From sequence record NC_041974.1: 64,000 nucleotides of DNA; one strand, 5' to 3'. Under the pieces are notes generated by a model. The model did no database searches. It worked only from the letters and a program-made list of their open reading frames with translations, and had not been told where the DNA came from. Below, one piece after another: positions 1 to 64,000 of this stretch. Position numbers and translations under genes: made by a program. Numbering within the stretch: the first letter of the stretch is position 1; each line of letters opens with the position of its first letter.

Positions 1-594
1 GCGATCGCCTTGATGTATGGACTGGTGAGTAATAAGAAGGTCAAGACCAAAGGCTTCGGCGGGACGTATAACCACGTCAAGTTTGAGCAGAGCATCATGA
101 AAGACAAGCAGCTGTTGAAGACGTACCTTACGCTCATCAACAAGGTGTTCTCCTTCTTCTTTATTAAAGTGAAGGAACCCGAACAACGCTGCCTCATTTA
201 TTGTGCCACGGTCGAGATGTGTTTGTACGTGACGGATTATCTGAGCAGTATTCATGATACCCTGATCGTGCGTAAGTATACCCAGGAAGACCCGAAAGAA
301 TCGTTGTATGAATCTGACGTGAGTGTTTCGACACTGAAGTCAGCCGGTACCGGTGTGGATATCCCAGGACTCCGCACTTGCATCATGACGATCGCGATTG
401 GGTCACGGCAAGCCAGTGATCAGGCATTGGGACGACTGCGGCGGTTGAAAGACTACCCGGACACCATCCCGACGTTTGTTTACTTCGCCTGCACGGGTAT
501 CGAAGCACACATGAAATACCACAGCAAGAAACTCGAACTCTTCCCAGTGAAGACGTTGAGTCTGCGTGAGGTGAACAGCGGCTTCTCGTTATAA
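1..594 (+). CDS. SF2 (DEAD/DEAH-like) helicase, C-terminal part; 5'-truncated by window edge (phiKZ gp75-like)
   Basis: Frame open from base 1; helicase-C motifs STLKSAGTGVDIPGL (motif V) and QALGRLRR (motif VI). Confidence 0.85.
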   Translation, partial: AIALMYGLVSNKKVKTKGFGGTYNHVKFEQSIMKDKQLLKTYLTLINKVFSFFFIKVKEPEQRCLIYCATVEMCLYVTDYLSSIHDTLIVRKYTQEDPKESLYESDVSVSTLKSAGTGVDIPGLRTCIMTIAIGSRQASDQALGRLRRLKDYPDTIPTFVYFACTGIEAHMKYHSKKLELFPVKTLSLREVNSGFSL

Positions 595-606
595 ACTGAC
601 TGTGTA

Positions 607-641
607 AAAGACCAGGGGGATTACTCCTTGGTCTTTTATGC
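607..641 (+). terminator. Hairpin terminator after helicase
   Basis: AAAGACCAGGGG-gatta-CTCCTTGGTCTTT, followed by TATGC and a T-rich run. Confidence 0.7.
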
Positions 642-678
642 TTTCTTTCCTTTTCTTTTTGTTAAGGATACACAGCTT

Positions 679-1005
679 ATGAATGGTAACCGGCCAGTAA
701 TGGTGATTGGCAGCATGGGGTTGAGTCCTGCATTGATTGAGCGCTTACGACAGTTAGACGACCTGGAGATCAAGTTGGTGGCCGATGTGGCAATCAGTGA
801 TATCCTGGAGTTTGAACCGGGTTATGCTCGCGGCTTGGTTCAGGCGATTCAGCATCAGCAACAACGTGAGTGGAATCCCTTCCGGGAAAGCTACTGGGAT
901 AACTTCATTACCCTGCGACGTAAAGAAGTCAACGGACATACCCGCATTCCTCCCAAGAAAGCCACCTGCAGCTCCCGTCGTAAGGGACGGAGGTTCAAGG
1001 GATGA
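679..1005 (+). CDS. Hypothetical protein with basic C-terminal tail
   Basis: RBS AAGGA before ATG 679 (preferred over TTG 628); ends SSRRKGRRFKG; ATGA overlap with next gene. Confidence 0.7.
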   Translation: MNGNRPVMVIGSMGLSPALIERLRQLDDLEIKLVADVAISDILEFEPGYARGLVQAIQHQQQREWNPFRESYWDNFITLRRKEVNGHTRIPPKKATCSSRRKGRRFKG

Positions 1006-1325
1006 GCGAGATCGATTATCGTGCATTGAAGTATTGTGTCACCAAGGTTAGTCGGCGTATCCGCGACGGGGATTCCCGTAACGCGTCACGTTGCCTCTTC
1101 CAGTATGTTGAGACGCATGCCGCATTACAAGACATGGCCGCCATTGATCGTCTTTTAGCACAGTGCCGAGAAAATAAGGTACCCCTAAAAGAGATCAACA
1201 AAGTCTCGTTACTGCGTGCATGCTCATGTTTACGCCCCCACCTTACAGAGTATCAGTCGTGTATGGACCTGTGGCGCCAGGACATTAAAGCGGCGGGTAT
1301 GGAAAACTTATTAATAGGATTGTGA
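1002..1325 (+). CDS. Hypothetical protein
   Basis: 107-aa ORF, 4-nt overlap with upstream stop, RBS GGAGG upstream. Confidence 0.7.
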   Translation: MSEIDYRALKYCVTKVSRRIRDGDSRNASRCLFQYVETHAALQDMAAIDRLLAQCRENKVPLKEINKVSLLRACSCLRPHLTEYQSCMDLWRQDIKAAGMENLLIGL

Positions 1326-1326
1326 C

Positions 1327-1689
1327 ATGTCTGATTATTGTGCGGATATCTTTAAAGCGATCAGTTGCAAAACCCCCACCAAAGGCAGTGAACTTTACAT
1401 CGATGATTTCGGTGATCTGTGGATGTTGATTCCCAAGCTTAACCGCTTCGGTGAACAGTCAGTGTTTCGTCAGTATGCCGGTAACCTTGCGTTGATGGCT
1501 GACCGCGGGCAGATGTATCAGGGTCAGTTATATGTGTGTGAGTTGATCCCGGGATATCACTTGGTGTTAACCAACCAAGCCGTGATGGTCAACCAATACA
1601 GCCTGGTGCAGTATGTGAAGACCCGTGCTGCGAAAGTGGAAGCGCGCTACCGTAAGAAACCCAAGCCGATGAGCCGAGCTTACGCGTAA
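1327..1689 (+). CDS. Hypothetical protein
   Basis: 120-aa ORF abutting previous stop; RBS AGGA. Confidence 0.7.
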   Translation: MSDYCADIFKAISCKTPTKGSELYIDDFGDLWMLIPKLNRFGEQSVFRQYAGNLALMADRGQMYQGQLYVCELIPGYHLVLTNQAVMVNQYSLVQYVKTRAAKVEARYRKKPKPMSRAYA

Positions 1690-1719
1690 GCAACCTGACT
1701 GACAAGAAAGGATAGACCT

Positions 1720-2229
1720 ATGTTCGAATGGTTCTCTGTGTTATTGATGAAGTGGCAGACCCGAAAGGAAAAGAAACACAACAGGACAGTGCGGGTAGAA
1801 CCGGTGGTGTTTGAACCGCAACTCAAACCCACCCCGCAGCCGTTGAGTAACGCGTTAAAAGAAGAAGCGCAGCAGATTCGGGACACCCTGCTGTTTGAGT
1901 CGCCGTTGAATAAATCCCGACCGATCCCGACCAAACCCACCTTACGGGTAGTAAGACCCAGTACAAGCTCCTCACGCCCACACGGTAAGGCGAACGATGA
2001 CAGCATGCTAACACATGCCTTATTGATGCAGCAGGTGTTAGCAGACGATACAGCGGCGTCTGATCGTCATCATCGTACCCATACCCCTCAGGATAACCAC
2101 CGCCATGAAGACCGACCCTCGTACCATTCCACGCCCACTCATCATAGCAGCCCTAGTAGTAGTCGCGATGATGATAACGGGAGTAATGATTACAGTAGCG
2201 GACCTAGTGACAGCGGTTCGTCTGATTAA
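1720..2229 (+). CDS. Hypothetical protein with His/Ser/Asp low-complexity C-terminus
   Basis: RBS AAGGA; C-terminus SSPSSSRDDDNGSNDYSSGPSDSGSSD. Confidence 0.7.
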   Translation: MFEWFSVLLMKWQTRKEKKHNRTVRVEPVVFEPQLKPTPQPLSNALKEEAQQIRDTLLFESPLNKSRPIPTKPTLRVVRPSTSSSRPHGKANDDSMLTHALLMQQVLADDTAASDRHHRTHTPQDNHRHEDRPSYHSTPTHHSSPSSSRDDDNGSNDYSSGPSDSGSSD

Positions 2230-2268
2230 CACCCTCGATTAACCTTACGTAATAAGGAACGCCTCACC

Positions 2269-3177
2269 ATGACAGATCCCCACCCCATTCTCGCCGCAGC
2301 CATCGGAGAGCCCCAGGATGACGATTGCTGGGATTTTCCGGGCGAGACTGTTGTTGGTCACGGTGACTTGATGTACACCAACGTCCATAAGCCTCAGGCG
2401 TTATGGAACGGTGTTATCCGGTCACTGCGAAAACGTTTCCTTACTGAGCCATCAATTAACCAAAAGGATACTTGTATGACCGAGCAATACAAGCCATTAC
2501 CTGACACCGGGTACCAAAACCCTTTCTGCGAGCCCGATGCTCTCAACACAAACGACCGGATTTATCCCCGCAAGAGTCTGGTGGCCTTACTGGAGAAATT
2601 CCCCTCCGATAATTTTCGTGGAACACCCGCAGTTCGCTATCCTTTTATGCGCCGTCTGGCGGTGTTGTTTAAGATAGCGTTCTTACAGACCAGCCTTGAC
2701 CAGAAAGCTTTATCCTTGAATACACGCCAGACCGGTAAGCCACGGATCACGCAACATTCATTAACCAGTATCTGTAATTTAATGCACCAGCTGCATTATG
2801 AGCTCAGAGAGCTTCAGTATCAGAACCCCAATCCGATTGACCTGACCCGTTACCTGAAACTTTTAACCGGTAAGGATGTCTGGGAGAAGCCGGCTGTGGC
2901 TGCGTGGGCTAGTGAATTTACCGAGCTCTATTTTCATAGACATCAAGCAGGTGTTGGTAAGTCAATGTTCTACAACATGCTACCAAAAATCAAACTGCAC
3001 CTGGCGGGTATTCATGCGACGTTCGGTGGTCGGCCGTGGATCTATGAGAGTAATTGCAGGGGTCCTGCTGGCTTCTGGCCTGCCACGATTGAATACGGCA
3101 TGGCGCATAATGGACCGGCCATCACTGCTCAGTTAAATCGCGAGCGTCTGGTGAAACCTAAGAAAGGAAAAGCATAA
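2269..3177 (+). CDS. Hypothetical protein (second in-frame start with RBS at 2476)
   Basis: 302-aa ORF, RBS TAAGGA; TAATG overlap with next gene. Confidence 0.75.
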   Translation: MTDPHPILAAAIGEPQDDDCWDFPGETVVGHGDLMYTNVHKPQALWNGVIRSLRKRFLTEPSINQKDTCMTEQYKPLPDTGYQNPFCEPDALNTNDRIYPRKSLVALLEKFPSDNFRGTPAVRYPFMRRLAVLFKIAFLQTSLDQKALSLNTRQTGKPRITQHSLTSICNLMHQLHYELRELQYQNPNPIDLTRYLKLLTGKDVWEKPAVAAWASEFTELYFHRHQAGVGKSMFYNMLPKIKLHLAGIHATFGGRPWIYESNCRGPAGFWPATIEYGMAHNGPAITAQLNRERLVKPKKGKA

Positions 3178-4316
3178 TGGCACTGGATCAAGAGTATTAT
3201 GAAAAGGCATTGGGCATCCTACTGACCAAAGGTTTCTCTAACCAAGAAGCTGACCAGATCGCCACCACGCTTTCGGTATATCTCCCGATGCGTTTCATCA
3301 AAGCTGGTGTATGGGCACTCATGCCTTACGACCAGCATCCGGCTGATTCCCTGGCATTTAAACACATGCGGCTACTTGACCGTATCCCTGAGTTAAAGAA
3401 ACCAGTGATCCTTCAAATGCCGACTGACTTTACTTACACCACGTATGGTCAGGAGTATTGCCCTGGTGCTGACGCACCGACATACACCACAGGGCCCGAT
3501 GGTTATACACATCATCCGGTTGGTTGGGAAAGTGGGATTACTGGCATGCCAGGCGTAATGGGTCCGGCTGGGGATGACAATATTGAAGTCAGTGATCTGA
3601 CCTGTGATCGCCCCCAAAGCGATTTTAGACTATCGTTACCTGCCGAATCAATGGTTAGACAGTTTACCGTCGTCATGCGGGTTGGTGGTAAACCTATTAA
3701 AATGACGCTGGAAGAACTCATCCAGGAAATTGGAGGTTATGACAAACTTCCTGCTTCTGCACGTGCTGCGATTGATCGTGTTATGGAAGAGCATCGCAAT
3801 GCCCCTGTATCTACCGTATCTGTGCGTACACCCTTACCAGGCGGAGTATCTCAGGAGCAAGCTGACTATCTGAAACTGGGCGACCTCAGCGACATCGAAG
3901 GGATCAAACGGGCTTACCCGATCATCGACGAGAAAACAGCTGAACGGATGTCTAAGTTACATTGTCAGCTTAATCAGCATATCGCGCGGGTTCATCGTGA
4001 GCCGAGAGACGTTGAGGTATTTGATCTGCTTGCGGGCGATCACTCTCAGCGGATATTCCAATCTCGACATGCTAAACGTCAGTACCCAAACAGTTTGTTT
4101 GAGAAGTTCCTGCCGGATCAAGCAGACATCGGTGAACCCGAGGGCATGACTGTTAAAATCAAAACCCACAGTGTACGTCACTTCGGTCACGGTCTTGAAA
4201 TTAGCACGCCTTTGTTTGGCCAATCCCACAAAAACCCTACAGGCCCCCAAACCATGCCGGGGCTTGAGAAAGGCCGTGATGGCAAACGTAAACGTAACAA
4301 GAAGGGCAAACGATGA
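3177..4316 (+). CDS. Hypothetical protein with Lys/Arg-rich C-terminus
   Basis: 379-aa ORF, translationally coupled; ends GKRKRNKKGKR. Confidence 0.8.
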   Translation: MALDQEYYEKALGILLTKGFSNQEADQIATTLSVYLPMRFIKAGVWALMPYDQHPADSLAFKHMRLLDRIPELKKPVILQMPTDFTYTTYGQEYCPGADAPTYTTGPDGYTHHPVGWESGITGMPGVMGPAGDDNIEVSDLTCDRPQSDFRLSLPAESMVRQFTVVMRVGGKPIKMTLEELIQEIGGYDKLPASARAAIDRVMEEHRNAPVSTVSVRTPLPGGVSQEQADYLKLGDLSDIEGIKRAYPIIDEKTAERMSKLHCQLNQHIARVHREPRDVEVFDLLAGDHSQRIFQSRHAKRQYPNSLFEKFLPDQADIGEPEGMTVKIKTHSVRHFGHGLEISTPLFGQSHKNPTGPQTMPGLEKGRDGKRKRNKKGKR

Positions 4317-5086
4317 TCGATCGCAGTTTTGAAGGTGGCTGGGAGTCTATACTGCAATGGCATGGGTTTGCTGATCGTGCTAAACAGGGGCTGTCTGAGC
4401 ACTTTGTTATCGTGGATTACGGAACCCTGGCAGAGGCCGCCGCTTTTGAGCAATTGACGGCGTTGGCGGAGAAAGTGAAGTATGTCTCAGTCGAGCGAGT
4501 TAAAGCCGTTGACTTTACCCCGACGCTTGTACGTACGCTACATGAACGTGAACATGGCTGGCATTACTGTCATGTCATGGGGCGATGTGGTTACGGCGGT
4601 CATGGGATAATGATCGGCGCTAATGGCGGCTGGACAGGCGCACACGGCGGTGCAGGTGATGCAGGCCCGCCCTCAACACCTGATGATGGCTCGATACTAT
4701 ACCAGACAGATTACAGTAGTCCCGGAATCCAGGGCCGAGGATTTACTACGCTGCAAGACATGATGGAAAACGCCAGCCCTTACGATTACCCTCGGGAGAT
4801 TCGTATAGTAGGGGATCGGCATGACCCGGATATCAAAGCGTTAACGCAGGTAGTGATAAAGCTTGTTGGGCGTCGAGCTATCAAAGTAGTTAGCATACCG
4901 CATGCCGACATGATGTATAGACCCGGCCCGCACCGAACGTATAACCTCGCGCCGGAGAAATACCGGGAGCGATTTGACATTGCTTATAAACAAGCATTAG
5001 AAAATGTCAACAAGGCGGCTACCCTGCCGTATGCCCGTGGGCCATTGCAGTCTGTTCTGGCGACTCAACGCAAGAAACACTTTTAA
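4313..5086 (+). CDS. Hypothetical protein with central Gly/His-rich segment
   Basis: 257-aa ORF, ATGA overlap with previous stop. Confidence 0.75.
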   Translation: MIDRSFEGGWESILQWHGFADRAKQGLSEHFVIVDYGTLAEAAAFEQLTALAEKVKYVSVERVKAVDFTPTLVRTLHEREHGWHYCHVMGRCGYGGHGIMIGANGGWTGAHGGAGDAGPPSTPDDGSILYQTDYSSPGIQGRGFTTLQDMMENASPYDYPREIRIVGDRHDPDIKALTQVVIKLVGRRAIKVVSIPHADMMYRPGPHRTYNLAPEKYRERFDIAYKQALENVNKAATLPYARGPLQSVLATQRKKHF

Positions 5087-5113
5087 TCAGTTCCCCTCAA
5101 CAGGAGAGTAACC

Positions 5114-5419
5114 ATGTGTAACATGCGATCGGATTGGTTTGTAGAAGACGAACCGTCCATGAAGGAAAGTGATCCGCATTTCGACAATAAAGCAATGGAT
5201 GGCTTGATGGCAAAAATCCGTGACTTTGTTAAAGAGAGTGATGCGGCGACCTATGTCCCGCAAGCCCTGTTTGGCGAAGCCGGTAAAGTTAACCTGTCCA
5301 AAGTGGCAGCAGTAACCCGTCCGGTCGATCACCTCATTACCCTGAACCCAGTGGCCAATGACGGTGATGTGTATCTGGACTTCGCGCGAGGGAAGCGACG
5401 TGGATACAAACCCCACTGA
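5114..5419 (+). CDS. Hypothetical protein
   Basis: RBS AGGAG, 101 aa. Confidence 0.65.
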   Translation: MCNMRSDWFVEDEPSMKESDPHFDNKAMDGLMAKIRDFVKESDAATYVPQALFGEAGKVNLSKVAAVTRPVDHLITLNPVANDGDVYLDFARGKRRGYKPH

Positions 5420-5630
5420 AGTTAACATCGAGCAGGCCAATCGTTATGAGGGGTCTACCGATGATTTGGTCCAGCAAGCTAATGATCGTGGTTTTCTCCA
5501 GGGGTTTCGTATCACTTCTGGCGAGGACATCGATCCAAGCATTTGGACGCCTGAGAAGATCGAAAAGTTGAAAGCTGCACTTCGACATATTCGTGACTCA
5601 GAACAACGCATCAAAGGTAGCCAGGGGTAA
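5400..5630 (+). CDS. Small hypothetical protein (GTG start inferred)
   Basis: In frame with track ORF 5358..5630; GAGGG RBS before GTG 5400; stop inside terminator hairpin. Confidence 0.55.
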   Translation: MDTNPTEVNIEQANRYEGSTDDLVQQANDRGFLQGFRITSGEDIDPSIWTPEKIEKLKAALRHIRDSEQRIKGSQG

Positions 5631-5648
5631 CACCCTGGCTTTATGCCG
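5619..5648 (+). terminator. Hairpin followed by TTATGCCG motif
   Basis: AGCCAGGG-gtaaca-CCCTGGCT then TTATGCCG (5641-5648). Confidence 0.7.
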
Positions 5649-5668
5649 GTTTAACGAGGACGTGTAAC

Positions 5669-6124
5669 ATGGAATCGAGCGGTTTGATTACGCTGGCAAT
5701 GCTCTTTTTAACCTTCGTCATCGGGTTGTGTTGTTGGCTGACACGTTTTGTTCGCTATCACACCAACCGCTACACCGTTGACACCAAGAAGGCGTTAAAG
5801 CAATTTGCCTGCAAGCTTGAAAGAGTACTGGATGTCCCGCAGCCGTATTCGCTGGCACAAAGCGAAATGACAAGGCTGGATAATGAACTGAACGCTTCTC
5901 TCTTCCTCTTTGAAGAGATCACAGGGAAGATCCACGATGAAACCAGTCGACTGTACCTGGAGTCAAGTTTCATGGTGGTGCGCGGCACTCAACACGATAC
6001 CCCGATTCGTATCTGTGTGGCGAACACAATCTTCAGCCTGTCAACGACTAACCACAATCACCACAGCGTCATGAAGGTCATCAACGACTTTAATAACCGC
6101 TTGGCTAAAATTGTAGAAAGTTAA
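5669..6124 (+). CDS. Hypothetical membrane-anchored protein
   Basis: RBS GAGGA; N-terminal hydrophobic helix LITLAMLFLTFVIGLCCWL. Confidence 0.7.
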   Translation: MESSGLITLAMLFLTFVIGLCCWLTRFVRYHTNRYTVDTKKALKQFACKLERVLDVPQPYSLAQSEMTRLDNELNASLFLFEEITGKIHDETSRLYLESSFMVVRGTQHDTPIRICVANTIFSLSTTNHNHHSVMKVINDFNNRLAKIVES

Positions 6125-6137
6125 GCACAGAAAAACT

Positions 6138-6151
6138 CAGACCTATATCAC
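6138..6151 (+). promoter_or_regulatory. Putative phage early promoter (variant of [C/T]AGACCTACATTA[C/T])
   Basis: CAGACCTATATCAC, intergenic; resembles copies at 13829, 54043 and 63921. Confidence 0.45.
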
Positions 6152-6187
6152 GCCCGTGATAGACCCCTCAACCCCCATTAATCTTAA

Positions 6188-6640
6188 GTGAGTTCAATCA
6201 TGAAATACGTTTACGCTATTATCGCTGTTCTTGGTTTCTCTTTTGTGTCTGTTGCATTTGCTGCAGATCAAACCAAAGTGGTGAAAGGCTGGTACGCCGA
6301 ATACAACACGGCTTCGGTCCTGTATTCTGCTGGGCCAAAGAAAGGACAAGAATTGACCATGGAATGTGTATTAGGTGGTTGGACGTTTGCGTATGCAGAC
6401 AAGATGGGTGAGGAGATAAACTCGGTCGATGATGACATGACAATCCTGGTCGACGGTGCAGCATTTGCTGTGCCGAAGACGCAGGGTCAACGTGAGAAGT
6501 TATACGCCGCCATTCAGCATGCTAAGAGTGGCATTCAATACAAAACCCACGCCTATGGTGCGTCGGTAGTATTCCCAGTGGATGGCTTGGCCGAGATGTT
6601 TCGTGACCTGCCGTTTGAAGTCAGCCCGTGCATGAGCTAA
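6188..6640 (+). CDS. Secreted/periplasmic hypothetical protein
   Basis: Sec-type signal MKYVYAIIAVLGFSFVSVAFA|A (start may be ATG 6200). Confidence 0.75.
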   Translation: MSSIMKYVYAIIAVLGFSFVSVAFAADQTKVVKGWYAEYNTASVLYSAGPKKGQELTMECVLGGWTFAYADKMGEEINSVDDDMTILVDGAAFAVPKTQGQREKLYAAIQHAKSGIQYKTHAYGASVVFPVDGLAEMFRDLPFEVSPCMS

Positions 6641-6653
6641 AAGGAAAACAATT

Positions 6654-7364
6654 GTGATGACCCCTACCAAACAAATTAAACGCAGCTACCGTCTGATCAA
6701 AGTGACTGCCGATGTAACACGGGATAACTGGGTCGGGAAAGACATCGACTTCATTGTTCAGCCCAATAAAGACATGATCGATGACACCACACGTGGTGGA
6801 CCTAATCGCCTGCTCGCGACATACATCGTGCTGGGTAACCGTATTCCTGTAACCGTTAACAGCCATGCGACCATTACCCGGGAAGAAGGCTTGCAGGATC
6901 TGCAGGTTAGTATCGTCGATGGTCAGTCAAACTACATTGACATCAGTAATGTGCGTTACGTTGTGTCGTGTGAGTTAGAAGAGCACTTCACCTACGCCCC
7001 ACCAAAAAAGCGTTCGCTACTTGATCTTCTTGATCTCCTGGTTGGCGGGCCGATGGGTGACCCGGAGTGGATGTTCATTATTGATGAACAGCACAAGGTC
7101 TTTGTGGGTAAAGACGGCGATGTTAAAACGGACTATGTTTACTGTGGTTATCTGGTACAACAGGAAAGTGATCAGCCTGACCAATTACTAACGTTGGATT
7201 GGTTTGGTGTATTTGATGACAACTTTGGTAACGGGCACAAAATCGGTTTTGTCAGCGCCGAAGGTTACTTATTTGACAAACCCGAGACCCGGAAGAAAAC
7301 CTACGAAAAACTCACCGAGTTAGTTTACTTACTGCTGGCCAAAATTGAACCTGACTCCAAATAG
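6654..7364 (+). CDS. Hypothetical protein
   Basis: 236-aa ORF, RBS AAGGA. Confidence 0.75.
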   Translation: MMTPTKQIKRSYRLIKVTADVTRDNWVGKDIDFIVQPNKDMIDDTTRGGPNRLLATYIVLGNRIPVTVNSHATITREEGLQDLQVSIVDGQSNYIDISNVRYVVSCELEEHFTYAPPKKRSLLDLLDLLVGGPMGDPEWMFIIDEQHKVFVGKDGDVKTDYVYCGYLVQQESDQPDQLLTLDWFGVFDDNFGNGHKIGFVSAEGYLFDKPETRKKTYEKLTELVYLLLAKIEPDSK

Positions 7365-7387
7365 CTAGTTGCACAGATCTAAACTAC

Positions 7388-7420
7388 AGGCAGGGGGAAT
7401 ACTCTCTGCCTTTATTTTTT
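7388..7420 (+). terminator. Rho-independent terminator
   Basis: AGGCAGGGGG-aata-CTCTCTGCCT then TTATTTTTT. Confidence 0.7.
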
Positions 7421-7494
7421 GTGGTATTCTGCCACAGAAAACTACTGGCCATACTACCAGTGGTATTCACTCAATAGACTGCGAGGAATAAACG

Positions 7495-8052
7495 ATGTTT
7501 GATAAAATTGAAGGATTGGCTGATGTGATCGAGCTGAAGTACGGCTTGCTTGATATCACCTATCACCGTGGTAACGACAAAGACCTCTATGTCGATGTCT
7601 TTTATAAAGCCACCCGCTTGTCAAGCCGGCGTGATCTAACCGATGCCCTGGACTACGCTTATATCGGTGTGCGGTTGTGTAACCCTCAGTTCGGTGCCTG
7701 GTGTTATGGTGCTGAGCGTGAGTTGGTCATGTCGCATTTAATGGACGCATTGAGAATGGTGGGTAAGCCTGCACCCAGGGCGGTTGAAGACTCACGGTTA
7801 AAGACAGGGATTCATCGTACCATTCAGCTGCTTGCCGAGAACGGTAACCTGCATCCGAAAGAAGATGATATCCGCATCACGATCCATCGTGCGGCGCGAG
7901 TGGACTACGGTTCAACAGATACCATCGAAACAACCATCAGCATGACCAACCACGATATTACTATTAGTAAGCGACGGATTGAGTGTGTTAGTGGTGAGAT
8001 GCGGGATTTACAAGCATGGGCGCGTAAGTTATATGCGAGACACTTTGAATAA
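7495..8052 (+). CDS. Hypothetical protein
   Basis: 185-aa ORF, RBS GAGGA. Confidence 0.75.
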   Translation: MFDKIEGLADVIELKYGLLDITYHRGNDKDLYVDVFYKATRLSSRRDLTDALDYAYIGVRLCNPQFGAWCYGAERELVMSHLMDALRMVGKPAPRAVEDSRLKTGIHRTIQLLAENGNLHPKEDDIRITIHRAARVDYGSTDTIETTISMTNHDITISKRRIECVSGEMRDLQAWARKLYARHFE

Positions 8053-8062
8053 CGAGGTAGCT

Positions 8063-8464
8063 ATGGGTAGTGCGTACTGTAAGGTTGTGGCAATCCACAG
8101 CATCTATGTACACAGTGCAGCGATGGAAGCGGTATCCGCTAAATACAGGAGCTGTTTTCGTTTGGCGTATAACTTCGTGAATGCTACGCAGTTAGCCCAA
8201 CAGCTACGGCTTGCCGTGAAGAACAGCGAAATCCTGATTGTTGATACCAGCGACTTTACTCGCCGGGCACTTAACAATCTTAATGAGCAGTTCTACTGCA
8301 TCTATCCGGGTGAGGAACAACATTCCGATATGTCAATCAAGCATCAGCGTAACTGTCGCATGACGCCTGACTGTATTCATATCGAAATTCAAAACCTCAG
8401 CGACTTTGAGCGCTTAAACTGGGAAATTCGACCCGATGCAGGGTTAAGGATATCACGCCGTTAG
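8063..8464 (+). CDS. Hypothetical protein
   Basis: RBS GAGGT before ATG 8063 (preferred over 7979). Confidence 0.7.
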   Translation: MGSAYCKVVAIHSIYVHSAAMEAVSAKYRSCFRLAYNFVNATQLAQQLRLAVKNSEILIVDTSDFTRRALNNLNEQFYCIYPGEEQHSDMSIKHQRNCRMTPDCIHIEIQNLSDFERLNWEIRPDAGLRISRR

Positions 8465-8466
8465 AA

Positions 8467-8518
8467 CGGCATATAGGCCCTCCATTACGGAGGGCCTTTT
8501 ATGACATCTTTTTTTTTT
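8467..8518. terminator. Bidirectional terminator between convergent genes
   Basis: CGGCATA + AGGCCCTCC-attac-GGAGGGCCT + TTTATG and T10 run. Confidence 0.75.
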
Positions 8519-8529
8519 GGTTTACAGCG

Positions 8530-8976
8530 TTATACCAGGCGCTGAGTTAGCTGCGAACTATATTGAATAGCGTGATAGGTCGCAGGTTTCTCAAGCTGCT
8601 CGGTGCAGCGGTAGACCGGGGTCTTCATAAAAGGACAACCGGCATTCATTAATGCCTCACGGTTGCTGGGCGACTCATCCACGCGAATCACCACATCCGT
8701 GGACTGGAAGCCAAAGACTTCCCGCTTCGTTGCAGTATATTCTGCATCCAGCACCACGATCTTACGGTTGATCACCAGCTTCACGGCCACCGGGTATTTG
8801 ATTACCAGGTCTGACCCTAAGCCCGCCAAGACAAACTTAATGACAAACTTCTTAAGTCCATTTAGCAACTGACTCTCACTGGCCCAACTTTTAACAATCT
8901 GCAGCATGTGTGTATTTCCACTCATATAAGGGGAAGTTAAGAAAAGCAACCTGAGGGTCCGTCCGTGATCCCTCAT
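8530..8976 (-). CDS. Hypothetical protein
   Basis: 148-aa ORF downstream of chaperone pair; exact start uncertain. Confidence 0.6.
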   Translation of the reverse strand: MRDHGRTLRLLFLTSPYMSGNTHMLQIVKSWASESQLLNGLKKFVIKFVLAGLGSDLVIKYPVAVKLVINRKIVVLDAEYTATKREVFGFQSTDVVIRVDESPSNREALMNAGCPFMKTPVYRCTEQLEKPATYHAIQYSSQLTQRLV

Positions 8977-8982
8977 AATGTA

Positions 8983-9537
8983 TTACTTCATACCGTCCAA
9001 CTGCTTTTGAAGTTCCTTTAACTGACGGCTTGCATCCGGCGTCTCGGCGTCATGGTCTCTGATCGCTTCAATAAACGACTTCCGTTTGCAATAAGGATAC
9101 TTCATCCATTTATCAAATGACAAACCAAATTTGCCCAAGATATCCGCACGCAGATATTCGAGCTCATACTTTCGATACCCAACTAACGCCAGCGAGTCTT
9201 CCTGCTCGACCTGTAAGATTAACGAGAGCGGCGAGGTTTCCACGTTATGGTCAATAATCCCAAACGTGTCATCGTAAAGCTCTGTTAATCGAATTAGTGG
9301 ATACTCCCAGTTCTCGGTAAGAAACGTGGGGTTTTCTAACGCGACATCCCAGGCATCGGACCGATCACTTTCGGACAGACCGAAATCCCAATGGATTAGA
9401 TGTCGGCTTGATCGAACGTCTGATTCAGTGTATTCGTCATTAGGGTAAAAAAAACCCGTGCTACGTTCAGCGGGGTGTACGCAGGGAAGGTATTGCTCAC
9501 CAGCGGCTGACGCGCCTGGCAGTTCGGGCATTTCCAA
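8983..9537 (-). CDS. Probable -1 frameshift extension of upstream CxxC chaperone (tail assembly chaperone 'T'-like / phiKZ gp76-like)
   Basis: Overlaps upstream ORF by 142 nt in the -1 frame; no SD before TTG 9537 or ATG 9531; slippery T8 in the overlap. Confidence 0.65.
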   Translation of the reverse strand: MEMPELPGASAAGEQYLPCVHPAERSTGFFYPNDEYTESDVRSSRHLIHWDFGLSESDRSDAWDVALENPTFLTENWEYPLIRLTELYDDTFGIIDHNVETSPLSLILQVEQEDSLALVGYRKYELEYLRADILGKFGLSFDKWMKYPYCKRKSFIEAIRDHDAETPDASRQLKELQKQLDGMK

Positions 9538-11024
9538 CGCGGCACCGCAACCACACCGACCGTTACCCGGTTGATGAACTTGTTCAGCTCTTCAAAGAAC
9601 GGTTTACGCATATCCGGGGTTGCACTGAATTGCTTCAGCAGTAATGCCACGTCATCGGCCGACTCAACATAGTTGCCGTCGTTGAACTCGATCTTGGTCA
9701 CCCAGTGGGCGTAACCGCGCATGGAGGACAGCGCTGCCTGTTTGTTGATGTGCTGCTCACGCTGCTCACGCGTCATGCTGTCGTTGAAGCTGTCGGTGAT
9801 CGCTTGTTGAATACCGTTGATCCAGGCATAACCCGCTGCATTCTTATCTTCGAGTGATGGCACCCGCAGATAGAACTTCACATCTTTCACAGTGATGACA
9901 TTGTCTTTCATCACTTCAAAGCCGGTCTGGTAGGCAATGACCTGCTCGACGGTACGGCCGCTGAAGTGAGACATGTGCGCACGCTGGGTTGGTGACAGAC
10001 GATTGTTGTCAATGATCGACAGACGAGAGACGTTAACTTTCGCTGCTTCAACATGCACACACTTCTTCGGATCGGCGGCACAGGCAGTGACCATGTGGTA
10101 GCCAGACTTAAAGCGTGCGCCCAGGTAGGCGTTAGCGATCAGATCAAGATCCTGCTCTTTGATTAACGGCAGCAGGGTTTTCTTATCGGAGACACCGATG
10201 CTGCTGTCAGTAACCATACCCAGCAGGAAGTCGGTCATGTGCTTACGTACCACGACATCCAGGTTGTTAAACACCAGACCGTTGGTACGACGACCGAGGA
10301 TCGCTTTCTCAGCCATGATGGCAGTTTGCATATCCACAAACTCATCATCGCCGGCAATCAGCAACGTAACCCAGATACCGGAATGTGGCAGCGGCAGATG
10401 GACATAGTCACCCATGTTCATTACACCACGTGCCCGCATCACCGCCTGTGGACCGGTCAGTAGTTTAGTGCCTTCGGTACTGCGCTTCACTGGCGGACGA
10501 GAGACACCCTGCACTTTGTTGTTGTCGAGCAGAACACCCTGCAGCCACTGTGCGCCATCTTGACGAATGGTCAGGTTCAGACCAGAACGGTACGACAGGT
10601 TGGTGATGGCGTTACTGGCCAGGGATAGCCAGATCATCGCTTTATCAGCACCGTACAGACTGACGATCTCTTTTAAGATCTTCTTGTCTTCGGTGTTGGT
10701 GTCGATCTCATTGATCAGCGCCGTCGCTGCATCGTAATCCTGATGCATAATAGACAGCACACCTTCCGTGCCGACATCCTCCATGGAATTCAGCTTTTCA
10801 ATGATCGGGTTCTGATAGAGCGGATCGAATGCCTGCTCAACGGCTTCAGCTTCGGGTGCTTCGGCATCGCCCTGCTGACCGGCTTCTGCTGGCTCGAGAT
10901 CGGTGCCAATAGTGCCAGTAGCCACCGGGGTAGCAGGACGGCCTGGATCAACTTCAGGGATACCAGAGTGGTTTTCTTCAACAGGCTCTTGCTGTGACAG
11001 AATGGATGGGTTATCACCGGACAT
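9396..11024 (-). CDS. Conserved phiKZ-like tail/baseplate assembly chaperone candidate (phiKZ gp77-like; T4 gp26-like CxxC C-terminus)
   Basis: 542 aa; acidic Pro/Ala N-terminus; C-terminal WKCPNCQARQ...ARVFF; syntenic position before vRNAP beta'. Confidence 0.6.
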   Translation of the reverse strand: MSGDNPSILSQQEPVEENHSGIPEVDPGRPATPVATGTIGTDLEPAEAGQQGDAEAPEAEAVEQAFDPLYQNPIIEKLNSMEDVGTEGVLSIMHQDYDAATALINEIDTNTEDKKILKEIVSLYGADKAMIWLSLASNAITNLSYRSGLNLTIRQDGAQWLQGVLLDNNKVQGVSRPPVKRSTEGTKLLTGPQAVMRARGVMNMGDYVHLPLPHSGIWVTLLIAGDDEFVDMQTAIMAEKAILGRRTNGLVFNNLDVVVRKHMTDFLLGMVTDSSIGVSDKKTLLPLIKEQDLDLIANAYLGARFKSGYHMVTACAADPKKCVHVEAAKVNVSRLSIIDNNRLSPTQRAHMSHFSGRTVEQVIAYQTGFEVMKDNVITVKDVKFYLRVPSLEDKNAAGYAWINGIQQAITDSFNDSMTREQREQHINKQAALSSMRGYAHWVTKIEFNDGNYVESADDVALLLKQFSATPDMRKPFFEELNKFINRVTVGVVAVPRWKCPNCQARQPLVSNTFPAYTPLNVARVFFTLMTNTLNQTFDQADI

Positions 11025-11041
11025 TATGCTTATCCTTACCT

Positions 11042-11509
11042 TTACTTTTTAGTGGGGTCGACCTGAACCGGGTCATTGAGTTTGCTTGCTGCGCCAGCGG
11101 CAACCGCGTTAGCATGGGCGCTGTCTGACATGGTCAGAATGGCAGCACCGTGACGCTGCATCGCATCCAGCAATTTACTTTGCAGGACGATGTATTGTTC
11201 GTGCACACTGAGGAAGTCAGCGATGGTGCTGTCATGCAAGGCATAACCGGTTTTGCCTTGATGCTGCTGCTTGATCATCGGCAGGGTTTCATCGATCTCT
11301 TTGACTACAGCCAGCGCCGCTTCGATGTGCGAGCTTAACGCAGAGGGGTTTGGCTGAAAGCGAATGATGTTGGTGTTGACGGCCATGAGACAAGTATTGC
11401 TCAGCTCATTGCGCAAATTAATCGTATAAGTTGCCGCAGAATCCAGGTACTCCCAGAACTGATCGGGCTGATGGACCTCTGGTGCGAGAGGCGGTTCATT
11501 GGTTGACAT
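11042..11509 (-). CDS. Conserved hypothetical helical protein (phiKZ gp78-like by synteny)
   Basis: 155 aa, RBS AAGGA on minus strand. Confidence 0.7.
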   Translation of the reverse strand: MSTNEPPLAPEVHQPDQFWEYLDSAATYTINLRNELSNTCLMAVNTNIIRFQPNPSALSSHIEAALAVVKEIDETLPMIKQQHQGKTGYALHDSTIADFLSVHEQYIVLQSKLLDAMQRHGAAILTMSDSAHANAVAAGAASKLNDPVQVDPTKK

Positions 11510-11601
11510 AACGGGTCCTTGAGGTGATTTATCTTGTGGCTTACATATATTGACACTACTAATGTCAACAATTACAACGTTTATACGGAAAAGGCACGGT
11601 C

Positions 11602-12513
11602 ATGAGTGATTTTACTGACTTAACGAAATTGAAGACCGAATTACCACAAAACATCCAAAAGATTGATGAGCAGGATGATGTGGGTGACTTCAGCGATCTT
11701 AACGACTACCTCATGACCATCATTCCGGATGAACGGCGTGAGCGCTTGATCGCGATCTGTCAAAACCTGAGCACCCTGCAGTATCATCAAGTCCAGCCCG
11801 ATGTGGATCGGTTACTGATGATGGCCAACGACGGTGAAGCGCCGTCGGTACTCGATGACCTGACCCGGTTGTTATTTGAACACGCTTATGACTTAACGAA
11901 AAACATGGGCTTTAACTGGGCTGATGAGATTGAGTTTGATCAATTATTCCTGCTCGGTGATGTAATCGAAGGCGCCATGTTGATTGATGGCATGGAAGAC
12001 TACGGCGACCTCTCAGCGATCCTGGATGGTGATGACTCAGTTGAAGAGAAGGTGGTGGATATCTGGGGCCTGGTGCTCGACAAAGACATGCACCATCTCT
12101 TTGAACAGATCCAGTCCATTGAACCGGCAGTGATCAGCGGGATCAAACAAGTCACGACCCGCCCGTATGCCGAAGACGATTATGCGGATGTCCAGCGTCC
12201 ACTTGAGTTCGTGGTTGAGCGGTTGGTGAAAGTTCGTGAGATGATGAAGACCGATGGCATTGCTTACCAGCATGTGGCCAAGGGTGGAGCATTAGGCGTT
12301 GAGCTCGATTCACTGATTACGCTCTACACCCCTGAGCTGAATGCCGTGACCGATCCGATCGAACTGACCGACCTGCTGGTTGCCTTTACCCTGATCAGCA
12401 ACACCCCAGATGGTTTGGTGAAATCCACCGCATCCCGGCTGGCAGAAAAATGGATTGATGATATCGAAGTCATCAATGTGGTAGGTAAACATATCGACAG
12501 GTATCCCGTGTGA
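11602..12513 (+). CDS. Acidic conserved hypothetical protein (phiKZ gp79-like by synteny)
   Basis: 303 aa, coupled (GTGA overlap) to RNAP subunit. Confidence 0.7.
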   Translation: MSDFTDLTKLKTELPQNIQKIDEQDDVGDFSDLNDYLMTIIPDERRERLIAICQNLSTLQYHQVQPDVDRLLMMANDGEAPSVLDDLTRLLFEHAYDLTKNMGFNWADEIEFDQLFLLGDVIEGAMLIDGMEDYGDLSAILDGDDSVEEKVVDIWGLVLDKDMHHLFEQIQSIEPAVISGIKQVTTRPYAEDDYADVQRPLEFVVERLVKVREMMKTDGIAYQHVAKGGALGVELDSLITLYTPELNAVTDPIELTDLLVAFTLISNTPDGLVKSTASRLAEKWIDDIEVINVVGKHIDRYPV

Positions 12514-13820
12514 ATATTCGCGACTATTTAATCATGGCCTTTCGGGCAGGGGCTTACAAGCAACGCCAGTGGGTGTTGAGTGTCATGAGTATCACCCAGA
12601 CCCCGGATGGTAAATCCGTAGCAGACAGTATGATCCCGTATCAGGCACACCGCATCAACATCGGCGCGACCCTCGATTGGGCTTACTGGGACGACTTCAA
12701 CAAAACCTTTGTGCCGATTGAGGGAGTGGATGTTAACTTCCCGTTGTTTCGACCCGAGGATCAATACACACTACAACCTGGGGATTTTGCCAATGTCACT
12801 GAAGAAGTTACTACTACTTTCGGCCGTATTCTGGCTAACCATTATTATTTTATCGATGTGGTCGGTGAACGTGTCCCATTTCAGAACGTAGAATTCAACC
12901 GTGGGATGTTGGAGAAGATCTACAAGGCCCGGGTATTAGAAGATGCCCAGGACTTGCGGCGCTCTGATCCGTTCTACCTGACCGTCGATGAATTCAAACG
13001 CTCCGTGGATAATGGCTTTGCCTTGGGTGGGTTGTCGAAACTCTGTGTACCGACTGCTTGTCCGGAAACCATGTATCCGCCGAAGTTCATCATCGAGATG
13101 CGTGACCGTCTGTTTGAAGAGCACAAGGATGAGCTCAACAACCCGGTGGTCATGGGGCGTATTCAGGATGAGCTGTTAAAGCATTATCGTGAGTTCCTGA
13201 TGTCCACCCCGTCAGCCAAGTTCTTTGTGATCAAGAAGACCATCGACCAGGCCTTCAACAACATGTTCCTGACCGGCGGTATTGCCGGGGCTTTTGGCGG
13301 TAACACGGTTATTACCAACTCGCTGTACGAAGGCTGGAACCTGAAGAACTTCCCGGCGTTAGTGAATGGCTCTATCGAAGCTTCCTTTGACCGCGGTGCG
13401 GCTACAGCCGACGGTGGTGAGAAAGTGAAGATGTTGATCCGTGCCACGCAGAACATCCGTATCACCGATGATGATTGCGGGACCCAGCTCGGGGTGCCGT
13501 GGGTGATTGAAGATGCCGGCAAGGCACGCTTCATTAACTCTTACATACTGGATAAAGGTGTGACGATTCTGTTAACCCCGGAGAACATTGATAAGTTCGT
13601 CGGTAAGCCGGTCATGACCCGATCACCCAGCTTCTGTAAGAAATCCCATGGCGACTCCTGTAAGTTCTGCGTCGGGGCACATAACGCCACCAACCCACGC
13701 GGGATGTCTTCTGGCACCTCGAAGATCGGTTCTACCCTGATGTTGCTCAGTATGAAGGCAATGCACAAGGGGTCAAAAATAGACTTAATTGAATATAATC
13801 TCGATGAAGTCTTCAATTGA
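12510..13820 (+). CDS. Virion RNA polymerase beta'-like subunit, C-terminal piece (phiKZ gp80-like)
   Basis: beta' motifs: bridge-helix-like EASFDRGAATADGG, DDCGT, RSPSFC...SCKFCVG Zn site, trigger-loop-like IGSTLMLLSMKAMH. Confidence 0.9.
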   Translation: MNIRDYLIMAFRAGAYKQRQWVLSVMSITQTPDGKSVADSMIPYQAHRINIGATLDWAYWDDFNKTFVPIEGVDVNFPLFRPEDQYTLQPGDFANVTEEVTTTFGRILANHYYFIDVVGERVPFQNVEFNRGMLEKIYKARVLEDAQDLRRSDPFYLTVDEFKRSVDNGFALGGLSKLCVPTACPETMYPPKFIIEMRDRLFEEHKDELNNPVVMGRIQDELLKHYREFLMSTPSAKFFVIKKTIDQAFNNMFLTGGIAGAFGGNTVITNSLYEGWNLKNFPALVNGSIEASFDRGAATADGGEKVKMLIRATQNIRITDDDCGTQLGVPWVIEDAGKARFINSYILDKGVTILLTPENIDKFVGKPVMTRSPSFCKKSHGDSCKFCVGAHNATNPRGMSSGTSKIGSTLMLLSMKAMHKGSKIDLIEYNLDEVFN

Positions 13821-13828
13821 GGATATCT

Positions 13829-13842
13829 GAAACCTACATTAT
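13829..13842 (+). promoter_or_regulatory. Putative phage early promoter
   Basis: GAAACCTACATTAT just after RNAP stop, ahead of accessory island; resembles the AAACCTACATTAT early motif I recall for phiKZ-like phage EL. Confidence 0.65.
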
Positions 13843-13874
13843 AAGAGGGAGATATCTTTTATAAGGAACGTATC

Positions 13875-14591
13875 ATGTATGGTTTATTAATCCTCGCCTT
13901 GCCTCTGTCACCGTACGTCCACATGAGTGCGATGACTGAGGAACAATTCCAGAAACGCCTCCCGCAATTCATCAAAGACCTGGAAGCCGACATCTTCCCC
14001 AACGTCTGTTTCCAGGGTGCCTTTAACGTCAGCAACACCCGCACGGTCACTCAGCTGTTCATTCCGTGTAACGGCTTGGTGTCAGCACGGGAACTGGCGT
14101 ATGAACAGATCCGTAATATTCTTGCTAACCCAGAGAAAGAAGTCCAGCACGTCACCAACATCGGTGATTGGTTAGGTCGTCCGGGTAAGGTGATGTTTGA
14201 TAATGCGGATGGGTCTGTGGATGAGGTCGTTGTGACCGACATGTACAAATATCTGGTACACGAGAGAAGAGAGCGTTCTGTCTTTCGGTTCAGTCCGGTT
14301 GATCTCAGTATCACCGATACCGAACCATTACCAACTCACCTCTACCCGCGTGATCATTTCTACGACCAGGTCTACATCGACAAAGACGGTGAGCGTGCTT
14401 TCCTGTCTTACGGGTCGTGCGGTGAGGAAGGCTGTGCCATAGAGCCGGGCGAAGAGAAGCCCGTGCAAGTGTACGGCGTTACCTACTCGTCACTGGATGA
14501 AGCGGCCCGATGCTATAACCTGCCTGAGCAGTACGTGAAAGAACGCGTTGAATCTGACAGCCTTGAATGGCTGGAGTGGTCATATTTGTAA
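13875..14591 (+). CDS. Degenerate GIY-YIG-like protein with C-terminal NUMOD1-like DNA-binding motif (paralogue of 18137..18919)
   Basis: QKRLPQFIKDL...NVCFQGAFN resembles GIY-YIG core; TNIGDWL shared with paralogue; KPVQVYGVTYSSLDEAAR is NUMOD1-like. Confidence 0.55.
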   Translation: MYGLLILALPLSPYVHMSAMTEEQFQKRLPQFIKDLEADIFPNVCFQGAFNVSNTRTVTQLFIPCNGLVSARELAYEQIRNILANPEKEVQHVTNIGDWLGRPGKVMFDNADGSVDEVVVTDMYKYLVHERRERSVFRFSPVDLSITDTEPLPTHLYPRDHFYDQVYIDKDGERAFLSYGSCGEEGCAIEPGEEKPVQVYGVTYSSLDEAARCYNLPEQYVKERVESDSLEWLEWSYL

Positions 14592-14719
14592 AAGTATTTG
14601 GGGATGAGACGCAGAGCTGATTCCCATCTACGGTAAGTTGTTCAAGGAAGCAGCAAACCGGTTATAAAAAATGAAAGGGTTTTCGTAAGATAGTCAGTGC
14701 TCCGTACCCGAGACAATAC

Positions 14720-14917
14720 ATGACCACAAACCCGCAGTTTATTTTCGTGGCTCAGAATTCTGATGCTACACACAGCGTAGAGAAACTGGAAGTAGGACGC
14801 GATACCGATACCCAGAAGAACCTCACGGAACTTCGTAAAGGTTTGCCGTTCGACTTCTCGTTTATCATGTCTGAAGAGGCGATCTATCAACTTCGACAGG
14901 CAGGGCACATCAACTAA
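14720..14917 (+). CDS. Small hypothetical protein
   Basis: 65-aa ORF filling the gap before the tad2-like gene; weak RBS. Confidence 0.45.
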   Translation: MTTNPQFIFVAQNSDATHSVEKLEVGRDTDTQKNLTELRKGLPFDFSFIMSEEAIYQLRQAGHIN

Positions 14918-14932
14918 ACTGCTGAGGTAGTC

Positions 14933-15385
14933 ATGACGAACAAATCGGAGATCTCACACGGTGGTGGTGATCAGCCTATGGAAAAAGAGCAAAGCAACTT
15001 ATCCGTACTGGTGAACTACTCCACAGGTGTGATGGAAGGTGACCGTTTTAATTACTCGGTTGCATTGGCGCTGTTGAAAGACGGCATCAAAGTGAAACGC
15101 GAAGACTGGAAGAACGCTTTCCTGGTATTCGTCCCGGGTAGTCAGAATGTTGAACTGCCAAAAGGGTCGCCGTATGAAGTCGCACTCCACGGTAAGAAGT
15201 CCGTTGCCAATATTCGTCCGCACATCGATCTGTACACGGAGTACGGTGAATTCGAAGTCGGTTGGACCGCCAACCAGGAAGACACCAACGCCGATGACTG
15301 GATGATTGTCTTAGACAAGAACACCAATCAAGACGACAGTGCCGACGAAGAGAAAGAGTCTTCACAAGACGACTCGAAGTCATAA
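14933..15385 (+). CDS. tad2: DUF2829 / Tad2-like anti-defence nucleotide-signal sponge
   Basis: FNYSVALALLKDGIKVKREDWK...RPHIDLYTEYGEFEVGWTANQEDTNADDWMIV matches the DUF2829 pattern F..AL..LK.G.KV.R.GW...P.ID.....G....W..SQ.D..A.DW. Confidence 0.75.
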   Translation: MTNKSEISHGGGDQPMEKEQSNLSVLVNYSTGVMEGDRFNYSVALALLKDGIKVKREDWKNAFLVFVPGSQNVELPKGSPYEVALHGKKSVANIRPHIDLYTEYGEFEVGWTANQEDTNADDWMIVLDKNTNQDDSADEEKESSQDDSKS

Positions 15386-15390
15386 ACTCC

Positions 15391-15419
15391 AGGAGAGCTT
15401 CGGCTCTCCTTTTATGCCC
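15391..15419 (+). terminator. Hairpin followed by TTATGCCC
   Basis: AGGAGAGC-ttcg-GCTCTCCT TTTATGCCC. Confidence 0.75.
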
Positions 15420-15434
15420 ATTAAGGAACATGTC

Positions 15435-15794
15435 ATGAGTGAAAAGAAAGCGTTCGAAGTGGTATTGGATAGCCGTCATGAACCGTACGAGGCTTACCAG
15501 TTATTAGTGGCGCGTATCAATACGTTATTACGCACCGGTCAAGGCTACCATGAAGTGAAACTCACGAAGTGGCAGCTTTACGATAACGGTCTTCTTATCA
15601 AAGGAGATGATGATGTGCATATCTCCTTGTTGCGTCATTTCTATTACGACGAACAACGCAATACGTTTGGTGGTGGCTTCATGGCCTTTGAGATCCTGGA
15701 AGATTTGGGTCGGTACTACAAAGTGCCCGATATCACAGAAGGGATGGGCGAGAACGTTGGCCTCGTCTTCACGGTCACGGTAACCACACCATAA
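15435..15794 (+). CDS. Unknown paralogue 1 of tandem 'V.VT(A/K)W...GD' family
   Basis: RBS TAAGGA before ATG 15435; EVKLTKWQLYDNGLLIKGDDDVHISLLRHFYYD. Confidence 0.7.
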   Translation: MSEKKAFEVVLDSRHEPYEAYQLLVARINTLLRTGQGYHEVKLTKWQLYDNGLLIKGDDDVHISLLRHFYYDEQRNTFGGGFMAFEILEDLGRYYKVPDITEGMGENVGLVFTVTVTTP

Positions 15795-15800
15795 GAGGTT

Positions 15801-16169
15801 GTGATGAAACCACTCTTCGCCATGAAGTTTGATACCCGGGATGCGGGATTAGGGGATCAACTCGATCTCTTGCAATCACGGGTGAAGGCTTACTCTAAAC
15901 ACGGCACCATGATCAAAGATGTGGCGGTGACTGCCTGGGTGGTCTGTTCGGATAACATGCCAGTTGCCGGTGATGACCCTGCTCATGTCAGCATTATCCA
16001 CCGTTACCGTTACGACATCGAACAGCAGTGTGTGGTCGGTGGGGTCAGTGCCATGGATGCTCTGCGTGAGATCTGGTCGGCGTATGGTCCTGACTCTACC
16101 CTCCCACCGTTCAGCCGGATACCCGGTGCTGTCGATATGCAATTTACCTTAACTGTGTTCACTATTTAA
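15801..16169 (+). CDS. Unknown paralogue 2
   Basis: RBS GAGG; DVAVTAWVVCSDNMPVAGDDPAHVSIIHRYRYD. Confidence 0.7.
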   Translation: MMKPLFAMKFDTRDAGLGDQLDLLQSRVKAYSKHGTMIKDVAVTAWVVCSDNMPVAGDDPAHVSIIHRYRYDIEQQCVVGGVSAMDALREIWSAYGPDSTLPPFSRIPGAVDMQFTLTVFTI

Positions 16170-16182
16170 AGGAGATACCCTC

Positions 16183-16572
16183 ATGGGAGTTTCTGCTGCT
16201 GCTCGTCGTTCTAAAGAAGGGGTGTTTACCCGTAGCATTGAAGTGCGTCCAGACCACTGGAAACGGGATATCACTGATTTAGGACTGGATGTCCATAACC
16301 TGGTGTTGTGTAAACAGGAGATCGTGTCAGTGACCGTCACGGCTTGGCGGGCGTATGACGAGTGCGGGGTACTGCGCGGCAGTGCCAAAGAGTTGAAGTT
16401 AGACATTACGGAATGGTTCCTCGGCGACAAAGGCCCGGTCATTAATGATGCGATCAAACCTCTCACGTTTGCCTTCATCATTAATCAACAACGCAGCCAA
16501 CGCACGCCCTGGGTAAAAGATGTCCGCTTAGGGCTTAACCTGTCCATTGTCTACAAGAGGATTCAGCAATAA
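16183..16572 (+). CDS. Unknown paralogue 3
   Basis: RBS AAGGAG; SVTVTAWRAYDECGVLRG. Confidence 0.7.
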   Translation: MGVSAAARRSKEGVFTRSIEVRPDHWKRDITDLGLDVHNLVLCKQEIVSVTVTAWRAYDECGVLRGSAKELKLDITEWFLGDKGPVINDAIKPLTFAFIINQQRSQRTPWVKDVRLGLNLSIVYKRIQQ

Positions 16573-16916
16573 TGGAAATTGTCCACCAACTCGATCTTAG
16601 CCACGGCTGGGAACCCTTCAACCGCCTGAAAGCCGCCTTTGCCAAGAAACCCCCGGAGGCAATCTACATCACTGCCTGGGTCGCTCATGGCTATAAAGGA
16701 AACCTCATCGGTGATGAGCAAGTGGTGAAAGGGTCGTGCCAGGAGTGTCGGATTGATGTGACCCACATCTTCTTCCCCAGTCGGCCTGAGATCTTGATTG
16801 GTTTGTCGAGCTTCATTAACACCATTAATCGTGACGGGCCGGTGAAGATCCCGGCCTGGACCGGATCGATTACTCTTTGTCTTGAATTAGCGATAAGTTA
16901 TACGGATAGAATTTAA
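16572..16916 (+). CDS. Unknown paralogue 4
   Basis: TAATG coupling; AIYITAWVAHGYKGNLIGD. Confidence 0.65.
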   Translation: MEIVHQLDLSHGWEPFNRLKAAFAKKPPEAIYITAWVAHGYKGNLIGDEQVVKGSCQECRIDVTHIFFPSRPEILIGLSSFINTINRDGPVKIPAWTGSITLCLELAISYTDRI

Positions 16917-17023
16917 TCGGCATATATTCTGTCTCGTTAGCGTAAGCTCGCTAAAAACCCTTTTAAAGTTTTGTATAACAAACTATCAACTTTGTAGAAA
17001 GAAACAAATAGGAAATTAATCTC

Positions 17024-17734
17024 ATGTTGCATGAAAACTTTGAAGCCTTAGTGGCGAACATCGCCAACCAAATCAATCAGCTGGAACCCGAGGATCTGCC
17101 GTCACTGATCCTGACCAAGAGCGGGGTCTACATCAACGACAAGCGCCACGATCGCACTCGTCTACTGCTGAACCTGTTTACCCCCCAGCCCGGGCACACG
17201 CACGACGTGACCTTCGATCAAGAGCTGCAGGATGCCTTCGCTCACAACAACCTGGAGTTTATCAAAGTCGGTGAAGGGATCGCCTACGGACTACTGCGTA
17301 CCAGTATCGTTAACAACGAACCCGCGGTGTTCTGGATTCACGCCGATGTCTCCGATGATGCATCATTACTGAAGCAAGCCTGGGATATCATCACCGACCT
17401 GAAGAAGAATGCGGGTTACCCCCAGGCGTTTAACATTGACGTGCTCGACGTAAGCTGGCATGCGTTAAGCTGGGCACAACTGCTGGGGACTTTGCTTGAC
17501 CGCACTGACCCGACACGCCGGTTTCGTTTGGCAACTAACGCTGACTACGATTTTGTGTTATCCCAGAAAGCCATCACGTACTACCAGGAGACGTTGAGTA
17601 AACGTCCGATGGCACCGGTTGCTTACCTCGATGACACTAACTTGTTTAACGGTGGCGACTTTAACGACAGTGATCGCAACTGGGCAATCGCCCCGAACGA
17701 CAGCACCCGCCCTATCGTGAAGGTGTATGTTTAA
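17024..17734 (+). CDS. Hypothetical protein
   Basis: 236-aa ORF after AT-rich intergenic region, RBS AGGA. Confidence 0.75.
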   Translation: MLHENFEALVANIANQINQLEPEDLPSLILTKSGVYINDKRHDRTRLLLNLFTPQPGHTHDVTFDQELQDAFAHNNLEFIKVGEGIAYGLLRTSIVNNEPAVFWIHADVSDDASLLKQAWDIITDLKKNAGYPQAFNIDVLDVSWHALSWAQLLGTLLDRTDPTRRFRLATNADYDFVLSQKAITYYQETLSKRPMAPVAYLDDTNLFNGGDFNDSDRNWAIAPNDSTRPIVKVYV

Positions 17735-17792
17735 ATAAACACAAGCTCCAGATGGTATACTTGGAAACATTTATTGATCTGGAGCCCCAGCC

Positions 17793-18092
17793 ATGCAAAA
17801 CAATGACGATGTGGTGCCGATGCACTATAACCACAACGTGGACATGAATAACCCGCTCGACGTGGATGAAGAGGCGTTAAAGGTTCGCTTCGCCGCGCGC
17901 CTGTGCAGCTTCCTTGATCTTGCCGAGCAACTGAATAAGGATGACTTAACCCAAAACGATATCAGTCAGTTCACCGTCGGTATCGTAAACTTAGTGTGTG
18001 ACTCAATGGGCAGTAGTCCCAAACGAGACCTTTACAGGAGACAGATGGTTGACAAACTTGAACCTGTTCTGTCGAGGCATCTGATTAAATAG
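17793..18092 (+). CDS. Hypothetical protein
   Basis: 99 aa; RBS GGAG at 17781-17784. Confidence 0.65.
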   Translation: MQNNDDVVPMHYNHNVDMNNPLDVDEEALKVRFAARLCSFLDLAEQLNKDDLTQNDISQFTVGIVNLVCDSMGSSPKRDLYRRQMVDKLEPVLSRHLIK

Positions 18093-18136
18093 TCGGAGGC
18101 GTGACGGAACGCGACTACATTGCAGTATAAAAGGAT

Positions 18137-18919
18137 ATGGCTATGACGTTCGAAAAAGAAGGGGACACGTTGCACATTGTGCGACTGAGAACCAAAGGCT
18201 GGTACCACATGACGGTAACCAGCGATCCTGATGCGAGTATGGATATCGTTAACACGAACTTACGTCAGGGCACTTTTACTGATCCACTTTTACAACACCA
18301 GTACGACATCTGTAAAAAAGAGATGGGGCAAGATCCCAATCCAAATGACATCGTTTTCCACCAGTTCGTGACCACGCCAGACCAGACCGGATATCAGTCT
18401 GGCCACTGGATGATTCGTGATCACATTCGCCACGGCTATTCACTGAAGTGCCTGACTAACATCGGTGACTGGCTTTCGACCGCAGCCTATCTTTATATCC
18501 CAGACCCTGATGATAAAGAGGGTGGTGAGAGAAAATACAAAGTAACTGACTTAGGCAAGTATCTCGACAAGGAAGAGTTGTTGGGTCACTCCGACCACCT
18601 GCCGATGTATTTCTTGCCTGATGAGGAACCGGGTGACAGCTATGATGAGTTGATTGAAACCCATCGTCTTCCGCAACCTGACAAAGGTTACTCTTGTGTG
18701 GCCATCAAGAACGGTATGTCGTTTAGTTTGCTGACGTACAACAACTCCAAGCGGGTGCTTTCAGAAGAGGAAGAACTGCAAACCACAACCGTCCCAGTCA
18801 GGGCAGATGGTTTGCTGTACAGCTCCGTCTTAGAGTTGGCTATGGCTAAGAACGCCCCAGTCTGGTTTGTCTTGGAGATGCTAACCTCCGAAACCGACCC
18901 AAACTGGCATTTCGTCTAA
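18137..18919 (+). CDS. Degenerate GIY-YIG-like/NUMOD1-like protein (paralogue of 13875..14591)
   Basis: NLRQGTFTDPLLQHQYD; TNIGDWL; VTDLGKYL; PVRADGLLYSSVLE...NWHFV. Confidence 0.55.
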   Translation: MAMTFEKEGDTLHIVRLRTKGWYHMTVTSDPDASMDIVNTNLRQGTFTDPLLQHQYDICKKEMGQDPNPNDIVFHQFVTTPDQTGYQSGHWMIRDHIRHGYSLKCLTNIGDWLSTAAYLYIPDPDDKEGGERKYKVTDLGKYLDKEELLGHSDHLPMYFLPDEEPGDSYDELIETHRLPQPDKGYSCVAIKNGMSFSLLTYNNSKRVLSEEEELQTTTVPVRADGLLYSSVLELAMAKNAPVWFVLEMLTSETDPNWHFV

Positions 18920-19007
18920 CCGAGATTGGCTGTGGGGAATCCTATGCAATTGCAAAGTGTAGAGAGAACCACGGCCAATCGTAAGCTGTATCATAAGGAG
19001 AGAGATT

Positions 19008-20588
19008 GTGAGTGAAGCTAACCAGAACATCGTAGAAAGCTACGACGACCTGCCGAAGAACGCGCAGAAAGGTGATCGCTATACCGTGCGTGAAGACGCG
19101 ATCGTTTACGAACTCCAGGAAGATGGTTCTTGGAAAGACGTAGACATCAACGAACAGGTTGATCAGGAAAACGAAGAGCAGGCGCAGACCGAAGATGGTC
19201 AGCAGTCTGACACCGGCGCAACTGATCAACCTGCCTCTGATGAAGAGGGCGATGCTGATTCGTCTAAAACTGCAGCTACCGATGAAGAAGACCAGGTAGA
19301 TGACAACGGCGATGACAAGCAGACTCCGGCTGAAGAGAAGCAGGAAGAAGCAGCGCAGGCGGTTGATGAAACCCAACCACGTGATGACCCTTACGTACGA
19401 GGAGCGAACAGCGATGCCAATCCGGCACAACCTGAAGATGCGAATCAAACGCAAGATCAGACTGACGAAGCAGGACAAACTCCTGATTCTTCTGACGATA
19501 CCAACGCGCAGCAGGAAAGCACTGATGGCGTTGCGACGCAGGATGCGAAAGAGCAGGCTAACATCCCGGAAGGGGTAGATCCTGAAGAAGCGCAACCTGA
19601 CAACCAGCCACTGGCAGTAGCACCGGTTGAGCAGCCCCCTGTCCAGCACGAAGCGGTCGCGGTTGATCCTAACGCTGACCAGCCATCACCTGAAGCGCGT
19701 CCAGACAGCAAGATCGAAGAAGCAGCTGAACTGAACGCACAGAAAGAAGATGCGGCTCGTGATGAGATCGCTGAAGCCGGTGCCGATGCGCAAGCTGCGA
19801 CCTCTGCTGAGCAGACTGACGCTGGCAAAGCCAAAGAAGACGCACAGGCTGAAGGCCAGTTGCCGAACGATGGTGCTGCTGATGATGTTGCAGCCGGTAA
19901 ACCACGTAATGACCAGACCTACACCGAAGATCAGAAAGCAGCGAACACGCCAGCTCCTGAAATCGTGCAGGCTCAGGAAAACCATACGTCAGAGCCCGAT
20001 CCGGTAGTCAGCCAGGAAGAGACCCATGTGCAGAACGCCACGGACCCTGACCAGCCGACTATTATCCCGCAGGAAGCGAAGTCTGAATCACTGGCGCATC
20101 AAGCGGCTGATCCAACGCAGGAAACTGTGTTTGTTAAGCAGGATGAAAACCTGGACCCGGAAGTGCGCGTGCTGCAACAGCGCATTGAAGAGTACATCGG
20201 CAACATGGGTGTGAACGGTAAGCACGATCGCCGTGACGGTCCGAAGTATCAGGCTCGCCTGTACAAAGACCTGCACTCCATCATGGCGCTGGAGCCAGTG
20301 AAGTTCAAGCAAGTGATGGACTACCTGCTGAACCGTGTGTATGAAGAACGTGCCGGTGCTTTCTCCGACACCTATACACGCCGTTACTTTGATCAGCTGT
20401 CACCGATGCACATGCAGACCGATCGCGTGCGTGAGTTTGACAACATCCTGTCGCTGGTAACCACTGTGGGTCATTCCAAAAACCGCAGTCGTGCCCTGCA
20501 GCAGGTTGATCTGCAACGCGCCCTGAAGAACATTCAGGATGCCGGTAAGCAGCAGCGTATGGCGGCGTACTTTGATGCTCTGCGTTAA
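19008..20588 (+). CDS. Acidic low-complexity protein with conserved helical C-terminal domain (phiKZ gp81-like by synteny)
   Basis: 526 aa, GTG start with AAGGAG; D/E/Q/A/P-rich middle; strongly biased codons. Confidence 0.8.
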   Translation: MSEANQNIVESYDDLPKNAQKGDRYTVREDAIVYELQEDGSWKDVDINEQVDQENEEQAQTEDGQQSDTGATDQPASDEEGDADSSKTAATDEEDQVDDNGDDKQTPAEEKQEEAAQAVDETQPRDDPYVRGANSDANPAQPEDANQTQDQTDEAGQTPDSSDDTNAQQESTDGVATQDAKEQANIPEGVDPEEAQPDNQPLAVAPVEQPPVQHEAVAVDPNADQPSPEARPDSKIEEAAELNAQKEDAARDEIAEAGADAQAATSAEQTDAGKAKEDAQAEGQLPNDGAADDVAAGKPRNDQTYTEDQKAANTPAPEIVQAQENHTSEPDPVVSQEETHVQNATDPDQPTIIPQEAKSESLAHQAADPTQETVFVKQDENLDPEVRVLQQRIEEYIGNMGVNGKHDRRDGPKYQARLYKDLHSIMALEPVKFKQVMDYLLNRVYEERAGAFSDTYTRRYFDQLSPMHMQTDRVREFDNILSLVTTVGHSKNRSRALQQVDLQRALKNIQDAGKQQRMAAYFDALR

Positions 20589-20603
20589 TTGATCATTTGA
20601 TCA

Positions 20604-20653
20604 GCATAAGGAGAGGCCTCGCGCCTCTCCTGTTTATGCCGTCTTTTTTTTTT
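20604..20653. terminator. Bidirectional terminator with GCATAA/TTATGCCG flanks
   Basis: GCATA-AGGAGAGGC-ctcgc-GCCTCTCCT-gt-TTATGCCG then T10. Confidence 0.8.
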
Positions 20654-21155
20654 ACACTAAAATACCGTTAAAAGCCACCGGGTCATTACCCAGGAACGGG
20701 TTGTACCGAACCACAGACCCTAATGTGTAATCGTAGTAGATAAAGTCCAAGCATTGCGCACCCTGATAAGTAGTCCATGACTTTGATAGATAGCCATTGC
20801 GGTCTAACGCAACGTAAGCTGGCCGACTCGATAACGGGGTAAACTTCATCAACACTTGTGGCTGGTTGTTGAGGTTGTTTGTAAATACAGGCAGGGAAGG
20901 ATGCGCGTGCCTTGCAATGGAGCACAACCAAGAGTCGTAGGTAAACCACTCTTTATACGACGTGCCGTACATGTTGTTGGATGTGTTCAATGTAGTATTA
21001 ACATATTTACCGGCAGTAGCAGACATGCTGGTACTCGCGTTCGCTACCTTCGTATATTTGGCGGCATTGGCCGCAAGCCACGCCTCGAATTGTGCATAGG
21101 TCATCTTAGTACCTATCTGTGGCTGTGACTTACTGCCCATTAACATCTCTAACAT
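20652..21155 (-). CDS. Small putative virion/fibre-associated protein, 'MLE(L/M)LM' family; tandem paralogue of 21168..21677
   Basis: Shared motifs NM(Y/W)GT, IARHA, RNGY, LDFIYYD, FNG(I/V)L. Confidence 0.7.
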   Translation of the reverse strand: MLEMLMGSKSQPQIGTKMTYAQFEAWLAANAAKYTKVANASTSMSATAGKYVNTTLNTSNNMYGTSYKEWFTYDSWLCSIARHAHPSLPVFTNNLNNQPQVLMKFTPLSSRPAYVALDRNGYLSKSWTTYQGAQCLDFIYYDYTLGSVVRYNPFLGNDPVAFNGILV

Positions 21156-21167
21156 GGTAACTCCTGA

Positions 21168-21677
21168 TTAGATCAACACCCCGTTAAACGGTACCGGTGT
21201 GCCGCCATTTAACGGAGTCCACCGCATCACAACACCCTGGGTATTGTCGTAGTAAATAAAGTCAAGCACAGTACGACCGTTAAATGATCCGTAAGACAAG
21301 CTGGTGTAACCGTTACGATTGAGGCCTGAATAGGCACTTTTGGTAACATAAGGTCCAAGCTTCATTAAACAAAACTGTTTATTCGCCAACATGTAATCAA
21401 ACATCGTTTGTGCCGGACACGCATGTCGTGCGATCCTTGCCCAAGTTGAATCGTGAGTACAGGAGTTTAAATAGGGAGTACCCCACATGTTACCGCCATC
21501 AGCCGTCATGGAGATCCTGGCATAGCCGTTCGTAAACGTGGTGGACGAAGGGGTGCCTGTATTCGACGCTGCACTGACCGCACTGTACTTAGTGGTATTG
21601 GTATTTAACCAAGTAACAAAATCCGCATAGCTCATCTTTACAGTTTTCTTGCCAGCGTACATTAATAACTCGAGCAT
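21168..21677 (-). CDS. Small putative virion/fibre-associated protein, 'MLELLM' family
   Basis: Paralogue of 20652..21155; RBS GAGGTGGAG. Confidence 0.7.
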   Translation of the reverse strand: MLELLMYAGKKTVKMSYADFVTWLNTNTTKYSAVSAASNTGTPSSTTFTNGYARISMTADGGNMWGTPYLNSCTHDSTWARIARHACPAQTMFDYMLANKQFCLMKLGPYVTKSAYSGLNRNGYTSLSYGSFNGRTVLDFIYYDNTQGVVMRWTPLNGGTPVPFNGVLI

Positions 21678-21748
21678 AACTCCACCTCAAAATAAAATCC
21701 CGTTAGCAAGGGTTCTGGTTCTCTAATACATGACTTATAGGATTTAGC

Positions 21749-21778
21749 CGGCATAACGGAGCAGGCAACGCCTACTCC
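21749..21778 (-). terminator. Minus-strand hairpin followed by TTATGCCG
   Basis: CGGCATAA-c-GGAGCAGGC-aac-GCCTACTCC on + strand. Confidence 0.65.
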
Positions 21779-21818
21779 TGAATCCTGGTGTGAATAACGG
21801 TTGGTCGATTGGGGTATT

Positions 21819-22796
21819 TTAACCCGCTGTAGTTTGATCTGGGTAACCTCGACCTGTCCCCCAGACAATACGAACAATACCATCAGCACCACTACCTAAC
21901 AAACTGGTGCCGTCACTCTTGTACTGACTTGCCCCGCCGCCTCCTGCACCCCCGCCTGGAATCGCGGTAGGTATCCCCGCCCCTGATCCTGGCATATCCT
22001 TGATACGTCCTGTCGATTTAATTCCCCCACCACCTCGACCAGTATAGATCTTGGTAGTGCCTTGGGTCGTCAGGGTAACATTCCCACCATAACCCGCTCC
22101 CGTATCCGCAGGGTTAGTGGGGGTTGCGCCATAAGCACATCCTGCGCCGCCATCGCCCATGTAACCGCCTGCACCGCCACCGCCGACCGCACGTGTCGTT
22201 AATGACCCGGTGCCACCCTTTCCACCTGTACCACCCCCAACAATAGGTTTGGTAGCAGGGTTCTGGATAGGGTTGTTCGCGATCCCGGCTAACACACCGC
22301 CGACGACATTTAACAGCCCGCCGACCAAACCGCCTACTAATCCCCCTACTATATCCACCAATACCAGATCCAGGAGATTACCGGAAAGTCCATTCGACTG
22401 CGGCATGACGGTAACTGCCGTGTTACCGGATGCGTCCTCCCCGCCACCCACTGCTTTTAACAGATAGGTGCCATTACGCGCTATCCCGGAGAAAGACCCT
22501 TTATTCGCCGTGAAGGCGGTTTTAACGGGTGTTGGTGTACCAATCCCACCTTGCCCTACCACAACCGTCATCTTCTCACCAGGAGTCACAGGGATCGCAT
22601 TACGATAACGTAACGTCCCGCCATTCCCGCCGGTGTGTACAAGGGTAGTGCTACTGGCTGATTGCCCACCCCCTACTGCGACGGCACTCATGCTCGTTGC
22701 CCCTTCTGGCACAATCAGTTCGTACACCCCCGCCTTTGTGAAGAGCGTCTCTAGGGGTAACTTAATGTGTGTCTTGTTTAACAATAACCCAATCAT
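21819..22796 (-). CDS. Glycine-rich tail fibre-like/virion protein
   Basis: VPEGATSMSAVAVGGG...GGGGAGGY...GADGIVRIVWG: glycine-rich domain typical of phage fibre tips. Confidence 0.7.
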   Translation of the reverse strand: MIGLLLNKTHIKLPLETLFTKAGVYELIVPEGATSMSAVAVGGGQSASSTTLVHTGGNGGTLRYRNAIPVTPGEKMTVVVGQGGIGTPTPVKTAFTANKGSFSGIARNGTYLLKAVGGGEDASGNTAVTVMPQSNGLSGNLLDLVLVDIVGGLVGGLVGGLLNVVGGVLAGIANNPIQNPATKPIVGGGTGGKGGTGSLTTRAVGGGGAGGYMGDGGAGCAYGATPTNPADTGAGYGGNVTLTTQGTTKIYTGRGGGGIKSTGRIKDMPGSGAGIPTAIPGGGAGGGGASQYKSDGTSLLGSGADGIVRIVWGTGRGYPDQTTAG

Positions 22797-22853
22797 GCAT
22801 CATCCTTCTAGAATGAGTACCTTGACGACCTACTCGCGTCATAGCATTCCAGC

Positions 22854-22897
22854 CGGCATAAGGGAGTGGATACCCTGACCGTAGCCAAGGTATCCAC
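22854..22897 (-). terminator. Minus-strand hairpin plus TTATGCCG after DNA polymerase gene
   Basis: CGGCATAA...GTGGATACC-(14 nt)-GGTATCCAC. Confidence 0.6.
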
Positions 22898-22905
22898 GTG
22901 GTGCG

Positions 22906-24627
22906 TCAAGCCGCAGCCATGAAATCGATCTCGATGTGTTTTTCTACCATAAAGTCTTTCAGTAACGTAATGGTCTCAGGTGCTTTGTACAACTTACGTG
23001 CAAGTTCACCGGCATTGTTCATACCACCGGCTGCCAGGTTTACTGCTACCTGACGATACTCCGTATCATCCAATCCTTCGATCTGGGTCATCTCAATCCA
23101 GGTGGTTTGTTTCCCCACATTCATGATGACCGTACCGGTCGGGTATGCTCCTTCTACGTCGATGTCGTTCGTACCTGTTCGCACATAGGACTTGACATTC
23201 GGCAGTTCTTTAAACATCGCTTTGCCGTTTAAAGCAACCAGCTCTGTTGGCAGCATGACGATCCAGCCACCCAGCCCCTGAATGTGATCATCCAGTTCGG
23301 TACGCATCTGATCTGATGTAGTACCCCAGATATACCCTTCTTTCATTACATCGTAATGCATCGCCTCAGCGATACGTGTCGGCTGCGATATAAAGTTACG
23401 GTAGTCTGACACCCCGCAGAACGTTGGAACCGCTACAGAGAGATCTGAGGTCTTCTCGTCCATCATTTCAACCACGATGCAGTCGAAGATGTTATACATC
23501 ACATATTCGTACTTGTAGTTGCTCTGCATGAACTCATGCCAGTCTGCCCCGTGGTACCCTTCAGCTTCACTGAACTTCATCTTGGTCACACCGAGTACTT
23601 TCTCAGCGATGTTATCCAGTTTGTAGTTCAGCTCTTTACCGTTCATGGTACGCAGGTAGTAATAGGCTGACATCGATTCAGCCCAACGGAACGACGCAGG
23701 GGCATTGACGTAAGGCCACTTCTCATAGTTAGCTAATGATGTCTTGGTGACTTCTTTGCCATCATTTTTTACTTTGTGGGTTTTGCCCTCGTAGTAATAA
23801 ACGTTACGGTACTCTTGGGGTACCGAGGGATCGCAAATAACGTCAGCAGGGTTGATGCCGGCATTAGTTAATGTTTGGGTGAGAACCTTGTAGTCGAACT
23901 CGAGCACGTTCCAGCCAGTGATGAAATCGGGCATCCACTCATGGGCGCGTTCAAACAGTTTGACAAAGCCATCTGCAGCACTGTCAACCAACACGAACTC
24001 TGGGTTGGTGATGCTGCGTTTGGTTGCCCACTCGCCCAGGTATTTATCCCAGGCCAGTTTCAGCTTCTGATGAATACGTTCATCCGCTTCCCCGCCAAAG
24101 TAGCGACGGATCACAAAGGTAAAGGTGCGTTCTTTAAAGGTTAAGGATGCCATGATCGGCTCACCCTTATACCGCTCGTCTACCATTTCGGTTTCGATAT
24201 CGAACACACTGATTTTGTACGGAGTAAAGGTATCAGGAAACTTCGCTTCGTACATCGCTTTGACAATCGAGGAGGGTTCGATGTCAGCGCCATACACGTA
24301 CGGACTGCGACATACCCGACGCAGTTGCTGATCGGTGGCACCTTTTCCCAACATCTTTGAGATGTGGTTAGGAAGATCCCACTGCGGGCAACTGAACTTC
24401 TGCAGCTTGGACAGCTCTTCGTAATCTTTCTTATCCTGGTGATTGCGGTACGCCGGTTTGGTGAGGTAGTAATCACGCTTCATGTCTTTGATGATGCGGG
24501 TGTGGGGTTTGCTGTTCCCGTTCTCGTCAATCACATTCTCTTTCACGAAGATGATGTCTGATTTGCCGCGCAGAGAAAGGGTATAGATCGCGTGCTTGCA
24601 TTCGAAACGAAGGTTATTGCTGCTCAT
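22906..24627 (-). CDS. Family B DNA polymerase, exonuclease + motif A subunit of split polymerase (phiKZ gp82-like)
   Basis: ExoI VFDIETEM, ExoII TGWNVLEFDY, YKLDNIAEKVLG, ExoIII YNIFDC, motif A DIDVEGAYPT; no motif B/C in this ORF. Confidence 0.9.
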   Translation of the reverse strand: MSSNNLRFECKHAIYTLSLRGKSDIIFVKENVIDENGNSKPHTRIIKDMKRDYYLTKPAYRNHQDKKDYEELSKLQKFSCPQWDLPNHISKMLGKGATDQQLRRVCRSPYVYGADIEPSSIVKAMYEAKFPDTFTPYKISVFDIETEMVDERYKGEPIMASLTFKERTFTFVIRRYFGGEADERIHQKLKLAWDKYLGEWATKRSITNPEFVLVDSAADGFVKLFERAHEWMPDFITGWNVLEFDYKVLTQTLTNAGINPADVICDPSVPQEYRNVYYYEGKTHKVKNDGKEVTKTSLANYEKWPYVNAPASFRWAESMSAYYYLRTMNGKELNYKLDNIAEKVLGVTKMKFSEAEGYHGADWHEFMQSNYKYEYVMYNIFDCIVVEMMDEKTSDLSVAVPTFCGVSDYRNFISQPTRIAEAMHYDVMKEGYIWGTTSDQMRTELDDHIQGLGGWIVMLPTELVALNGKAMFKELPNVKSYVRTGTNDIDVEGAYPTGTVIMNVGKQTTWIEMTQIEGLDDTEYRQVAVNLAAGGMNNAGELARKLYKAPETITLLKDFMVEKHIEIDFMAAA

Positions 24628-24727
24628 GATGAATGATAATCCTATGTCAAAACACTACAAAGTGCACCAGTGTTTAATACGCGTTATAACATCAGGCGTG
24701 CAACTACATTTATACAAAGGAGATCAC

Positions 24728-25990
24728 ATGATCCTATCTAGCGGTCTGGAAGCGATTAGCTTTCAAAAGAATCCGCTCTTTTACAAACAGCTGGTTGTCG
24801 AATTCGGCCGTCTGATGGAACTTGCTAAAGCCAATGGTAAGAAGCGCTTGACCGAAGAGATGATGGCGCAGTCTAACCTGGCAAAAATCACCATGGCGAA
24901 CACCGGCATCAAAGTCTCGCCTGGGGTGGATACCCGCATGCAGTGTAATGCGTACGTTATGATTCCGAGCATCAACTCCTATCACGTCTTCAATGACCGC
25001 ATGCGTCAGATCTTCTCAGGGTATGCCGAATCGTTTGAGCAGTTTCGTAAAGCCAACGATGTGTTGATTGGGTTGGTTGATCTGCAGAACTCCAAAGTGG
25101 GCGGGGTCTTCTCGACTATTGATCACCGCATCTGTCTGTCGTACGATATGATGACCGACTATGACATGACCCCGGGTGAAGTCGCAGCCATTTACATGCA
25201 TGAAGTCGGCCATGCCTTTACCTTCCTGGAGATGCTGCATTATACCGCTACCACCAACCTGGTGCTGACCGCTGGCATTGAAGCGATCATCAAATCAGAA
25301 ACTTCTCGTAAGCATGTCATCTTAAGTGATATCGAAAACTCCTTAGGGATTAAGATCGATAATAAAGATGAACTGGTCGCTTACGACAAGTATGAAGATT
25401 ATGCTGTCACGATCCTGTCGAAGTACAACCGCACCTTAGCTGCGGCCCTGGGTTCACCGGCACACGATGAATCGATGTCTGAGCAGATGGCAGATATGTT
25501 TGCCACCCGACATGGCGCGGGATTGGATCTGGCGCGGGGATTGTCCCGTATTCACAAATATTACAATTCACCGAAGTTTAAGTTTGCCCGCTATCTGGAG
25601 ATCTTTGTCGGCATCCTGCAGACCATGGGCTTGTCCCTGGTGTTCGATGTGTTGGGAGTAATCGTTGTCCTGACTGTCGGTAACTTCTTTGGTGGGACGT
25701 ATGACCGGGCGAAAGACCGTTTCATCCGCATGCGTAACGAAATCGTGGTCGGCCTGAAAGATGAAGAGATCAGTGCAGCTGACCGCAAACTCTTGATCAG
25801 TCATATCGCCGAGCTGGACAAGATCATTGCCCAGGCCAAAAACGAAAGCTCCTTTGTCGAGCAGTTGTCTCTGGTGGTGCGCGCCAGCCAGCGTGAGCGT
25901 TATGCCAGCAAGTACCTGCAAAAGGATCTTGAAGCCCTTCTTAATAATCCGCTCTATGTCAGTGCGGCCAAACTGAAAACATTGCAATAA
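24728..25990 (+). CDS. Head/ejection protein with HExxH zinc-metalloprotease (M48-like) motif (phiKZ gp83/84-like)
   Basis: RBS AAGGAG before ATG 24728; SSGLE|A processing motif; AAIYMHEVGHAF; EQMADMFATRHG; hydrophobic segment near C-terminus. Confidence 0.75.
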   Translation: MILSSGLEAISFQKNPLFYKQLVVEFGRLMELAKANGKKRLTEEMMAQSNLAKITMANTGIKVSPGVDTRMQCNAYVMIPSINSYHVFNDRMRQIFSGYAESFEQFRKANDVLIGLVDLQNSKVGGVFSTIDHRICLSYDMMTDYDMTPGEVAAIYMHEVGHAFTFLEMLHYTATTNLVLTAGIEAIIKSETSRKHVILSDIENSLGIKIDNKDELVAYDKYEDYAVTILSKYNRTLAAALGSPAHDESMSEQMADMFATRHGAGLDLARGLSRIHKYYNSPKFKFARYLEIFVGILQTMGLSLVFDVLGVIVVLTVGNFFGGTYDRAKDRFIRMRNEIVVGLKDEEISAADRKLLISHIAELDKIIAQAKNESSFVEQLSLVVRASQRERYASKYLQKDLEALLNNPLYVSAAKLKTLQ

Positions 25991-26003
25991 GGATTCATCA
26001 GAA

Positions 26004-26510
26004 ATGATTATTGACGTAGCAGAATTAAAGAAACAGATCGTGTCGGTGCGTTCTATTGCAGAGATCCCAACTACCCTGCGTACTAAACTGATTGAAACCG
26101 GTCTGGCCCGTGCGGTAGCTTATGGTGTTGATCTGCCAAAAGAGCTGGTCGGCAACCCGGTCTCCTATTTCGCCAGCAACGCCACTGATGCTAAGCAGGC
26201 ACTGGCGGTGATCAACGAAACCAACGTGATCAACATCTCCCGTATCCTGTCACTCGCCACCATCATCTGGCAGGCACGCTACAACATGGTTTATCTGCCA
26301 GCCACTCGCGAGTCCATGGAGTTGACTCATCAGGTGTTGTCCGATCAACGCGAATGGTTGTTCGATGCAGAGCAGCAGGATTTCCTGTCGGCGACCATTG
26401 GTGACGGCACGGTGCAAGACAGCCTGAAGCTGGCTCTGTTAAACTTCACCTGCCCGGCTGTGATCAACCCTAACCAGGTAGCACCAGTCACCACCGCTGA
26501 CGAGGAGTAA
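26004..26510 (+). CDS. Virion head protein (phiKZ gp85-like by synteny)
   Basis: 168 aa in head operon, RBS AAGGA. Confidence 0.7.
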   Translation: MIIDVAELKKQIVSVRSIAEIPTTLRTKLIETGLARAVAYGVDLPKELVGNPVSYFASNATDAKQALAVINETNVINISRILSLATIIWQARYNMVYLPATRESMELTHQVLSDQREWLFDAEQQDFLSATIGDGTVQDSLKLALLNFTCPAVINPNQVAPVTTADEE

Positions 26511-26512
26511 TC

Positions 26513-27979
26513 ATGTCTATTGATCTGATCGCTTCCTTTATCGACGATTCGGGCAATGTCCCGATGACGGCGCTGACCGTGGTAAAGAAAGAGAACGACG
26601 AAGCCAACGCACAACTGCCGAAACAGGTAGCGATGCTGAAAGCCTCTAACGAACGTATCGTTGAACTTCAGTCTGTGATTGAACGTGTGCGCCGTGAAGG
26701 CATGAGCCGTGAAGTCGCCGCGATTGTTGCCTCGATTGCACCCGAAGCGTTGCCGGTTGGCTACGGTGCTGAAGGTTTCACTGAGCAACCCTCAAAGCTT
26801 GGGATGGCTGCTGGTCTGGAATCGATCACCGCCTATGTGATTGATGGTATCAAACGTCTGATCGCATTCCTGATTGATAAGGCCAAGAAAGCCGCTGCCT
26901 TTATTGTGGATCAGTATCGTCGTCTGACGGGCATTGCTCCCACTGCGTACAAGATCGATCGGCGTGCTGCTTATCTTACGGCGATGTCTGCCCGGTTTGC
27001 TCAGCATTTCGGTACGGATCTGGCGACCCTGTTAGAGCAGGATATCAATGCCGGCTTTACCAGTATCGAAAGCACCCGCATGGTATTAAGCGGTATGTTT
27101 GCTGATGCGGAAGTGCTGCAGGCGGATCTGTCTAAATATGGCAAGCACATCAATGTCATGTCCAAACAGATCGAAGCGTTACTGGCAGATGCGCCAGCAC
27201 GTGTGGTGCGGGTCAATGCGATTGTTAATGATGTCACGGTATCGCGCAATGGCAGCAACGATCGCAGTGCAGAGATCCTGCGTCTGATCGACACCCGTAA
27301 CCTCGATGCCCTGGTCAGTACGTTGCGCAGCGTCAGTAAGTTACTGGTCAGCAGCCCGATGTACAAATCCACTGGCACCGGTAAAGACGGCAAAATCAAA
27401 CAGACTATCCTTGAGCAGTTAAACAGCGATGGTTTCCGTGAGATGATGTCCGGCCTTTCCATGGCTGCTAATGCTGGCATGACCCACACCATGGACATGA
27501 CCGATGCCTCGGCGATCATTCGTTCACGTAATCTGGCTGAGGCTGTTAAAGAGCTCACCAATTACGAAGAAGTGAAGAAGCGTTCATTGGATGACCTCAA
27601 GTCTGCTACTGGTTCGATCAACAGCAACAAATATGTGCAGGCCGCTGAACAGTCACCGGGTGATGACCCGACCATGGCAGCTGTGGTGCAGTTTAACCAA
27701 TACTGGGATGATGTCACGACCGCCGTAAAAGTGGCACAGGACATCACCACCGCCTACGCGGAGACGGTATTCAAACTGCAGCTGTTCTCGGTGCGTTGTC
27801 AAGACCTGGCGCTGGTACAGTGGTCCGCTAACCCAGCCAATGCCGGTCTGGCAGAAGCCAATGCGGCGACTGAACGTCTGCAGGCGGTGGTCAAGCAGTA
27901 TCTGGATAAGGTCGTGAAGAACACCACGGGCTTGAAAGGTGCGCTGGATGACCTCGGCAAACTGGTCAATCAACTGTAA
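26513..27979 (+). CDS. Processed internal head protein (phiKZ gp86-like)
   Basis: YGAE|G and AGLE|S motifs followed by amphipathic helix IDGIKRLIAFLIDKAKK. Confidence 0.7.
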   Translation: MSIDLIASFIDDSGNVPMTALTVVKKENDEANAQLPKQVAMLKASNERIVELQSVIERVRREGMSREVAAIVASIAPEALPVGYGAEGFTEQPSKLGMAAGLESITAYVIDGIKRLIAFLIDKAKKAAAFIVDQYRRLTGIAPTAYKIDRRAAYLTAMSARFAQHFGTDLATLLEQDINAGFTSIESTRMVLSGMFADAEVLQADLSKYGKHINVMSKQIEALLADAPARVVRVNAIVNDVTVSRNGSNDRSAEILRLIDTRNLDALVSTLRSVSKLLVSSPMYKSTGTGKDGKIKQTILEQLNSDGFREMMSGLSMAANAGMTHTMDMTDASAIIRSRNLAEAVKELTNYEEVKKRSLDDLKSATGSINSNKYVQAAEQSPGDDPTMAAVVQFNQYWDDVTTAVKVAQDITTAYAETVFKLQLFSVRCQDLALVQWSANPANAGLAEANAATERLQAVVKQYLDKVVKNTTGLKGALDDLGKLVNQL

Positions 27980-27988
27980 GGAAATCGC

Positions 27989-29245
27989 ATGGAATCCACA
28001 TTACTTCAAACGATCAATGAAACCACGGAGTTGTGTGACTCTTTGATTTCGTTGTCACAACGTCTTGAGATGTTGGGTCCCATTGCTGCTGAGTCTGTTA
28101 ACTTCGCAAAGATCCATGAATCGATTAACCTGAAGGTGGCGAAGATTGCTGCTTCGATGGAGTCGATTGAAGCTAACGGCATCAACCAGGAGGCAGTGTT
28201 AGAAATCAATACTGCCATGCCTGGTATCATTCCCAACACCATCCCTCTTAATGGATACACCAAAGCCCGCAGTCAGATGAATGTGGGGTTTGCCTTAGAG
28301 TCGTTGGAGTCAGGTAAAGCAGCAATGATCTCCGGTTCAGTAACAGGGATCGTGGCCGTGATCGTCAAACTGTTTCGTTGGGTGGTCATGACCATCAAGC
28401 AGTATGTCAAATCACGCCGTGATGCGAACCGTCTCGGTGTCTCTGTGACACAAGCGCTGCAACGTGCGGGGACGATCAACGAATACCTGTTAGAACAGTT
28501 GGCGAAAACCCCTGAAGCCAAAGCCGCCCGTCCGGGCTTTGAATGGTTGGTATCGATCTGGCGTCCGCAGGCTGGGATCTTTAAGTTCAATGAAGATGCA
28601 CTGGTGCAGTGGTGGCCAGAGCTCGTCAATGAACTGGAGTACGAATACAACCAGATCAGCAAGGCGTTTGAAACACTGCGTGGCGGTGGGTCGTTTGTCC
28701 CGAACATTGCGAAAGCGCATCAGTCACCCTCCATGAAGCGTTTCTTTGAAGCCTTACCGCAAGGGACGGATCGTCAAGGGAATATCGTTGAGGTAGAGCT
28801 GGCGAAGAAGCAGTTCCAGGAGAACCCACAGCGTGCGTTGTTCCAACTGGCTGAGCGTCTGCGCTACATGATCATGCGTGAGCCTAAATCAAAAGGTACT
28901 GACTTTGGGCAAGAGCTGATCTCAGTAGGTCGCAGTATTGAAGCTTACACCAATGTGGATCGTCTGGTGTTTGATCAGCTGAATACCTACGACACCAACA
29001 ACCGATTAGGGAAACTGGAAGAGGCGTTTGGTGCGTTGTATAAGCAAGTCCAAGCCACACGCTACACTGCAGACAAAGCCCTGGTTGATGAGTTCGTGGG
29101 TTACCTGAACCGTTATTCAGAAAAGCTTAACTGTTTCGTGCAACTGATCACCATTGTGAGTTACCTGGATAGCTGTAGTTTCCAGATCCTTGACAATGTC
29201 TCCAAAGCCACCATGAAGTACGTTGATATTGCTGCCAGTAATTAA
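27989..29245 (+). CDS. Processed internal head protein, paralogue of 26513..27979
   Basis: ASME|S and FALE|S motifs; helix IVAVIVKLFRWVVMTIK; shared GF/GY-T..P/R-S..-GLE/ALE pattern. Confidence 0.7.
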   Translation: MESTLLQTINETTELCDSLISLSQRLEMLGPIAAESVNFAKIHESINLKVAKIAASMESIEANGINQEAVLEINTAMPGIIPNTIPLNGYTKARSQMNVGFALESLESGKAAMISGSVTGIVAVIVKLFRWVVMTIKQYVKSRRDANRLGVSVTQALQRAGTINEYLLEQLAKTPEAKAARPGFEWLVSIWRPQAGIFKFNEDALVQWWPELVNELEYEYNQISKAFETLRGGGSFVPNIAKAHQSPSMKRFFEALPQGTDRQGNIVEVELAKKQFQENPQRALFQLAERLRYMIMREPKSKGTDFGQELISVGRSIEAYTNVDRLVFDQLNTYDTNNRLGKLEEAFGALYKQVQATRYTADKALVDEFVGYLNRYSEKLNCFVQLITIVSYLDSCSFQILDNVSKATMKYVDIAASN

Positions 29246-29247
29246 AT

Positions 29248-29299
29248 CGGCATAAAGGCCTGGCCTTCCTTGCGGAGGGCCAGAGCCTTGCTTATGCCG
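29248..29299. terminator. Bidirectional terminator, CGGCATAA...TTATGCCG
   Basis: CTGGCCTTCC-ttgc-GGAGGGCCAG core; TTATGCCG overlaps the TAA stop of the minus-strand gene. Confidence 0.8.
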
Positions 29300-32249
29300 T
29301 TAAGCTTGACTTCGCTGAGGTATGTTTCAGGAAGGTGATGGAGATGTCTTCTTTCACCGTTAAGGTTTCATCCGACGCCACATCTACCCGTTTCTTGATG
29401 GCACACCGCATGGTGTCATCTAATGCGGTCATGACTTTGATATCACCGTTCACCCCGAGTGCTTTAAACTCGATGTCAACCACATCTGACGTTCGATACG
29501 GTTTCAGCGCATCAACCAGATCTGTCAGACCAAAGGTTGCCCGGGCAATCACTGCGGCAATCGCTGGACTCACTTTCGCTGACAGGTTGTCACGCAATGA
29601 GGTGTTCTTGTAACCGTTGTCGGTCATGTAGAAGGTTACGTCAAAACCAATCGCGGCGGAGATCTGACGAGACTCTCGTGCATTGGCAATCACATCGATC
29701 AAGCCCAGGGTTTGTTTCGGTCGTAACGACACCGTGGTCTTCTCAAGCAACTGCCGCTTCACCGTGACCATGTCTTCTGTCACCCAGTCAACCAGATCAG
29801 AGATCACATCAGTGATGTATGTCTTATCCAGCGGGTTACCGGTAAAGTAGTAGACACCATCCAGACCCACCACATCGATCTCACGCACCACCACACGTTC
29901 ATTAAGCGGGATAGGGTTACCTTGCTCATCCGACTTAATGTCACCCACCCGATAACGATAGATGATGTTGTTATCAGCGTCATACATGATGTCGCCTTTG
30001 GCGTGCAGGATGATCGGTTGGTTGTTGCTGTCAAACACCAGTTGGTTAGTGACCGCATCACGTTGATACACCGTCTCTGCATAACGCCACGGCACATCGA
30101 CATCATACTTCTGATACTCGATGTCAGACACCACTGAACGTGACCGCTGATACAGATAGGTCAGGGCTTTGCCCATCACCACATCGTAGGACTGCTCCGT
30201 CACCACCACGAACTGCTGATCCAGGTAGAAACTCCCCAGCTTCTTATCACTGTCGCTGTACACCACGTCGTTCGGTGATTTGGCCACAGCAATACAGTTT
30301 AGCAGGATGAAGTTCTTTTCCAGTACCGAGCGCAACTTAGACGGCGCATTACCAAACTGACCAAAGGAGGTCAGGATGATCTCGTCCTCATTGGTGATGT
30401 CGAGATTACTGTCAATATCAAACTGCCAGACACGTTCGCGGGTTGCTGTCCGACCGATCATCAAGCCATTGAGGTAGCCGTAGTTGCTTTCCCCTTCCGG
30501 CATGAACAGTAACTGACACGCCACATCGCTGTCTGCCAGGTCTTTGTAGTAATCACCTGAACTCGTCACCACGGTTGCTCTAAAGCCATTGGTGGTTTTG
30601 GTAAAGGTAAAACTGTCCGCCACAAGTTCAACACCGATGGAGTTGTTCTCATAGCTGAATACCCGACCTGCTACAGAAGGACGATCCAGATCATAGACCC
30701 GAGTGGTAAACGCATCGTTATTCGCATCCAACACCATGTAGAAAGGTGAGAACATGAACACGTTGTTGTTGACCGTCAAGGCACGACTGTCTAATCCCGC
30801 GCCGTTGATCGTAGCCAGCTCCGCATCGGATACCATGTTGTAGATACCGTTGACCAAGCGGTATAAGGCTGTCGGAGTGATGGTGATGCGATTGCCGTTA
30901 TCACGCACTGCGGTATTACTGACTAACTGCAACATCGATGACTGCAGGGTAATAATCCCGGTACCGGCCGGTGTATTGATGCCAGACTTGTTGGTCTGCG
31001 GATTCAGTGACCGGGTCGCATGGTAAATACGTTGCGTCACTGTGTCTTCTGATTTCAATGCCCCGTAGCCTAAATCGACCAGGGTTTGTGAGACCTGCGC
31101 TTCAGTAATCGGTAAGACCGTTTTGTTGGCCGAATAGATCACCGCTTCACGCAACGCTTCAACACTGAGGCCGTTCACCCCACCGCTGACACCGCTGCTG
31201 ATCGACATGGTCTTTTCATTAAAGACGGTCAATGGGGTAGAGTACTTATCCAACACCCGATCTTCGTAATTGAAGTCACGGTAGACCGCACTGATCGAAG
31301 AAGACTGCAGCGCCAGCGTTTCGATAACCAGGTTACCTTTACTGGTGTAGACATCTGCCCGCACCTGACGACCCACTGCCAGATTGTTGGAGATGTAGAT
31401 TTCCGGTAGCACAACCTTCACTGAGTCTTCTAACACCTGGGCGACGAAGGTCAGCTTGGTGTTGTCATAGACCAGGTCATCATGGGTGACGTACGCCTCT
31501 TCCCACTCATCAGTCACATTCGCCCGTGTAAAGACACGCAGGTAATAGAACTGGTCACCTTTTAATGGATAGGTATTGCGATACCCACTCATGCTGGTAA
31601 TCTGACCGTAATAAGGCTGGGCTTTGAACTGACGTAAAGGTACCGTGATGTAGAGCAGTTCAACCCCGTTGAAGATCGCAGTCCGCCAGGTTAACTGGTT
31701 GGTCTCAACCGTCAGTAACGGACTGGGTTGCGACACATCGTACACCACCACAAAGCCGCCATGTTTCATCACCCGGATTTCAATCGGATACTCCAGACTG
31801 AAGGTGACGTCCATCACCGTGATTTCCGTGTTGCGTGGAATCACCATCTTCGAGTAGATGCTGTCGATGTCATCGTTGCCACTGCTGTCGAGCTGCACTG
31901 CACGCGCCCGAATCTCATCGGCATTGAAAATGAAGTTGGTGGTGATACGTGACGGGGTACAGAAACGGTTCTTGTAATCCTCATCACTCATGTTGCGATA
32001 CAGATCTTCATACGTCCGCGCCATCTTCGGGTAGTACGCCGTATAAAGGTCTTCATGGTTTTGCATCACTGCTGAACCGGTCAGAGCAACCAGCTCAAAA
32101 GCAAACATCGCGGGGTTGGTGGCATTCATGATATCAATCGTGCCATCCATGTTTTGATCTAACAGATCGAGTGTGTAGTCCATCATCAAAGATGGATCAT
32201 TACGCAGGTCGATCATTTTCTGTTTACGTACGTCGATGCTGTCGCTCAT
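29292..32249 (-). CDS. Baseplate wedge protein candidate (phiKZ gp87-like; T4 gp6-like)
   Basis: 985 aa, beta-rich; N-terminal NPAMFAFE...YPKMARTYEDLYRNMSD and SGGVNGLSVEALRE resemble baseplate J/gp6; synteny. Confidence 0.7.
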   Translation of the reverse strand: MSDSIDVRKQKMIDLRNDPSLMMDYTLDLLDQNMDGTIDIMNATNPAMFAFELVALTGSAVMQNHEDLYTAYYPKMARTYEDLYRNMSDEDYKNRFCTPSRITTNFIFNADEIRARAVQLDSSGNDDIDSIYSKMVIPRNTEITVMDVTFSLEYPIEIRVMKHGGFVVVYDVSQPSPLLTVETNQLTWRTAIFNGVELLYITVPLRQFKAQPYYGQITSMSGYRNTYPLKGDQFYYLRVFTRANVTDEWEEAYVTHDDLVYDNTKLTFVAQVLEDSVKVVLPEIYISNNLAVGRQVRADVYTSKGNLVIETLALQSSSISAVYRDFNYEDRVLDKYSTPLTVFNEKTMSISSGVSGGVNGLSVEALREAVIYSANKTVLPITEAQVSQTLVDLGYGALKSEDTVTQRIYHATRSLNPQTNKSGINTPAGTGIITLQSSMLQLVSNTAVRDNGNRITITPTALYRLVNGIYNMVSDAELATINGAGLDSRALTVNNNVFMFSPFYMVLDANNDAFTTRVYDLDRPSVAGRVFSYENNSIGVELVADSFTFTKTTNGFRATVVTSSGDYYKDLADSDVACQLLFMPEGESNYGYLNGLMIGRTATRERVWQFDIDSNLDITNEDEIILTSFGQFGNAPSKLRSVLEKNFILLNCIAVAKSPNDVVYSDSDKKLGSFYLDQQFVVVTEQSYDVVMGKALTYLYQRSRSVVSDIEYQKYDVDVPWRYAETVYQRDAVTNQLVFDSNNQPIILHAKGDIMYDADNNIIYRYRVGDIKSDEQGNPIPLNERVVVREIDVVGLDGVYYFTGNPLDKTYITDVISDLVDWVTEDMVTVKRQLLEKTTVSLRPKQTLGLIDVIANARESRQISAAIGFDVTFYMTDNGYKNTSLRDNLSAKVSPAIAAVIARATFGLTDLVDALKPYRTSDVVDIEFKALGVNGDIKVMTALDDTMRCAIKKRVDVASDETLTVKEDISITFLKHTSAKSSLTA

Positions 32250-32258
32250 CGTAGCCTC

Positions 32259-33284
32259 TTATTTTTGATCCTTCGGAACCCACCACTGGAATTCGTTCGT
32301 CATCACGTCGATATAAGGATAACCAATAAAGTTGTAGCGCTGCATTTCACCCGGGGAGATTTTGCGGAAGAACGTGTTACGGTTCGCGGCTTTCATCTGC
32401 GGGTTAAATAACTCGACACAACTGTTGAAATCCAGGATCAGGGATTGCGTGTTATAGCGCCAGCCCACACACTGCCAGTTACAACTGATTTGGTTATTGT
32501 TCTTGATCAGTGGGGTGTCTTTGGTGGTGCCAAAGTCAAACGCATTACCAATCGGGTTGGTGGTACAGATTGCTGCGTAGGGTGCACCGATCTTTGTCAC
32601 ATAGCGTGAAGTCTGATCCAGGATGATGCGATAGAAGCGCATGGTGTAATCAATATAGTTGTTAACAATGGCGTCCCAATAGGGAACCATGTCGCCAAGG
32701 TATACCGATGAGCTGTACGTTTGCAGCAGATCCAGAATCATGGTGATCGGGTCACCTGAGATGTTGGTGTGCGTTGATGTCACCTGATAGGCTTCATTAA
32801 ACTCCGACTGACCATCAACCATCGACCAGGTTTCTTTACGTGAGCCTGGTGGTGCAGTAAAGGTATCAATCACGATATCGGGAAAACCGGTCATCGATTC
32901 CAGGGTGTTTGATAAAATGGACACGAAGGCCTGTTGGTTATCAAACAGTCTGGAGTAGCTTTTTCGATCAATTGTGCCGGTCGCATCAAACATCGAACGG
33001 ATCGCACCTGGGATCGTATCGGCGTTGTTTGAAGCAAGCGAAAGCAGCTTTTCTTGTCGATTCAGATTATCGTATGACAGGTTAAGGATTGGGCGTGTGA
33101 AAAAGGTATACCCCATGACGTCTTTGTTGATGGGTAGAAAGGCGCTACGGTTACTGAATTTGTTCAAACCCCAATAGTTATGCGCAAGCGATGAGGTTAC
33201 ACTACCATACCCGGACTCCCTTGCAGCCGAGTCAATACTCTCGGTCCACAACCCAGGATTGTAGTCGTCATTGTCATTGGCCAT
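32259..33284 (-). CDS. Tail-tube-like baseplate protein candidate (phiKZ gp88-like)
   Basis: 341 aa; GYTFFTRPILNL, FPDIVIDT, YAAICTTNPIG; synteny. Confidence 0.65.
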   Translation of the reverse strand: MANDNDDYNPGLWTESIDSAARESGYGSVTSSLAHNYWGLNKFSNRSAFLPINKDVMGYTFFTRPILNLSYDNLNRQEKLLSLASNNADTIPGAIRSMFDATGTIDRKSYSRLFDNQQAFVSILSNTLESMTGFPDIVIDTFTAPPGSRKETWSMVDGQSEFNEAYQVTSTHTNISGDPITMILDLLQTYSSSVYLGDMVPYWDAIVNNYIDYTMRFYRIILDQTSRYVTKIGAPYAAICTTNPIGNAFDFGTTKDTPLIKNNNQISCNWQCVGWRYNTQSLILDFNSCVELFNPQMKAANRNTFFRKISPGEMQRYNFIGYPYIDVMTNEFQWWVPKDQK

Positions 33285-33337
33285 TACTCATCACCTCTTT
33301 GAAATAGAATATCCGTTGAATCCATAGGAGTACTTTT

Positions 33338-34504
33338 ATGTTACCATTAGTTACGGGGGCGATTACACTGGCCAGTTCGCTTGCGCTTGTCGCCGAACGT
33401 ATTCTGGCAGCCAAGAAAGCTGCTGGTGAAGTCGCTGGTACTGTTGACAATACGTTGGCCACGTTAGGCCAGATGGGCACACGTGATTTGGTAACCTTTA
33501 CCAAGGTGACCCGCATGGAACCTCTGGTGTTGTTAGATGATCGTTTGAAGTTTGATCCTTCGACCCCGGAGATCCTGCAAGTACTGACCAGTTTGATTGC
33601 CGGCTACTATACCCAGGCGTTTGCCCTGCTGGGCCAGGTCGACGGTATTGACGTCATCGGCACCCTGGATAAGCTGAACCCGTCACGTACTGGTATTGGC
33701 CTGAACAACTTTGAAGGTGATCTTGAGAAAGACGGCCTCCATAAATTTAGTAACCAGTCAAATACCCCTCTCTATAGTATCGGGCTGGAAGCACTGACTG
33801 AAGTGCAGAGCGCCGAGAACAAGCCGGTTAAAATCCAGACCGATAAAAATGTCGTGGCTGATATTTCGGCACCGACTAACCTGGCGCTGGGTAAGATGAT
33901 CAAGGTGACCTTGTCAGCTAATGGCAACACCATTGAGATCCCAATCACCATCCGTGTGAAACCTGTCACTACCGGTAGCGATGCCGTTACGGCGATTCTG
34001 GCCATCGGTACCACGAAGAACACCGTGGCTGAGCGCTGGAACCGTTTCAAAGCTGGCGAGCTGACCTTCACTAACCTGGCCACTGGTGATGACGTGATTC
34101 GTCAACACAAGAAGATCCTGGTGCAGGATACCTCGGGCTTCTATGCCGAGATCACCCGTCGTGCCCGTGGTAATGCGAAGAAAGGTGCCCTGTCCGGTAA
34201 CCTGTCGCTGGCTACGGATTCTAACGTGGTAATGATCTCTTCAGCCACGGCGCTGGATGTGGGTCGCGAGCTCGGTGGTGAACTGTCCAACTTCCGTATC
34301 CGTGAAGCGATGTTCGCCAAGGTGTACTCTAACATGCTGATCATCGTGGATGACCTGCGTGGCATGGTCTCCTTCTACTACCGCGGTGAGTCATTACCAA
34401 ACGTGCTGTCGCTGCAGGATATCAAACTGTATAACAAAGGCAGCGGTCCAGACATCATGTCGATCTTCAGTGCGTTTGCTGAAAACAAAATCCCTTCCCT
34501 TTAA
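33338..34504 (+). CDS. Inner-body head protein (phiKZ gp89-like)
   Basis: 388 aa; TKVTRMEPLVLLD; IGLE|A processing motif; first gene of inner-head operon. Confidence 0.75.
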   Translation: MLPLVTGAITLASSLALVAERILAAKKAAGEVAGTVDNTLATLGQMGTRDLVTFTKVTRMEPLVLLDDRLKFDPSTPEILQVLTSLIAGYYTQAFALLGQVDGIDVIGTLDKLNPSRTGIGLNNFEGDLEKDGLHKFSNQSNTPLYSIGLEALTEVQSAENKPVKIQTDKNVVADISAPTNLALGKMIKVTLSANGNTIEIPITIRVKPVTTGSDAVTAILAIGTTKNTVAERWNRFKAGELTFTNLATGDDVIRQHKKILVQDTSGFYAEITRRARGNAKKGALSGNLSLATDSNVVMISSATALDVGRELGGELSNFRIREAMFAKVYSNMLIIVDDLRGMVSFYYRGESLPNVLSLQDIKLYNKGSGPDIMSIFSAFAENKIPSL

Positions 34505-34516
34505 GGATCTCGTTCG

Positions 34517-35410
34517 ATGAACATTTTTAACTACGTCAAAGGCCTGATTGGTACGGTTGACAAACGCGATGTCCTAAGCGAGATCGATGCCCTGCGTGAT
34601 GAGCTCACCCGGTTCACCATTAACAACTATGCGAAAGCCATGGATGTTAATGTCAACACCGACGGCAGTAATTACTACGTAAAACAGATCAGCCGTGAAT
34701 TCGCGAAAGTGAAACAGGTTGAAGGTTTACGTGGTCAGAACCTGATCGCTCAAACGTACATCTCCTTAAAGCAGCTGACCCTGACCCTGGAGTGGATGCG
34801 CAAACAGGTTGAGCGTGAGTACGGTGGTCGTATTGCCCGCGAAGCCGTTGACTTTAAACAAGCCAACTTCCTGCGCTATATCGACTCGATCGACTTCTAC
34901 CTGCGTTACGCTCGCTCCATGCTGCTCGTGGTGACGTCCCTGAATGCTAACCCATCAGCGGATATCACCAAAGGCTTCACGGTGCATGAGATCCGTTTCC
35001 TGACCGATACTGCTGTGCACTTCATCTACCTGACCTCGCTGTTCTCACAGCCGGTGAGCGTGACTGAGAAAGTGTTCGATGCGGTACCGTCGGTTGTGGT
35101 CTCCGATGCGGATCAGCAAGCGATCGAAGCAGTACTGGGTAACAAGACCGATGTGGCGAGGTCTAACTTCATCCCACTGGGTTACAACCCGTTCTTCCTG
35201 ATTGGTCGTCTGCGTGCTGAACGTCGTGTGAAACGCCTGCGGGCAGCTGAAGCGGCAGCCATTGCCACTGAGCTGACCTTGAGCAAGCTCATGGACAAAC
35301 AAGCAGGCGGGTCAGAAGACCCCACCATTCAGAAACAAATTGATCATTATCAGAATCAGTTGAACCGACTGAACTTTGAGATCGATCAGATCAAATCCGA
35401 AGTCGAGTAA
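34517..35410 (+). CDS. Inner-body head protein (phiKZ gp90-like)
   Basis: 297 aa helical; NFIPLGYNPFFLIG and C-terminal coiled coil; synteny. Confidence 0.75.
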   Translation: MNIFNYVKGLIGTVDKRDVLSEIDALRDELTRFTINNYAKAMDVNVNTDGSNYYVKQISREFAKVKQVEGLRGQNLIAQTYISLKQLTLTLEWMRKQVEREYGGRIAREAVDFKQANFLRYIDSIDFYLRYARSMLLVVTSLNANPSADITKGFTVHEIRFLTDTAVHFIYLTSLFSQPVSVTEKVFDAVPSVVVSDADQQAIEAVLGNKTDVARSNFIPLGYNPFFLIGRLRAERRVKRLRAAEAAAIATELTLSKLMDKQAGGSEDPTIQKQIDHYQNQLNRLNFEIDQIKSEVE

Positions 35411-35420
35411 GGAGTCCGTC

Positions 35421-35960
35421 ATGGCAGATCGTGTTAGTACTGGTGCAGAGATTATCTACGGCACCGGCTTTACCTCCCATGGCGGTCCAGGACAGCAAGG
35501 TGTAAAGATCAACGTCGACAACAACGTCATTGATCTTTACCAGCGTTTGGCAGGCAACATCACGCTCGCCGGTAACTTTAACTTCCGAAAAGAAGTGTGT
35601 GTTACTGCTGCACGACTGTTACTGCCATTGCCAAACTGGCTCCTGGCCACCCGTAGCAATTACCTGCACTCCAAACACGCGCTGTTGTTCGCCCGTGACC
35701 TGGGGTTGATTGCAATGGGTAAGAGTCCGGACATGAGTGTGATGACGCGCATGCGTCTGTTTTCACCCAGTTCTGTGAAGTCCAACCCGGGTGAGCTGAA
35801 TGCGTCGAATTACGATGCACTCTCGTTGATCCCTAATAAGTTCATTGATGAGCTGCGTACCTATTCCAATGGTGCACAGCTGGCTAACCTGACCCGCGAC
35901 GCACAGCATGTGAAAGACCTGGTCACGTCATTATATGTCATGTTTGGTTCTGTTGAATAA
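35421..35960 (+). CDS. Head protein (phiKZ gp91-like by synteny)
   Basis: RBS TAAGGAG before ATG 35421. Confidence 0.7.
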   Translation: MADRVSTGAEIIYGTGFTSHGGPGQQGVKINVDNNVIDLYQRLAGNITLAGNFNFRKEVCVTAARLLLPLPNWLLATRSNYLHSKHALLFARDLGLIAMGKSPDMSVMTRMRLFSPSSVKSNPGELNASNYDALSLIPNKFIDELRTYSNGAQLANLTRDAQHVKDLVTSLYVMFGSVE

Positions 35961-35997
35961 CAGGCCTCAAAATCGGAATGTAGAGGATACGTAAAAA

Positions 35998-37587
35998 ATG
36001 AGTAAAGCATACCTCCATACCCTGCTGACTGCAGGTAATGAAGCGTTTGATGCAGCCGGCGAACCAGTGGGTGTGACTGTGGTTGATGCCCCGATCGAAG
36101 TGCCTGTTGTTGCAGACCCAGCAGTTGAGCCAGAAGCCCCAGCGGTAACTGACGCGCCGGTGGTTACGCAGGACCCGGTTGAGCCTGATCCAGAACCAGC
36201 AGCGGTCGTCGTTGCCATCAACGAAGATGAGAAAGAGCTGGTCATTGCGTCTACTGAAGCGGCTGCGGCCGAAGTGGTTGTGATCGAATCTGATTGCGCG
36301 CTGGAAGAAGTCGAAGACCTGCTGGACGACCAGATCCAGGTTGTGGCGGAAACTGAAAACATCGTCGCCTCTATGGAATCGTTCGTCGGTTCTGCGATGA
36401 CCATGCAGGATGCGCAAGCCCTGCAGCAGTGGGTGCATAACGCCACCCGTGGTCAGTATGACCAAGCTAAAGTTGTCGGCTCTCTGGAAGCGTTCGGTAA
36501 CGACGTCTCTACCGATGATGCGCTGAACGCTGGCCTGGAAGGGATCGGTGAGTTCCTGAAAGCTGCCCGTAACAAAGCAGCTGATCTGCGTAAAGTCATG
36601 GTTGCGCGCTGGAACGCTTTCTTCAAAGATGTGTTCGTGGGCTTTGATAAAGTCGCACGTCGTGCTGATGCACTGGGTAAACTGGCGAAAGGTACTTCAG
36701 GCGAATCCAACTCCTCTACTATTCAGCTGCCGCTGGATACTGCCTGGCGTCTGGTGAAAGATGGTAAGGTTTCTCAGAACCTGCCGAAAGATCTGGGTGA
36801 CCTGGGTAAATTTGCCAAGGCCGTCTTTAAAGACAACCCGGAAGCGCTGCTGGTTCATCGTAAGAAACTGGTTGACATCGCTGTTCGTCTGTCTACTGCT
36901 GACTATGACGACGCGCTGAAGATCGGCAAAGAGCTGGTGAACTTCGAACTGCCAAGCGTTGGCGTGTGCAAAACCAAAGTGGTCAACAACTCCAACACGG
37001 TTGATGTGTATCGCTCTGATGAGTTCCTGGGTGCGCTGTCTATTTTCTATTGCAAACCTGTTGACAAAATCAATGCGCAGTTACCACTGCCGCGTCAGCT
37101 GTCGGACAAGTTCAACTCCATCATTGCGATCGATGTGAGCGTGTCTGAAACCGGTAAGAAAACACCGAAGCTGGATGTCTCTATTGATACCCTGCAGCCG
37201 GCTGAAATCGCCAAAGTGGCTGATGATGTTAACGCTATCCTGGGTGACATCCGTCAGTACCGCACCAACTACGGCGAGTGGTATGCGGCCAACAGCGATC
37301 TGGATCGTGTGATCGGTATCCTGGCGAACGTACCATGGTCTGGCGATGCTGGCACCACTACTGTCGACAGCACCACTGATGCCGAGGGTAATACCTCAAC
37401 CACCGTAAACATCATCGGTCTGAACCGCGACCTGGCGGATGTGATTGAAGGCATGCATGACATGTATAGCTACCTGTCTGTAAGCCCGATCCGTGTCCTG
37501 TCTGCTGAACTGCTGCCAATCCTGAACCGTGCACTGGAAGTGGGTGAACGTTCTCTGGCAACCTACAGCGACAACAACCTGGCGTAA
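35998..37587 (+). CDS. Inner head paralogue (phiKZ gp93/SPN3US gp53-54 family)
   Basis: AGNE|AFD leader, Pro/Ala/Val/Glu propeptide, ASME|S, GSLE|A, AGLE|G sites. Confidence 0.8.
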   Translation: MSKAYLHTLLTAGNEAFDAAGEPVGVTVVDAPIEVPVVADPAVEPEAPAVTDAPVVTQDPVEPDPEPAAVVVAINEDEKELVIASTEAAAAEVVVIESDCALEEVEDLLDDQIQVVAETENIVASMESFVGSAMTMQDAQALQQWVHNATRGQYDQAKVVGSLEAFGNDVSTDDALNAGLEGIGEFLKAARNKAADLRKVMVARWNAFFKDVFVGFDKVARRADALGKLAKGTSGESNSSTIQLPLDTAWRLVKDGKVSQNLPKDLGDLGKFAKAVFKDNPEALLVHRKKLVDIAVRLSTADYDDALKIGKELVNFELPSVGVCKTKVVNNSNTVDVYRSDEFLGALSIFYCKPVDKINAQLPLPRQLSDKFNSIIAIDVSVSETGKKTPKLDVSIDTLQPAEIAKVADDVNAILGDIRQYRTNYGEWYAANSDLDRVIGILANVPWSGDAGTTTVDSTTDAEGNTSTTVNIIGLNRDLADVIEGMHDMYSYLSVSPIRVLSAELLPILNRALEVGERSLATYSDNNLA

Positions 37588-37605
37588 CCGTCATAAGGCA
37601 AAGAG

Positions 37606-38991
37606 ATGTCTTTACATCAAAAGCTCCTCTCTGCCGGGCTGGAGGCGTTTGACGCGCCTCCGGCTGCTCCGGTAGTAGCGGCAGTAGTACCTGCTCCATT
37701 TGATAACAACGCCCCGGTTAGCGAAGACCCGGAACTGCTTCGTGAAGAGACCGCTGCCCGTTTAGCGCTCGTGTCGATCATCGAAGCGGAGCGTGACGAA
37801 GAAGACTCGCGGTCTGCGGTTTATGAACTGCGTCGTCTGTCTGATGGTTTGGAAGGGTTGATGGTTGAGATTCAAAACGTCAACAACCCAGAAGAACCGA
37901 CTGAAGACGAAATGGCGATGTTGAAAGCCACCGCCCAGCAAGTACGTAAAGAGCTGCTGGAAGATGGTGAGCAAGAACTCGTCATCAATGTCGAAAACGG
38001 CATTCTGGTTGGTTCACAGGAAGGTCTGGCTGATGCCCTCAGTAATGTGGCGAAGAAGATCGGTTTTGCATTAGGTAATGCAGCGAAAGGTTTACTGAGC
38101 AAAGGCGAGCAGGCGAAAGCGCCGTTGTCTTATAACCGTAAACTGGCAGCTGAACTGAAAGCGAAAATCGATAAGCTCGGCACGACTGAATTTGACTTTA
38201 CCATGCCAGCTGATCTGGTCCGTCAGATTCGTGTGAGCGATACCGGTCCGGTTGATGCACTCAAAGCAGTAGCAGACTTCCCGGCAGCACTTGATGCCTG
38301 GTATCTGACCCCTGCTGATGCAGCAATGAACCTGTTTGAAAAACACGCCAACATCGTGCAGGCGATTGCCGGTAGCAAGACTCTCGAAGAGTTCAATACG
38401 AATTATGCGAAACTGAGCTCACTGGCGCCACCGCTGCCTGCAGGCGCTAAACGCCTTGATCCGATTAACACGCGGGATTATATCTTCGACGTTAATGAAC
38501 ATCACCCAAGTATGGGTCGTGTGGCTCGCTACTATTATGTTGCGCGTCCGGATGTGGGTAAAACGCCTGAAGATAAAGCGCTGGATAATGTCATTGCTTT
38601 GGCGCAGTATTCGACCGGGATCTATCCGTTCGATAAGATCTCTAAACGTAAAGCAACTGATGAGCAGGTGAAGTTCAGTGCGGCTGAAGTCAAAGGCTTG
38701 CTGGATGACATGCTGAAAGCGTGTGACGTGGTTGATAAGTACCTTTCACGTCTTGCAGTCGCCAGCACAATGGATAAGCGCTACAACGCTCTGGTTGATT
38801 TACTCAATAGCGACTTGCGTAAACAAGAGTGGTGTTCCACAGAAGTCAACCGCATGGCACGCGTTGCGTTGATCTCAATGGATGCGTATTATTCATACGG
38901 GTTTGCTTATACCAGTCGTGCTTACGAACTGATGGACGTGATCGTCAAGTTGGTGAAGAAAGCCGTGTATAAATCTGACCTCAGTAAGTAA
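37606..38991 (+). CDS. Inner head paralogue (gp93 family)
   Basis: AGLE|AFD leader; GSQE|G site. Confidence 0.75.
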   Translation: MSLHQKLLSAGLEAFDAPPAAPVVAAVVPAPFDNNAPVSEDPELLREETAARLALVSIIEAERDEEDSRSAVYELRRLSDGLEGLMVEIQNVNNPEEPTEDEMAMLKATAQQVRKELLEDGEQELVINVENGILVGSQEGLADALSNVAKKIGFALGNAAKGLLSKGEQAKAPLSYNRKLAAELKAKIDKLGTTEFDFTMPADLVRQIRVSDTGPVDALKAVADFPAALDAWYLTPADAAMNLFEKHANIVQAIAGSKTLEEFNTNYAKLSSLAPPLPAGAKRLDPINTRDYIFDVNEHHPSMGRVARYYYVARPDVGKTPEDKALDNVIALAQYSTGIYPFDKISKRKATDEQVKFSAAEVKGLLDDMLKACDVVDKYLSRLAVASTMDKRYNALVDLLNSDLRKQEWCSTEVNRMARVALISMDAYYSYGFAYTSRAYELMDVIVKLVKKAVYKSDLSK

Positions 38992-39002
38992 ACGGAGAAA
39001 AC

Positions 39003-40373
39003 ATGTCCGCGATTAATGACTTTCTATTTACTGCGGGCATGGAGGGGTTTAACGACCCCTCCTCTATACCGCCCGTTGGTATAGTTGTGCCCTTTTTTGG
39101 TGTTGAAGAGTTCGCTGAAGCGGATGCTGAACAATCTGTACGTATGACAGAGATGAACCAGCAAGCTGAAGCAATTCAACGTCTGCAACAAACGCTGGTC
39201 TACATCAACGCTCACCGCCCAACCTTTGACCGTGAGAACGCCGCTGTCGTGCAGCAAGCGCTGGGTGAAGTACAGGTACTGATGCCTGACATGGAAGACC
39301 CGGTCACCATCATGGGGTCGCTGGAGCATTATACCCCGGCTTACACCAACCACTTGCTTGCGCACGGTATTGAAGGCATTGGTGATAAGATCCTGAGCGT
39401 GGTCAAGAAGATCATCGAACTCTTGAAGAAAGGTTATGCCTTCTTGAGTAAAGCCATCCAGGCAAAGGGTGTGGTCTTCGGTAAACAGAAGCGCGAACTC
39501 GATGAGCTCAATGCATGGTTTAAAGATCAACGCAAAAGCAACGATAAACCCGCTACCACCACCGGTAATGAACCTAAGGTTGTTACGGTCACTGCCCCGA
39601 CCTATCTGTACACCGTCGACAGTAACAAACCGTTAGCGGCGGATCGCTTAGCAAGCGAAGTGGCGAAGTACAACAAATTCCTGCAGGCCTTCTCGGTTGA
39701 TTTCATCCGGGCGCATATTACCCTGGGTGATCTCTATATTCGCGCGCTGGGCACGCTGGATATTGCCAGTACCAGTAACGAAGAGTTGTTCACCAAGATG
39801 TTTAAGGGTCAGTTTAAATACCAGGCCTCGGGTGCAACGCTGTACACCAAACGCAATGGCGAAATGTGCGATATCGAAACAGTCGGGTTGATTGGTGGGA
39901 TTGGCTTTAAAGCCTCCATCGCGAATATCCTGGTCGCACCGCTTGAGATGACCGCAGACGGCTCTAACCAGCGTAAGTTCTTTAAGCAGATGAACGGGCT
40001 GTATAACTACAGTTTTGTCTCCAAAATAAAAATGGATGGCAGTACGGTGGGTAATACCCCAATCTATGCTTGCAGTCTCGCTGACGCTGAGCGGTTGGTG
40101 AATCAACTTGATATGCTGACCAACTGGATGATTAACAGTCAGCACGACGAAGAGATCCGTGACTTTAATAAACGGGTGACTGAGTGTGTGGATAAGCTGG
40201 CTGATCGTGCTGGTCGTCTGGGTAATGACCGCAGTGATTTTATCACTACTGTGATCAATGCCTTGTCTGGTATCTCCAGTGGTCTGGAAAATGTGTCTCG
40301 TGGCATGAATCAGCAAACGAACACATTGATCAACAACTTGCGTGAGTACGTTACCAAATCCACGAAAGCGTAA
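39003..40373 (+). CDS. Inner head paralogue (gp93 family)
   Basis: AGME|GF leader; GSLE|H and HGIE|G sites; helix ILSVVKKIIELLKK. Confidence 0.75.
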   Translation: MSAINDFLFTAGMEGFNDPSSIPPVGIVVPFFGVEEFAEADAEQSVRMTEMNQQAEAIQRLQQTLVYINAHRPTFDRENAAVVQQALGEVQVLMPDMEDPVTIMGSLEHYTPAYTNHLLAHGIEGIGDKILSVVKKIIELLKKGYAFLSKAIQAKGVVFGKQKRELDELNAWFKDQRKSNDKPATTTGNEPKVVTVTAPTYLYTVDSNKPLAADRLASEVAKYNKFLQAFSVDFIRAHITLGDLYIRALGTLDIASTSNEELFTKMFKGQFKYQASGATLYTKRNGEMCDIETVGLIGGIGFKASIANILVAPLEMTADGSNQRKFFKQMNGLYNYSFVSKIKMDGSTVGNTPIYACSLADAERLVNQLDMLTNWMINSQHDEEIRDFNKRVTECVDKLADRAGRLGNDRSDFITTVINALSGISSGLENVSRGMNQQTNTLINNLREYVTKSTKA

Positions 40374-40391
40374 ATTATTATATGTGTTAAT

Positions 40392-40414
40392 GGCCCTGCA
40401 GGAAACGCGGGGCC
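40392..40414 (+). terminator. Hairpin, possible terminator or processing site
   Basis: GGCCCTGC-aggaaac-GCGGGGCC followed by TTATCAC. Confidence 0.5.
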
Positions 40415-40466
40415 TTATCACAATACGATCGTATTTAATTTCATGAAATTAAGGTAGAGACTCACT

Positions 40467-41822
40467 ATGTCTATTCAAGCATTTTTAAACCTCGGCGCCG
40501 AGGCTTTCGAAGACGCACCGGTAGTTGAAGAAGCACCGGTTGTGGTTGTTGCACCAGTGCCAGAAGAAGTGATCGAGCTGATTGCCGAGCGTGATGATTC
40601 GAACATCGCCCTGGCCATTGCTCAGGATGCGGCGGCAATGTCTGCTGCCGAGCGTCAGGTGGAAGAGTTTGCTTCCGCAATCGAGCGCGTTGAAAATGTC
40701 CAGGCATCAATGGAACACTTTATCGAAGCGGGCCTGTCACAGAAATCAGCAATGATGCTGCATCGCCAGATCACAACTGTCATGGCATCTGTCGGCAAGG
40801 ATGGCGCTGCCATCGGTGGCGGTCTGGAAAACTTCGACAACGAAGAAGCCAGCATTGCACTGCTGACCGCTGGTCTGGAAGCACTGGATGCCGAGAAAGC
40901 CGATCTGTCCTCCCGTGCCGGTGCATCCATTGCCGGTATCGCTGGTAACATTAAAAGCTTTCTGGGCAACATCAGTACTCAGGCCGGTCGTTATAAACTG
41001 CGTGCTGAAGCGATCGTTAAATCTGCTGACGGCGCTGAAGCCAAGTCCGGTACTGTTGAAGTAAAAGATAAACACCTGGTTGTAAAAGGTGGCAATCCAT
41101 CAACTAACCTGAAAGGCGATCTGGGTAACTTCAGCAAGCTGGTTGGTGCGGCAATCGCTACCTTCATCGAAGGCGATATCGTTAAAGAAGGCAGCGCTCT
41201 GGCAAAAGCTGGCGAGACCATCATTAAAGCGACTACCGCTGATGTGGCAGTGAAAGCTGCAATGGGTGTGAAACACAATCCATTCCCGGGCGCAACCATC
41301 GCAGTGCAGGACAAAGACACCTTCAGTATCAAACGTACTGAAGTGGTTCTCGGCGGCTATGCGGTATTCGATCTGCAATATAAAGCCACCGGCGGCGAAG
41401 GTGCTGAAGCAGCTGTTGCGCATCTGAATGCACTGAGCAAAAACCGCGTTACTCTTCGTCAGGCTCCAGTTGAAGCTGGTAGCGAGAAAGTATTCTCTGC
41501 CACTATGTCTCCGGCCGATGGCGCAGCACTGGCGAAAGATGTTATCGCAATGCTGGACAACATCACAGCGGTCAATAACCGTAGCCTGGGTGCGGTAAGT
41601 GGCGCACTGGCCCGTCTGGGTACCAGCGCTGTGTTGAAAGGCGCTGTGGCGAAAGACGCAGACAAAGACGTGAAGAAAATTGCTGGCGCCATGGGTAAAA
41701 CCCTGGTTGGTTCTATCCAGGCTGTTAACAGTCTGCCACGCGATGCCCTGAGCGCTGCGCTGAAAGTGTCTGATGCTGTACTGAAAGTTGCTAAGAAAGC
41801 TGCTGCAGGTCAAGTAGACTAA
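40467..41822 (+). CDS. Abundant inner head paralogue (gp93 family)
   Basis: LGAE|AFE leader; ASME|H, GGLE|N, AGLE|A sites; strongly biased codons. Confidence 0.8.
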   Translation: MSIQAFLNLGAEAFEDAPVVEEAPVVVVAPVPEEVIELIAERDDSNIALAIAQDAAAMSAAERQVEEFASAIERVENVQASMEHFIEAGLSQKSAMMLHRQITTVMASVGKDGAAIGGGLENFDNEEASIALLTAGLEALDAEKADLSSRAGASIAGIAGNIKSFLGNISTQAGRYKLRAEAIVKSADGAEAKSGTVEVKDKHLVVKGGNPSTNLKGDLGNFSKLVGAAIATFIEGDIVKEGSALAKAGETIIKATTADVAVKAAMGVKHNPFPGATIAVQDKDTFSIKRTEVVLGGYAVFDLQYKATGGEGAEAAVAHLNALSKNRVTLRQAPVEAGSEKVFSATMSPADGAALAKDVIAMLDNITAVNNRSLGAVSGALARLGTSAVLKGAVAKDADKDVKKIAGAMGKTLVGSIQAVNSLPRDALSAALKVSDAVLKVAKKAAAGQVD

Positions 41823-41843
41823 TCGAGTAACTTGATAACCTTA

Positions 41844-41876
41844 GGGGGAGAGGGGTTTCCCTCTCCTCTTATACCG
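41844..41876 (+). terminator. Hairpin followed by TTATACCG
   Basis: GGGGAGAGGG-gttt-CCCTCTCCTC TTATACCG. Confidence 0.7.
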
Positions 41877-41893
41877 ACCAAGAAGGTGAATGC

Positions 41894-44236
41894 ATGTCAA
41901 CCATGACAGAACTGGGTCCGTCACAAGGCACACTCCTTGCCGATGAGAAAGCAGTACACGATGACGCGGCCACCGAAGCCACCGAAGTTGCACTCCACGT
42001 ATTAAAGAAGATTGGTAAGAAGAAAGAGAAAGATGACGAGGATGAAGAGGTCGTGCTCTCCTTTGGTAGCGAAGGCTATGCCATGCTCACCAGTATGTCA
42101 TTTGATCTGACTGAGAACACCGATCTGGCCGTACAGGAACTCCTGGATAAGATCACCACCATCGTCATTGAAGCAAATGGCAATCTCACGCAGAAAGATC
42201 TGGAGAAGATCAAGAGCGTGGGGAATGAGTCGTTATTAGGCGATGGGAATGAAGACTATAAAGAAGTCGTCACCATGGTCATGAAACGGATCATGCAATT
42301 CATTCGCTGGGCGATCAACCAGGGTAAGCAAGGGATCAAACGGGTTGCTGACCGCTTGAGTCGTCTGAGCGTGAAGACGATGTATGTTGAGCGTAAGATC
42401 GATATCTCCACTGACAACTCATTGCCGACTGACAAGTTTGTGTTACCGCGCAGCTATCCAATGCTGATGATGGTGAACAAACCACCGGCCAATGCCATGG
42501 AAGTGATTAACGCCGTCAACCGCACCAAGTATCTCTTCACCACGCTACATAACGACTACCAAGGCTTCCAGGCGTTGTTTAAGGCAGCGGTAGCCACTGG
42601 CTCTCGGGCTGACACCTTAGAGATGATCAACAACTATCTCAACGGGTTGATCAGTAAGCTCTCAGCACGCCCTAACCCACTGTTCGATAACCGCAATACC
42701 TTTAACCAGTTACCGGGTGGGTATCGTCTGGTGTTCTCAGAAGGTCAGTCGTTTGCGGATTGTGGGGCAACGATCCTGCGTACGCCGGAGAAATACGAAG
42801 CCGCACCGGCGGTTCAGCGTCCAGATAAAGCGAGTCTGGTACGGTTGGTCAGTGAGATCAAAACCTACCTGCGGGTGATTAACGAAGTCTACGGTAAAGT
42901 CTCCAGTCGGTTGGAGGTTGATTTCCGTAACATCGTGAAAGCCGCTGAGAAAGAAGTGAAGGGGTTTGATTCAACAGCAGATATCCGCACTGCCTCGACC
43001 ACCATCGAATGGTTCACCGAACAGCAGTCACGCCTGTATACCCGCTCAATGATGCTCTCTTGTACGGTATTGAATGCCGCGCTTGATTACTGTCTGGGTG
43101 CCATTGGGGCGAAACCGGCTGTCGGGACCGAAAGCTTTGATATCCTTGATACCTCATCAATGGGTTATGCGATCGAGTCGCTGGGCGAGCAAATGGAACG
43201 GCTTGACGCTGGCTTGTGTGAACTGGAGATCGATGCCCGTACTATGCAGTCGATTACCGATGTCAAAGAGATGGTAGATGTCGATAACGATCACGTCATC
43301 CAGCTTCTGATGCAACAGCGCCCAAGCAGCTATTTCAATCCACCGGATGGACTGTCAGAGTACTCGCTGGGTGATGCCTTTAACGGCAGTGCTACGGCAC
43401 GTTATATTGGCAGGCGTTTAACCAGTATCGTTAACCTCACGAATCAGCTCTCAGGCACCACGGATTTGATGAAAGGGTTATTGGCTGAAATGCCAACGGG
43501 TGAGATCAAGCCAGGCAGTGATGCGGATGTAATCGAGCGTAACTCGTTGCTTGACCGGGAGATGTTTGAAGGTCATCCCCTGTGTGCGTTCCTGCATCGG
43601 GTAGACCGGGAAGGTATCTACGCCACCGATGTGATTCGCTATGTTACTGACACCTATGAGAAACTGCGTCAAGTGCGCACGACTCTGGCGGTTCAGGCTG
43701 AGCAGATGACACTAACAGTGGCTGATGGTGAGATGAACGTGAGCTTGTTGAAAGAGTTCCTGTTTAACGCCCCTCAGGAGCCCTTCACGGACAGCGTACT
43801 CTGTGGTGGATTCAGACTACAACCTGTAGCAGAAAAGCTCGGAGAACTCGTTATACACGGTGCTGTGATGGATTCCCCTCCACCACTGAAACCGATGACG
43901 ACTATCCATCGCCCAAGCTACGACGAGTATAATGGTGTCAACCAGCTGGCAAGCCTGTTCGGTAATGAACTGCGGGAACTGGCTAAGATCGCAGAGCGGC
44001 TACAAATCGGCACAGGGTATTTGCGCTACATCACAACCTCAGTAGCGGACAACCTCAATGAGGATGGCTTGAAAGGGGGTGGTGATGGTTGGTTCAATAC
44101 TGCACTTGAGTACTTGGCGGTGTCAGCACGCCAGTATCGCTGGATGTATCGCCTAACTGTTCAGTTGGCGGTGTATGAACACACCATGATCAATGCCCTG
44201 CGTCACTACAACAACTCAGGAGGCTGGCATGACTGA
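41894..44236 (+). CDS. Large inner head paralogue (phiKZ gp97-like), apparently two modules
   Basis: 780 aa; FGSE|G and VGNE|S near the N-terminus, second VGTE|SFD and AIE|S cluster mid-protein. Confidence 0.75.
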   Translation: MSTMTELGPSQGTLLADEKAVHDDAATEATEVALHVLKKIGKKKEKDDEDEEVVLSFGSEGYAMLTSMSFDLTENTDLAVQELLDKITTIVIEANGNLTQKDLEKIKSVGNESLLGDGNEDYKEVVTMVMKRIMQFIRWAINQGKQGIKRVADRLSRLSVKTMYVERKIDISTDNSLPTDKFVLPRSYPMLMMVNKPPANAMEVINAVNRTKYLFTTLHNDYQGFQALFKAAVATGSRADTLEMINNYLNGLISKLSARPNPLFDNRNTFNQLPGGYRLVFSEGQSFADCGATILRTPEKYEAAPAVQRPDKASLVRLVSEIKTYLRVINEVYGKVSSRLEVDFRNIVKAAEKEVKGFDSTADIRTASTTIEWFTEQQSRLYTRSMMLSCTVLNAALDYCLGAIGAKPAVGTESFDILDTSSMGYAIESLGEQMERLDAGLCELEIDARTMQSITDVKEMVDVDNDHVIQLLMQQRPSSYFNPPDGLSEYSLGDAFNGSATARYIGRRLTSIVNLTNQLSGTTDLMKGLLAEMPTGEIKPGSDADVIERNSLLDREMFEGHPLCAFLHRVDREGIYATDVIRYVTDTYEKLRQVRTTLAVQAEQMTLTVADGEMNVSLLKEFLFNAPQEPFTDSVLCGGFRLQPVAEKLGELVIHGAVMDSPPPLKPMTTIHRPSYDEYNGVNQLASLFGNELRELAKIAERLQIGTGYLRYITTSVADNLNEDGLKGGGDGWFNTALEYLAVSARQYRWMYRLTVQLAVYEHTMINALRHYNNSGGWHD

Positions 44237-44576
44237 TAACAGTAACAAGGCGTTGTATAATGCAGCGCGCTTGCCTGTTCTTTACGAGTACCCGCATGAC
44301 TTCACCCCGTATGCCCGTTTACTGGCTAACGAGAAGCAAGGCGCACAACCTTCGCAGGCGTTTGCTGAGATGCTGGCTAAGGTAACGGGTGATCCCTGGA
44401 CACTGACCCCTAAGCAACCGTATACCCTGTACGGTGCCAAGGTGACGTTGATTGGTGAGAACCAGCCCAACTTCCCAACCAGTAAACGGTTTCCTTACGT
44501 CCTGGTGTTGCAGTTGAGTACCAGGTATCAAGAACGCAAGTTATACCTGAGCTTTAAGATCTTGAAATCGAGCTGA
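44229..44576 (+). CDS. Small putative virion structural protein
   Basis: RBS AGGAGG before ATG 44229; 8-nt overlap with upstream gene. Confidence 0.65.
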   Translation: MTDNSNKALYNAARLPVLYEYPHDFTPYARLLANEKQGAQPSQAFAEMLAKVTGDPWTLTPKQPYTLYGAKVTLIGENQPNFPTSKRFPYVLVLQLSTRYQERKLYLSFKILKSS

Positions 44577-44619
44577 GCATAAGGAGAGGGCAAACGCCCT
44601 CTCCTCTATGCCGTTATGC
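44577..44619. terminator. Bidirectional terminator with GCATAA/CTATGCCG flanks
   Basis: GCATA-AGGAGAGGGC-aaac-GCCCTCTCCT-CTATGCCG-TTATGC. Confidence 0.8.
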
Positions 44620-45315
44620 TTGTGGTGCTTCGCCACTGCCATCAGCTGGCGTGGTTTCATCTTCACTGAACGTATTGGGAATACGAGGCAGATCACCAAT
44701 CACAGTTGCGGAGGTTACCGCGTTCTTGAAAGTCCAGTAACGCTCAAGGTACGCATTATAAGACTCCAGCAGACGCTCAACCACGTCGATCACTTCAACC
44801 GGTAAGAGTTCAACCATTTGACCGTCAACAGTACGCAGACGAAATTTGGTTTCATCGGAGGCCCCGACGCGTTTCTCACCGACCACACGCATGCCCATCA
44901 GGTTAGCGCGTTCTTCAGCAGTCATCACCACTTTATAGTCTGTGCTTTCATGAGTAAATGCAATGCCGTTGTTAAGATCATTACTGATGATCTCTTTGGC
45001 ACTTTGCAGTGACATGTCTTTACCCATTGCCAGGTTGGCTGCGAGCTCTTCTTCATTATAAGCCCGCACATCCCAGAATTGGTAATAAAGACCGTCATCA
45101 CCTTTAACCGGTGTACCTTCGGTCACCACATCGCCATCCGGTCGATCAACCATGTTGACCATGGCGTAAGGACGAGGAAGGTTCAGCAGCTTCTCAGACT
45201 CGATGGTGCTACCCCAGCTGGTCTGCATGTTGTCCTGACGGGCATCATACATGTACTTCGGGTAAGCCATATCCTCGATACGGACGAGGGGTGTAGAATT
45301 CGTTACTGTAGTCAT
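44614..45315 (-). CDS. Tail fibre assembly chaperone-like protein (DUF4376-like C-terminus)
   Basis: Downstream of fibre; EGTPVKGDDGLYYQFWDVR; C-terminal EERANLMG...FRLRTVDGQMVEL pattern. Confidence 0.65.
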   Translation of the reverse strand: MTTVTNSTPLVRIEDMAYPKYMYDARQDNMQTSWGSTIESEKLLNLPRPYAMVNMVDRPDGDVVTEGTPVKGDDGLYYQFWDVRAYNEEELAANLAMGKDMSLQSAKEIISNDLNNGIAFTHESTDYKVVMTAEERANLMGMRVVGEKRVGASDETKFRLRTVDGQMVELLPVEVIDVVERLLESYNAYLERYWTFKNAVTSATVIGDLPRIPNTFSEDETTPADGSGEAPQA

Positions 45316-45363
45316 TACGACTCCTTGAAGAATGCTGGGGCTTTCACCCCAGCACAGACGCCG

Positions 45364-48462
<3,099 letters not shown>

Positions 48463-48521
48463 TACAAACCTCTTTTAGTAACTATATTGCTGTTTAGTGT
48501 AAACGGGTTCACACTCGTGTG

Positions 48522-49055
48522 TTATGCCACGCTTTCAAGCTTCAGTGGCTGGCCGTCTTCAGTTGTGAGCCATTGACCACTTTCAGTCAGCAGGACAGGC
48601 TGCTGCGTCGCACCGGTGTTAATCAGCACCGCAAGGGTACCTTCATAGACGAGGCTACCTTGGAAGACGATGTCGTGCATGATACGACCTTCGCTGTCCG
48701 TGTTGTTCGCGTCAATGGTGCGATCTGAAATGTCATTGGCTGTGACCTGCAAGCCGTAACGACCGTTTAACGTCGCCAGCAGATCTTTAGTTGTGGATGG
48801 AGTACTAACAGTGAGTTCTGGAACAATGCCAAAAAACAACGTCGATACCTTGAGTCGGTCGAGGTTGACGATATTGCTCCCAACGTACCCTTTGTCAGCT
48901 ACAGCAATAACAGGGATGTCGGTATCGCGTTTACCCGCTCCTGTCACTGGCGTAGGGACACCAAAGTTAATTTGATCAGCCTGGATAGTAAGATTATTAT
49001 CCTGGTTAATTTGATCAACGATGATTTGGGCCGATGGCTGATTCAGGATGGTCAT
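48522..49055 (-). CDS. Putative virion structural protein (jumbo-phage fibre-attachment type)
   Basis: IIVDQINQDN...YVGSNIVNLDRL...LLATLNGRYGL; C-terminal LLTESGQWLTTEDGQPL. Confidence 0.65.
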   Translation of the reverse strand: MTILNQPSAQIIVDQINQDNNLTIQADQINFGVPTPVTGAGKRDTDIPVIAVADKGYVGSNIVNLDRLKVSTLFFGIVPELTVSTPSTTKDLLATLNGRYGLQVTANDISDRTIDANNTDSEGRIMHDIVFQGSLVYEGTLAVLINTGATQQPVLLTESGQWLTTEDGQPLKLESVA

Positions 49056-49186
49056 ACTTTTCTCCCGTAAGCGCCGTTTCTGATGATCATATAATAATTT
49101 CTTTTCTACAAAACTAACCTAATCAAATAGGTATTCTGTGGTGAAATCGTATAGACATTAAAAGAAAGGGGATTGAGGATTACATC

Positions 49187-50743
49187 ATGCCCATTGTGAC
49201 TGAAGCTACACCTGAGCAACACAAGTCGATTATTCGCCCGGTGGTCATTGAAGTCGTCAACCAGATTCTGCCTGTCATGCGCTTAAGTAATGACGACGAA
49301 TTGATCTTCAATGGTTTTGCGGATATTGCCATGTTGTCAAATTCCATGATCGGTGTGAACCGTAACCCTGACTCGCCCATTCGTCCACCGGGTCCAAGTC
49401 AGATCATGGTTAATATCGAGGAGAGTGCAACCAGCACCACCTCACCTGAGATGGCGGTACTTTATCCTGAGAACCGGTTTATCATGCGTGATGCTCGCCT
49501 GGGGATTGGTGTCCGTCCGGTTCGTAAACGCACCTTACTCAACATCACCTTTAATAAACGTTTCCGCTCCAAAGCCGCCGCTGACCGCTGGCATTCCAAC
49601 ATGGAACAGCTGATGGCCCGTTATGTGCAGGATTATATCCACACCCTGGATTATCACTACAACATCCCTGACGGTATGCTGGTGATGCTCAGTGAGTTCT
49701 GGAAGCTGCGTGAAGCACAAGCGCCGTATAACCAGAACTTCGGTGAATGGCTCTCCTCGTGCATGGCGCCGTACCAGACGGTCACCACTAACCAGGCGGG
49801 TAAACAAGCACAGTTGTCATTTGCTGAATCGTTAGATAACGTGCAGGGGTGGTGGGATTTCGATGTGGTGCCCTACCCGGTCCGTGAGAACACCCGTGGG
49901 AACTGGCAAGTCACCTTCGATTACAAAGTCGAATTTGATAAGGTAATTGAATTGGTGATGAACTACCCGATCATCATTCATAACCAGATGCTTCCCCCGG
50001 AGATGATCCCTCAGCCACGCCTACCGAGCTATCGCAACAAGGTATATCAGAAGAACGCGATGATGTATCGGGCCGAAGCCGTACAGCAGGAAGTAGAGCC
50101 AGCAAACTACAGCTTGCGTGATTACCTGTGCTACCCGGTGTACGATGACTGGATACCGGAATACATCCCGCCGTATCAGATCGTGCAATACACTGCCCAG
50201 CTTGCTGTTGATCCGGCTGACCTGCGGTTGGTGGTTAACTTAAAAGAGTTGGGGGATTATGAGTTCACGGGAGCGGCACTGGAGTACTTGCGCTATGTGA
50301 AGAACCGGGCTTTCGTCAATACCCGTTCGGTGATTCAGCTGAAGGTGTATGAAGAGGATGTGCTGATCGATTCGGAGAAGCTCACCTTGGACAGTAACCT
50401 GGATGTGCACTGTGCCTTTGATCTGAACCTGCGTAAATCTTACCACATCATGGTCACCATCGACTCCGACCTGGCAAAACTGTCTGAACAGACCGTCAGT
50501 GAGTTAAAAGAAGATGGCTGGTTTACTGAGAATGTCTTGCAGGTGATCTACCCGCAGTATCTCAATACCCCGGTTTGGCCAAAACCCAATGACCGGGGGA
50601 CGATCTCTGATCTTGCCTGGGATCGGTTTGTGGCGGCACTCTACCCGACCAACCAGTGGTACCGCAAGCCGGACATCGCCCAGCTAACGATTGGACAGTT
50701 TACCATTCTTGCTAAGAAGAGAAACGATCATGGCTATCGCTAA
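49187..50743 (+). CDS. Virion structural protein (phiKZ gp99-like; tail-terminator/neck candidate)
   Basis: 518 aa, RBS GAGGA; synteny. Confidence 0.65.
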   Translation: MPIVTEATPEQHKSIIRPVVIEVVNQILPVMRLSNDDELIFNGFADIAMLSNSMIGVNRNPDSPIRPPGPSQIMVNIEESATSTTSPEMAVLYPENRFIMRDARLGIGVRPVRKRTLLNITFNKRFRSKAAADRWHSNMEQLMARYVQDYIHTLDYHYNIPDGMLVMLSEFWKLREAQAPYNQNFGEWLSSCMAPYQTVTTNQAGKQAQLSFAESLDNVQGWWDFDVVPYPVRENTRGNWQVTFDYKVEFDKVIELVMNYPIIIHNQMLPPEMIPQPRLPSYRNKVYQKNAMMYRAEAVQQEVEPANYSLRDYLCYPVYDDWIPEYIPPYQIVQYTAQLAVDPADLRLVVNLKELGDYEFTGAALEYLRYVKNRAFVNTRSVIQLKVYEEDVLIDSEKLTLDSNLDVHCAFDLNLRKSYHIMVTIDSDLAKLSEQTVSELKEDGWFTENVLQVIYPQYLNTPVWPKPNDRGTISDLAWDRFVAALYPTNQWYRKPDIAQLTIGQFTILAKKRNDHGYR

Positions 50744-52001
50744 GACACCCGCATCGAAGGTTCCAAACCCGGTGCAGAACCCGGTGATCAAATCACCGGA
50801 GGTTAGAAACGAAGTGGTCGATTCCACTTATAACCCCCGTAAGTCGTTAATGACCTTTGTCGGGGGTTCGTCTTGGGTCATCACCTATTACAGTCAGGTC
50901 TTGGGTGAGGGCAGTGAACCCATGGCCTTGCAGCATGACGAGCAAGGGACCACACAGCAGTACCTGCGTATTCGTCGCAATGTCATGAAAGTCTCCACCC
51001 CGCTGAACCACAACCCCGAGAAAGACCAGGGGCAAATGGAAATCACCGGGGCCGGTTATCTGATGCCAGGGATTGTACCGAACCAAGGTGACATGTTTGT
51101 CGCCGATGTGGGTGATGGTCGTGCTGGACTCTTTACCATCAACGATATCGAGATCATGTCCATCTACAACGACACTGCGTATCAGGTGACGTATGAGATG
51201 ACGGACTTCTGGGATGCTGCTATCCAGAAGCTGCTCGATGACAAGACGGTGCAAGACACGGTCTATGACATGGACTTTGCCCGTACGGGTAAGAACCCGA
51301 TCATCGCCTCGGAAGACTTCTTTAACCGTGAGCGCATGATGGGACTGGAGGCCTCGTTAATCCATCACTTCTTCATGACGTTTTATGATAACGAGTTCAA
51401 CACCTTCTTACTCCCGGGGCAGTTGCGCACTACTTACGACCCGTACCATGCCCGGTTTGTGGATAAGTTGATTGACTACGATTCACGCCCAGGTCATGCC
51501 CGGGTTAACATCTACGACGAGTCACTCAAGGGTAATGCAAAACCCACGACGATCTGGGACCTGTTAGTTGCACAAGACCCGCTGATGTTTAAGTACATCA
51601 CCAAACAGATGCAAGTCTTGCCCGCGACGTACTTTCGCAGTGCCACCGCGCTGTACGGGGCAATTGCGTATGCAGGTATCTACGGGGTGGTCTATCCGGT
51701 CAGTACCGATATCTTCATTAATACCGATATCGCCATTCCAGTCACCCCCATCAACCCCTTGCTGTTCAGTGGGATTGGGATCAACAAGACCTACGTGTTA
51801 AGTGAGGCCTTCTATCTGCAGCAACCGCATCTGATGAGCGAACTGGAGCGGCAGGTGTATAACCTTATTACCGGCTTACCCATCAACGTGGAAAAGCTGA
51901 TCGATTTGGTGGATGCCTACTTCGAGGCAGCTCCATTGGTACAATACTACGCATTTCCTCTATTAGTGTGTTTGTGCCGAACCGCACGTTATCGTTTATA
52001 G
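50730..52001 (+). CDS. Virion structural protein (head-closure/neck candidate)
   Basis: Start at ATG 50730 (MAIAK); PGIVPNQGDMFVADVGDGRAGLFTI beta-barrel-like segment. Confidence 0.65.
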   Translation: MAIAKTPASKVPNPVQNPVIKSPEVRNEVVDSTYNPRKSLMTFVGGSSWVITYYSQVLGEGSEPMALQHDEQGTTQQYLRIRRNVMKVSTPLNHNPEKDQGQMEITGAGYLMPGIVPNQGDMFVADVGDGRAGLFTINDIEIMSIYNDTAYQVTYEMTDFWDAAIQKLLDDKTVQDTVYDMDFARTGKNPIIASEDFFNRERMMGLEASLIHHFFMTFYDNEFNTFLLPGQLRTTYDPYHARFVDKLIDYDSRPGHARVNIYDESLKGNAKPTTIWDLLVAQDPLMFKYITKQMQVLPATYFRSATALYGAIAYAGIYGVVYPVSTDIFINTDIAIPVTPINPLLFSGIGINKTYVLSEAFYLQQPHLMSELERQVYNLITGLPINVEKLIDLVDAYFEAAPLVQYYAFPLLVCLCRTARYRL

Positions 52002-52008
52002 GTGTTCT

Positions 52009-52638
52009 ATGACCCAGGTGATACATAGCACGGAATTTCTAAAGAGTGAACTGGAGCGTTTACAAGTGGTGCTGTTCGAGTGCCGCTATGAATGCCGTAT
52101 CCGCCAACGCGATCTCTACGATGTTGACTATCTGCAAAACGTGGGACTGCCATCATCTGGGATAGCTTGGCTCGATCAGGAGATGGACAACCAGTTAGTG
52201 GATATGTTCCTTACCATTAACAAGATGACCGAGTGTGTGAAGAACGGGTATAACTTCTACATCAACTACCCGGAGACCTACGCAGGGATCATCTACAAAG
52301 CGATCACCGACTACATCCGCTATTACGGCGAGCTCTCGGACCGTTTCCCGAACTTACCGTTACCGGATCAGGACGACTTTGAGATCCTGGACCAGACCGC
52401 GAGTAAGATCTATACAGTCTATCGCTGCTATGAGAAACCGGAAGAACTCTCGGGGATTGTCGGTCGTCTGCGCCGACGTCGTCGCTCCTTCGATCTGCAG
52501 AACCCGGTGGCCGAAGTTGAGCTGCAGCGTGATGAAGACGGTAACGTGATTGCGAAGGAACATAACTCGATGCTGGATATGTTTGCTGATCGCATGACCG
52601 TGAAGAGGATTCCAAAGCATGAATTTGGAGAAGAGTAG
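52009..52638 (+). CDS. Conserved hypothetical protein (phiKZ gp100-like by synteny)
   Basis: 209 aa in operon. Confidence 0.65.
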   Translation: MTQVIHSTEFLKSELERLQVVLFECRYECRIRQRDLYDVDYLQNVGLPSSGIAWLDQEMDNQLVDMFLTINKMTECVKNGYNFYINYPETYAGIIYKAITDYIRYYGELSDRFPNLPLPDQDDFEILDQTASKIYTVYRCYEKPEELSGIVGRLRRRRRSFDLQNPVAEVELQRDEDGNVIAKEHNSMLDMFADRMTVKRIPKHEFGEE

Positions 52639-53980
52639 TCTTTATAATGAAATCATCGCGATCGGGACCAAAGGCGGGCGCAGTGTCTACCGAATAAAGG
52701 CGGAGATCTTTTTTGATACCACCGTCTGTTCGGTATTCCGGGTACGCAGCCTCAATCGCTTTGATGACTTCATGAATCGCTACAGTGAAGAGCTGAACAT
52801 TGAAGTGGCAATGTCGGAGGGGGTGTACAACCAACAGATCATCCCCAATGCCACGCGGCTTAAGATGCACCTGGTGATTAACAAGTACGAACCGGGACAA
52901 GAACCCGTCAGTACGCGCTACACACTTCGGGTGTTTCCTAAAACGGGATATGACCCGCAGCTGACACAACAACGGGCCGCGGATATCAACCAGGCTGCGA
53001 TTGCTGCAACCTCCTTGCAGTTCTATCAGTTCCAGTTGTTTACCTCTGCGATTGAACAACTCAGTGCAACGCCGTGTGCCGGGATCTTTCCTACTACCTC
53101 ACCGGCGGCGTTAATTCGGGTGTTACTAGGCGGGGTGTCGGAAGGGCTGGAGTTACCGTTAGAGGAAAAGCCGCTGGGGATGGAGATGTACCCGGTGGAT
53201 GCGGTGACGCCAGATGGCAAAGAGATCATCAAGAACCATGTGGTGGTCAAGCCGATTCAGTTGTGTGACTTGCCGGGCTTTCTGCAGCATGAGTACGGGT
53301 TGTACAAGACAGCGATTGGGTCGTATTACCATAAGCAGTATTGGCACATCTGGCCGCTCTATAACACCAAACGGTTTGAACTGGTGCGCAAGAACCTGAT
53401 TGTAGTCAACGTTCCTAAGGATAAGTTCCCCAACATGGAACACACCTACGAGATGCGTGGCTCGAGTCTGTGTGTCTTGGCGACCGGTGATACTGCAGTG
53501 CACGACACGTCGAACCTGGCGCAATACCAGGAAGGCAATGGCGTCAGAGCAACCCGGTCCTCTGCGATGAGTGGTGATGAGGGGATGGAGGTGAAGCAGG
53601 GGCAAGTGGTGCTGCAGCGTGGTGCGACTAACTCTGAGTTCATTACCAATACCCGTCAAGGTGCAGTTAACTTCGCCCCCATGGCTGGCGAGATCACGGA
53701 CAACAGTTATCGCATTGTGTCAAAGACCGCAGTTAATAACGGATCTACCATTCAGGTGACCTGGCAGAACGCCGACCCTGAGCTGATCTTCCCTGGCATG
53801 CCGGTGAAGTACCTCTACATGAAGTCGACGGGTGTTGAACAACGCTACGGGACGCTGGTGATGGCAGAGGCGCATTATCGACTGGCACAGGACGGGTTAG
53901 CTGATGAGGTGATGTTGTGTGATATGGCCTTAACCTTGTTCATTGATACTACCGACGAAACCGCCAACAGTTCATTGTAA
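52619..53980 (+). CDS. Baseplate hub candidate (phiKZ gp101-like; T4 gp27-like)
   Basis: 453 aa; TIQVTWQNADPELIFPGMPVKYLY C-terminal OB-like pattern; synteny. Confidence 0.6.
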   Translation: MNLEKSSLYNEIIAIGTKGGRSVYRIKAEIFFDTTVCSVFRVRSLNRFDDFMNRYSEELNIEVAMSEGVYNQQIIPNATRLKMHLVINKYEPGQEPVSTRYTLRVFPKTGYDPQLTQQRAADINQAAIAATSLQFYQFQLFTSAIEQLSATPCAGIFPTTSPAALIRVLLGGVSEGLELPLEEKPLGMEMYPVDAVTPDGKEIIKNHVVVKPIQLCDLPGFLQHEYGLYKTAIGSYYHKQYWHIWPLYNTKRFELVRKNLIVVNVPKDKFPNMEHTYEMRGSSLCVLATGDTAVHDTSNLAQYQEGNGVRATRSSAMSGDEGMEVKQGQVVLQRGATNSEFITNTRQGAVNFAPMAGEITDNSYRIVSKTAVNNGSTIQVTWQNADPELIFPGMPVKYLYMKSTGVEQRYGTLVMAEAHYRLAQDGLADEVMLCDMALTLFIDTTDETANSSL

Positions 53981-53995
53981 TTAGTGACATTCATC

Positions 53996-54029
53996 CCTAG
54001 TCTTATGAGCTCCTGGCTCATAGGCTAGG
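53996..54029 (+). terminator. Hairpin ending structural operon
   Basis: CCTAGTCTTATGAGC-tcctg-GCTCATAGGCTAGG. Confidence 0.6.
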
Positions 54030-54042
54030 ATGGATTTATTCT

Positions 54043-54056
54043 TAGACCTACATTAT
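54043..54056 (+). promoter_or_regulatory. Putative phage early promoter
   Basis: TAGACCTACATTAT right after the hairpin, ahead of the accessory cluster. Confidence 0.65.
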
Positions 54057-54089
54057 CGAGATGATCCAATAAATTATAAGGACTTCACC

Positions 54090-55568
54090 ATGAGTCGCAA
54101 TTTCTCGTTGACCACCCTCATCAATCTCCTTCAAGCTGAGCTCGATTGGTACTCTACCCAGTTTCCTGAGTTTGAAGCCGATGTGCTGGACATTGTTAAT
54201 AACACCATAAGCGGTAAGTTAACCGCCAGTGACTTTGGCTGGACGTATAATCGCCTGATCTCTAAGTTCGGTCTGGTGATGCAGGATACCGGTAACCCGC
54301 GGGCAAGGTTCTTGCGCTGCATCGTACCGAATAAGTTCCACGGTATTATCCCACAACTGCAGAGCATTCGTAATTACGGTGATCAACACATCGACCGTGA
54401 TCACATCATGGCCAGTGCTGTAGAGATCTTGTTGGGAAATTCCGTCGCCCCGATTATCAGCAGTTTTTATAAAAGCATCAAACAGGGTGGTGATAGTGCG
54501 CCATGGGAGCGTGAAGGCTATTATGAACTGTTGTATATGCGCCTGCGCAACAACCGCCATCAATTCCCTTCAGGCTTTCAGGTACTGCAACCCCAACCGC
54601 GCTTGACGGATGAACTCTCCACTGAGATCTATCGTCGCTTTGATGAGATTGTCGGTACCCTGGAGAAGTTTAACAGCGACCCACAATACGCGTCAGAGAA
54701 CTACACCCTGCATGGTCTGCAAGATCCGTGGACTCATGCCGGGACTCGGGGCGATACCATGGCAGCGAAGTTGTGCCGTGCAATTGATGGTGAACGCCCC
54801 CACCACTATGACGAAGATGAAGACGAGGAGCTTTCGTTTAACCTCACGCCCTATAACCCGGAAGCGGATTTAGTGAGCACGCTGAATAACGTGCATCATC
54901 TTCAGCCGATTGTGAAAGCCATCGTCAGTGCGGCCGCCACCAAAGAGTCTATTGATGAACGTTACCCGTTTCGTCAACCTCACGGTGTGCTTCAGTTGGT
55001 GCAGAAAGGTTACTTCGATGGCCTGACCCCAAAACACCTCAACGAGATCTACAGCACCGATCTCACTATCCCTGCGATCCACAACGTATTAAGTAAGGTA
55101 ACTTACTATAGTCGCGATGACCATGCGCAGCTTGAACTCGACCAGAACGGCAACATTCCTGATCGTCAAATCAACCCGGTGATCACTAACTTTAACCAAG
55201 CTCTAAACCGTACATACCCAACCAATATCCCGTTACTGACCATTCCAATGCCGGTGGCCATGAACGAAGAGCTCGACTTTGCAGCCCTCGCGAAAACCGA
55301 GATCAGAAACTATAACCGGGATGGGTATCTGTGGTTGTTGCTCGGTATCGTCTTTGACATCAGTAAGATGACCGTGACGTATCGCCGTCAGCTGAACCGC
55401 ATCAAAGGCGTGCCGTTACGGAAGGTGTGGGAATTGCCTCTGATCGTCACACCGCATCGCACCATCGAAGAGATCTTTGCTGATCTTGGTTATGAAATCT
55501 TAGAGGTAACTGATCCAAATGCCAAAACAGAAGCTCCAGTTCGAAAACCTGGTGGCAAGCGTAAATGA
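54090..55568 (+). CDS. Hypothetical protein with basic C-terminal tail
   Basis: RBS TAAGGA before ATG 54090 (54030 start overlaps the promoter); ends PVRKPGGKRK. Confidence 0.75.
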   Translation: MSRNFSLTTLINLLQAELDWYSTQFPEFEADVLDIVNNTISGKLTASDFGWTYNRLISKFGLVMQDTGNPRARFLRCIVPNKFHGIIPQLQSIRNYGDQHIDRDHIMASAVEILLGNSVAPIISSFYKSIKQGGDSAPWEREGYYELLYMRLRNNRHQFPSGFQVLQPQPRLTDELSTEIYRRFDEIVGTLEKFNSDPQYASENYTLHGLQDPWTHAGTRGDTMAAKLCRAIDGERPHHYDEDEDEELSFNLTPYNPEADLVSTLNNVHHLQPIVKAIVSAAATKESIDERYPFRQPHGVLQLVQKGYFDGLTPKHLNEIYSTDLTIPAIHNVLSKVTYYSRDDHAQLELDQNGNIPDRQINPVITNFNQALNRTYPTNIPLLTIPMPVAMNEELDFAALAKTEIRNYNRDGYLWLLLGIVFDISKMTVTYRRQLNRIKGVPLRKVWELPLIVTPHRTIEEIFADLGYEILEVTDPNAKTEAPVRKPGGKRK

Positions 55569-55914
55569 TTTCGCTGGTCAACTGGGTCAGGTAGCTGTGC
55601 TGATCGAAGGCTTTGATGGGGGCGCTAAGCGCCCCTACTTAGCGTTTGCTCTCCATATGCTCCTTTCATCAGACGCGTCCGAGCGACTGGGTGCCGGTTG
55701 GTACCTGTTACTCATTCGGGCTATGTACAACGAACTCGGCCATGAGTTCACTGCCGTTGATGAGTTAGACGACTTCATCGATACTTTTTATGACTTGTTT
55801 GATGCACACAACATCGAACTGAACGACGCCGTCGTGAACGAATTGAATATCGCTTTCGACATGTTTGAAGAGTCACTCGACCTGGGTGATGCCACCGACG
55901 AGTATGACGACTAA
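55519..55914 (+). CDS. Acidic hypothetical protein
   Basis: 131 aa, RBS GAGGT. Confidence 0.7.
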   Translation: MPKQKLQFENLVASVNDFAGQLGQVAVLIEGFDGGAKRPYLAFALHMLLSSDASERLGAGWYLLLIRAMYNELGHEFTAVDELDDFIDTFYDLFDAHNIELNDAVVNELNIAFDMFEESLDLGDATDEYDD

Positions 55915-55943
55915 TTCCCATCCTTAATTAACCGAGACGTAAA

Positions 55944-56165
55944 ATGAAAAAGAACATCCTACTGGCTGTGGTCCTGCTGTCTGCATTTCCTTCTGTAAAG
56001 GCATCCATGGATGTCCCGCCAGACCCGTACACCATTCAGTGTTTATCGGAGACTGAATGCTTTTATGCTAATGGACGTAAAGTGACTGAGCAGGAACTTC
56101 AGAAACTGGCGCTCCTGATTCAACAAGAGGAACAAAATGAGTCAAGTCAAAACAATGACGGCTGA
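55944..56165 (+). CDS. Small secreted protein with CxxxxxC pair
   Basis: Signal peptide MKKNILLAVVLLSAFPSVKA; QCLSETEC. Confidence 0.65.
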   Translation: MKKNILLAVVLLSAFPSVKASMDVPPDPYTIQCLSETECFYANGRKVTEQELQKLALLIQQEEQNESSQNNDG

Positions 56166-56919
56166 AGAGATCAGAAAGGCGATGTGGGTTTATGATGCAT
56201 TGTCTAACAGCCACCGTGGTCTGTATGTCAAAGCAGAAGGTCCGGATGGTTCGGGTAAGTCAACCTTTGTGAAACTGTTAACGGAATGGTTACAGACACA
56301 GTTAGGTAACAGCCGGGCGGTGATGACCCGTGAAATGGGCGGCACTGCACAAGGTCGTGTCTTTCGTGAAATGGTGCTCTTCCCTAAAGAGACCCAAGAG
56401 CTGGATCTGCAAACTGAAACGCTGCTGTGTTGGGCTGATCGGGTTGAAGGTCAGAAGCAAGTTAAAGCCTGGTTAAACGCCGGGATCGCTGTGGTTCAGG
56501 ATCGCACCTACTTCTCCACCTACGCTTATCAAGGCATGCTGTACGGACAGTCACCGTTGGTAAGCAAGATTCATTCCGGCCTGGACATCATGAACGCGGA
56601 TATCGTGTTTGTGTTGGACGTTGACCCAGAAGACATTCTGGCACGCGTAGGTCGTCGTGAAGCAAAGGGTAATGAAGATCCAACGGGTAATGACCGGATG
56701 GATGTGATGACCGACCGGCAGCTAAAAGACCTCTGCTACTTTTACCGAGGTATTGAGCACCAGATGCCCGCCTGTGCCAATATCAAACAATCTAAAGTCA
56801 TCCACCTGGATGGCCGGCAAACGCAGGAGCAACTGCTGCAGGATGCCATTGTTCACTTAACCCGTTTTCTGGATGAGAAGGAACGCGAAGCAAATGACCT
56901 CTGTCGTGCTATTTGCTAA
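56137..56919 (+). CDS. tmk: Thymidylate kinase
   Basis: P-loop EGPDGSGKST; TREMGGT; QDRTYFSTYAYQG; DIVFVLDVDPE. Confidence 0.92.
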   Translation: MSQVKTMTAEEIRKAMWVYDALSNSHRGLYVKAEGPDGSGKSTFVKLLTEWLQTQLGNSRAVMTREMGGTAQGRVFREMVLFPKETQELDLQTETLLCWADRVEGQKQVKAWLNAGIAVVQDRTYFSTYAYQGMLYGQSPLVSKIHSGLDIMNADIVFVLDVDPEDILARVGRREAKGNEDPTGNDRMDVMTDRQLKDLCYFYRGIEHQMPACANIKQSKVIHLDGRQTQEQLLQDAIVHLTRFLDEKEREANDLCRAIC

Positions 56920-57205
56920 TGTGACCGAACCGCTGTTACTGAAACTCAAAGAGGTGAATGAAGCGGTTGACCTCGAGTGGTTGATTGAACAGGGTAAGAT
57001 GGTCAGTCTTATTCGTAAGAACGTCGTGCGTGCTGAACGTGACGACGGTGCGTCTGTGCATGTGATGGTGTTTCCCCGCGAGTATCTTCTGAACCTCGCT
57101 GACCGCCATGACGATGCGCAATATCAGGCCTGGTTAATCGAAAGCAAGATCAAGCCTTTTAAAGAGCATTACGCTCACGGTAGTCTCAGTATGTACGTGT
57201 ACTAA
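56894..57205 (+). CDS. Hypothetical protein
   Basis: About 103 aa, overlaps tmk stop. Confidence 0.6.
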   Translation: MTSVVLFANVTEPLLLKLKEVNEAVDLEWLIEQGKMVSLIRKNVVRAERDDGASVHVMVFPREYLLNLADRHDDAQYQAWLIESKIKPFKEHYAHGSLSMYVY

Positions 57206-57214
57206 CTTTAAGCA

Positions 57215-57244
57215 GGAGTAAGGAAACTTACTCCGCTTATGCCA
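57215..57244 (+). terminator. Hairpin followed by TTATGCCA
   Basis: GGAGTAAG-gaaa-CTTACTCC-gc-TTATGCCA. Confidence 0.75.
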
Positions 57245-57268
57245 ATTTAATTTAACCGGACGTGTATC

Positions 57269-57679
57269 ATGAAATTAGGCTTTTATTACGCATTAGTAAA
57301 GAACCATGTGTCAGGTAAACGTGAGATCTTATCTATCCAACGTGAGAGTGTCGCAGAACTCTTCCCAGTGTGTTATACGCGACTCTGTAAAGAGATTGAG
57401 GAAAACCACAGTGGTAAGTACGAAACCTCAGCATTGGCCTTTGGTGCGCTTAAAATCGAGTATCATGCAGCCAGTCAGTTGGGAACGGTATGGATTGGAC
57501 ATACCAAGGTCGGAATCATTACCCCGAAAGCCACGTTGATCTCGGTAGGCGTGGAGTATCCGATTGGGACTTTCTATTTATCCCCACCACCAAGTCTGCA
57601 GATTGGTGACCCGGAATTGATTCAGTTACGGGATGTGGTGGCCAGTGTAATTGGCGATGCAACATGGGTGATGAACTAA
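57269..57679 (+). CDS. Hypothetical protein
   Basis: 136 aa; TAATG coupling to next gene. Confidence 0.65.
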   Translation: MKLGFYYALVKNHVSGKREILSIQRESVAELFPVCYTRLCKEIEENHSGKYETSALAFGALKIEYHAASQLGTVWIGHTKVGIITPKATLISVGVEYPIGTFYLSPPPSLQIGDPELIQLRDVVASVIGDATWVMN

Positions 57680-58176
57680 TGGCGAAGATCAATGTCTCGA
57701 ATGCCACGACCTATAAGTTCTTTAAAGAACGTGCAAGCCATACACTGCGTCAGTTTGCCCAAGATCTTGATCCGGGTATTCTGCCAGTCGTAAGAGAGCT
57801 TAACGCAATAGAAGGGATCGCCCCTGTCTGGAGTTGTGAGTCACACCCTAAAGGCAAAAGTACGGCTGACCGTGACGCTTACGTTACTTGTGTGGTCACC
57901 GGCCGTGGAATGGATAAGATAGAAGAGATCTACAAAGAGTGGATGCGGTTGCTAGACCAAGATCAATTATCCTGGCATAGTGGCGACAGTGCTCAACGGC
58001 GCAGAAAACGAGTGTATGCTCACCAGGTAATGATCAAAACACGCCGCCGGACTTGGCCCGATGATTTCTCTCGCCATTATATTTCGGTGTGGCTGGGGTA
58101 TAGCGGGGTCAATGCTCTCAACAAGCGCTTGGTGCTTCTGTCGTTTGAACAAGCTATCCGTAACGTAACCTTTTAA
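57679..58176 (+). CDS. TYW3-like N-terminal motif protein of unknown function
   Basis: LDPGILPVVRELNAIEGIAPVWSCESHP resembles the D..I..l...lN...g..T..SC.G(H/R) signature. Confidence 0.5.
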   Translation: MAKINVSNATTYKFFKERASHTLRQFAQDLDPGILPVVRELNAIEGIAPVWSCESHPKGKSTADRDAYVTCVVTGRGMDKIEEIYKEWMRLLDQDQLSWHSGDSAQRRRKRVYAHQVMIKTRRRTWPDDFSRHYISVWLGYSGVNALNKRLVLLSFEQAIRNVTF

Positions 58177-58183
58177 ACTTAAT

Positions 58184-58240
58184 CGGCATAACCCCCTGAG
58201 AGAGAAGCGCAATGCTTCTCTCTCAGGGATGCCTGAATCT
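58184..58240. terminator. Long hairpin terminator with CGGCATAA flank
   Basis: CCCTGAGAGAGAAGC-gcaat-GCTTCTCTCTCAGGG; downstream T run. Confidence 0.75.
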
Positions 58241-58370
58241 CTTTTTTTTTAGTCTGGTTAAATATAGTGGATAGAGAATTAACTTGAATAACAAAAAATA
58301 AAGCAAAGTAATATCAACGCCGGTAAGGGCTACAACAGTTGTTCTAATTTTCAGGCACGTAGCCTAGGAG

Positions 58371-58409
58371 AAAAAAAAAGGAGGAAGCAGCTTATCCAGT
58401 TACTTCCTC
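58371..58409 (-). terminator. Terminator of dnaB transcript
   Basis: Minus strand GAGGAAGTAAC-tggataa-GCTGCTTCCTC followed by C and T9. Confidence 0.65.
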
Positions 58410-58450
58410 AAAAACGTTATTTCTCGTCGTCCCCATTCTGGGACATAGTA

Positions 58451-59983
58451 TTACCCAAACCACGGAGCTCCACCGCCATCAGAGTTTGTCTCTCCGGCAA
58501 CGTGCTTACGGGATTTGTCCTTTCCATTCACATCATCAAGAATACCGACTCCAGGTTCGAACTTGTAAACGCAATATTTATCACGCTCAGGTGTAATCGA
58601 AATGGTGCGATGCTTACCGCGCTGAATGCACAGATAAGACTCTTCACCAACACGGACAATATGGATAATCATTTCCACATCGACTTCTTGGTCGATCTTG
58701 GTACAGTTATCCCAATAACCTTTATTCGCTGTTTCGCGTGGAAGGTCTTCTTCGAGACCGTTACGGACCAGCATCTTCGCAGCAGGACTCAACTGATGCG
58801 GAGTAATGACACAGATACCACGAGCAGATGTAAAGTTACGGACACGACGGAAAAGATCACGGTACTCTTGTCCCGCAACACCTTTCTCGCAACCTTCTTT
58901 ACTGAACATCCCCAGGTAGTCGATGGTTAATAGATGAATCTCATAGCCCATGTTCTCAAAGTGCTTGATACGCTCAAAGAGATTACGGTAACCAAACTGC
59001 GATGGGTTAACACGACAGAAGTTGACTTCATAACCGTTAATAGACAAGGCGGCTAAGACTTCACGGGCTGCTTCCGCTTCATCTACTGTCTGATGGTTAT
59101 GATCCAGGCCATCGATGTTTGCTTTGATCTTCTTCCACCACAGAACCATGTTGTCGGTCATGTTGTTTTCAGAAGAGATGTGCATGATCATCGGTTTCTT
59201 CTTCGGATCACGCATGTACGGTTTGTTAAAGGTGGCGATCTGACGTGTCAGGTCCATGGTGAAGCCGGTCTTGTTGTTGTGCTGCAATGCACCAATCAAG
59301 ACGAACTCACTGCGACGGAACCCGCCCACTTCACCCAGCATACGGTTGATACCGGTGTAACCTGTCTTTAATACCCCAAGCGTAGAAGACTCTTCTTTCG
59401 CTTGCTTAAAGATCTTACCCACTTCTTCCAGGTTACTGACTGTAATGTCAGAGATCACCGCTGGGTCAAACTGTTCAGAGACACCGATGTTAACCGTTTC
59501 GATCTCTTCTAAGAGCTTGACCACCGCAGAATCCATGTCGATGTCTTCACCGCCAAAGATGATAGGTGCTGCAAACCGCTTGATGATAGCCTTCGCCCGA
59601 CGGTGCTGATCCCACTTACGCAGTTCACGTCCAATGGCAACCACAGACTGTTTGGCTTTGTAAGGATCATCCTCGGTGCTGCTGACACCCATTTCTAAGG
59701 CTTGGTAAGTTGCCGCGTCATGGCCGCAGTCAGTTAACAAGCGTTGAAGCAGATCAGTTTTATCCAGTGGTTGATTCTTAGGACGACTAATCATCCAACG
59801 AATAGTACGGCGTAAAGCCAGCTGTACATTGCGGGATTCGTCATCACCTGTACCTTCAACAGGGGTCGGAATGTTATCCAGGAGTTCATCAACGAACTCA
59901 CTGCTGTCATCGCTGTCAGTGCCAACAATGGACTCTTGATAAAATAACGTAATAATCTTTATGAGTAATAGAACGGTTTCCAT
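58451..59983 (-). CDS. dnaB: DnaB-like replicative helicase (phiKZ gp118-like)
   Basis: LKTGYTGINRMLG; Walker A-like GALQHNNKT; Walker B LTIDYLG; TPHQL; IDQEVD; RGKHR; start at ATG 59983 with GAGGGG RBS. Confidence 0.88.
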   Translation of the reverse strand: METVLLLIKIITLFYQESIVGTDSDDSSEFVDELLDNIPTPVEGTGDDESRNVQLALRRTIRWMISRPKNQPLDKTDLLQRLLTDCGHDAATYQALEMGVSSTEDDPYKAKQSVVAIGRELRKWDQHRRAKAIIKRFAAPIIFGGEDIDMDSAVVKLLEEIETVNIGVSEQFDPAVISDITVSNLEEVGKIFKQAKEESSTLGVLKTGYTGINRMLGEVGGFRRSEFVLIGALQHNNKTGFTMDLTRQIATFNKPYMRDPKKKPMIMHISSENNMTDNMVLWWKKIKANIDGLDHNHQTVDEAEAAREVLAALSINGYEVNFCRVNPSQFGYRNLFERIKHFENMGYEIHLLTIDYLGMFSKEGCEKGVAGQEYRDLFRRVRNFTSARGICVITPHQLSPAAKMLVRNGLEEDLPRETANKGYWDNCTKIDQEVDVEMIIHIVRVGEESYLCIQRGKHRTISITPERDKYCVYKFEPGVGILDDVNGKDKSRKHVAGETNSDGGGAPWFG

Positions 59984-60011
59984 TATGCCCCTCGTTATAA
60001 GGTAATTAACC

Positions 60012-60641
60012 ATGTACAATGAAAAGTTGGTAATTGTGCCAGCGCCAATCCTTCGGGCTATTCACAATGCAAAAGAAAGTGAAGCAATTTTAACGTGTCC
60101 GAAAAGAATGCTTTCCATATTATCCAGACGTGATGTCATTTTCTACTACGTGGTGAATACTCTTCTTTGTGACTATTCCTATAAAGCAGACCCAGCCAAC
60201 CCAGAACCACCATTGGTGTCGGCACTGCGGGATCTGTTGTCACACACTAACGGCGTAATGAATGCCTTTACCTCGCCGGCGTGGGTTGCGTTTGTTGATG
60301 AGAACGACGCTGATATCCAAAGCGAGCGTCGACTGAAAGCGCGTAGTATCTATGAGTACCTGACTGGTGAACCGTATGCATGGAATTCAACAGAAGGTGA
60401 CGATTCTTTAAGCTATATCTATGACACCCAGGCGAAAGTCGTGGGAGGTGAAGCCGTTGCAGTGTTGATTAATGCTGTGAAGGAGAACGATAGTTACAAT
60501 ATCATCAGTCATCAACGTTTATTCGAACAAACCATTCTGGCGTTCACTACACTGACAGCAGACACCAAAAGCTTTGCTTCCCTTTATAAAGGCTTTTGTG
60601 AACTGGTTTACCAAGACTCGCTAATCCGACGTTTTGTGTAA
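60012..60641 (+). CDS. Conserved hypothetical protein preceding MCP (phiKZ gp119-like)
   Basis: 209 aa; divergent from dnaB; synteny. Confidence 0.7.
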   Translation: MYNEKLVIVPAPILRAIHNAKESEAILTCPKRMLSILSRRDVIFYYVVNTLLCDYSYKADPANPEPPLVSALRDLLSHTNGVMNAFTSPAWVAFVDENDADIQSERRLKARSIYEYLTGEPYAWNSTEGDDSLSYIYDTQAKVVGGEAVAVLINAVKENDSYNIISHQRLFEQTILAFTTLTADTKSFASLYKGFCELVYQDSLIRRFV

Positions 60642-60783
60642 GAATCTATGTAATAGTATGTAAATTGCCATTTCGATGGCGGCGTACTGTTATGACCGTG
60701 TGTTAGCGCGACACAACCCCCTGTTTATGTACATAGACAGGTAATATCGAAAACTTATATAAGTTATTGAAGGAAACAACGAA

Positions 60784-63051
60784 ATGGCATTGAAACTTCT
60801 GCATGTAGCTAAAACCGCCGACATGCTGTCACGCATCCAATCTCAGATCAATGGCGGCCATGCATCAGGCGACGCTACCGCGGTTAAAAGCTACGGTATG
60901 GAGTCGCTTGACGGCACCAGTCTGGGTGCGCAGGAAACCGCCATCAAAAATGGTATCTCTGTCATTACCGACGTGATCGCTCAGGGCACTGCATCTCAGG
61001 GCCAGAGCTACGCCGGTAACGGTCTGGAAGGTTTCTCTGATGCACAGATCCAAGCGGCATCAATCGCACTGACTATCGGTGGTGACTTCCAGGGTTACAT
61101 CGGTGCACTGAAAAACAACTCTAACCGTGCCATGTCTGCATCTGACCTGAGCCTGGTTTCCGGTAGCCGTTACGGCTCTGCTAACATGAAGCAGGGTTAC
61201 GGTACCGAAGCTTTCGAACAGGCGCAGAGCTTTGTTCCTCAGCAGAACGCAACGGTTGAATACAACCTGAAAGCGGCTAAGCAGGATGCCGTTGGTGAAG
61301 CCTTCTTCCCAACTACTACCCTGACGCCAAACGACATCGGCCTGAGCGTAACTGTGCCGGTTGACATCGTTGAACCTTTCATCAAGCACAAAGCAAATGG
61401 CGAAGTGACGGATTGGCAGCGTAAGAAGCTCATCAACGCAATGCGTGACCCGACCATTCTGCGTAACGACGCGATCAAGCTGATTCCTTATCGTCCACTG
61501 GACGGCAGCAACGACGCACAGTTCGCAGTAGGCGTGCCGAAGTTCAACGAAATTCAGGGCGGCGAAGAAGTACCAACTGGTGCACTGAAGCCTGGTATCA
61601 AAATCGGTTTCATGGGTCTGTGCTCTACTCCGTCTCTGGTTCAGGCCGGCGCGCTGGAAGCATCTGATCAGATCGACACCGGTGCTCGTCTGCAGTACAT
61701 CTGGATCGAAGTAGCTAACGCCTCTGGCACCAAAGAGCTGTTCAAGCTGCGTACTGATCACCTGGATCGTTCTACTTTCCAGAAATCTCAGGAAGGCGAT
61801 AAGTTCGAGACGTCTCTGGACTTCTCTAACATCACCATCGCGCTGAACGACCTGAACAAAACCACCGACAACACCGATTCAGCTCTGCTGGCTCCGTTGG
61901 TGACTTCTGGTCAGCAAGCGATCCTGGCGCTGGATATCAAAGGCACCATGAACCACGAGAAAGGCAGCCTGGTAGTTAACTCGCTGACTAACCCGTCTAT
62001 CATCCGTGTTTACGATACCGTGGCTAAAGAAGATGCGAACACCAAGTCTGGTGCTCTGCGTGACGCAATCGACGCTCTGACGATCACCTTCAAAGGTTAC
62101 TTCGTCCGCGCTAACCTGCGTAACAGCAACTTCCGTACCCGCGAGCAGCGTGTTGACCGCCAGACTTCCGTGTACAAGTACATGGTACAGCTGGGCGCAC
62201 CAATCACTGCTATCGCTCCAGTAACTGACGCATGGGGCCCGAAAGAGTCTATCGCAGTTGAAACCCTGAGCAACGCAACGTATGCACGTAACTCCGCAAT
62301 GGCTATCAGCCGTCTGCTGGACTACGTTGAAACCATCCGTGATGCAGGCGTGACCAACAACGGTCTGTGGCAGCGTTACGATGAGAACAGCATCGAAGGC
62401 GTTGGTAAAGCTGTAGTTGATCCATGGTACGGCGAAGGTAGCTTTGACATCTCTAAAGTTGTCAACGGTGTTAAATCTTCTCAGACCCGCGACGACGTTT
62501 CTGAAAAGATCCTGAACATCCTGCGTACCTACGCATACCGCATGAACGCCGAGTCTGGCTACAACGTTGCACTGCAGATGCTGTACAACGAAGTTCAGCC
62601 AACGCTGGTTATCGCAACCGACAACATCATCGCGCAGTACCTGATGGAAGTTGGTGACCTCCGCACAGCTGGTATCAGCTTCAAAGTGCACGTGGCCACC
62701 ACCAACAACATCGAGATGCGCGGCAAGATCATCATGACCCTGTCTCGTATGAAGTCAGGTGGTCTGGATCTGCTGACGTTCGGTATGCACCTGTGGGTAC
62801 CTGAGATCGTAGCAACTGTTAACGTAATGCGTAACGGTACCTACATCGAAGAAACCATGGTGCAGCCGCGTAACCTGCACGTAGTGGTTTGCCCAATCGT
62901 GGCGAACATCACCATCACCGGTCTGGAAGAAGCGTACACCGGCAAGATCACTGTCCCTGTTGACATCGTGAGCGAGCCTGAGTCTGCTGGTACCCAGGAC
63001 CTGGGTGGTCTGAACACTACTCCGGCAACTACTACCAACCCTGCTGCGTAA
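60784..63051 (+). CDS. Major capsid protein (phiKZ gp120 / SPN3US gp75-like)
   Basis: 755 aa; propeptide with YGME|S, NGLE|G, YGTE|AFE sites; KQDAVGEAFFPT; LVIATDNIIAQYL; ETMVQPRNLH; extreme codon bias. Confidence 0.92.
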   Translation: MALKLLHVAKTADMLSRIQSQINGGHASGDATAVKSYGMESLDGTSLGAQETAIKNGISVITDVIAQGTASQGQSYAGNGLEGFSDAQIQAASIALTIGGDFQGYIGALKNNSNRAMSASDLSLVSGSRYGSANMKQGYGTEAFEQAQSFVPQQNATVEYNLKAAKQDAVGEAFFPTTTLTPNDIGLSVTVPVDIVEPFIKHKANGEVTDWQRKKLINAMRDPTILRNDAIKLIPYRPLDGSNDAQFAVGVPKFNEIQGGEEVPTGALKPGIKIGFMGLCSTPSLVQAGALEASDQIDTGARLQYIWIEVANASGTKELFKLRTDHLDRSTFQKSQEGDKFETSLDFSNITIALNDLNKTTDNTDSALLAPLVTSGQQAILALDIKGTMNHEKGSLVVNSLTNPSIIRVYDTVAKEDANTKSGALRDAIDALTITFKGYFVRANLRNSNFRTREQRVDRQTSVYKYMVQLGAPITAIAPVTDAWGPKESIAVETLSNATYARNSAMAISRLLDYVETIRDAGVTNNGLWQRYDENSIEGVGKAVVDPWYGEGSFDISKVVNGVKSSQTRDDVSEKILNILRTYAYRMNAESGYNVALQMLYNEVQPTLVIATDNIIAQYLMEVGDLRTAGISFKVHVATTNNIEMRGKIIMTLSRMKSGGLDLLTFGMHLWVPEIVATVNVMRNGTYIEETMVQPRNLHVVVCPIVANITITGLEEAYTGKITVPVDIVSEPESAGTQDLGGLNTTPATTTNPAA

Positions 63052-63078
63052 GCACCAGGCGCGAGAGTAATCCGTAGC

Positions 63079-63118
63079 GCATAAACAGAGGAGGAGCATT
63101 GCTCCTCCTCTTATGCCG
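63079..63118 (+). terminator. MCP terminator with GCATAA/TTATGCCG flanks
   Basis: AGAGGAGGAGC-att-GCTCCTCCTCT-TATGCCG. Confidence 0.8.
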
Positions 63119-63156
63119 TGTGATTTTATAGAGGCACACACCAGGGGCGGATAGTA

Positions 63157-63870
63157 ATGCTTGAATTACTAATGATAGGAAGGAAGAAAGCAACAGGGGG
63201 TGGGATACCTGCAGATCTTGGACCAGGACCTGCCTCCATGCTTGGGTATTACGAACGACCGGATGGCGGTAACTCAGGGTACTTCGGTACCTTTACTAAT
63301 TTTGTTTCAACAGCTGGGTTATGTCAATCTATCGGGTTAACTGCAGGCTATCAACAAACTGAGAATGCCACTTGGCATAAGTTTCTGTTAGATGGTAAGA
63401 TCCTCTTTATACCAACCAACTATATAGTGCGTAACCTCCATTGGAACTACATTTATAATGCCGGGGCAGTATACGGGGATGACAGTTTTGGTCTTTATCA
63501 AAGCCCAACGCCAACAGCACAGAGTGCCATGCATGTGACGGTGGATGGTCGGGTTTATCGCGTGCGGTTAGTATCTATCTCAAATGGCGATCCGGCTCTG
63601 ACAGGCCAAATCGATAAAACCACCGAATGGGGTCGGTTGATGTATCCGATTGATCCAACGGTAGATGCTAGTAATACTGAAGCGGGTAAGAAATGGGGTA
63701 ACGTGGGACTGCTTTTGAGTTCAACGCAGATTCTGGCAAAGGAGACCTACGCCAGCACACCTGCTAGTAGCCTGGTTGTGGTTACGAATTCTACGACACG
63801 CTCCGCTCAATCTAAATCATCCGCACCCAGTAACTGCACCTGGCGTCCGATTCTTGAACTTGTGCAGTAA
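63157..63870 (+). CDS. phiKZ-like virion structural protein, C-type-lectin-like family; 'MLELLM' N-terminus
   Basis: GYFG...WHKFLLDGKILFIP...YNAGAVYG...YRVRL...EWGRLMY...WRPILELV. Confidence 0.7.
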   Translation: MLELLMIGRKKATGGGIPADLGPGPASMLGYYERPDGGNSGYFGTFTNFVSTAGLCQSIGLTAGYQQTENATWHKFLLDGKILFIPTNYIVRNLHWNYIYNAGAVYGDDSFGLYQSPTPTAQSAMHVTVDGRVYRVRLVSISNGDPALTGQIDKTTEWGRLMYPIDPTVDASNTEAGKKWGNVGLLLSSTQILAKETYASTPASSLVVVTNSTTRSAQSKSSAPSNCTWRPILELVQ

Positions 63871-63875
63871 GCTCT

Positions 63876-63906
63876 AAGAGGAAGGCTCCGGCCTCCTCTT
63901 ATGCCG
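63876..63906 (+). terminator. Hairpin followed by TTATGCCG
   Basis: AAGAGGAAGGC-tccg-GCCTCCTCTT-ATGCCG. Confidence 0.75.
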
Positions 63907-63920
63907 ATCTGAAAGAATTA

Positions 63921-63934
63921 CAGACCTACATTAC
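63921..63934 (+). promoter_or_regulatory. Putative phage early promoter
   Basis: CAGACCTACATTAC after terminator. Confidence 0.65.
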
Positions 63935-64000
63935 TAACTAGATGTAACAGCGACGCTAGTGTTTAGTTGAAGCCTTACATCTATGTGGAGTTAGGCGCGT

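Follow-up and report, generated by a model that had tools for sequence, protein, structure and literature searches.

Two reading frames overlap on the minus strand of Erwinia phage vB_EamM_Simmy50, and the overlap raises the question of how the downstream frame comes to be translated: from a start codon of its own, as its GenBank annotation implies, or as an extension of the upstream gene, reached by a change of reading frame on a run of eight thymines. The window analyzed here, a stretch of 64,000 nucleotides from sequence record NC_041974.1, is DNA of this phage, a member of the genus Agricanvirus (100% identity). The features on which the question turns are as follows, in window coordinates.

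9396..11024 (stop codon included), minus strand: frame-0 gene, Simmy50 gp272, 542 amino acids (aa), core gene cg18
9454-9447, minus strand: T8 run, holding the slippery heptamer
9453-9447, minus strand: slippery heptamer T TTT TTT, in X_XXY_YYZ phase with the 542-aa ORF
9399..9446, minus strand: C-terminal tail of frame 0, 16 codons, overlapping the -1 frame
8983..9447, minus strand: extension in frame -1, 154 codons plus stop, belonging to a conserved family of predicted, mainly helical domains
8983..9531, minus strand: GenBank gp271, 182 aa, start codon ATG 9531, annotated as a gene and overlapping gp272

Within the 542-aa ORF (11024..9396), the minus strand reads CGG GTT TTT TTT ACC. As an earlier note on this DNA had observed, the run contains a perfect X_XXY_YYZ heptamer in phase with that ORF, the P-site codon being the TTT at 9452-9450 and the A-site codon the TTT at 9449-9447. 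On the 3' side of the second TTT, frame 0 continues for 16 sense codons and ends at a TAA (9398-9396). The ORF at 9537..8983 lies, again as described in the note, exactly in the -1 frame, with its first post-heptamer codon at 9447; we also agree that TTG 9537 and ATG 9531 are its only upstream start candidates in Simmy50 and that, as judged by eye, neither is preceded by a good Shine-Dalgarno (SD) sequence. A slip on the heptamer is predicted to join 526 residues of frame 0 to 154 residues of frame -1, which bears out the size of about 680 aa put forward for a shifted product made beside the 542-aa protein. That recoding of either kind, ribosomal or transcriptional, occurs at this T run we consider very likely; that it takes the form of a programmed -1 ribosomal frameshift in cg18, giving rise to a 542-aa and a ~680-aa form, appears probable from the comparison of homologous sequences.

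The 542-aa ORF corresponds to cg18 of the Chimalliviridae core genome and is homologous to phiKZ gp077 (tblastn to PHIKZ077, E of 8e-36), and a tblastn search with its product matched 221 phage records, among them phiKZ, PhiPA3, SPN3US, and Goslar. Its homologs are phiKZ gp077, PhiPA3 gp074, SPN3US gp39, Goslar gp081, and RAY gp267. In the core-genome table of the family, cg18 is entered as RAY gp267, phiKZ gp077, and Goslar gp081 under the name "hypothetical protein" (PMC10299810, supplement), and the study, supplement included, mentions neither a frameshift in cg18 nor its downstream ORF (PMC10299810). Synteny is kept in phiKZ, PhiPA3, SPN3US, and Goslar, with a virion RNA polymerase (vRNAP) subunit gene (phiKZ gp80) and gp79 being followed, on the opposite strand, by gp78, gp77, and a small ORF. 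Correspondingly, the neighbors in Simmy50 comprise the vRNAP beta subunit gene, gp79-like and gp78-like genes, a DNA polymerase gene, and genes for unknown proteins; the vRNAP beta gene (12510-13820, plus strand, phrog_2962) is two genes away from cg18, in keeping with the position near a virion RNA polymerase gene that had been assigned to the pair. No tube, sheath, or tape-measure gene was found within ~20 kb of the pair, and a promoter and terminator scan around the two genes returned background levels only.

The region is common to 16 Agricanvirus records at 97.7 to 100% nucleotide identity. AH06, of the same genus (~80% nucleotide identity), keeps both the T8 run and the frame-0 tail, and its -1 frame is 80% identical at the amino-acid level over 153 residues from the run onward. 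In that frame of AH06, no ATG, GTG, or TTG precedes the site, the first start being a TTG located 87 codons past it, and the annotation consists of gp283, a 68-aa fragment. Further afield, the -1 piece is 40 to 49% identical in Salmonella phage SA002, Erwinia phage pEa_SNUABM_37, and Proteus phage 10, in all of which the homology in the -1 frame begins exactly at the run and the stop codon of the upstream gene follows 51 nucleotides later; in SA002 and pEa_SNUABM_37, the run is a T7 (GCT TTT TTT) and thus exactly the heptamer. In phiKZ, SPN3US, PhiPA3, and Goslar, a Phe-Phe dipeptide is encoded as TTT TTT or TTT TTC 12 to 23 codons before the stop, the -1 frame is open for 171 to 183 codons, and the +1 frame is closed. 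The downstream genes annotated in these four phages are truncated pieces of the -1 frame, as illustrated by phiKZ 076.4, which is annotated as 80 aa from a 165-codon frame.

These observations were generalized in a survey of 88 homologous loci (80 IMG/VR loci, via protein alignment, eight GenBank loci, and the window), which form 61, 42, and 6 clusters at identities of at least 70%, at least 50%, and at least 35%, respectively, the 42 clusters taking in phiKZ, PhiPA3, SPN3US, and Goslar. An in-phase T_TTT_TTY heptamer is present in 80/88 loci (T_TTT_TTT in 61, T_TTT_TTC in 19), and the other eight carry noncanonical T5-T6 runs at the same place (G_TTT_TTY; CTT TTT ATT; GTT TTT AYC/TCC). A slippery run with a -1 overlap, which the earlier note had proposed to look for among orthologs, is thus conserved family-wide, more broadly than had been expected there. 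The conservation also extends beyond what coding needs. All 80 canonical loci have TTT in the P site, a codon that accounts for 40% of Phe codons in the rest of the gene; a T precedes it in 80/88 loci (in the 80 canonical ones by definition of the heptamer), compared with 29% T at third positions elsewhere; and the codon preceding the P site specifies 11 different amino acids across the canonical loci. The rest of these genes, 45,094 codons, holds not one in-phase T_TTT_TTY, nor is any of their 33 other Phe-Phe dipeptides encoded as the heptamer. Since the heptamer occupies this position in 80 of 88 loci and none of those 45,094 codons, the T-run site, judged by its sequence, lies far beyond chance.

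The events that we propose for this site would run as follows. Most ribosomes would read GTT TTT TTT ACC in frame 0, add the 16-residue helix described below, and terminate, which would yield the 542-aa form. The others, a minority, would slip back by one base while two tRNA-Phe occupy T TTT TTT, and both tRNAs would pair again with TTT; the classical simultaneous-slippage model allows each of the two tRNA-Phe on T TTT TTY to find a new pairing one base back. The shifted ribosomes would then continue in the -1 frame, adding Tyr-Pro and a polar linker before a conserved helical domain of ~140 residues, so that the ~680-aa form would share its first 526 residues with the 542-aa form and differ in its C terminus. 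In the eight loci without a canonical heptamer, such a shift would require the slippage of one tRNA or imperfect re-pairing.

No RNA element that might stimulate the shift was detected. For the 70 nucleotides after the site, the z-score of the minimum free energy had a median of -0.47 in 82 distinct loci, compared with -0.28 in control windows, a comparison that agrees with the earlier failure to see a clear downstream hairpin; upstream SD-like elements of the kind found in dnaX were not enriched either, occurring in 6/82 loci against a control mean of 4.9. Given that no stimulator is detectable, the efficiency of the shift may be low or modest, and the long form is probably a minor species, made at a set ratio. 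Lambda G/GT frameshifting needs no RNA stimulator and proceeds at a few percent; as the heptamer alone suffices there, a missing stimulator is no obstacle to a ribosomal shift in cg18. The trans-frame protein is not listed in the proteomics texts and tables that were consulted.

The same two proteins would be obtained if the RNA polymerase, rather than the ribosome, slipped. According to this explanation, already named as an alternative in the earlier note and still standing, the enzyme (probably the phage's own multisubunit non-virion RNA polymerase) stutters on the T7-T8 run, and a fraction of the mRNAs, with an altered run length, is read by ordinary translation into the downstream frame. 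Part of the constraint on the phase of the run comes from the Phe-Phe conserved in frame 0, so phase alone is compatible with this explanation as well. The persistence of a homopolymeric T run in all 88 loci, including a T9 in 4 and a T5-T6 run even in the 8 loci without a canonical heptamer, fits slippage by a polymerase, as does the lack of a detectable RNA stimulator of ribosomal shifting. The lengths of the runs argue in the other direction. Characterized bacterial RNA polymerases typically need a run of ~9 or more for efficient slippage, whereas the runs found here are short (T5 in 5 loci, T6 in 10, T7 in 38, T8 in 31, and T9 in 4), with 15/88 loci having only T5-T6, most having T7-T8, and none exceeding T9; the base after the run is an A in 63 loci and a C in 25, and nothing points to selection for runs longer than the heptamer. 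We know of no description of the slippage behavior of jumbo-phage RNA polymerases. With 7- or 8-base runs in 69/88 loci, a requirement for the heptamer fits the data better than would selection favoring long runs prone to slippage, and 80/88 loci obey the ribosomal X_XXY_YYZ rule exactly. On balance, we regard transcriptional slippage as a serious but rather unlikely alternative and infer that the shift takes place on the ribosome.

A ribosomal shift at the heptamer would also account for a -1 frame that is conserved from the site onward and yet, in most loci, has no upstream start. In 88/88 loci, the -1 frame runs on past the stop of frame 0, being open for 159 to 323 codons (median, 178.5), while the +1 frame has a median open length of 20.5 codons. 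Upstream of the site, the -1 frame lacks ATG, GTG, and TTG altogether in 81/88 loci and lacks ATG in 86/88; downstream, the first start comes at a median of 36 codons into the conserved frame. The -1 pieces, of 150 to 192 residues, make up a single family, one round of profile searching reaching 88/88 of them and none of the shuffled controls, and their homology starts at residue 1 (median), being within 5 residues of the site in 71/88 loci. Orthologs lacking the T run and opening on a conserved start of their own, which the earlier note had named as evidence that would speak against a shift, are thus not what the survey returned: the run is present in every locus, and an upstream start is the exception.

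This distribution makes it very unlikely that Simmy50 simply has two ordinary genes, with the -1 ORF being translated from ATG 9531 or TTG 9537 and the T run being a mere by-product of a Phe-Phe dipeptide. GenBank does annotate gp271 in this way, and Simmy50 is among the few loci that have start codons upstream of the site at all. However, such a start is missing from 81/88 loci, yet the conservation of the -1 frame begins at the site; AH06, of the same genus, lacks the start; the annotated lengths are inconsistent and cut the conserved domain (see phiKZ 076.4 and AH06 gp283, above); and conservation of Phe-Phe would leave unexplained both the use of TTT as the P-site codon in 80/80 loci and the T that precedes it across 11 different amino acids. 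Since the ATG 9531 start is not conserved and is absent even in AH06, gp271 as annotated is most likely an annotation artifact standing for the -1 extension.

Across 1.84 billion representative proteins, searched exhaustively with a profile, the -1 domain was found in 432 clusters. Among the 150 hits listed out of these 432 clusters, the called proteins range from 75 to 204 aa, a scatter that is expected if the domain has no true start, and none is an in-frame fusion of the domain to a gp77-like protein. One long match, P0074, consists of five short repeated matches and looks spurious.

The 16 codons that follow the heptamer in frame 0 overlap the beginning of the -1 frame, and both frames are constrained, each in its own way. 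Residues 1 to 154 of the frame-0 protein are predicted to be disordered and are acidic, and residues ~155 to 542 form a folded core with four near-invariant cysteines (C315, C322, C499, and C502), suggesting a Zn site. In the AlphaFold model of this protein (pTM 0.71), a helix at residues 521 to 539 covers the frame-0 tail, which is a conserved amphipathic basic helix: positions 2, 3, 7, and 10 of the tail are hydrophobic, positions 6, 9, and 13 are K or R, and Leu 2 is present in 92% of sequences. The overlap is dual-coding, with a helical tail in one frame and a linker in the other: read in the -1 frame, the same bases give Tyr-Pro (Y1, 68%, and P2, 81%, counted from the site), and the polar linker that comes next is poorly conserved. 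Strong conservation in the -1 frame resumes around and after the frame-0 stop, at H16 (78%), F22 (92%), and G23 (84%), followed later by Y58 (94%), E83 (98%), and P118 (85%). The AF2 model of the domain is all helical and of low confidence (pLDDT 52, pTM 0.32). Judged by this pattern of sequence conservation, selection appears to act on both C termini, an argument that each product is made and has a use.

A sequencing artifact or a decaying gene can be dismissed: although homopolymers are classic sites of sequencing error and a run of another length would merge the two ORFs, a miscounted run or a recently broken gene (pseudogene) is refuted by the recurrence of the same frame relation in 88 loci, sequenced independently and drawn from both isolates and metagenomes, by run lengths (T5-T9) that vary by substitution and not by indel, by the conservation of the frame-0 tail after the site as an amphipathic helix, and by the lack of an in-frame fused version among the 150 listed hits of the 432 representative clusters.

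What the two forms might do is a separate matter. The earlier note had taken the frameshift to produce a tail assembly chaperone pair of the lambda G/GT type; the recoding itself is upheld by the 88-locus comparison, but membership of the chaperone family is not, as homology, synteny, and size all fail. Neither ORF has a Pfam or PHROG match to tail assembly chaperones, and the Foldseek hits bearing that name have E values of 1.3 to 2.8 and probabilities of 0.16 or less. The upstream protein has 542 aa versus ~140 in G/GT, the heptamer is T_TTT_TTY instead of the G_GGA_AAG of lambda, and the pair lies between a vRNAP-subunit gene and small unknown genes, whereas G/GT lies between the tube and tape-measure genes. 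There are nevertheless likenesses in organization. In lambda G/GT, P2 E/E+E', and Mu gp41/42, as in cg18, a -1 slippery heptamer is located shortly before the upstream ORF ends, and there, as is predicted for cg18, a minor, longer protein shares the N-terminal part of the major one and gains a new C-terminal domain; moreover, the G/GT-type frameshift, like the one proposed for cg18, is conserved across a large phage group. By inference from these parallels, the cg18 pair may work as G/GT does, through two forms of an assembly factor held at a fixed ratio.

Two other recoded genes are instructive in this respect. In gene 10A/10B of T7, a -1 shift takes place a few codons before the frame-0 stop and yields a major and a minor form; as would be the case in cg18, a short C-terminal tail is thereby replaced by a longer one. 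The T7 gene, however, encodes a capsid protein that receives a short extension, while cg18, from an unrelated family, would acquire a conserved domain of ~140 residues. E. coli dnaX (tau/gamma) likewise uses an X_XXY_YYZ -1 shift that sets the ratio of two forms. There, the shifted product is the shorter one, and shifting relies on two stimulators, an SD-like element upstream and a hairpin downstream, whereas in cg18 the shifted product would be the longer one, and neither stimulator was detected.

Searches for the function of either protein gave few leads. Neither ORF has an informative match in Pfam, NCBIfam, or the annotated PHROG families. In the PDB, sequence searches returned only spurious matches to designed repeats for the 542-aa protein and nothing for the -1 piece, and a fold search with the upstream model found nothing (best E, 0.68). 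Compared with predicted viral structures (Foldseek, BFVD), the upstream model matched, besides its orthologs, proteins named "Baseplate hub assembly protein, bacteriophage T4-like" and "baseplate hub subunit," with E values of 1.2e-6 to 1.2e-2, TM scores by target of 0.50 to 0.56, and rmsd values of 6.6 to 8.2 Å, predicted structures being compared with predicted structures throughout. We take the hub assembly names in BFVD to refer to T4 gp26/gp51, the proteins against which the earlier note had proposed to compare the two halves; that comparison receives weak support from predicted folds and none from sequence profiles, the PHROG family annotated as baseplate hub (phrog_150) matching only 2 of 18 members, at an E value of 0.26 or worse. 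Although the cg18 core, as modeled, may share a fold with T4-like baseplate hub proteins, cg18 is about twice as long as the T4-like hub assembly proteins and has no significant sequence-profile match to them. The ortholog in AH06 is annotated as "baseplate protein," a label that probably derives from the same kind of fold match to hub assembly proteins. From these models, cg18 could conceivably be a hub- or baseplate-type assembly factor whose C terminus would be switched by the shift. The ortholog in phage Churi, gp256, was detected early in infection by proteomics (PMC11849849). This detection could reflect either early expression or carry-in with the virion and sits uneasily with a purely late role in assembly. 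In the Goslar virion structure paper, a term search for gp081/gp81 returned 0 mentions.

Frameshifting by -1 on X_XXY_YYZ is a textbook mechanism; its instance in cg18 appears to be undescribed. In line with the earlier note, which knew of no such description in this family, we found no published account of it in the searchable literature, in which few subscription journals are included and an earlier mention may therefore be missed. Several papers that name a gp77 concern unrelated genes numbered under other schemes. By the comparisons above, recoding of cg18 appears to be conserved across the whole of the Chimalliviridae, from phiKZ, PhiPA3, and relatives of 201phi2-1 to SPN3US, Goslar, and RAY. 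More tentatively, we speculate that all nucleus-forming jumbo phages recode cg18 into two forms, that the domain of ~150 residues is an unrecognized core component, and that the pair is either a nonhomologous, convergent counterpart of G/GT that sets the ratio of a hub- or baseplate-type assembly factor or a case of recoding by the phages' own multisubunit RNA polymerase, a combination that we consider doubtful as a whole. Were the phage multisubunit RNA polymerase responsible, this would be the first programmed transcriptional slippage for that class of enzymes. If instead the shift is ribosomal, the site would be a clean natural case of a U-rich shift site that does without a stimulator and has persisted through deep divergence, within an overlap that is organized as a helix in one frame and a linker in the other.

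In either case, a conserved domain would be added to the core proteome of the family, and the existence of two C-terminal variants of cg18 would matter for proteomics, for assignments in cryo-EM maps, for knock-downs, and for Tn-seq. Annotations would be corrected as well, homologs of the gene being present in 221 GenBank records. None of nine annotated records has a joined or slipped CDS at cg18; in these records, gene calls for the downstream ORF begin at arbitrary starts or cover fragments of it. The same can be seen at the far end of the distribution, in two loci from a distant, AT-rich clade that were reached via called proteins: both have the site as TAT TTT TTT ATC, and their called starts, GTG and ATG, fall inside a continuous -1 frame.

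Throughout the cg18 genes (the Chimalliviridae core gene of the phiKZ gp077 family, which encodes the 542-aa protein) of the 88 homologous loci surveyed, the window among them, the slippery heptamer is confined to the slip site near the 3' end of the gene. Away from that site, an in-phase T_TTT_TTY did not occur once in 45,094 codons. Since none of the 33 other Phe-Phe dipeptides in these genes is encoded in this way, the sequences suggest that accidental slip sites are avoided.

Downstream of the slip site, two short genes have been annotated in phiKZ and AH06, each of which is a piece of the -1 frame:

phiKZ locus, -1 frame region at 3625-4140: 076.4, 80 aa
AH06 locus, -1 frame region at 6227-6733: gp283, 68 aa

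Both are parts of a frame of approximately 170 codons that opens shortly 5' of the slip site, the opening in phiKZ and SA002 lying merely 12 nt 5' of the T run. When representative proteins were searched with a profile of the -1 domain (the conserved extension encoded in this frame), only one long protein, P0074 (867 aa), was found among the 150 matches listed. Because its five short matches all fall on profile positions 85 to 121, P0074 is probably a repeat protein that was matched through composition.

As for the 542-aa protein itself, encoded on the minus strand at 9396-11024 of the window, an alignment of 18 homologs showed C315, C322, C499, and C502 to be near-invariant, with a CxxC close to the C terminus and a Cx6C pair some 180 residues before it; this conservation of four cysteines suggests a putative structural zinc site. 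The other end of the protein is acidic and predicted to be disordered (pLDDT of <50):

10563-11024, minus strand: N-terminal region (residues 1 to 154), predicted disordered

The length of this region differs greatly among cg18 lineages, and the orthologs of SPN3US and phiEaH2 measure 656 and 686 aa, respectively, versus 505 to 550 aa for the other orthologs compared.

Together with the vRNAP subunit gene, cg18 and two neighboring genes, counterparts by position of phiKZ gp78 and gp79, respectively, are kept together in all lineages examined:

11042-11509, minus strand: upstream neighbor of cg18, co-oriented, 155 aa, phrog_10945
11602-12513, plus strand: divergent gene, 303 aa, phrog_5038

In the phiKZ record, gp79 is noted as a "structural head protein." Finally, Churi gp256, corresponding to phiKZ gp077, is among the hypothetical proteins that proteomics found early in infection (PMC11849849, Table 1), a signal that could reflect either early expression or delivery of the protein with the virion.

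What the first reader, a model, noticed from the sequence alone, without database searches (positions are those of the whole stretch)
15435..16916. Tandem array of four highly diverged unknown paralogues right after tad2
Seen: four coupled 114-129-aa ORFs share a core: EVKLTKWQLYDNGLLIKGDD, DVAVTAWVVCSDNMPVAGDD, SVTVTAWRAYDECGVLRG, AIYITAWVAHGYKGNLIGDE. Each core is followed by a hydrophobic beta segment (HISLLRHFYYD, HVSIIHRYRYD, KLDITEWF, RIDVTHIF). Overall identity is low and I recognise no family. Inference: an accordion-expanded and diversified family next to a known anti-defence gene is a strong candidate for a new class of defence inhibitors, each aimed at a different target variant, or for subunits of a heteromer.
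Basis: partly seen in the sequence, partly recalled or inferred. Interest (0 to 1): 0.72.

Follow-up and report, generated by a model that had tools for sequence, protein, structure and literature searches.

The report
Four old paralogues beside phage Tad2
Four tightly packed small genes of the Erwinia jumbo phage Simmy50 are real, very old copies of one gene family with a protein fold not seen in solved structures; they sit in a fast-changing accessory region next to a Tad2-like anti-defence gene, and their function is still unknown.

Summary
The window is the last 64 kb of Erwinia phage vB_EamM_Simmy50, a nucleus-forming jumbo phage (Agricanvirus). The four ORFs are gp279-gp282: 119, 121, 129 and 114 aa, separated by 9, 13 and -1 nt.

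**Homology.** gp279/gp280 and gp281/gp282 are clear paralogue pairs. The link between the two pairs is weak but real. It rests on a profile-profile score far above shuffled controls, on reciprocal best HMM hits across the whole genome, and on independent BFVD models of gp281 and gp282 matching my gp280 model (TM about 0.6).

**Fold and distribution.** The fold is beta-alpha-beta-beta-(beta-beta)-alpha-beta and has no significant PDB match. Only six clusters exist among 1.84 billion representative proteins. Diverged arrays lie at the same locus in pEa_SNUABM_37 and Salmonella phage SA002.

**Age.** This is not a recent accordion. The copies are about 25% identical and under purifying selection. 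gp280 is swapped as a gene-sized cassette between otherwise near-identical phages, and gp282 is replaced in other relatives.

**Neighbour and function.** The upstream gene is Tad2-like at domain level. A counter-defence or host-interaction role is plausible but untested.

The parts
14933..15385 (+). gp278, a Tad2-like (DUF2829) protein of 150 aa with an acidic tail. It is the upstream neighbour, not a member of the paralogue family.
   Evidence: Pfam PF11195 E 4.5e-14, 53.2 bits against a cut-off of 25. phmmer hits to solved SptTad2 8wjd, ModTad2 9eib and Tad2 8v3e at E 1e-5 to 3e-5. 82-89% identical in Agricanvirus-like relatives.
15391..15418 (+). Conserved RNA stem-loop (8 bp, tetraloop) followed by a T-run and the heptamer TTATGCC. 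It lies between the gp278 stop and the gp279 start and is probably a terminator and/or the start of a new transcription unit.
   Evidence: MFE -14.2 kcal/mol, z -3.3. 100% pairing in 8 relatives, with compensatory changes in 5 of 8 pairs. TTATGCC occurs 18 times in the window against 6.0 +/- 2.4 expected; 11 copies directly follow a strong hairpin. The phiKZ late-promoter motif is TATG with G as the start site (PMC4666361); the link to Simmy50 is by analogy only.
15435..15794 (+). gp279, 119 aa, family A (phrog_6658). This type is also present as the single clear copy in pEa_SNUABM_37.
   Evidence: BFVD model of the Special G orthologue matches my gp280 model at TM 0.87, E 1e-10. dN/dS 0.10 against Ea35-70.
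15804..16169 (+). gp280, 121 aa, family A (phrog_6658). It is an allelic cassette: 74% identical in Ea35-70 and L005, whose flanking genes are 92-100% identical (gp276 92% in Ea35-70; all others 97-100%).
   Evidence: AF2 model pLDDT 89.1, pTM 0.82. Identity tables. dS 1.2 against about 0.1 for neighbours, dN/dS 0.16. DNA identity drops to 65-80% only across 15800-16160.
16183..16572 (+). gp281, 129 aa, basic (pI 9.5), family B (phrog_11644). It is the fastest-diverging member: 39-54% identity in relatives whose RNAP subunit is 76-91% identical.
   Evidence: AF2 model pLDDT 80, pTM 0.72, with the same order of secondary-structure elements as gp280. BFVD model of the RAY orthologue matches the gp280 model at TM 0.64, E 5.8e-3.
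16572..16916 (+). gp282, 114 aa, family B (phrog_11536). Its start overlaps the gp281 stop by one base. It is replaced by an unrelated 143-aa Cys-rich acidic protein in four relatives.
   Evidence: BFVD model of Simmy50 gp282 matches the gp280 model at TM 0.59-0.62, E 1.7e-2. Replacement shown. dN/dS 0.04.

Best explanation
gp279-gp282 are four anciently duplicated members of one small protein superfamily. The superfamily is confined to a clade of nucleus-forming jumbo phages of Enterobacterales.

**What each protein is.** Each is a soluble single domain of about 115-130 aa. The element order is beta-alpha-beta-beta-(beta-beta)-alpha-beta, and no solved structure matches it significantly. The genes are translated from one tightly packed unit. 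That unit begins after a conserved hairpin separating it from the Tad2-like gene.

**Where they sit.** They occupy a mosaic, fast-turnover accessory region downstream of an RNA-polymerase subunit gene.

**Inferred mechanism.** My best reading is that they are dispensable accessory binding modules acting on the host, most probably on host defence or signalling components. Each paralogue would have a different partner or ligand. The conserved Thr/Trp/Gly positions on strands beta2-beta3 would form the common scaffold or pocket.

**Shown:** homology, fold prediction, restricted distribution, purifying selection, cassette exchange and replacement.

**Inferred:** expression as one unit, host-directed function, counter-defence.
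For: **One family.** (sequence and profiles with shuffled controls). (independent BFVD models of gp279, gp281 and gp282 orthologues match my gp280 model at TM 0.87, 0.64 and 0.6). (same element order in the two models).

**New fold, no known family.** (no Pfam, PDB-sequence or PADLOC match for the four proteins); PHROGs places them only in three families of unknown function. (best Foldseek PDB E 0.28 and 0.019, TM at most 0.41).

**Restricted distribution.**; only six clusters among 1.84 billion representatives.

**Real genes.** dN/dS 0.04-0.16.

**Accessory, mosaic setting.**
- gp280 is a gene-sized cassette that differs between near-identical genomes.
- gp279 is missing in L008 and L009; gp282 is replaced in L004, L009, L010 and L011; there is an extra gene in L011.
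- gp281 is 39-54% identical where the RNAP subunit is 76-91% identical, and gp283 is mosaic.
- The neighbours include a Tad2-like gene and, in relatives, an HD_4 hydrolase-like gene.
- Tad2 proteins are sponges for the Thoeris signal 1''-3' gcADPR (bioRxiv 10.1101/2023.05.01.538930).

**Older diverged arrays at the same locus.** pEa_SNUABM_37 and SA002.
Against: - There is no functional evidence of any kind.
- There is no similarity to any known anti-defence protein or defence component.
- The Tad2 adjacency is limited to the Agricanvirus-like lineage.
- A conserved terminator-like hairpin separates the Tad2-like gene from the array. The TATG-containing motif after it resembles a phiKZ late promoter, which would mean nvRNAP-dependent rather than immediate-early expression.
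- The four proteins were not among those listed in the RAY and Deimos-Minion crude-lysate mass spectrometry table, as far as the excerpt I read shows (PMC6690015).
- My two AF2 models used one merged alignment, so their mutual likeness is not independent. The BFVD matches are independent.
- I could not read model coordinates, so the position of the conserved residues in 3D is unknown.
Confidence: 0.4

Rival explanations
1. The four proteins are subunits of one hetero-oligomeric assembly of paralogous subunits. The assembly would have a role in the phage's own cycle, for example in nucleus-associated, assembly or replication functions. The conserved residues would be interface positions.
For: Tight packing and a one-base stop/start overlap favour co-translation in fixed ratios. 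The order is conserved in all named Agricanvirus genomes checked. The gp280-type and gp281-type genes co-occur in all seven Agricanvirus-like loci examined. All four are under purifying selection.
Against: Gene content varies. gp279 is absent in L008 and L009. gp282 is absent or replaced in four loci. There is only one clear family-A copy in pEa_SNUABM_37. A gp280 allele only 74% identical works in an otherwise identical set of partners. The family is not part of a widely conserved gene set.
Confidence: 0.2
2. They are small nucleic-acid-binding or regulatory proteins built on a ferredoxin-/RRM-like beta-alpha-beta-beta-alpha-beta core. They would act on phage or host RNA or DNA.
For: The element order is compatible with a ferredoxin-like core carrying an inserted hairpin. 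The only recurring weak PDB matches are Y-family DNA polymerases: E 0.02-0.2 and TMq up to 0.41 for gp281, and TMq 0.38 for gp280. gp281 is basic, pI 9.5. A Trp is invariant on a beta-strand.
Against: All PDB matches are below significance. gp279, gp280 and gp282 are acidic to neutral. There is no Pfam or PDB-sequence hit to any nucleic-acid-binding family. I could not verify strand order in the sheet.
Confidence: 0.1
3. The shared core is a chance motif: two unrelated pairs of paralogues happen to lie side by side.
For: Cross-pair BLASTP is not significant. The first hhalign runs on small alignments gave only 7-18% probability.
Against: With larger natural alignments the score is about 9.6 sd above the column-shuffled controls, and none of 397 controls reaches it. 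HMM hits are reciprocally best across the genome. Independent BFVD models of gp281 and gp282 match the gp280 model at TM about 0.6 and Foldseek probability 1.00.
Confidence: 0.04

Closest known systems
PHROG families phrog_6658, phrog_11644 and phrog_11536 (all 'unknown function')
   Same: These are the same proteins: gp279 and gp280 hit phrog_6658, gp281 hits phrog_11644, and gp282 hits phrog_11536, at E 1e-59 to 1e-88.
   Different: PHROGs keeps them as three separate families with no function. Here they are joined into one superfamily by profile comparison, shuffled controls and structure matches.
Tandem small genes of Erwinia phage pEa_SNUABM_37/48 and Salmonella phage vB_SalM_SA002 (QKE54603-QKE54605)
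   Same: They lie at the same locus, downstream of the same 436-aa RNAP subunit gene, as tandem genes of 103-124 aa. The 115/124-aa type matches the family profile with hhalign score 32.5, E 2.8e-5, against a shuffled maximum of 22.5. BFVD hits of 103, 115 and 108 aa from one unnamed virus match the gp280 model at TM 0.56-0.69, and these sizes equal the SA002 genes.
   Different: They are much more diverged. The 103-aa type is not detectable by sequence. There is no Tad2-like gene at the locus. The identification of the BFVD accessions with SA002 rests on sizes only.
Tad2 (DUF2829) and other phage signal sponges (Tad1, Acb2)
   Same: They are small soluble phage proteins. A Tad2-like gene is the immediate upstream neighbour. 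A conserved aromatic plus polar residues would suit a nucleotide pocket (speculative).
   Different: There is no sequence or structure similarity. Tad2 is described as an N-terminal helix followed by an antiparallel five-stranded sheet forming a homotetramer, which is a different element order. Ligand binding was not tested.
Gene accordions (recent tandem amplification under selection, described for poxviruses; from my own knowledge)
   Same: A tandem array of paralogues in a viral genome, possibly under host pressure.
   Different: The copies are about 25% identical and old. No near-identical copies exist and no copy-number change occurs among close relatives. Change is by cassette exchange, loss and replacement.
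Ferredoxin-like beta-alpha-beta-beta-alpha-beta domains, including domains of Y-family DNA polymerases
   Same: Same order of the main elements. These are the only recurring weak Foldseek PDB matches.
   Different: TM is at most 0.41 and E at least 0.019, so nothing is significant. There is an extra beta-hairpin between beta3 and alpha2. Sheet topology was not verified.

Membership tests
One homologous family comprising gp279-gp282 | Significant sequence similarity within and between the two pairs | tested here: met
   Within pairs: E 1e-13 and 5e-8. Between pairs: hhalign 34.7 against a shuffled maximum of 23.6 in 397 controls. Reciprocal best non-self HMM hits in the whole genome.
One homologous family comprising gp279-gp282 | Same fold | tested here: met
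   The gp280 AF2 model (pLDDT 89) matches independent BFVD models of gp279, gp281 and gp282 orthologues at TM 0.87, 0.64 and 0.6. The gp281 model has the same element order. No experimental structures exist.
Tad2 / DUF2829 (applies to neighbour gp278 only) | DUF2829 domain above Pfam's gathering score and similarity to solved Tad2 proteins | tested here: met
   53.2 bits against a cut-off of 25. 8wjd, 9eib and 8v3e at E about 1e-5.
Tad2 / DUF2829 (applies to neighbour gp278 only) | Homotetramer with pockets that bind 1''-3' gcADPR; inhibition of Thoeris | not testable with these tools
   Described for SPO1 Tad2 in 10.1101/2023.05.01.538930. Pocket residues were not compared here. gp278 has extra N- and C-terminal segments.
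Tad2 / known anti-defence proteins (applies to gp279-gp282) | Sequence or structural similarity to a characterised anti-defence protein | tested here: not met
   No Pfam, PADLOC or PDB-sequence hit. No significant Foldseek PDB hit.
Gene accordion (recent tandem amplification) | Near-identical tandem copies and copy-number differences among close relatives | tested here: not met
   Paralogue identity is 24-27%. There are four genes in each named Agricanvirus genome whose gene table was read. Differences appear only among distant relatives, by loss or replacement.
Ferredoxin-like fold | beta-alpha-beta-beta-alpha-beta with an antiparallel sheet of order 4-1-3-2 packed on two helices | tested here: inconclusive
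   The element order is compatible. Coordinates were not readable, so strand order is unknown. Foldseek hits are weak.
Phage accessory / anti-defence island | Variable gene content and mosaic alleles at a fixed locus between conserved genes, with at least one recognised anti-defence gene | tested here: met
   Identity tables and gene maps. Tad2-like gene. This is a contextual criterion, not proof of function.

The most novel reading that the evidence does not exclude
The four genes are a new fold family of phage counter-defence proteins. They would be either sponges for immune signalling molecules or stoichiometric inhibitors of defence proteins, and they diversified long ago into paralogues with different targets. 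The gene-sized exchange of gp280 alleles between otherwise identical phages would reflect matching to different host defence variants.
Probability: 0.3. Interest if true: 0.7.

Novelty: new member of a known kind. Interest (0 to 1): 0.45.

Why it matters
Jumbo nucleus-forming phages carry hundreds of genes of unknown function. This result merges three 'unknown' PHROG families and several unassigned genes into one superfamily. The superfamily has a confidently predicted fold that matches nothing in the PDB, and it occupies a fixed locus that changes by cassette exchange, loss and replacement.

That pattern, together with the Tad2-like neighbour, marks the family as a reasonable candidate for host-interaction or counter-defence proteins in phages of a plant-pathogenic bacterium. 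If that proves true, it would add a new structural class to the known phage counter-measures. If not, it remains a well-defined new fold family for structural study.

Tried and rejected
- **Sigma-70 promoter and terminator scan of 13800-19100.** Fewer sites than in shuffles; uninformative for a phage with its own RNA polymerases.
- **The search for related loci.** The merged alignment failed because it has no conserved 7-10-column stretch. With the single-family alignments, IMG/VR returned only phage RAY.
- **PDB sequence search with the family profile.** No hit even at E 10.
- **PADLOC.** Nothing for the four proteins.
- **Foldseek against PDB with both models.** Nothing significant.
- **A fifth paralogue.** The BFVD hit A0A173GFH3 is the orthologue of Simmy50 gp71 (record 56913-57278, outside the window). 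It has only TM 0.52, E 0.078, and it did not appear among the family HMM hits (E up to 5) in the whole-genome ORF scan. It is not counted as a member.
- **Unrelated proteins in the array.** The 143-aa Cys-rich protein that replaces gp282, and the 162-aa protein of L011, show no relation to the family.
- **Literature.** The RAY core-genome paper does not mention gp273-gp277 or Tad2 in its main text; supplements were not read. The 2025 sponge-diversity preprint has no Erwinia or jumbo-phage entries.
- **Model coordinates.** They are not available to scripts, so conserved residues could not be mapped in 3D.
Full report
**Identity of the window**

The region 14700-17100 is 100% identical to Erwinia phage vB_EamM_Simmy50 (NC_041974, 271,088 bp; genus Agricanvirus). 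Window coordinate = record coordinate minus 207,088, so the window is the last 64 kb of the genome. The genome encodes a nuclear shell protein and PhuZ and split multisubunit RNA polymerases. It is therefore a nucleus-forming jumbo phage of a bacterium, and its near-twin RAY was characterised as such (PMC10299810). The four ORFs are annotated as hypothetical proteins gp279-gp282.

The genes are:
- gp279: 15435-15794, 119 aa
- gp280: 15804-16169, 121 aa
- gp281: 16183-16572, 129 aa
- gp282: 16572-16916, 114 aa

The quoted peptides are present. Gaps between the genes are 9, 13 and -1 nt, each with an AGGAG-like site. The upstream gene gp278 (14933-15385) is Tad2-like: Pfam PF11195 at 53.2 bits against a cut-off of 25, and hits to three solved Tad2 proteins at E about 1e-5.

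**Are the four homologous?**

*Within pairs:* clearly yes. gp279/gp280 give BLASTP E 1e-13. gp281/gp282 give E 5e-8 and hhalign probability 94%. PHROGs places gp279 and gp280 in phrog_6658, gp281 in phrog_11644 and gp282 in phrog_11536.

*Between pairs:* BLASTP finds nothing, and small profiles gave only 7-18% probability. I then collected natural relatives from public phage genomes and metagenome contigs. This gave profiles of 15 sequences (family A) and 12 sequences (family B). Four lines of evidence follow.
- hhalign gives score 34.7, E 2.3e-5, over 53 columns covering beta1-alpha1-beta2-beta3. The 397 column-shuffled controls gave mean 11.9, sd 2.4, maximum 23.6, and a reversed control gave 10.1.
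- Among all 1106 six-frame ORFs of the genome, the family B HMM's best non-self hits are gp279 (E 1.3e-3) and gp280. gp281 is tied for second among family A's non-self hits.
- Within the set of array-region proteins, each family HMM picks up members of the other family ahead of the unrelated neighbours.
- In 27 sequences one column is Trp in 27/27, the column two positions earlier is Thr in 25/27, and a later one is Gly in 25/27.

**Structure**

AlphaFold2 on a 22-row alignment gives a confident gp280 model (pLDDT 89.1, pTM 0.82). Its elements are E2-10, H16-32, E37-49, E52-57, E68-71, E76-79, H83-94 and E110-120. The gp281 model (pLDDT 80, pTM 0.72) has the same order. These two models share one alignment, so their likeness is not independent.

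Independent evidence comes from Foldseek against BFVD with the gp280 model:
- gp279 orthologue: TM 0.87, E 1e-10
- RAY gp281 orthologue: TM 0.64, E 5.8e-3
- Simmy50 gp282: TM about 0.6, E 1.7e-2

All have probability 1.00 and rank ahead of everything unrelated.

Against the PDB, neither model has a significant match. The best for gp280 is E 0.28. The best for gp281 are Y-family polymerases at E 0.019 or higher and TMq at most 0.41. The element order fits a ferredoxin-like core with an inserted hairpin, but I could not read coordinates to check sheet topology.

**Distribution**

The family is tiny.
- tblastn against 50,697 phage records finds only Agricanvirus genomes, AH06 and pEa_SNUABM_37/48.
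- Word-indexed searches of 5.8 billion clusters give a handful of hits.
- A full HMMER pass over 1.84 billion representatives gives six clusters.
- IMG/VR holds only RAY.

At the fold level the family reaches further. pEa_SNUABM_37 and Salmonella phage SA002 carry tandem genes of 103, 124/115 and 108 aa downstream of the same 436-aa RNAP subunit gene.
- The 115/124-aa type matches the family profile (score 32.5, E 2.8e-5; shuffled maximum 22.5).
- The 108-aa type is borderline, and the 103-aa type is undetectable by sequence.
- BFVD hits of exactly 103, 115 and 108 aa from one unnamed virus match the gp280 model at TM 0.56-0.69. I infer that they are the SA002 proteins, but could not confirm the accessions.

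**Evolutionary behaviour**

*Age.* Both A-family types and the gp281 type occur in every Agricanvirus-like lineage examined, and gp282 occurs in three lineages, so this is not a recent accordion.

*Selection.* All four genes are under purifying selection between Simmy50 and Ea35-70, with dN/dS of 0.10, 0.16, 0.07 and 0.04.

*Array content across relatives*:

| Array content | Genomes or loci |
|---|---|
| 279-280-281-282 | Simmy50, L005, AH06 |
| 280-281-282 | L008 |
| 279-280-281 plus an unrelated 143-aa Cys-rich protein | L004, L010 |
| the same plus a 162-aa gene | L011 |
| 280-281-143 | L009 |
| one gp279-type copy | pEa_SNUABM_37 |

*Divergence.* gp281 is 39-54% identical where the neighbouring RNAP subunit is 76-91% identical. 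gp283 is mosaic: 37% in AH06 but 93% in the AH06-like L008.

*Cassette exchange.* This is the most striking feature. Ea35-70 and contig L005 are 92-100% identical to Simmy50 in every neighbouring protein, but only 74% identical in gp280. The dS for gp280 is 1.2, against about 0.1 for neighbours. DNA identity falls to 65-80% exactly across the gp280 ORF and nowhere else. This is a gene-sized allelic cassette exchanged by recombination.

**Transcription signals**

An 8-bp GC-rich stem-loop lies between the gp278 stop and the gp279 start (15391-15410). It pairs in all 8 relatives, with compensatory changes in 5 of 8 pairs. It is followed by a T-run and the heptamer TTATGCC.

That heptamer occurs 18 times in the window against 6.0 +/- 2.4 expected. 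Eleven copies directly follow a strong hairpin, and several lie 20-35 nt upstream of a start codon. In phiKZ, late promoters of the non-virion RNAP have the motif TATG, with the G as the start site (PMC4666361).

By analogy only, the element may be a terminator plus a late-type start. That would make gp279-gp282 (and possibly the genes up to the next such element at 20634) a unit separate from the Tad2-like gene.

**Interpretation**

Shown:
- one old, diverged family
- a confidently predicted fold not found in the PDB
- restriction to one phage clade
- purifying selection
- location in a mosaic accessory region with cassette exchange, loss and replacement

Inferred: an accessory, host-directed role. 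The context fits counter-defence. The neighbour is Tad2-like, and Tad2 proteins sequester the Thoeris signal (10.1101/2023.05.01.538930). An HD_4 hydrolase-like gene also sits in the same region in relatives.

However, nothing links the four proteins themselves to any defence system. The Tad2 adjacency is lineage-specific, and a conserved hairpin separates the genes. An obligate four-subunit heteromer is made less likely by the variable content and by the divergent gp280 allele working in an identical background. A smaller complex, for example of the gp280-type and gp281-type proteins that always co-occur, is not excluded.

I put about 0.85 on the single-family and new-fold part, and about 0.35-0.4 on the host-directed or counter-defence part.

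**Expression data**

Crude-lysate mass spectrometry of RAY and Deimos-Minion lists RAY gp273, which by gene order is the Tad2-like orthologue. It also lists RAY gp281, by gene order the orthologue of Simmy50 gp286. The excerpt of the table that I read does not list the four paralogues (PMC6690015). This is weak negative evidence only.

All proposed follow-up is descriptive. The consensus lines printed by the alignment tools were ignored.

Noticed in passing
window 15391-15418; also near 5641, 20634, 29292, 57237, 63111 and 63899 (+ strand) and 58191, 29255, 22861 and 21756 (- strand): A recurrent intergenic module: a strong GC-rich hairpin followed directly by a T-run and the heptamer TTATGCC. 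The heptamer occurs 18 times against 6.0 +/- 2.4 expected, and 11 copies follow a hairpin. Several lie 20-35 nt upstream of a start codon. It contains TATG, the phiKZ late-promoter motif (PMC4666361), so it may be a combined terminator and nvRNAP start.
   Followed up: partly
window 15800-16160 (gp280) compared with L020 (Ea35-70) and L005: Gene-sized allelic cassette. DNA identity is 65-80% across gp280 only and 92-100% on both sides. dS is 1.2 against about 0.1 for neighbours. Simmy50, RAY and Mortimer carry one allele; Ea35-70 and metagenome contig L005 carry another.
   Followed up: yes
window 13875-14591 (gp276) and 18137-18919 (gp285): A second pair of diverged paralogues (both phrog_6749; BLASTP E 1e-7, 29% identity) flanks the region. 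gp276 has a weak C-terminal match to the I-TevI DNA-binding domain and a homing-endonuclease model (E 0.0045 and 0.0013). gp276 is 92% identical in Ea35-70, where most neighbours are at least 97% identical. In AH06, L008, L009 and L010 its slot holds a gene of about 216 aa with no detectable similarity to gp276 (tblastn finds only the gp285-like paralogue, 23-25%); in L011 it holds a 206-aa HD_4 gene.
   Followed up: partly
window 17024-17734 (gp283): Mosaic gene immediately after the array. It is 37% identical in AH06 but 93% in the otherwise AH06-like contig L008, and 91% in L010 where neighbours are about 75-85% identical.
   Followed up: partly
L004:5805-6236, L009:5432-5863, L010:5573-6004, L011:5884-6315; L011:5399-5887: In four relatives gp282 is replaced by an unrelated, very acidic 143-aa protein with 8 Cys (weak zinc-binding-domain matches). 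L011 has an additional unrelated 162-aa gene.
   Followed up: partly
L011:2922-3542, L012:2922-3542, L003:5276-5902: A gene with an HD_4 domain (PF13328, E 3e-10 to 4e-12) sits in the same variable region in some relatives. It takes the gp276 slot in L011 and L012, and lies within the array in pEa_SNUABM_37. It may be another host-manipulation gene.
   Followed up: no
window 19008-20588 (gp286): A 526-aa protein with a long, acidic, low-complexity N-terminal half, which produces a strong AT skew (0.226) at 18-20 kb. By gene order it is the orthologue of RAY gp281, one of the most readily detected proteins in RAY crude-lysate mass spectrometry (PMC6690015).
   Followed up: no
Simmy50 record 56913-57278 (gp71; outside the window, locus L016:7114-7479): The BFVD model of its Deimos-Minion orthologue (A0A173GFH3) weakly resembles the gp280 model (TM 0.52, E 0.078). 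No sequence signal supports a relationship.
   Followed up: partly
window 15339-15434: The orthologue of gp279 in phage Rebecca is annotated as 151 aa, which matches the upstream GTG start here at 15339. That start overlaps the gp278 end and the conserved hairpin. Relatives align from the ATG at 15435, so the long form is probably an over-extension.
   Followed up: partly
L003:5895-7285 and L021:4700-5759: pEa_SNUABM_37/48 and Salmonella phage SA002 carry their own tandem set of small genes (103, 124/115 and 108 aa; pEa_SNUABM_37 also has a 118-aa ORF) at the syntenic locus. The set is distantly related to the family by profile and, probably, by BFVD structure matches.
   Followed up: partly
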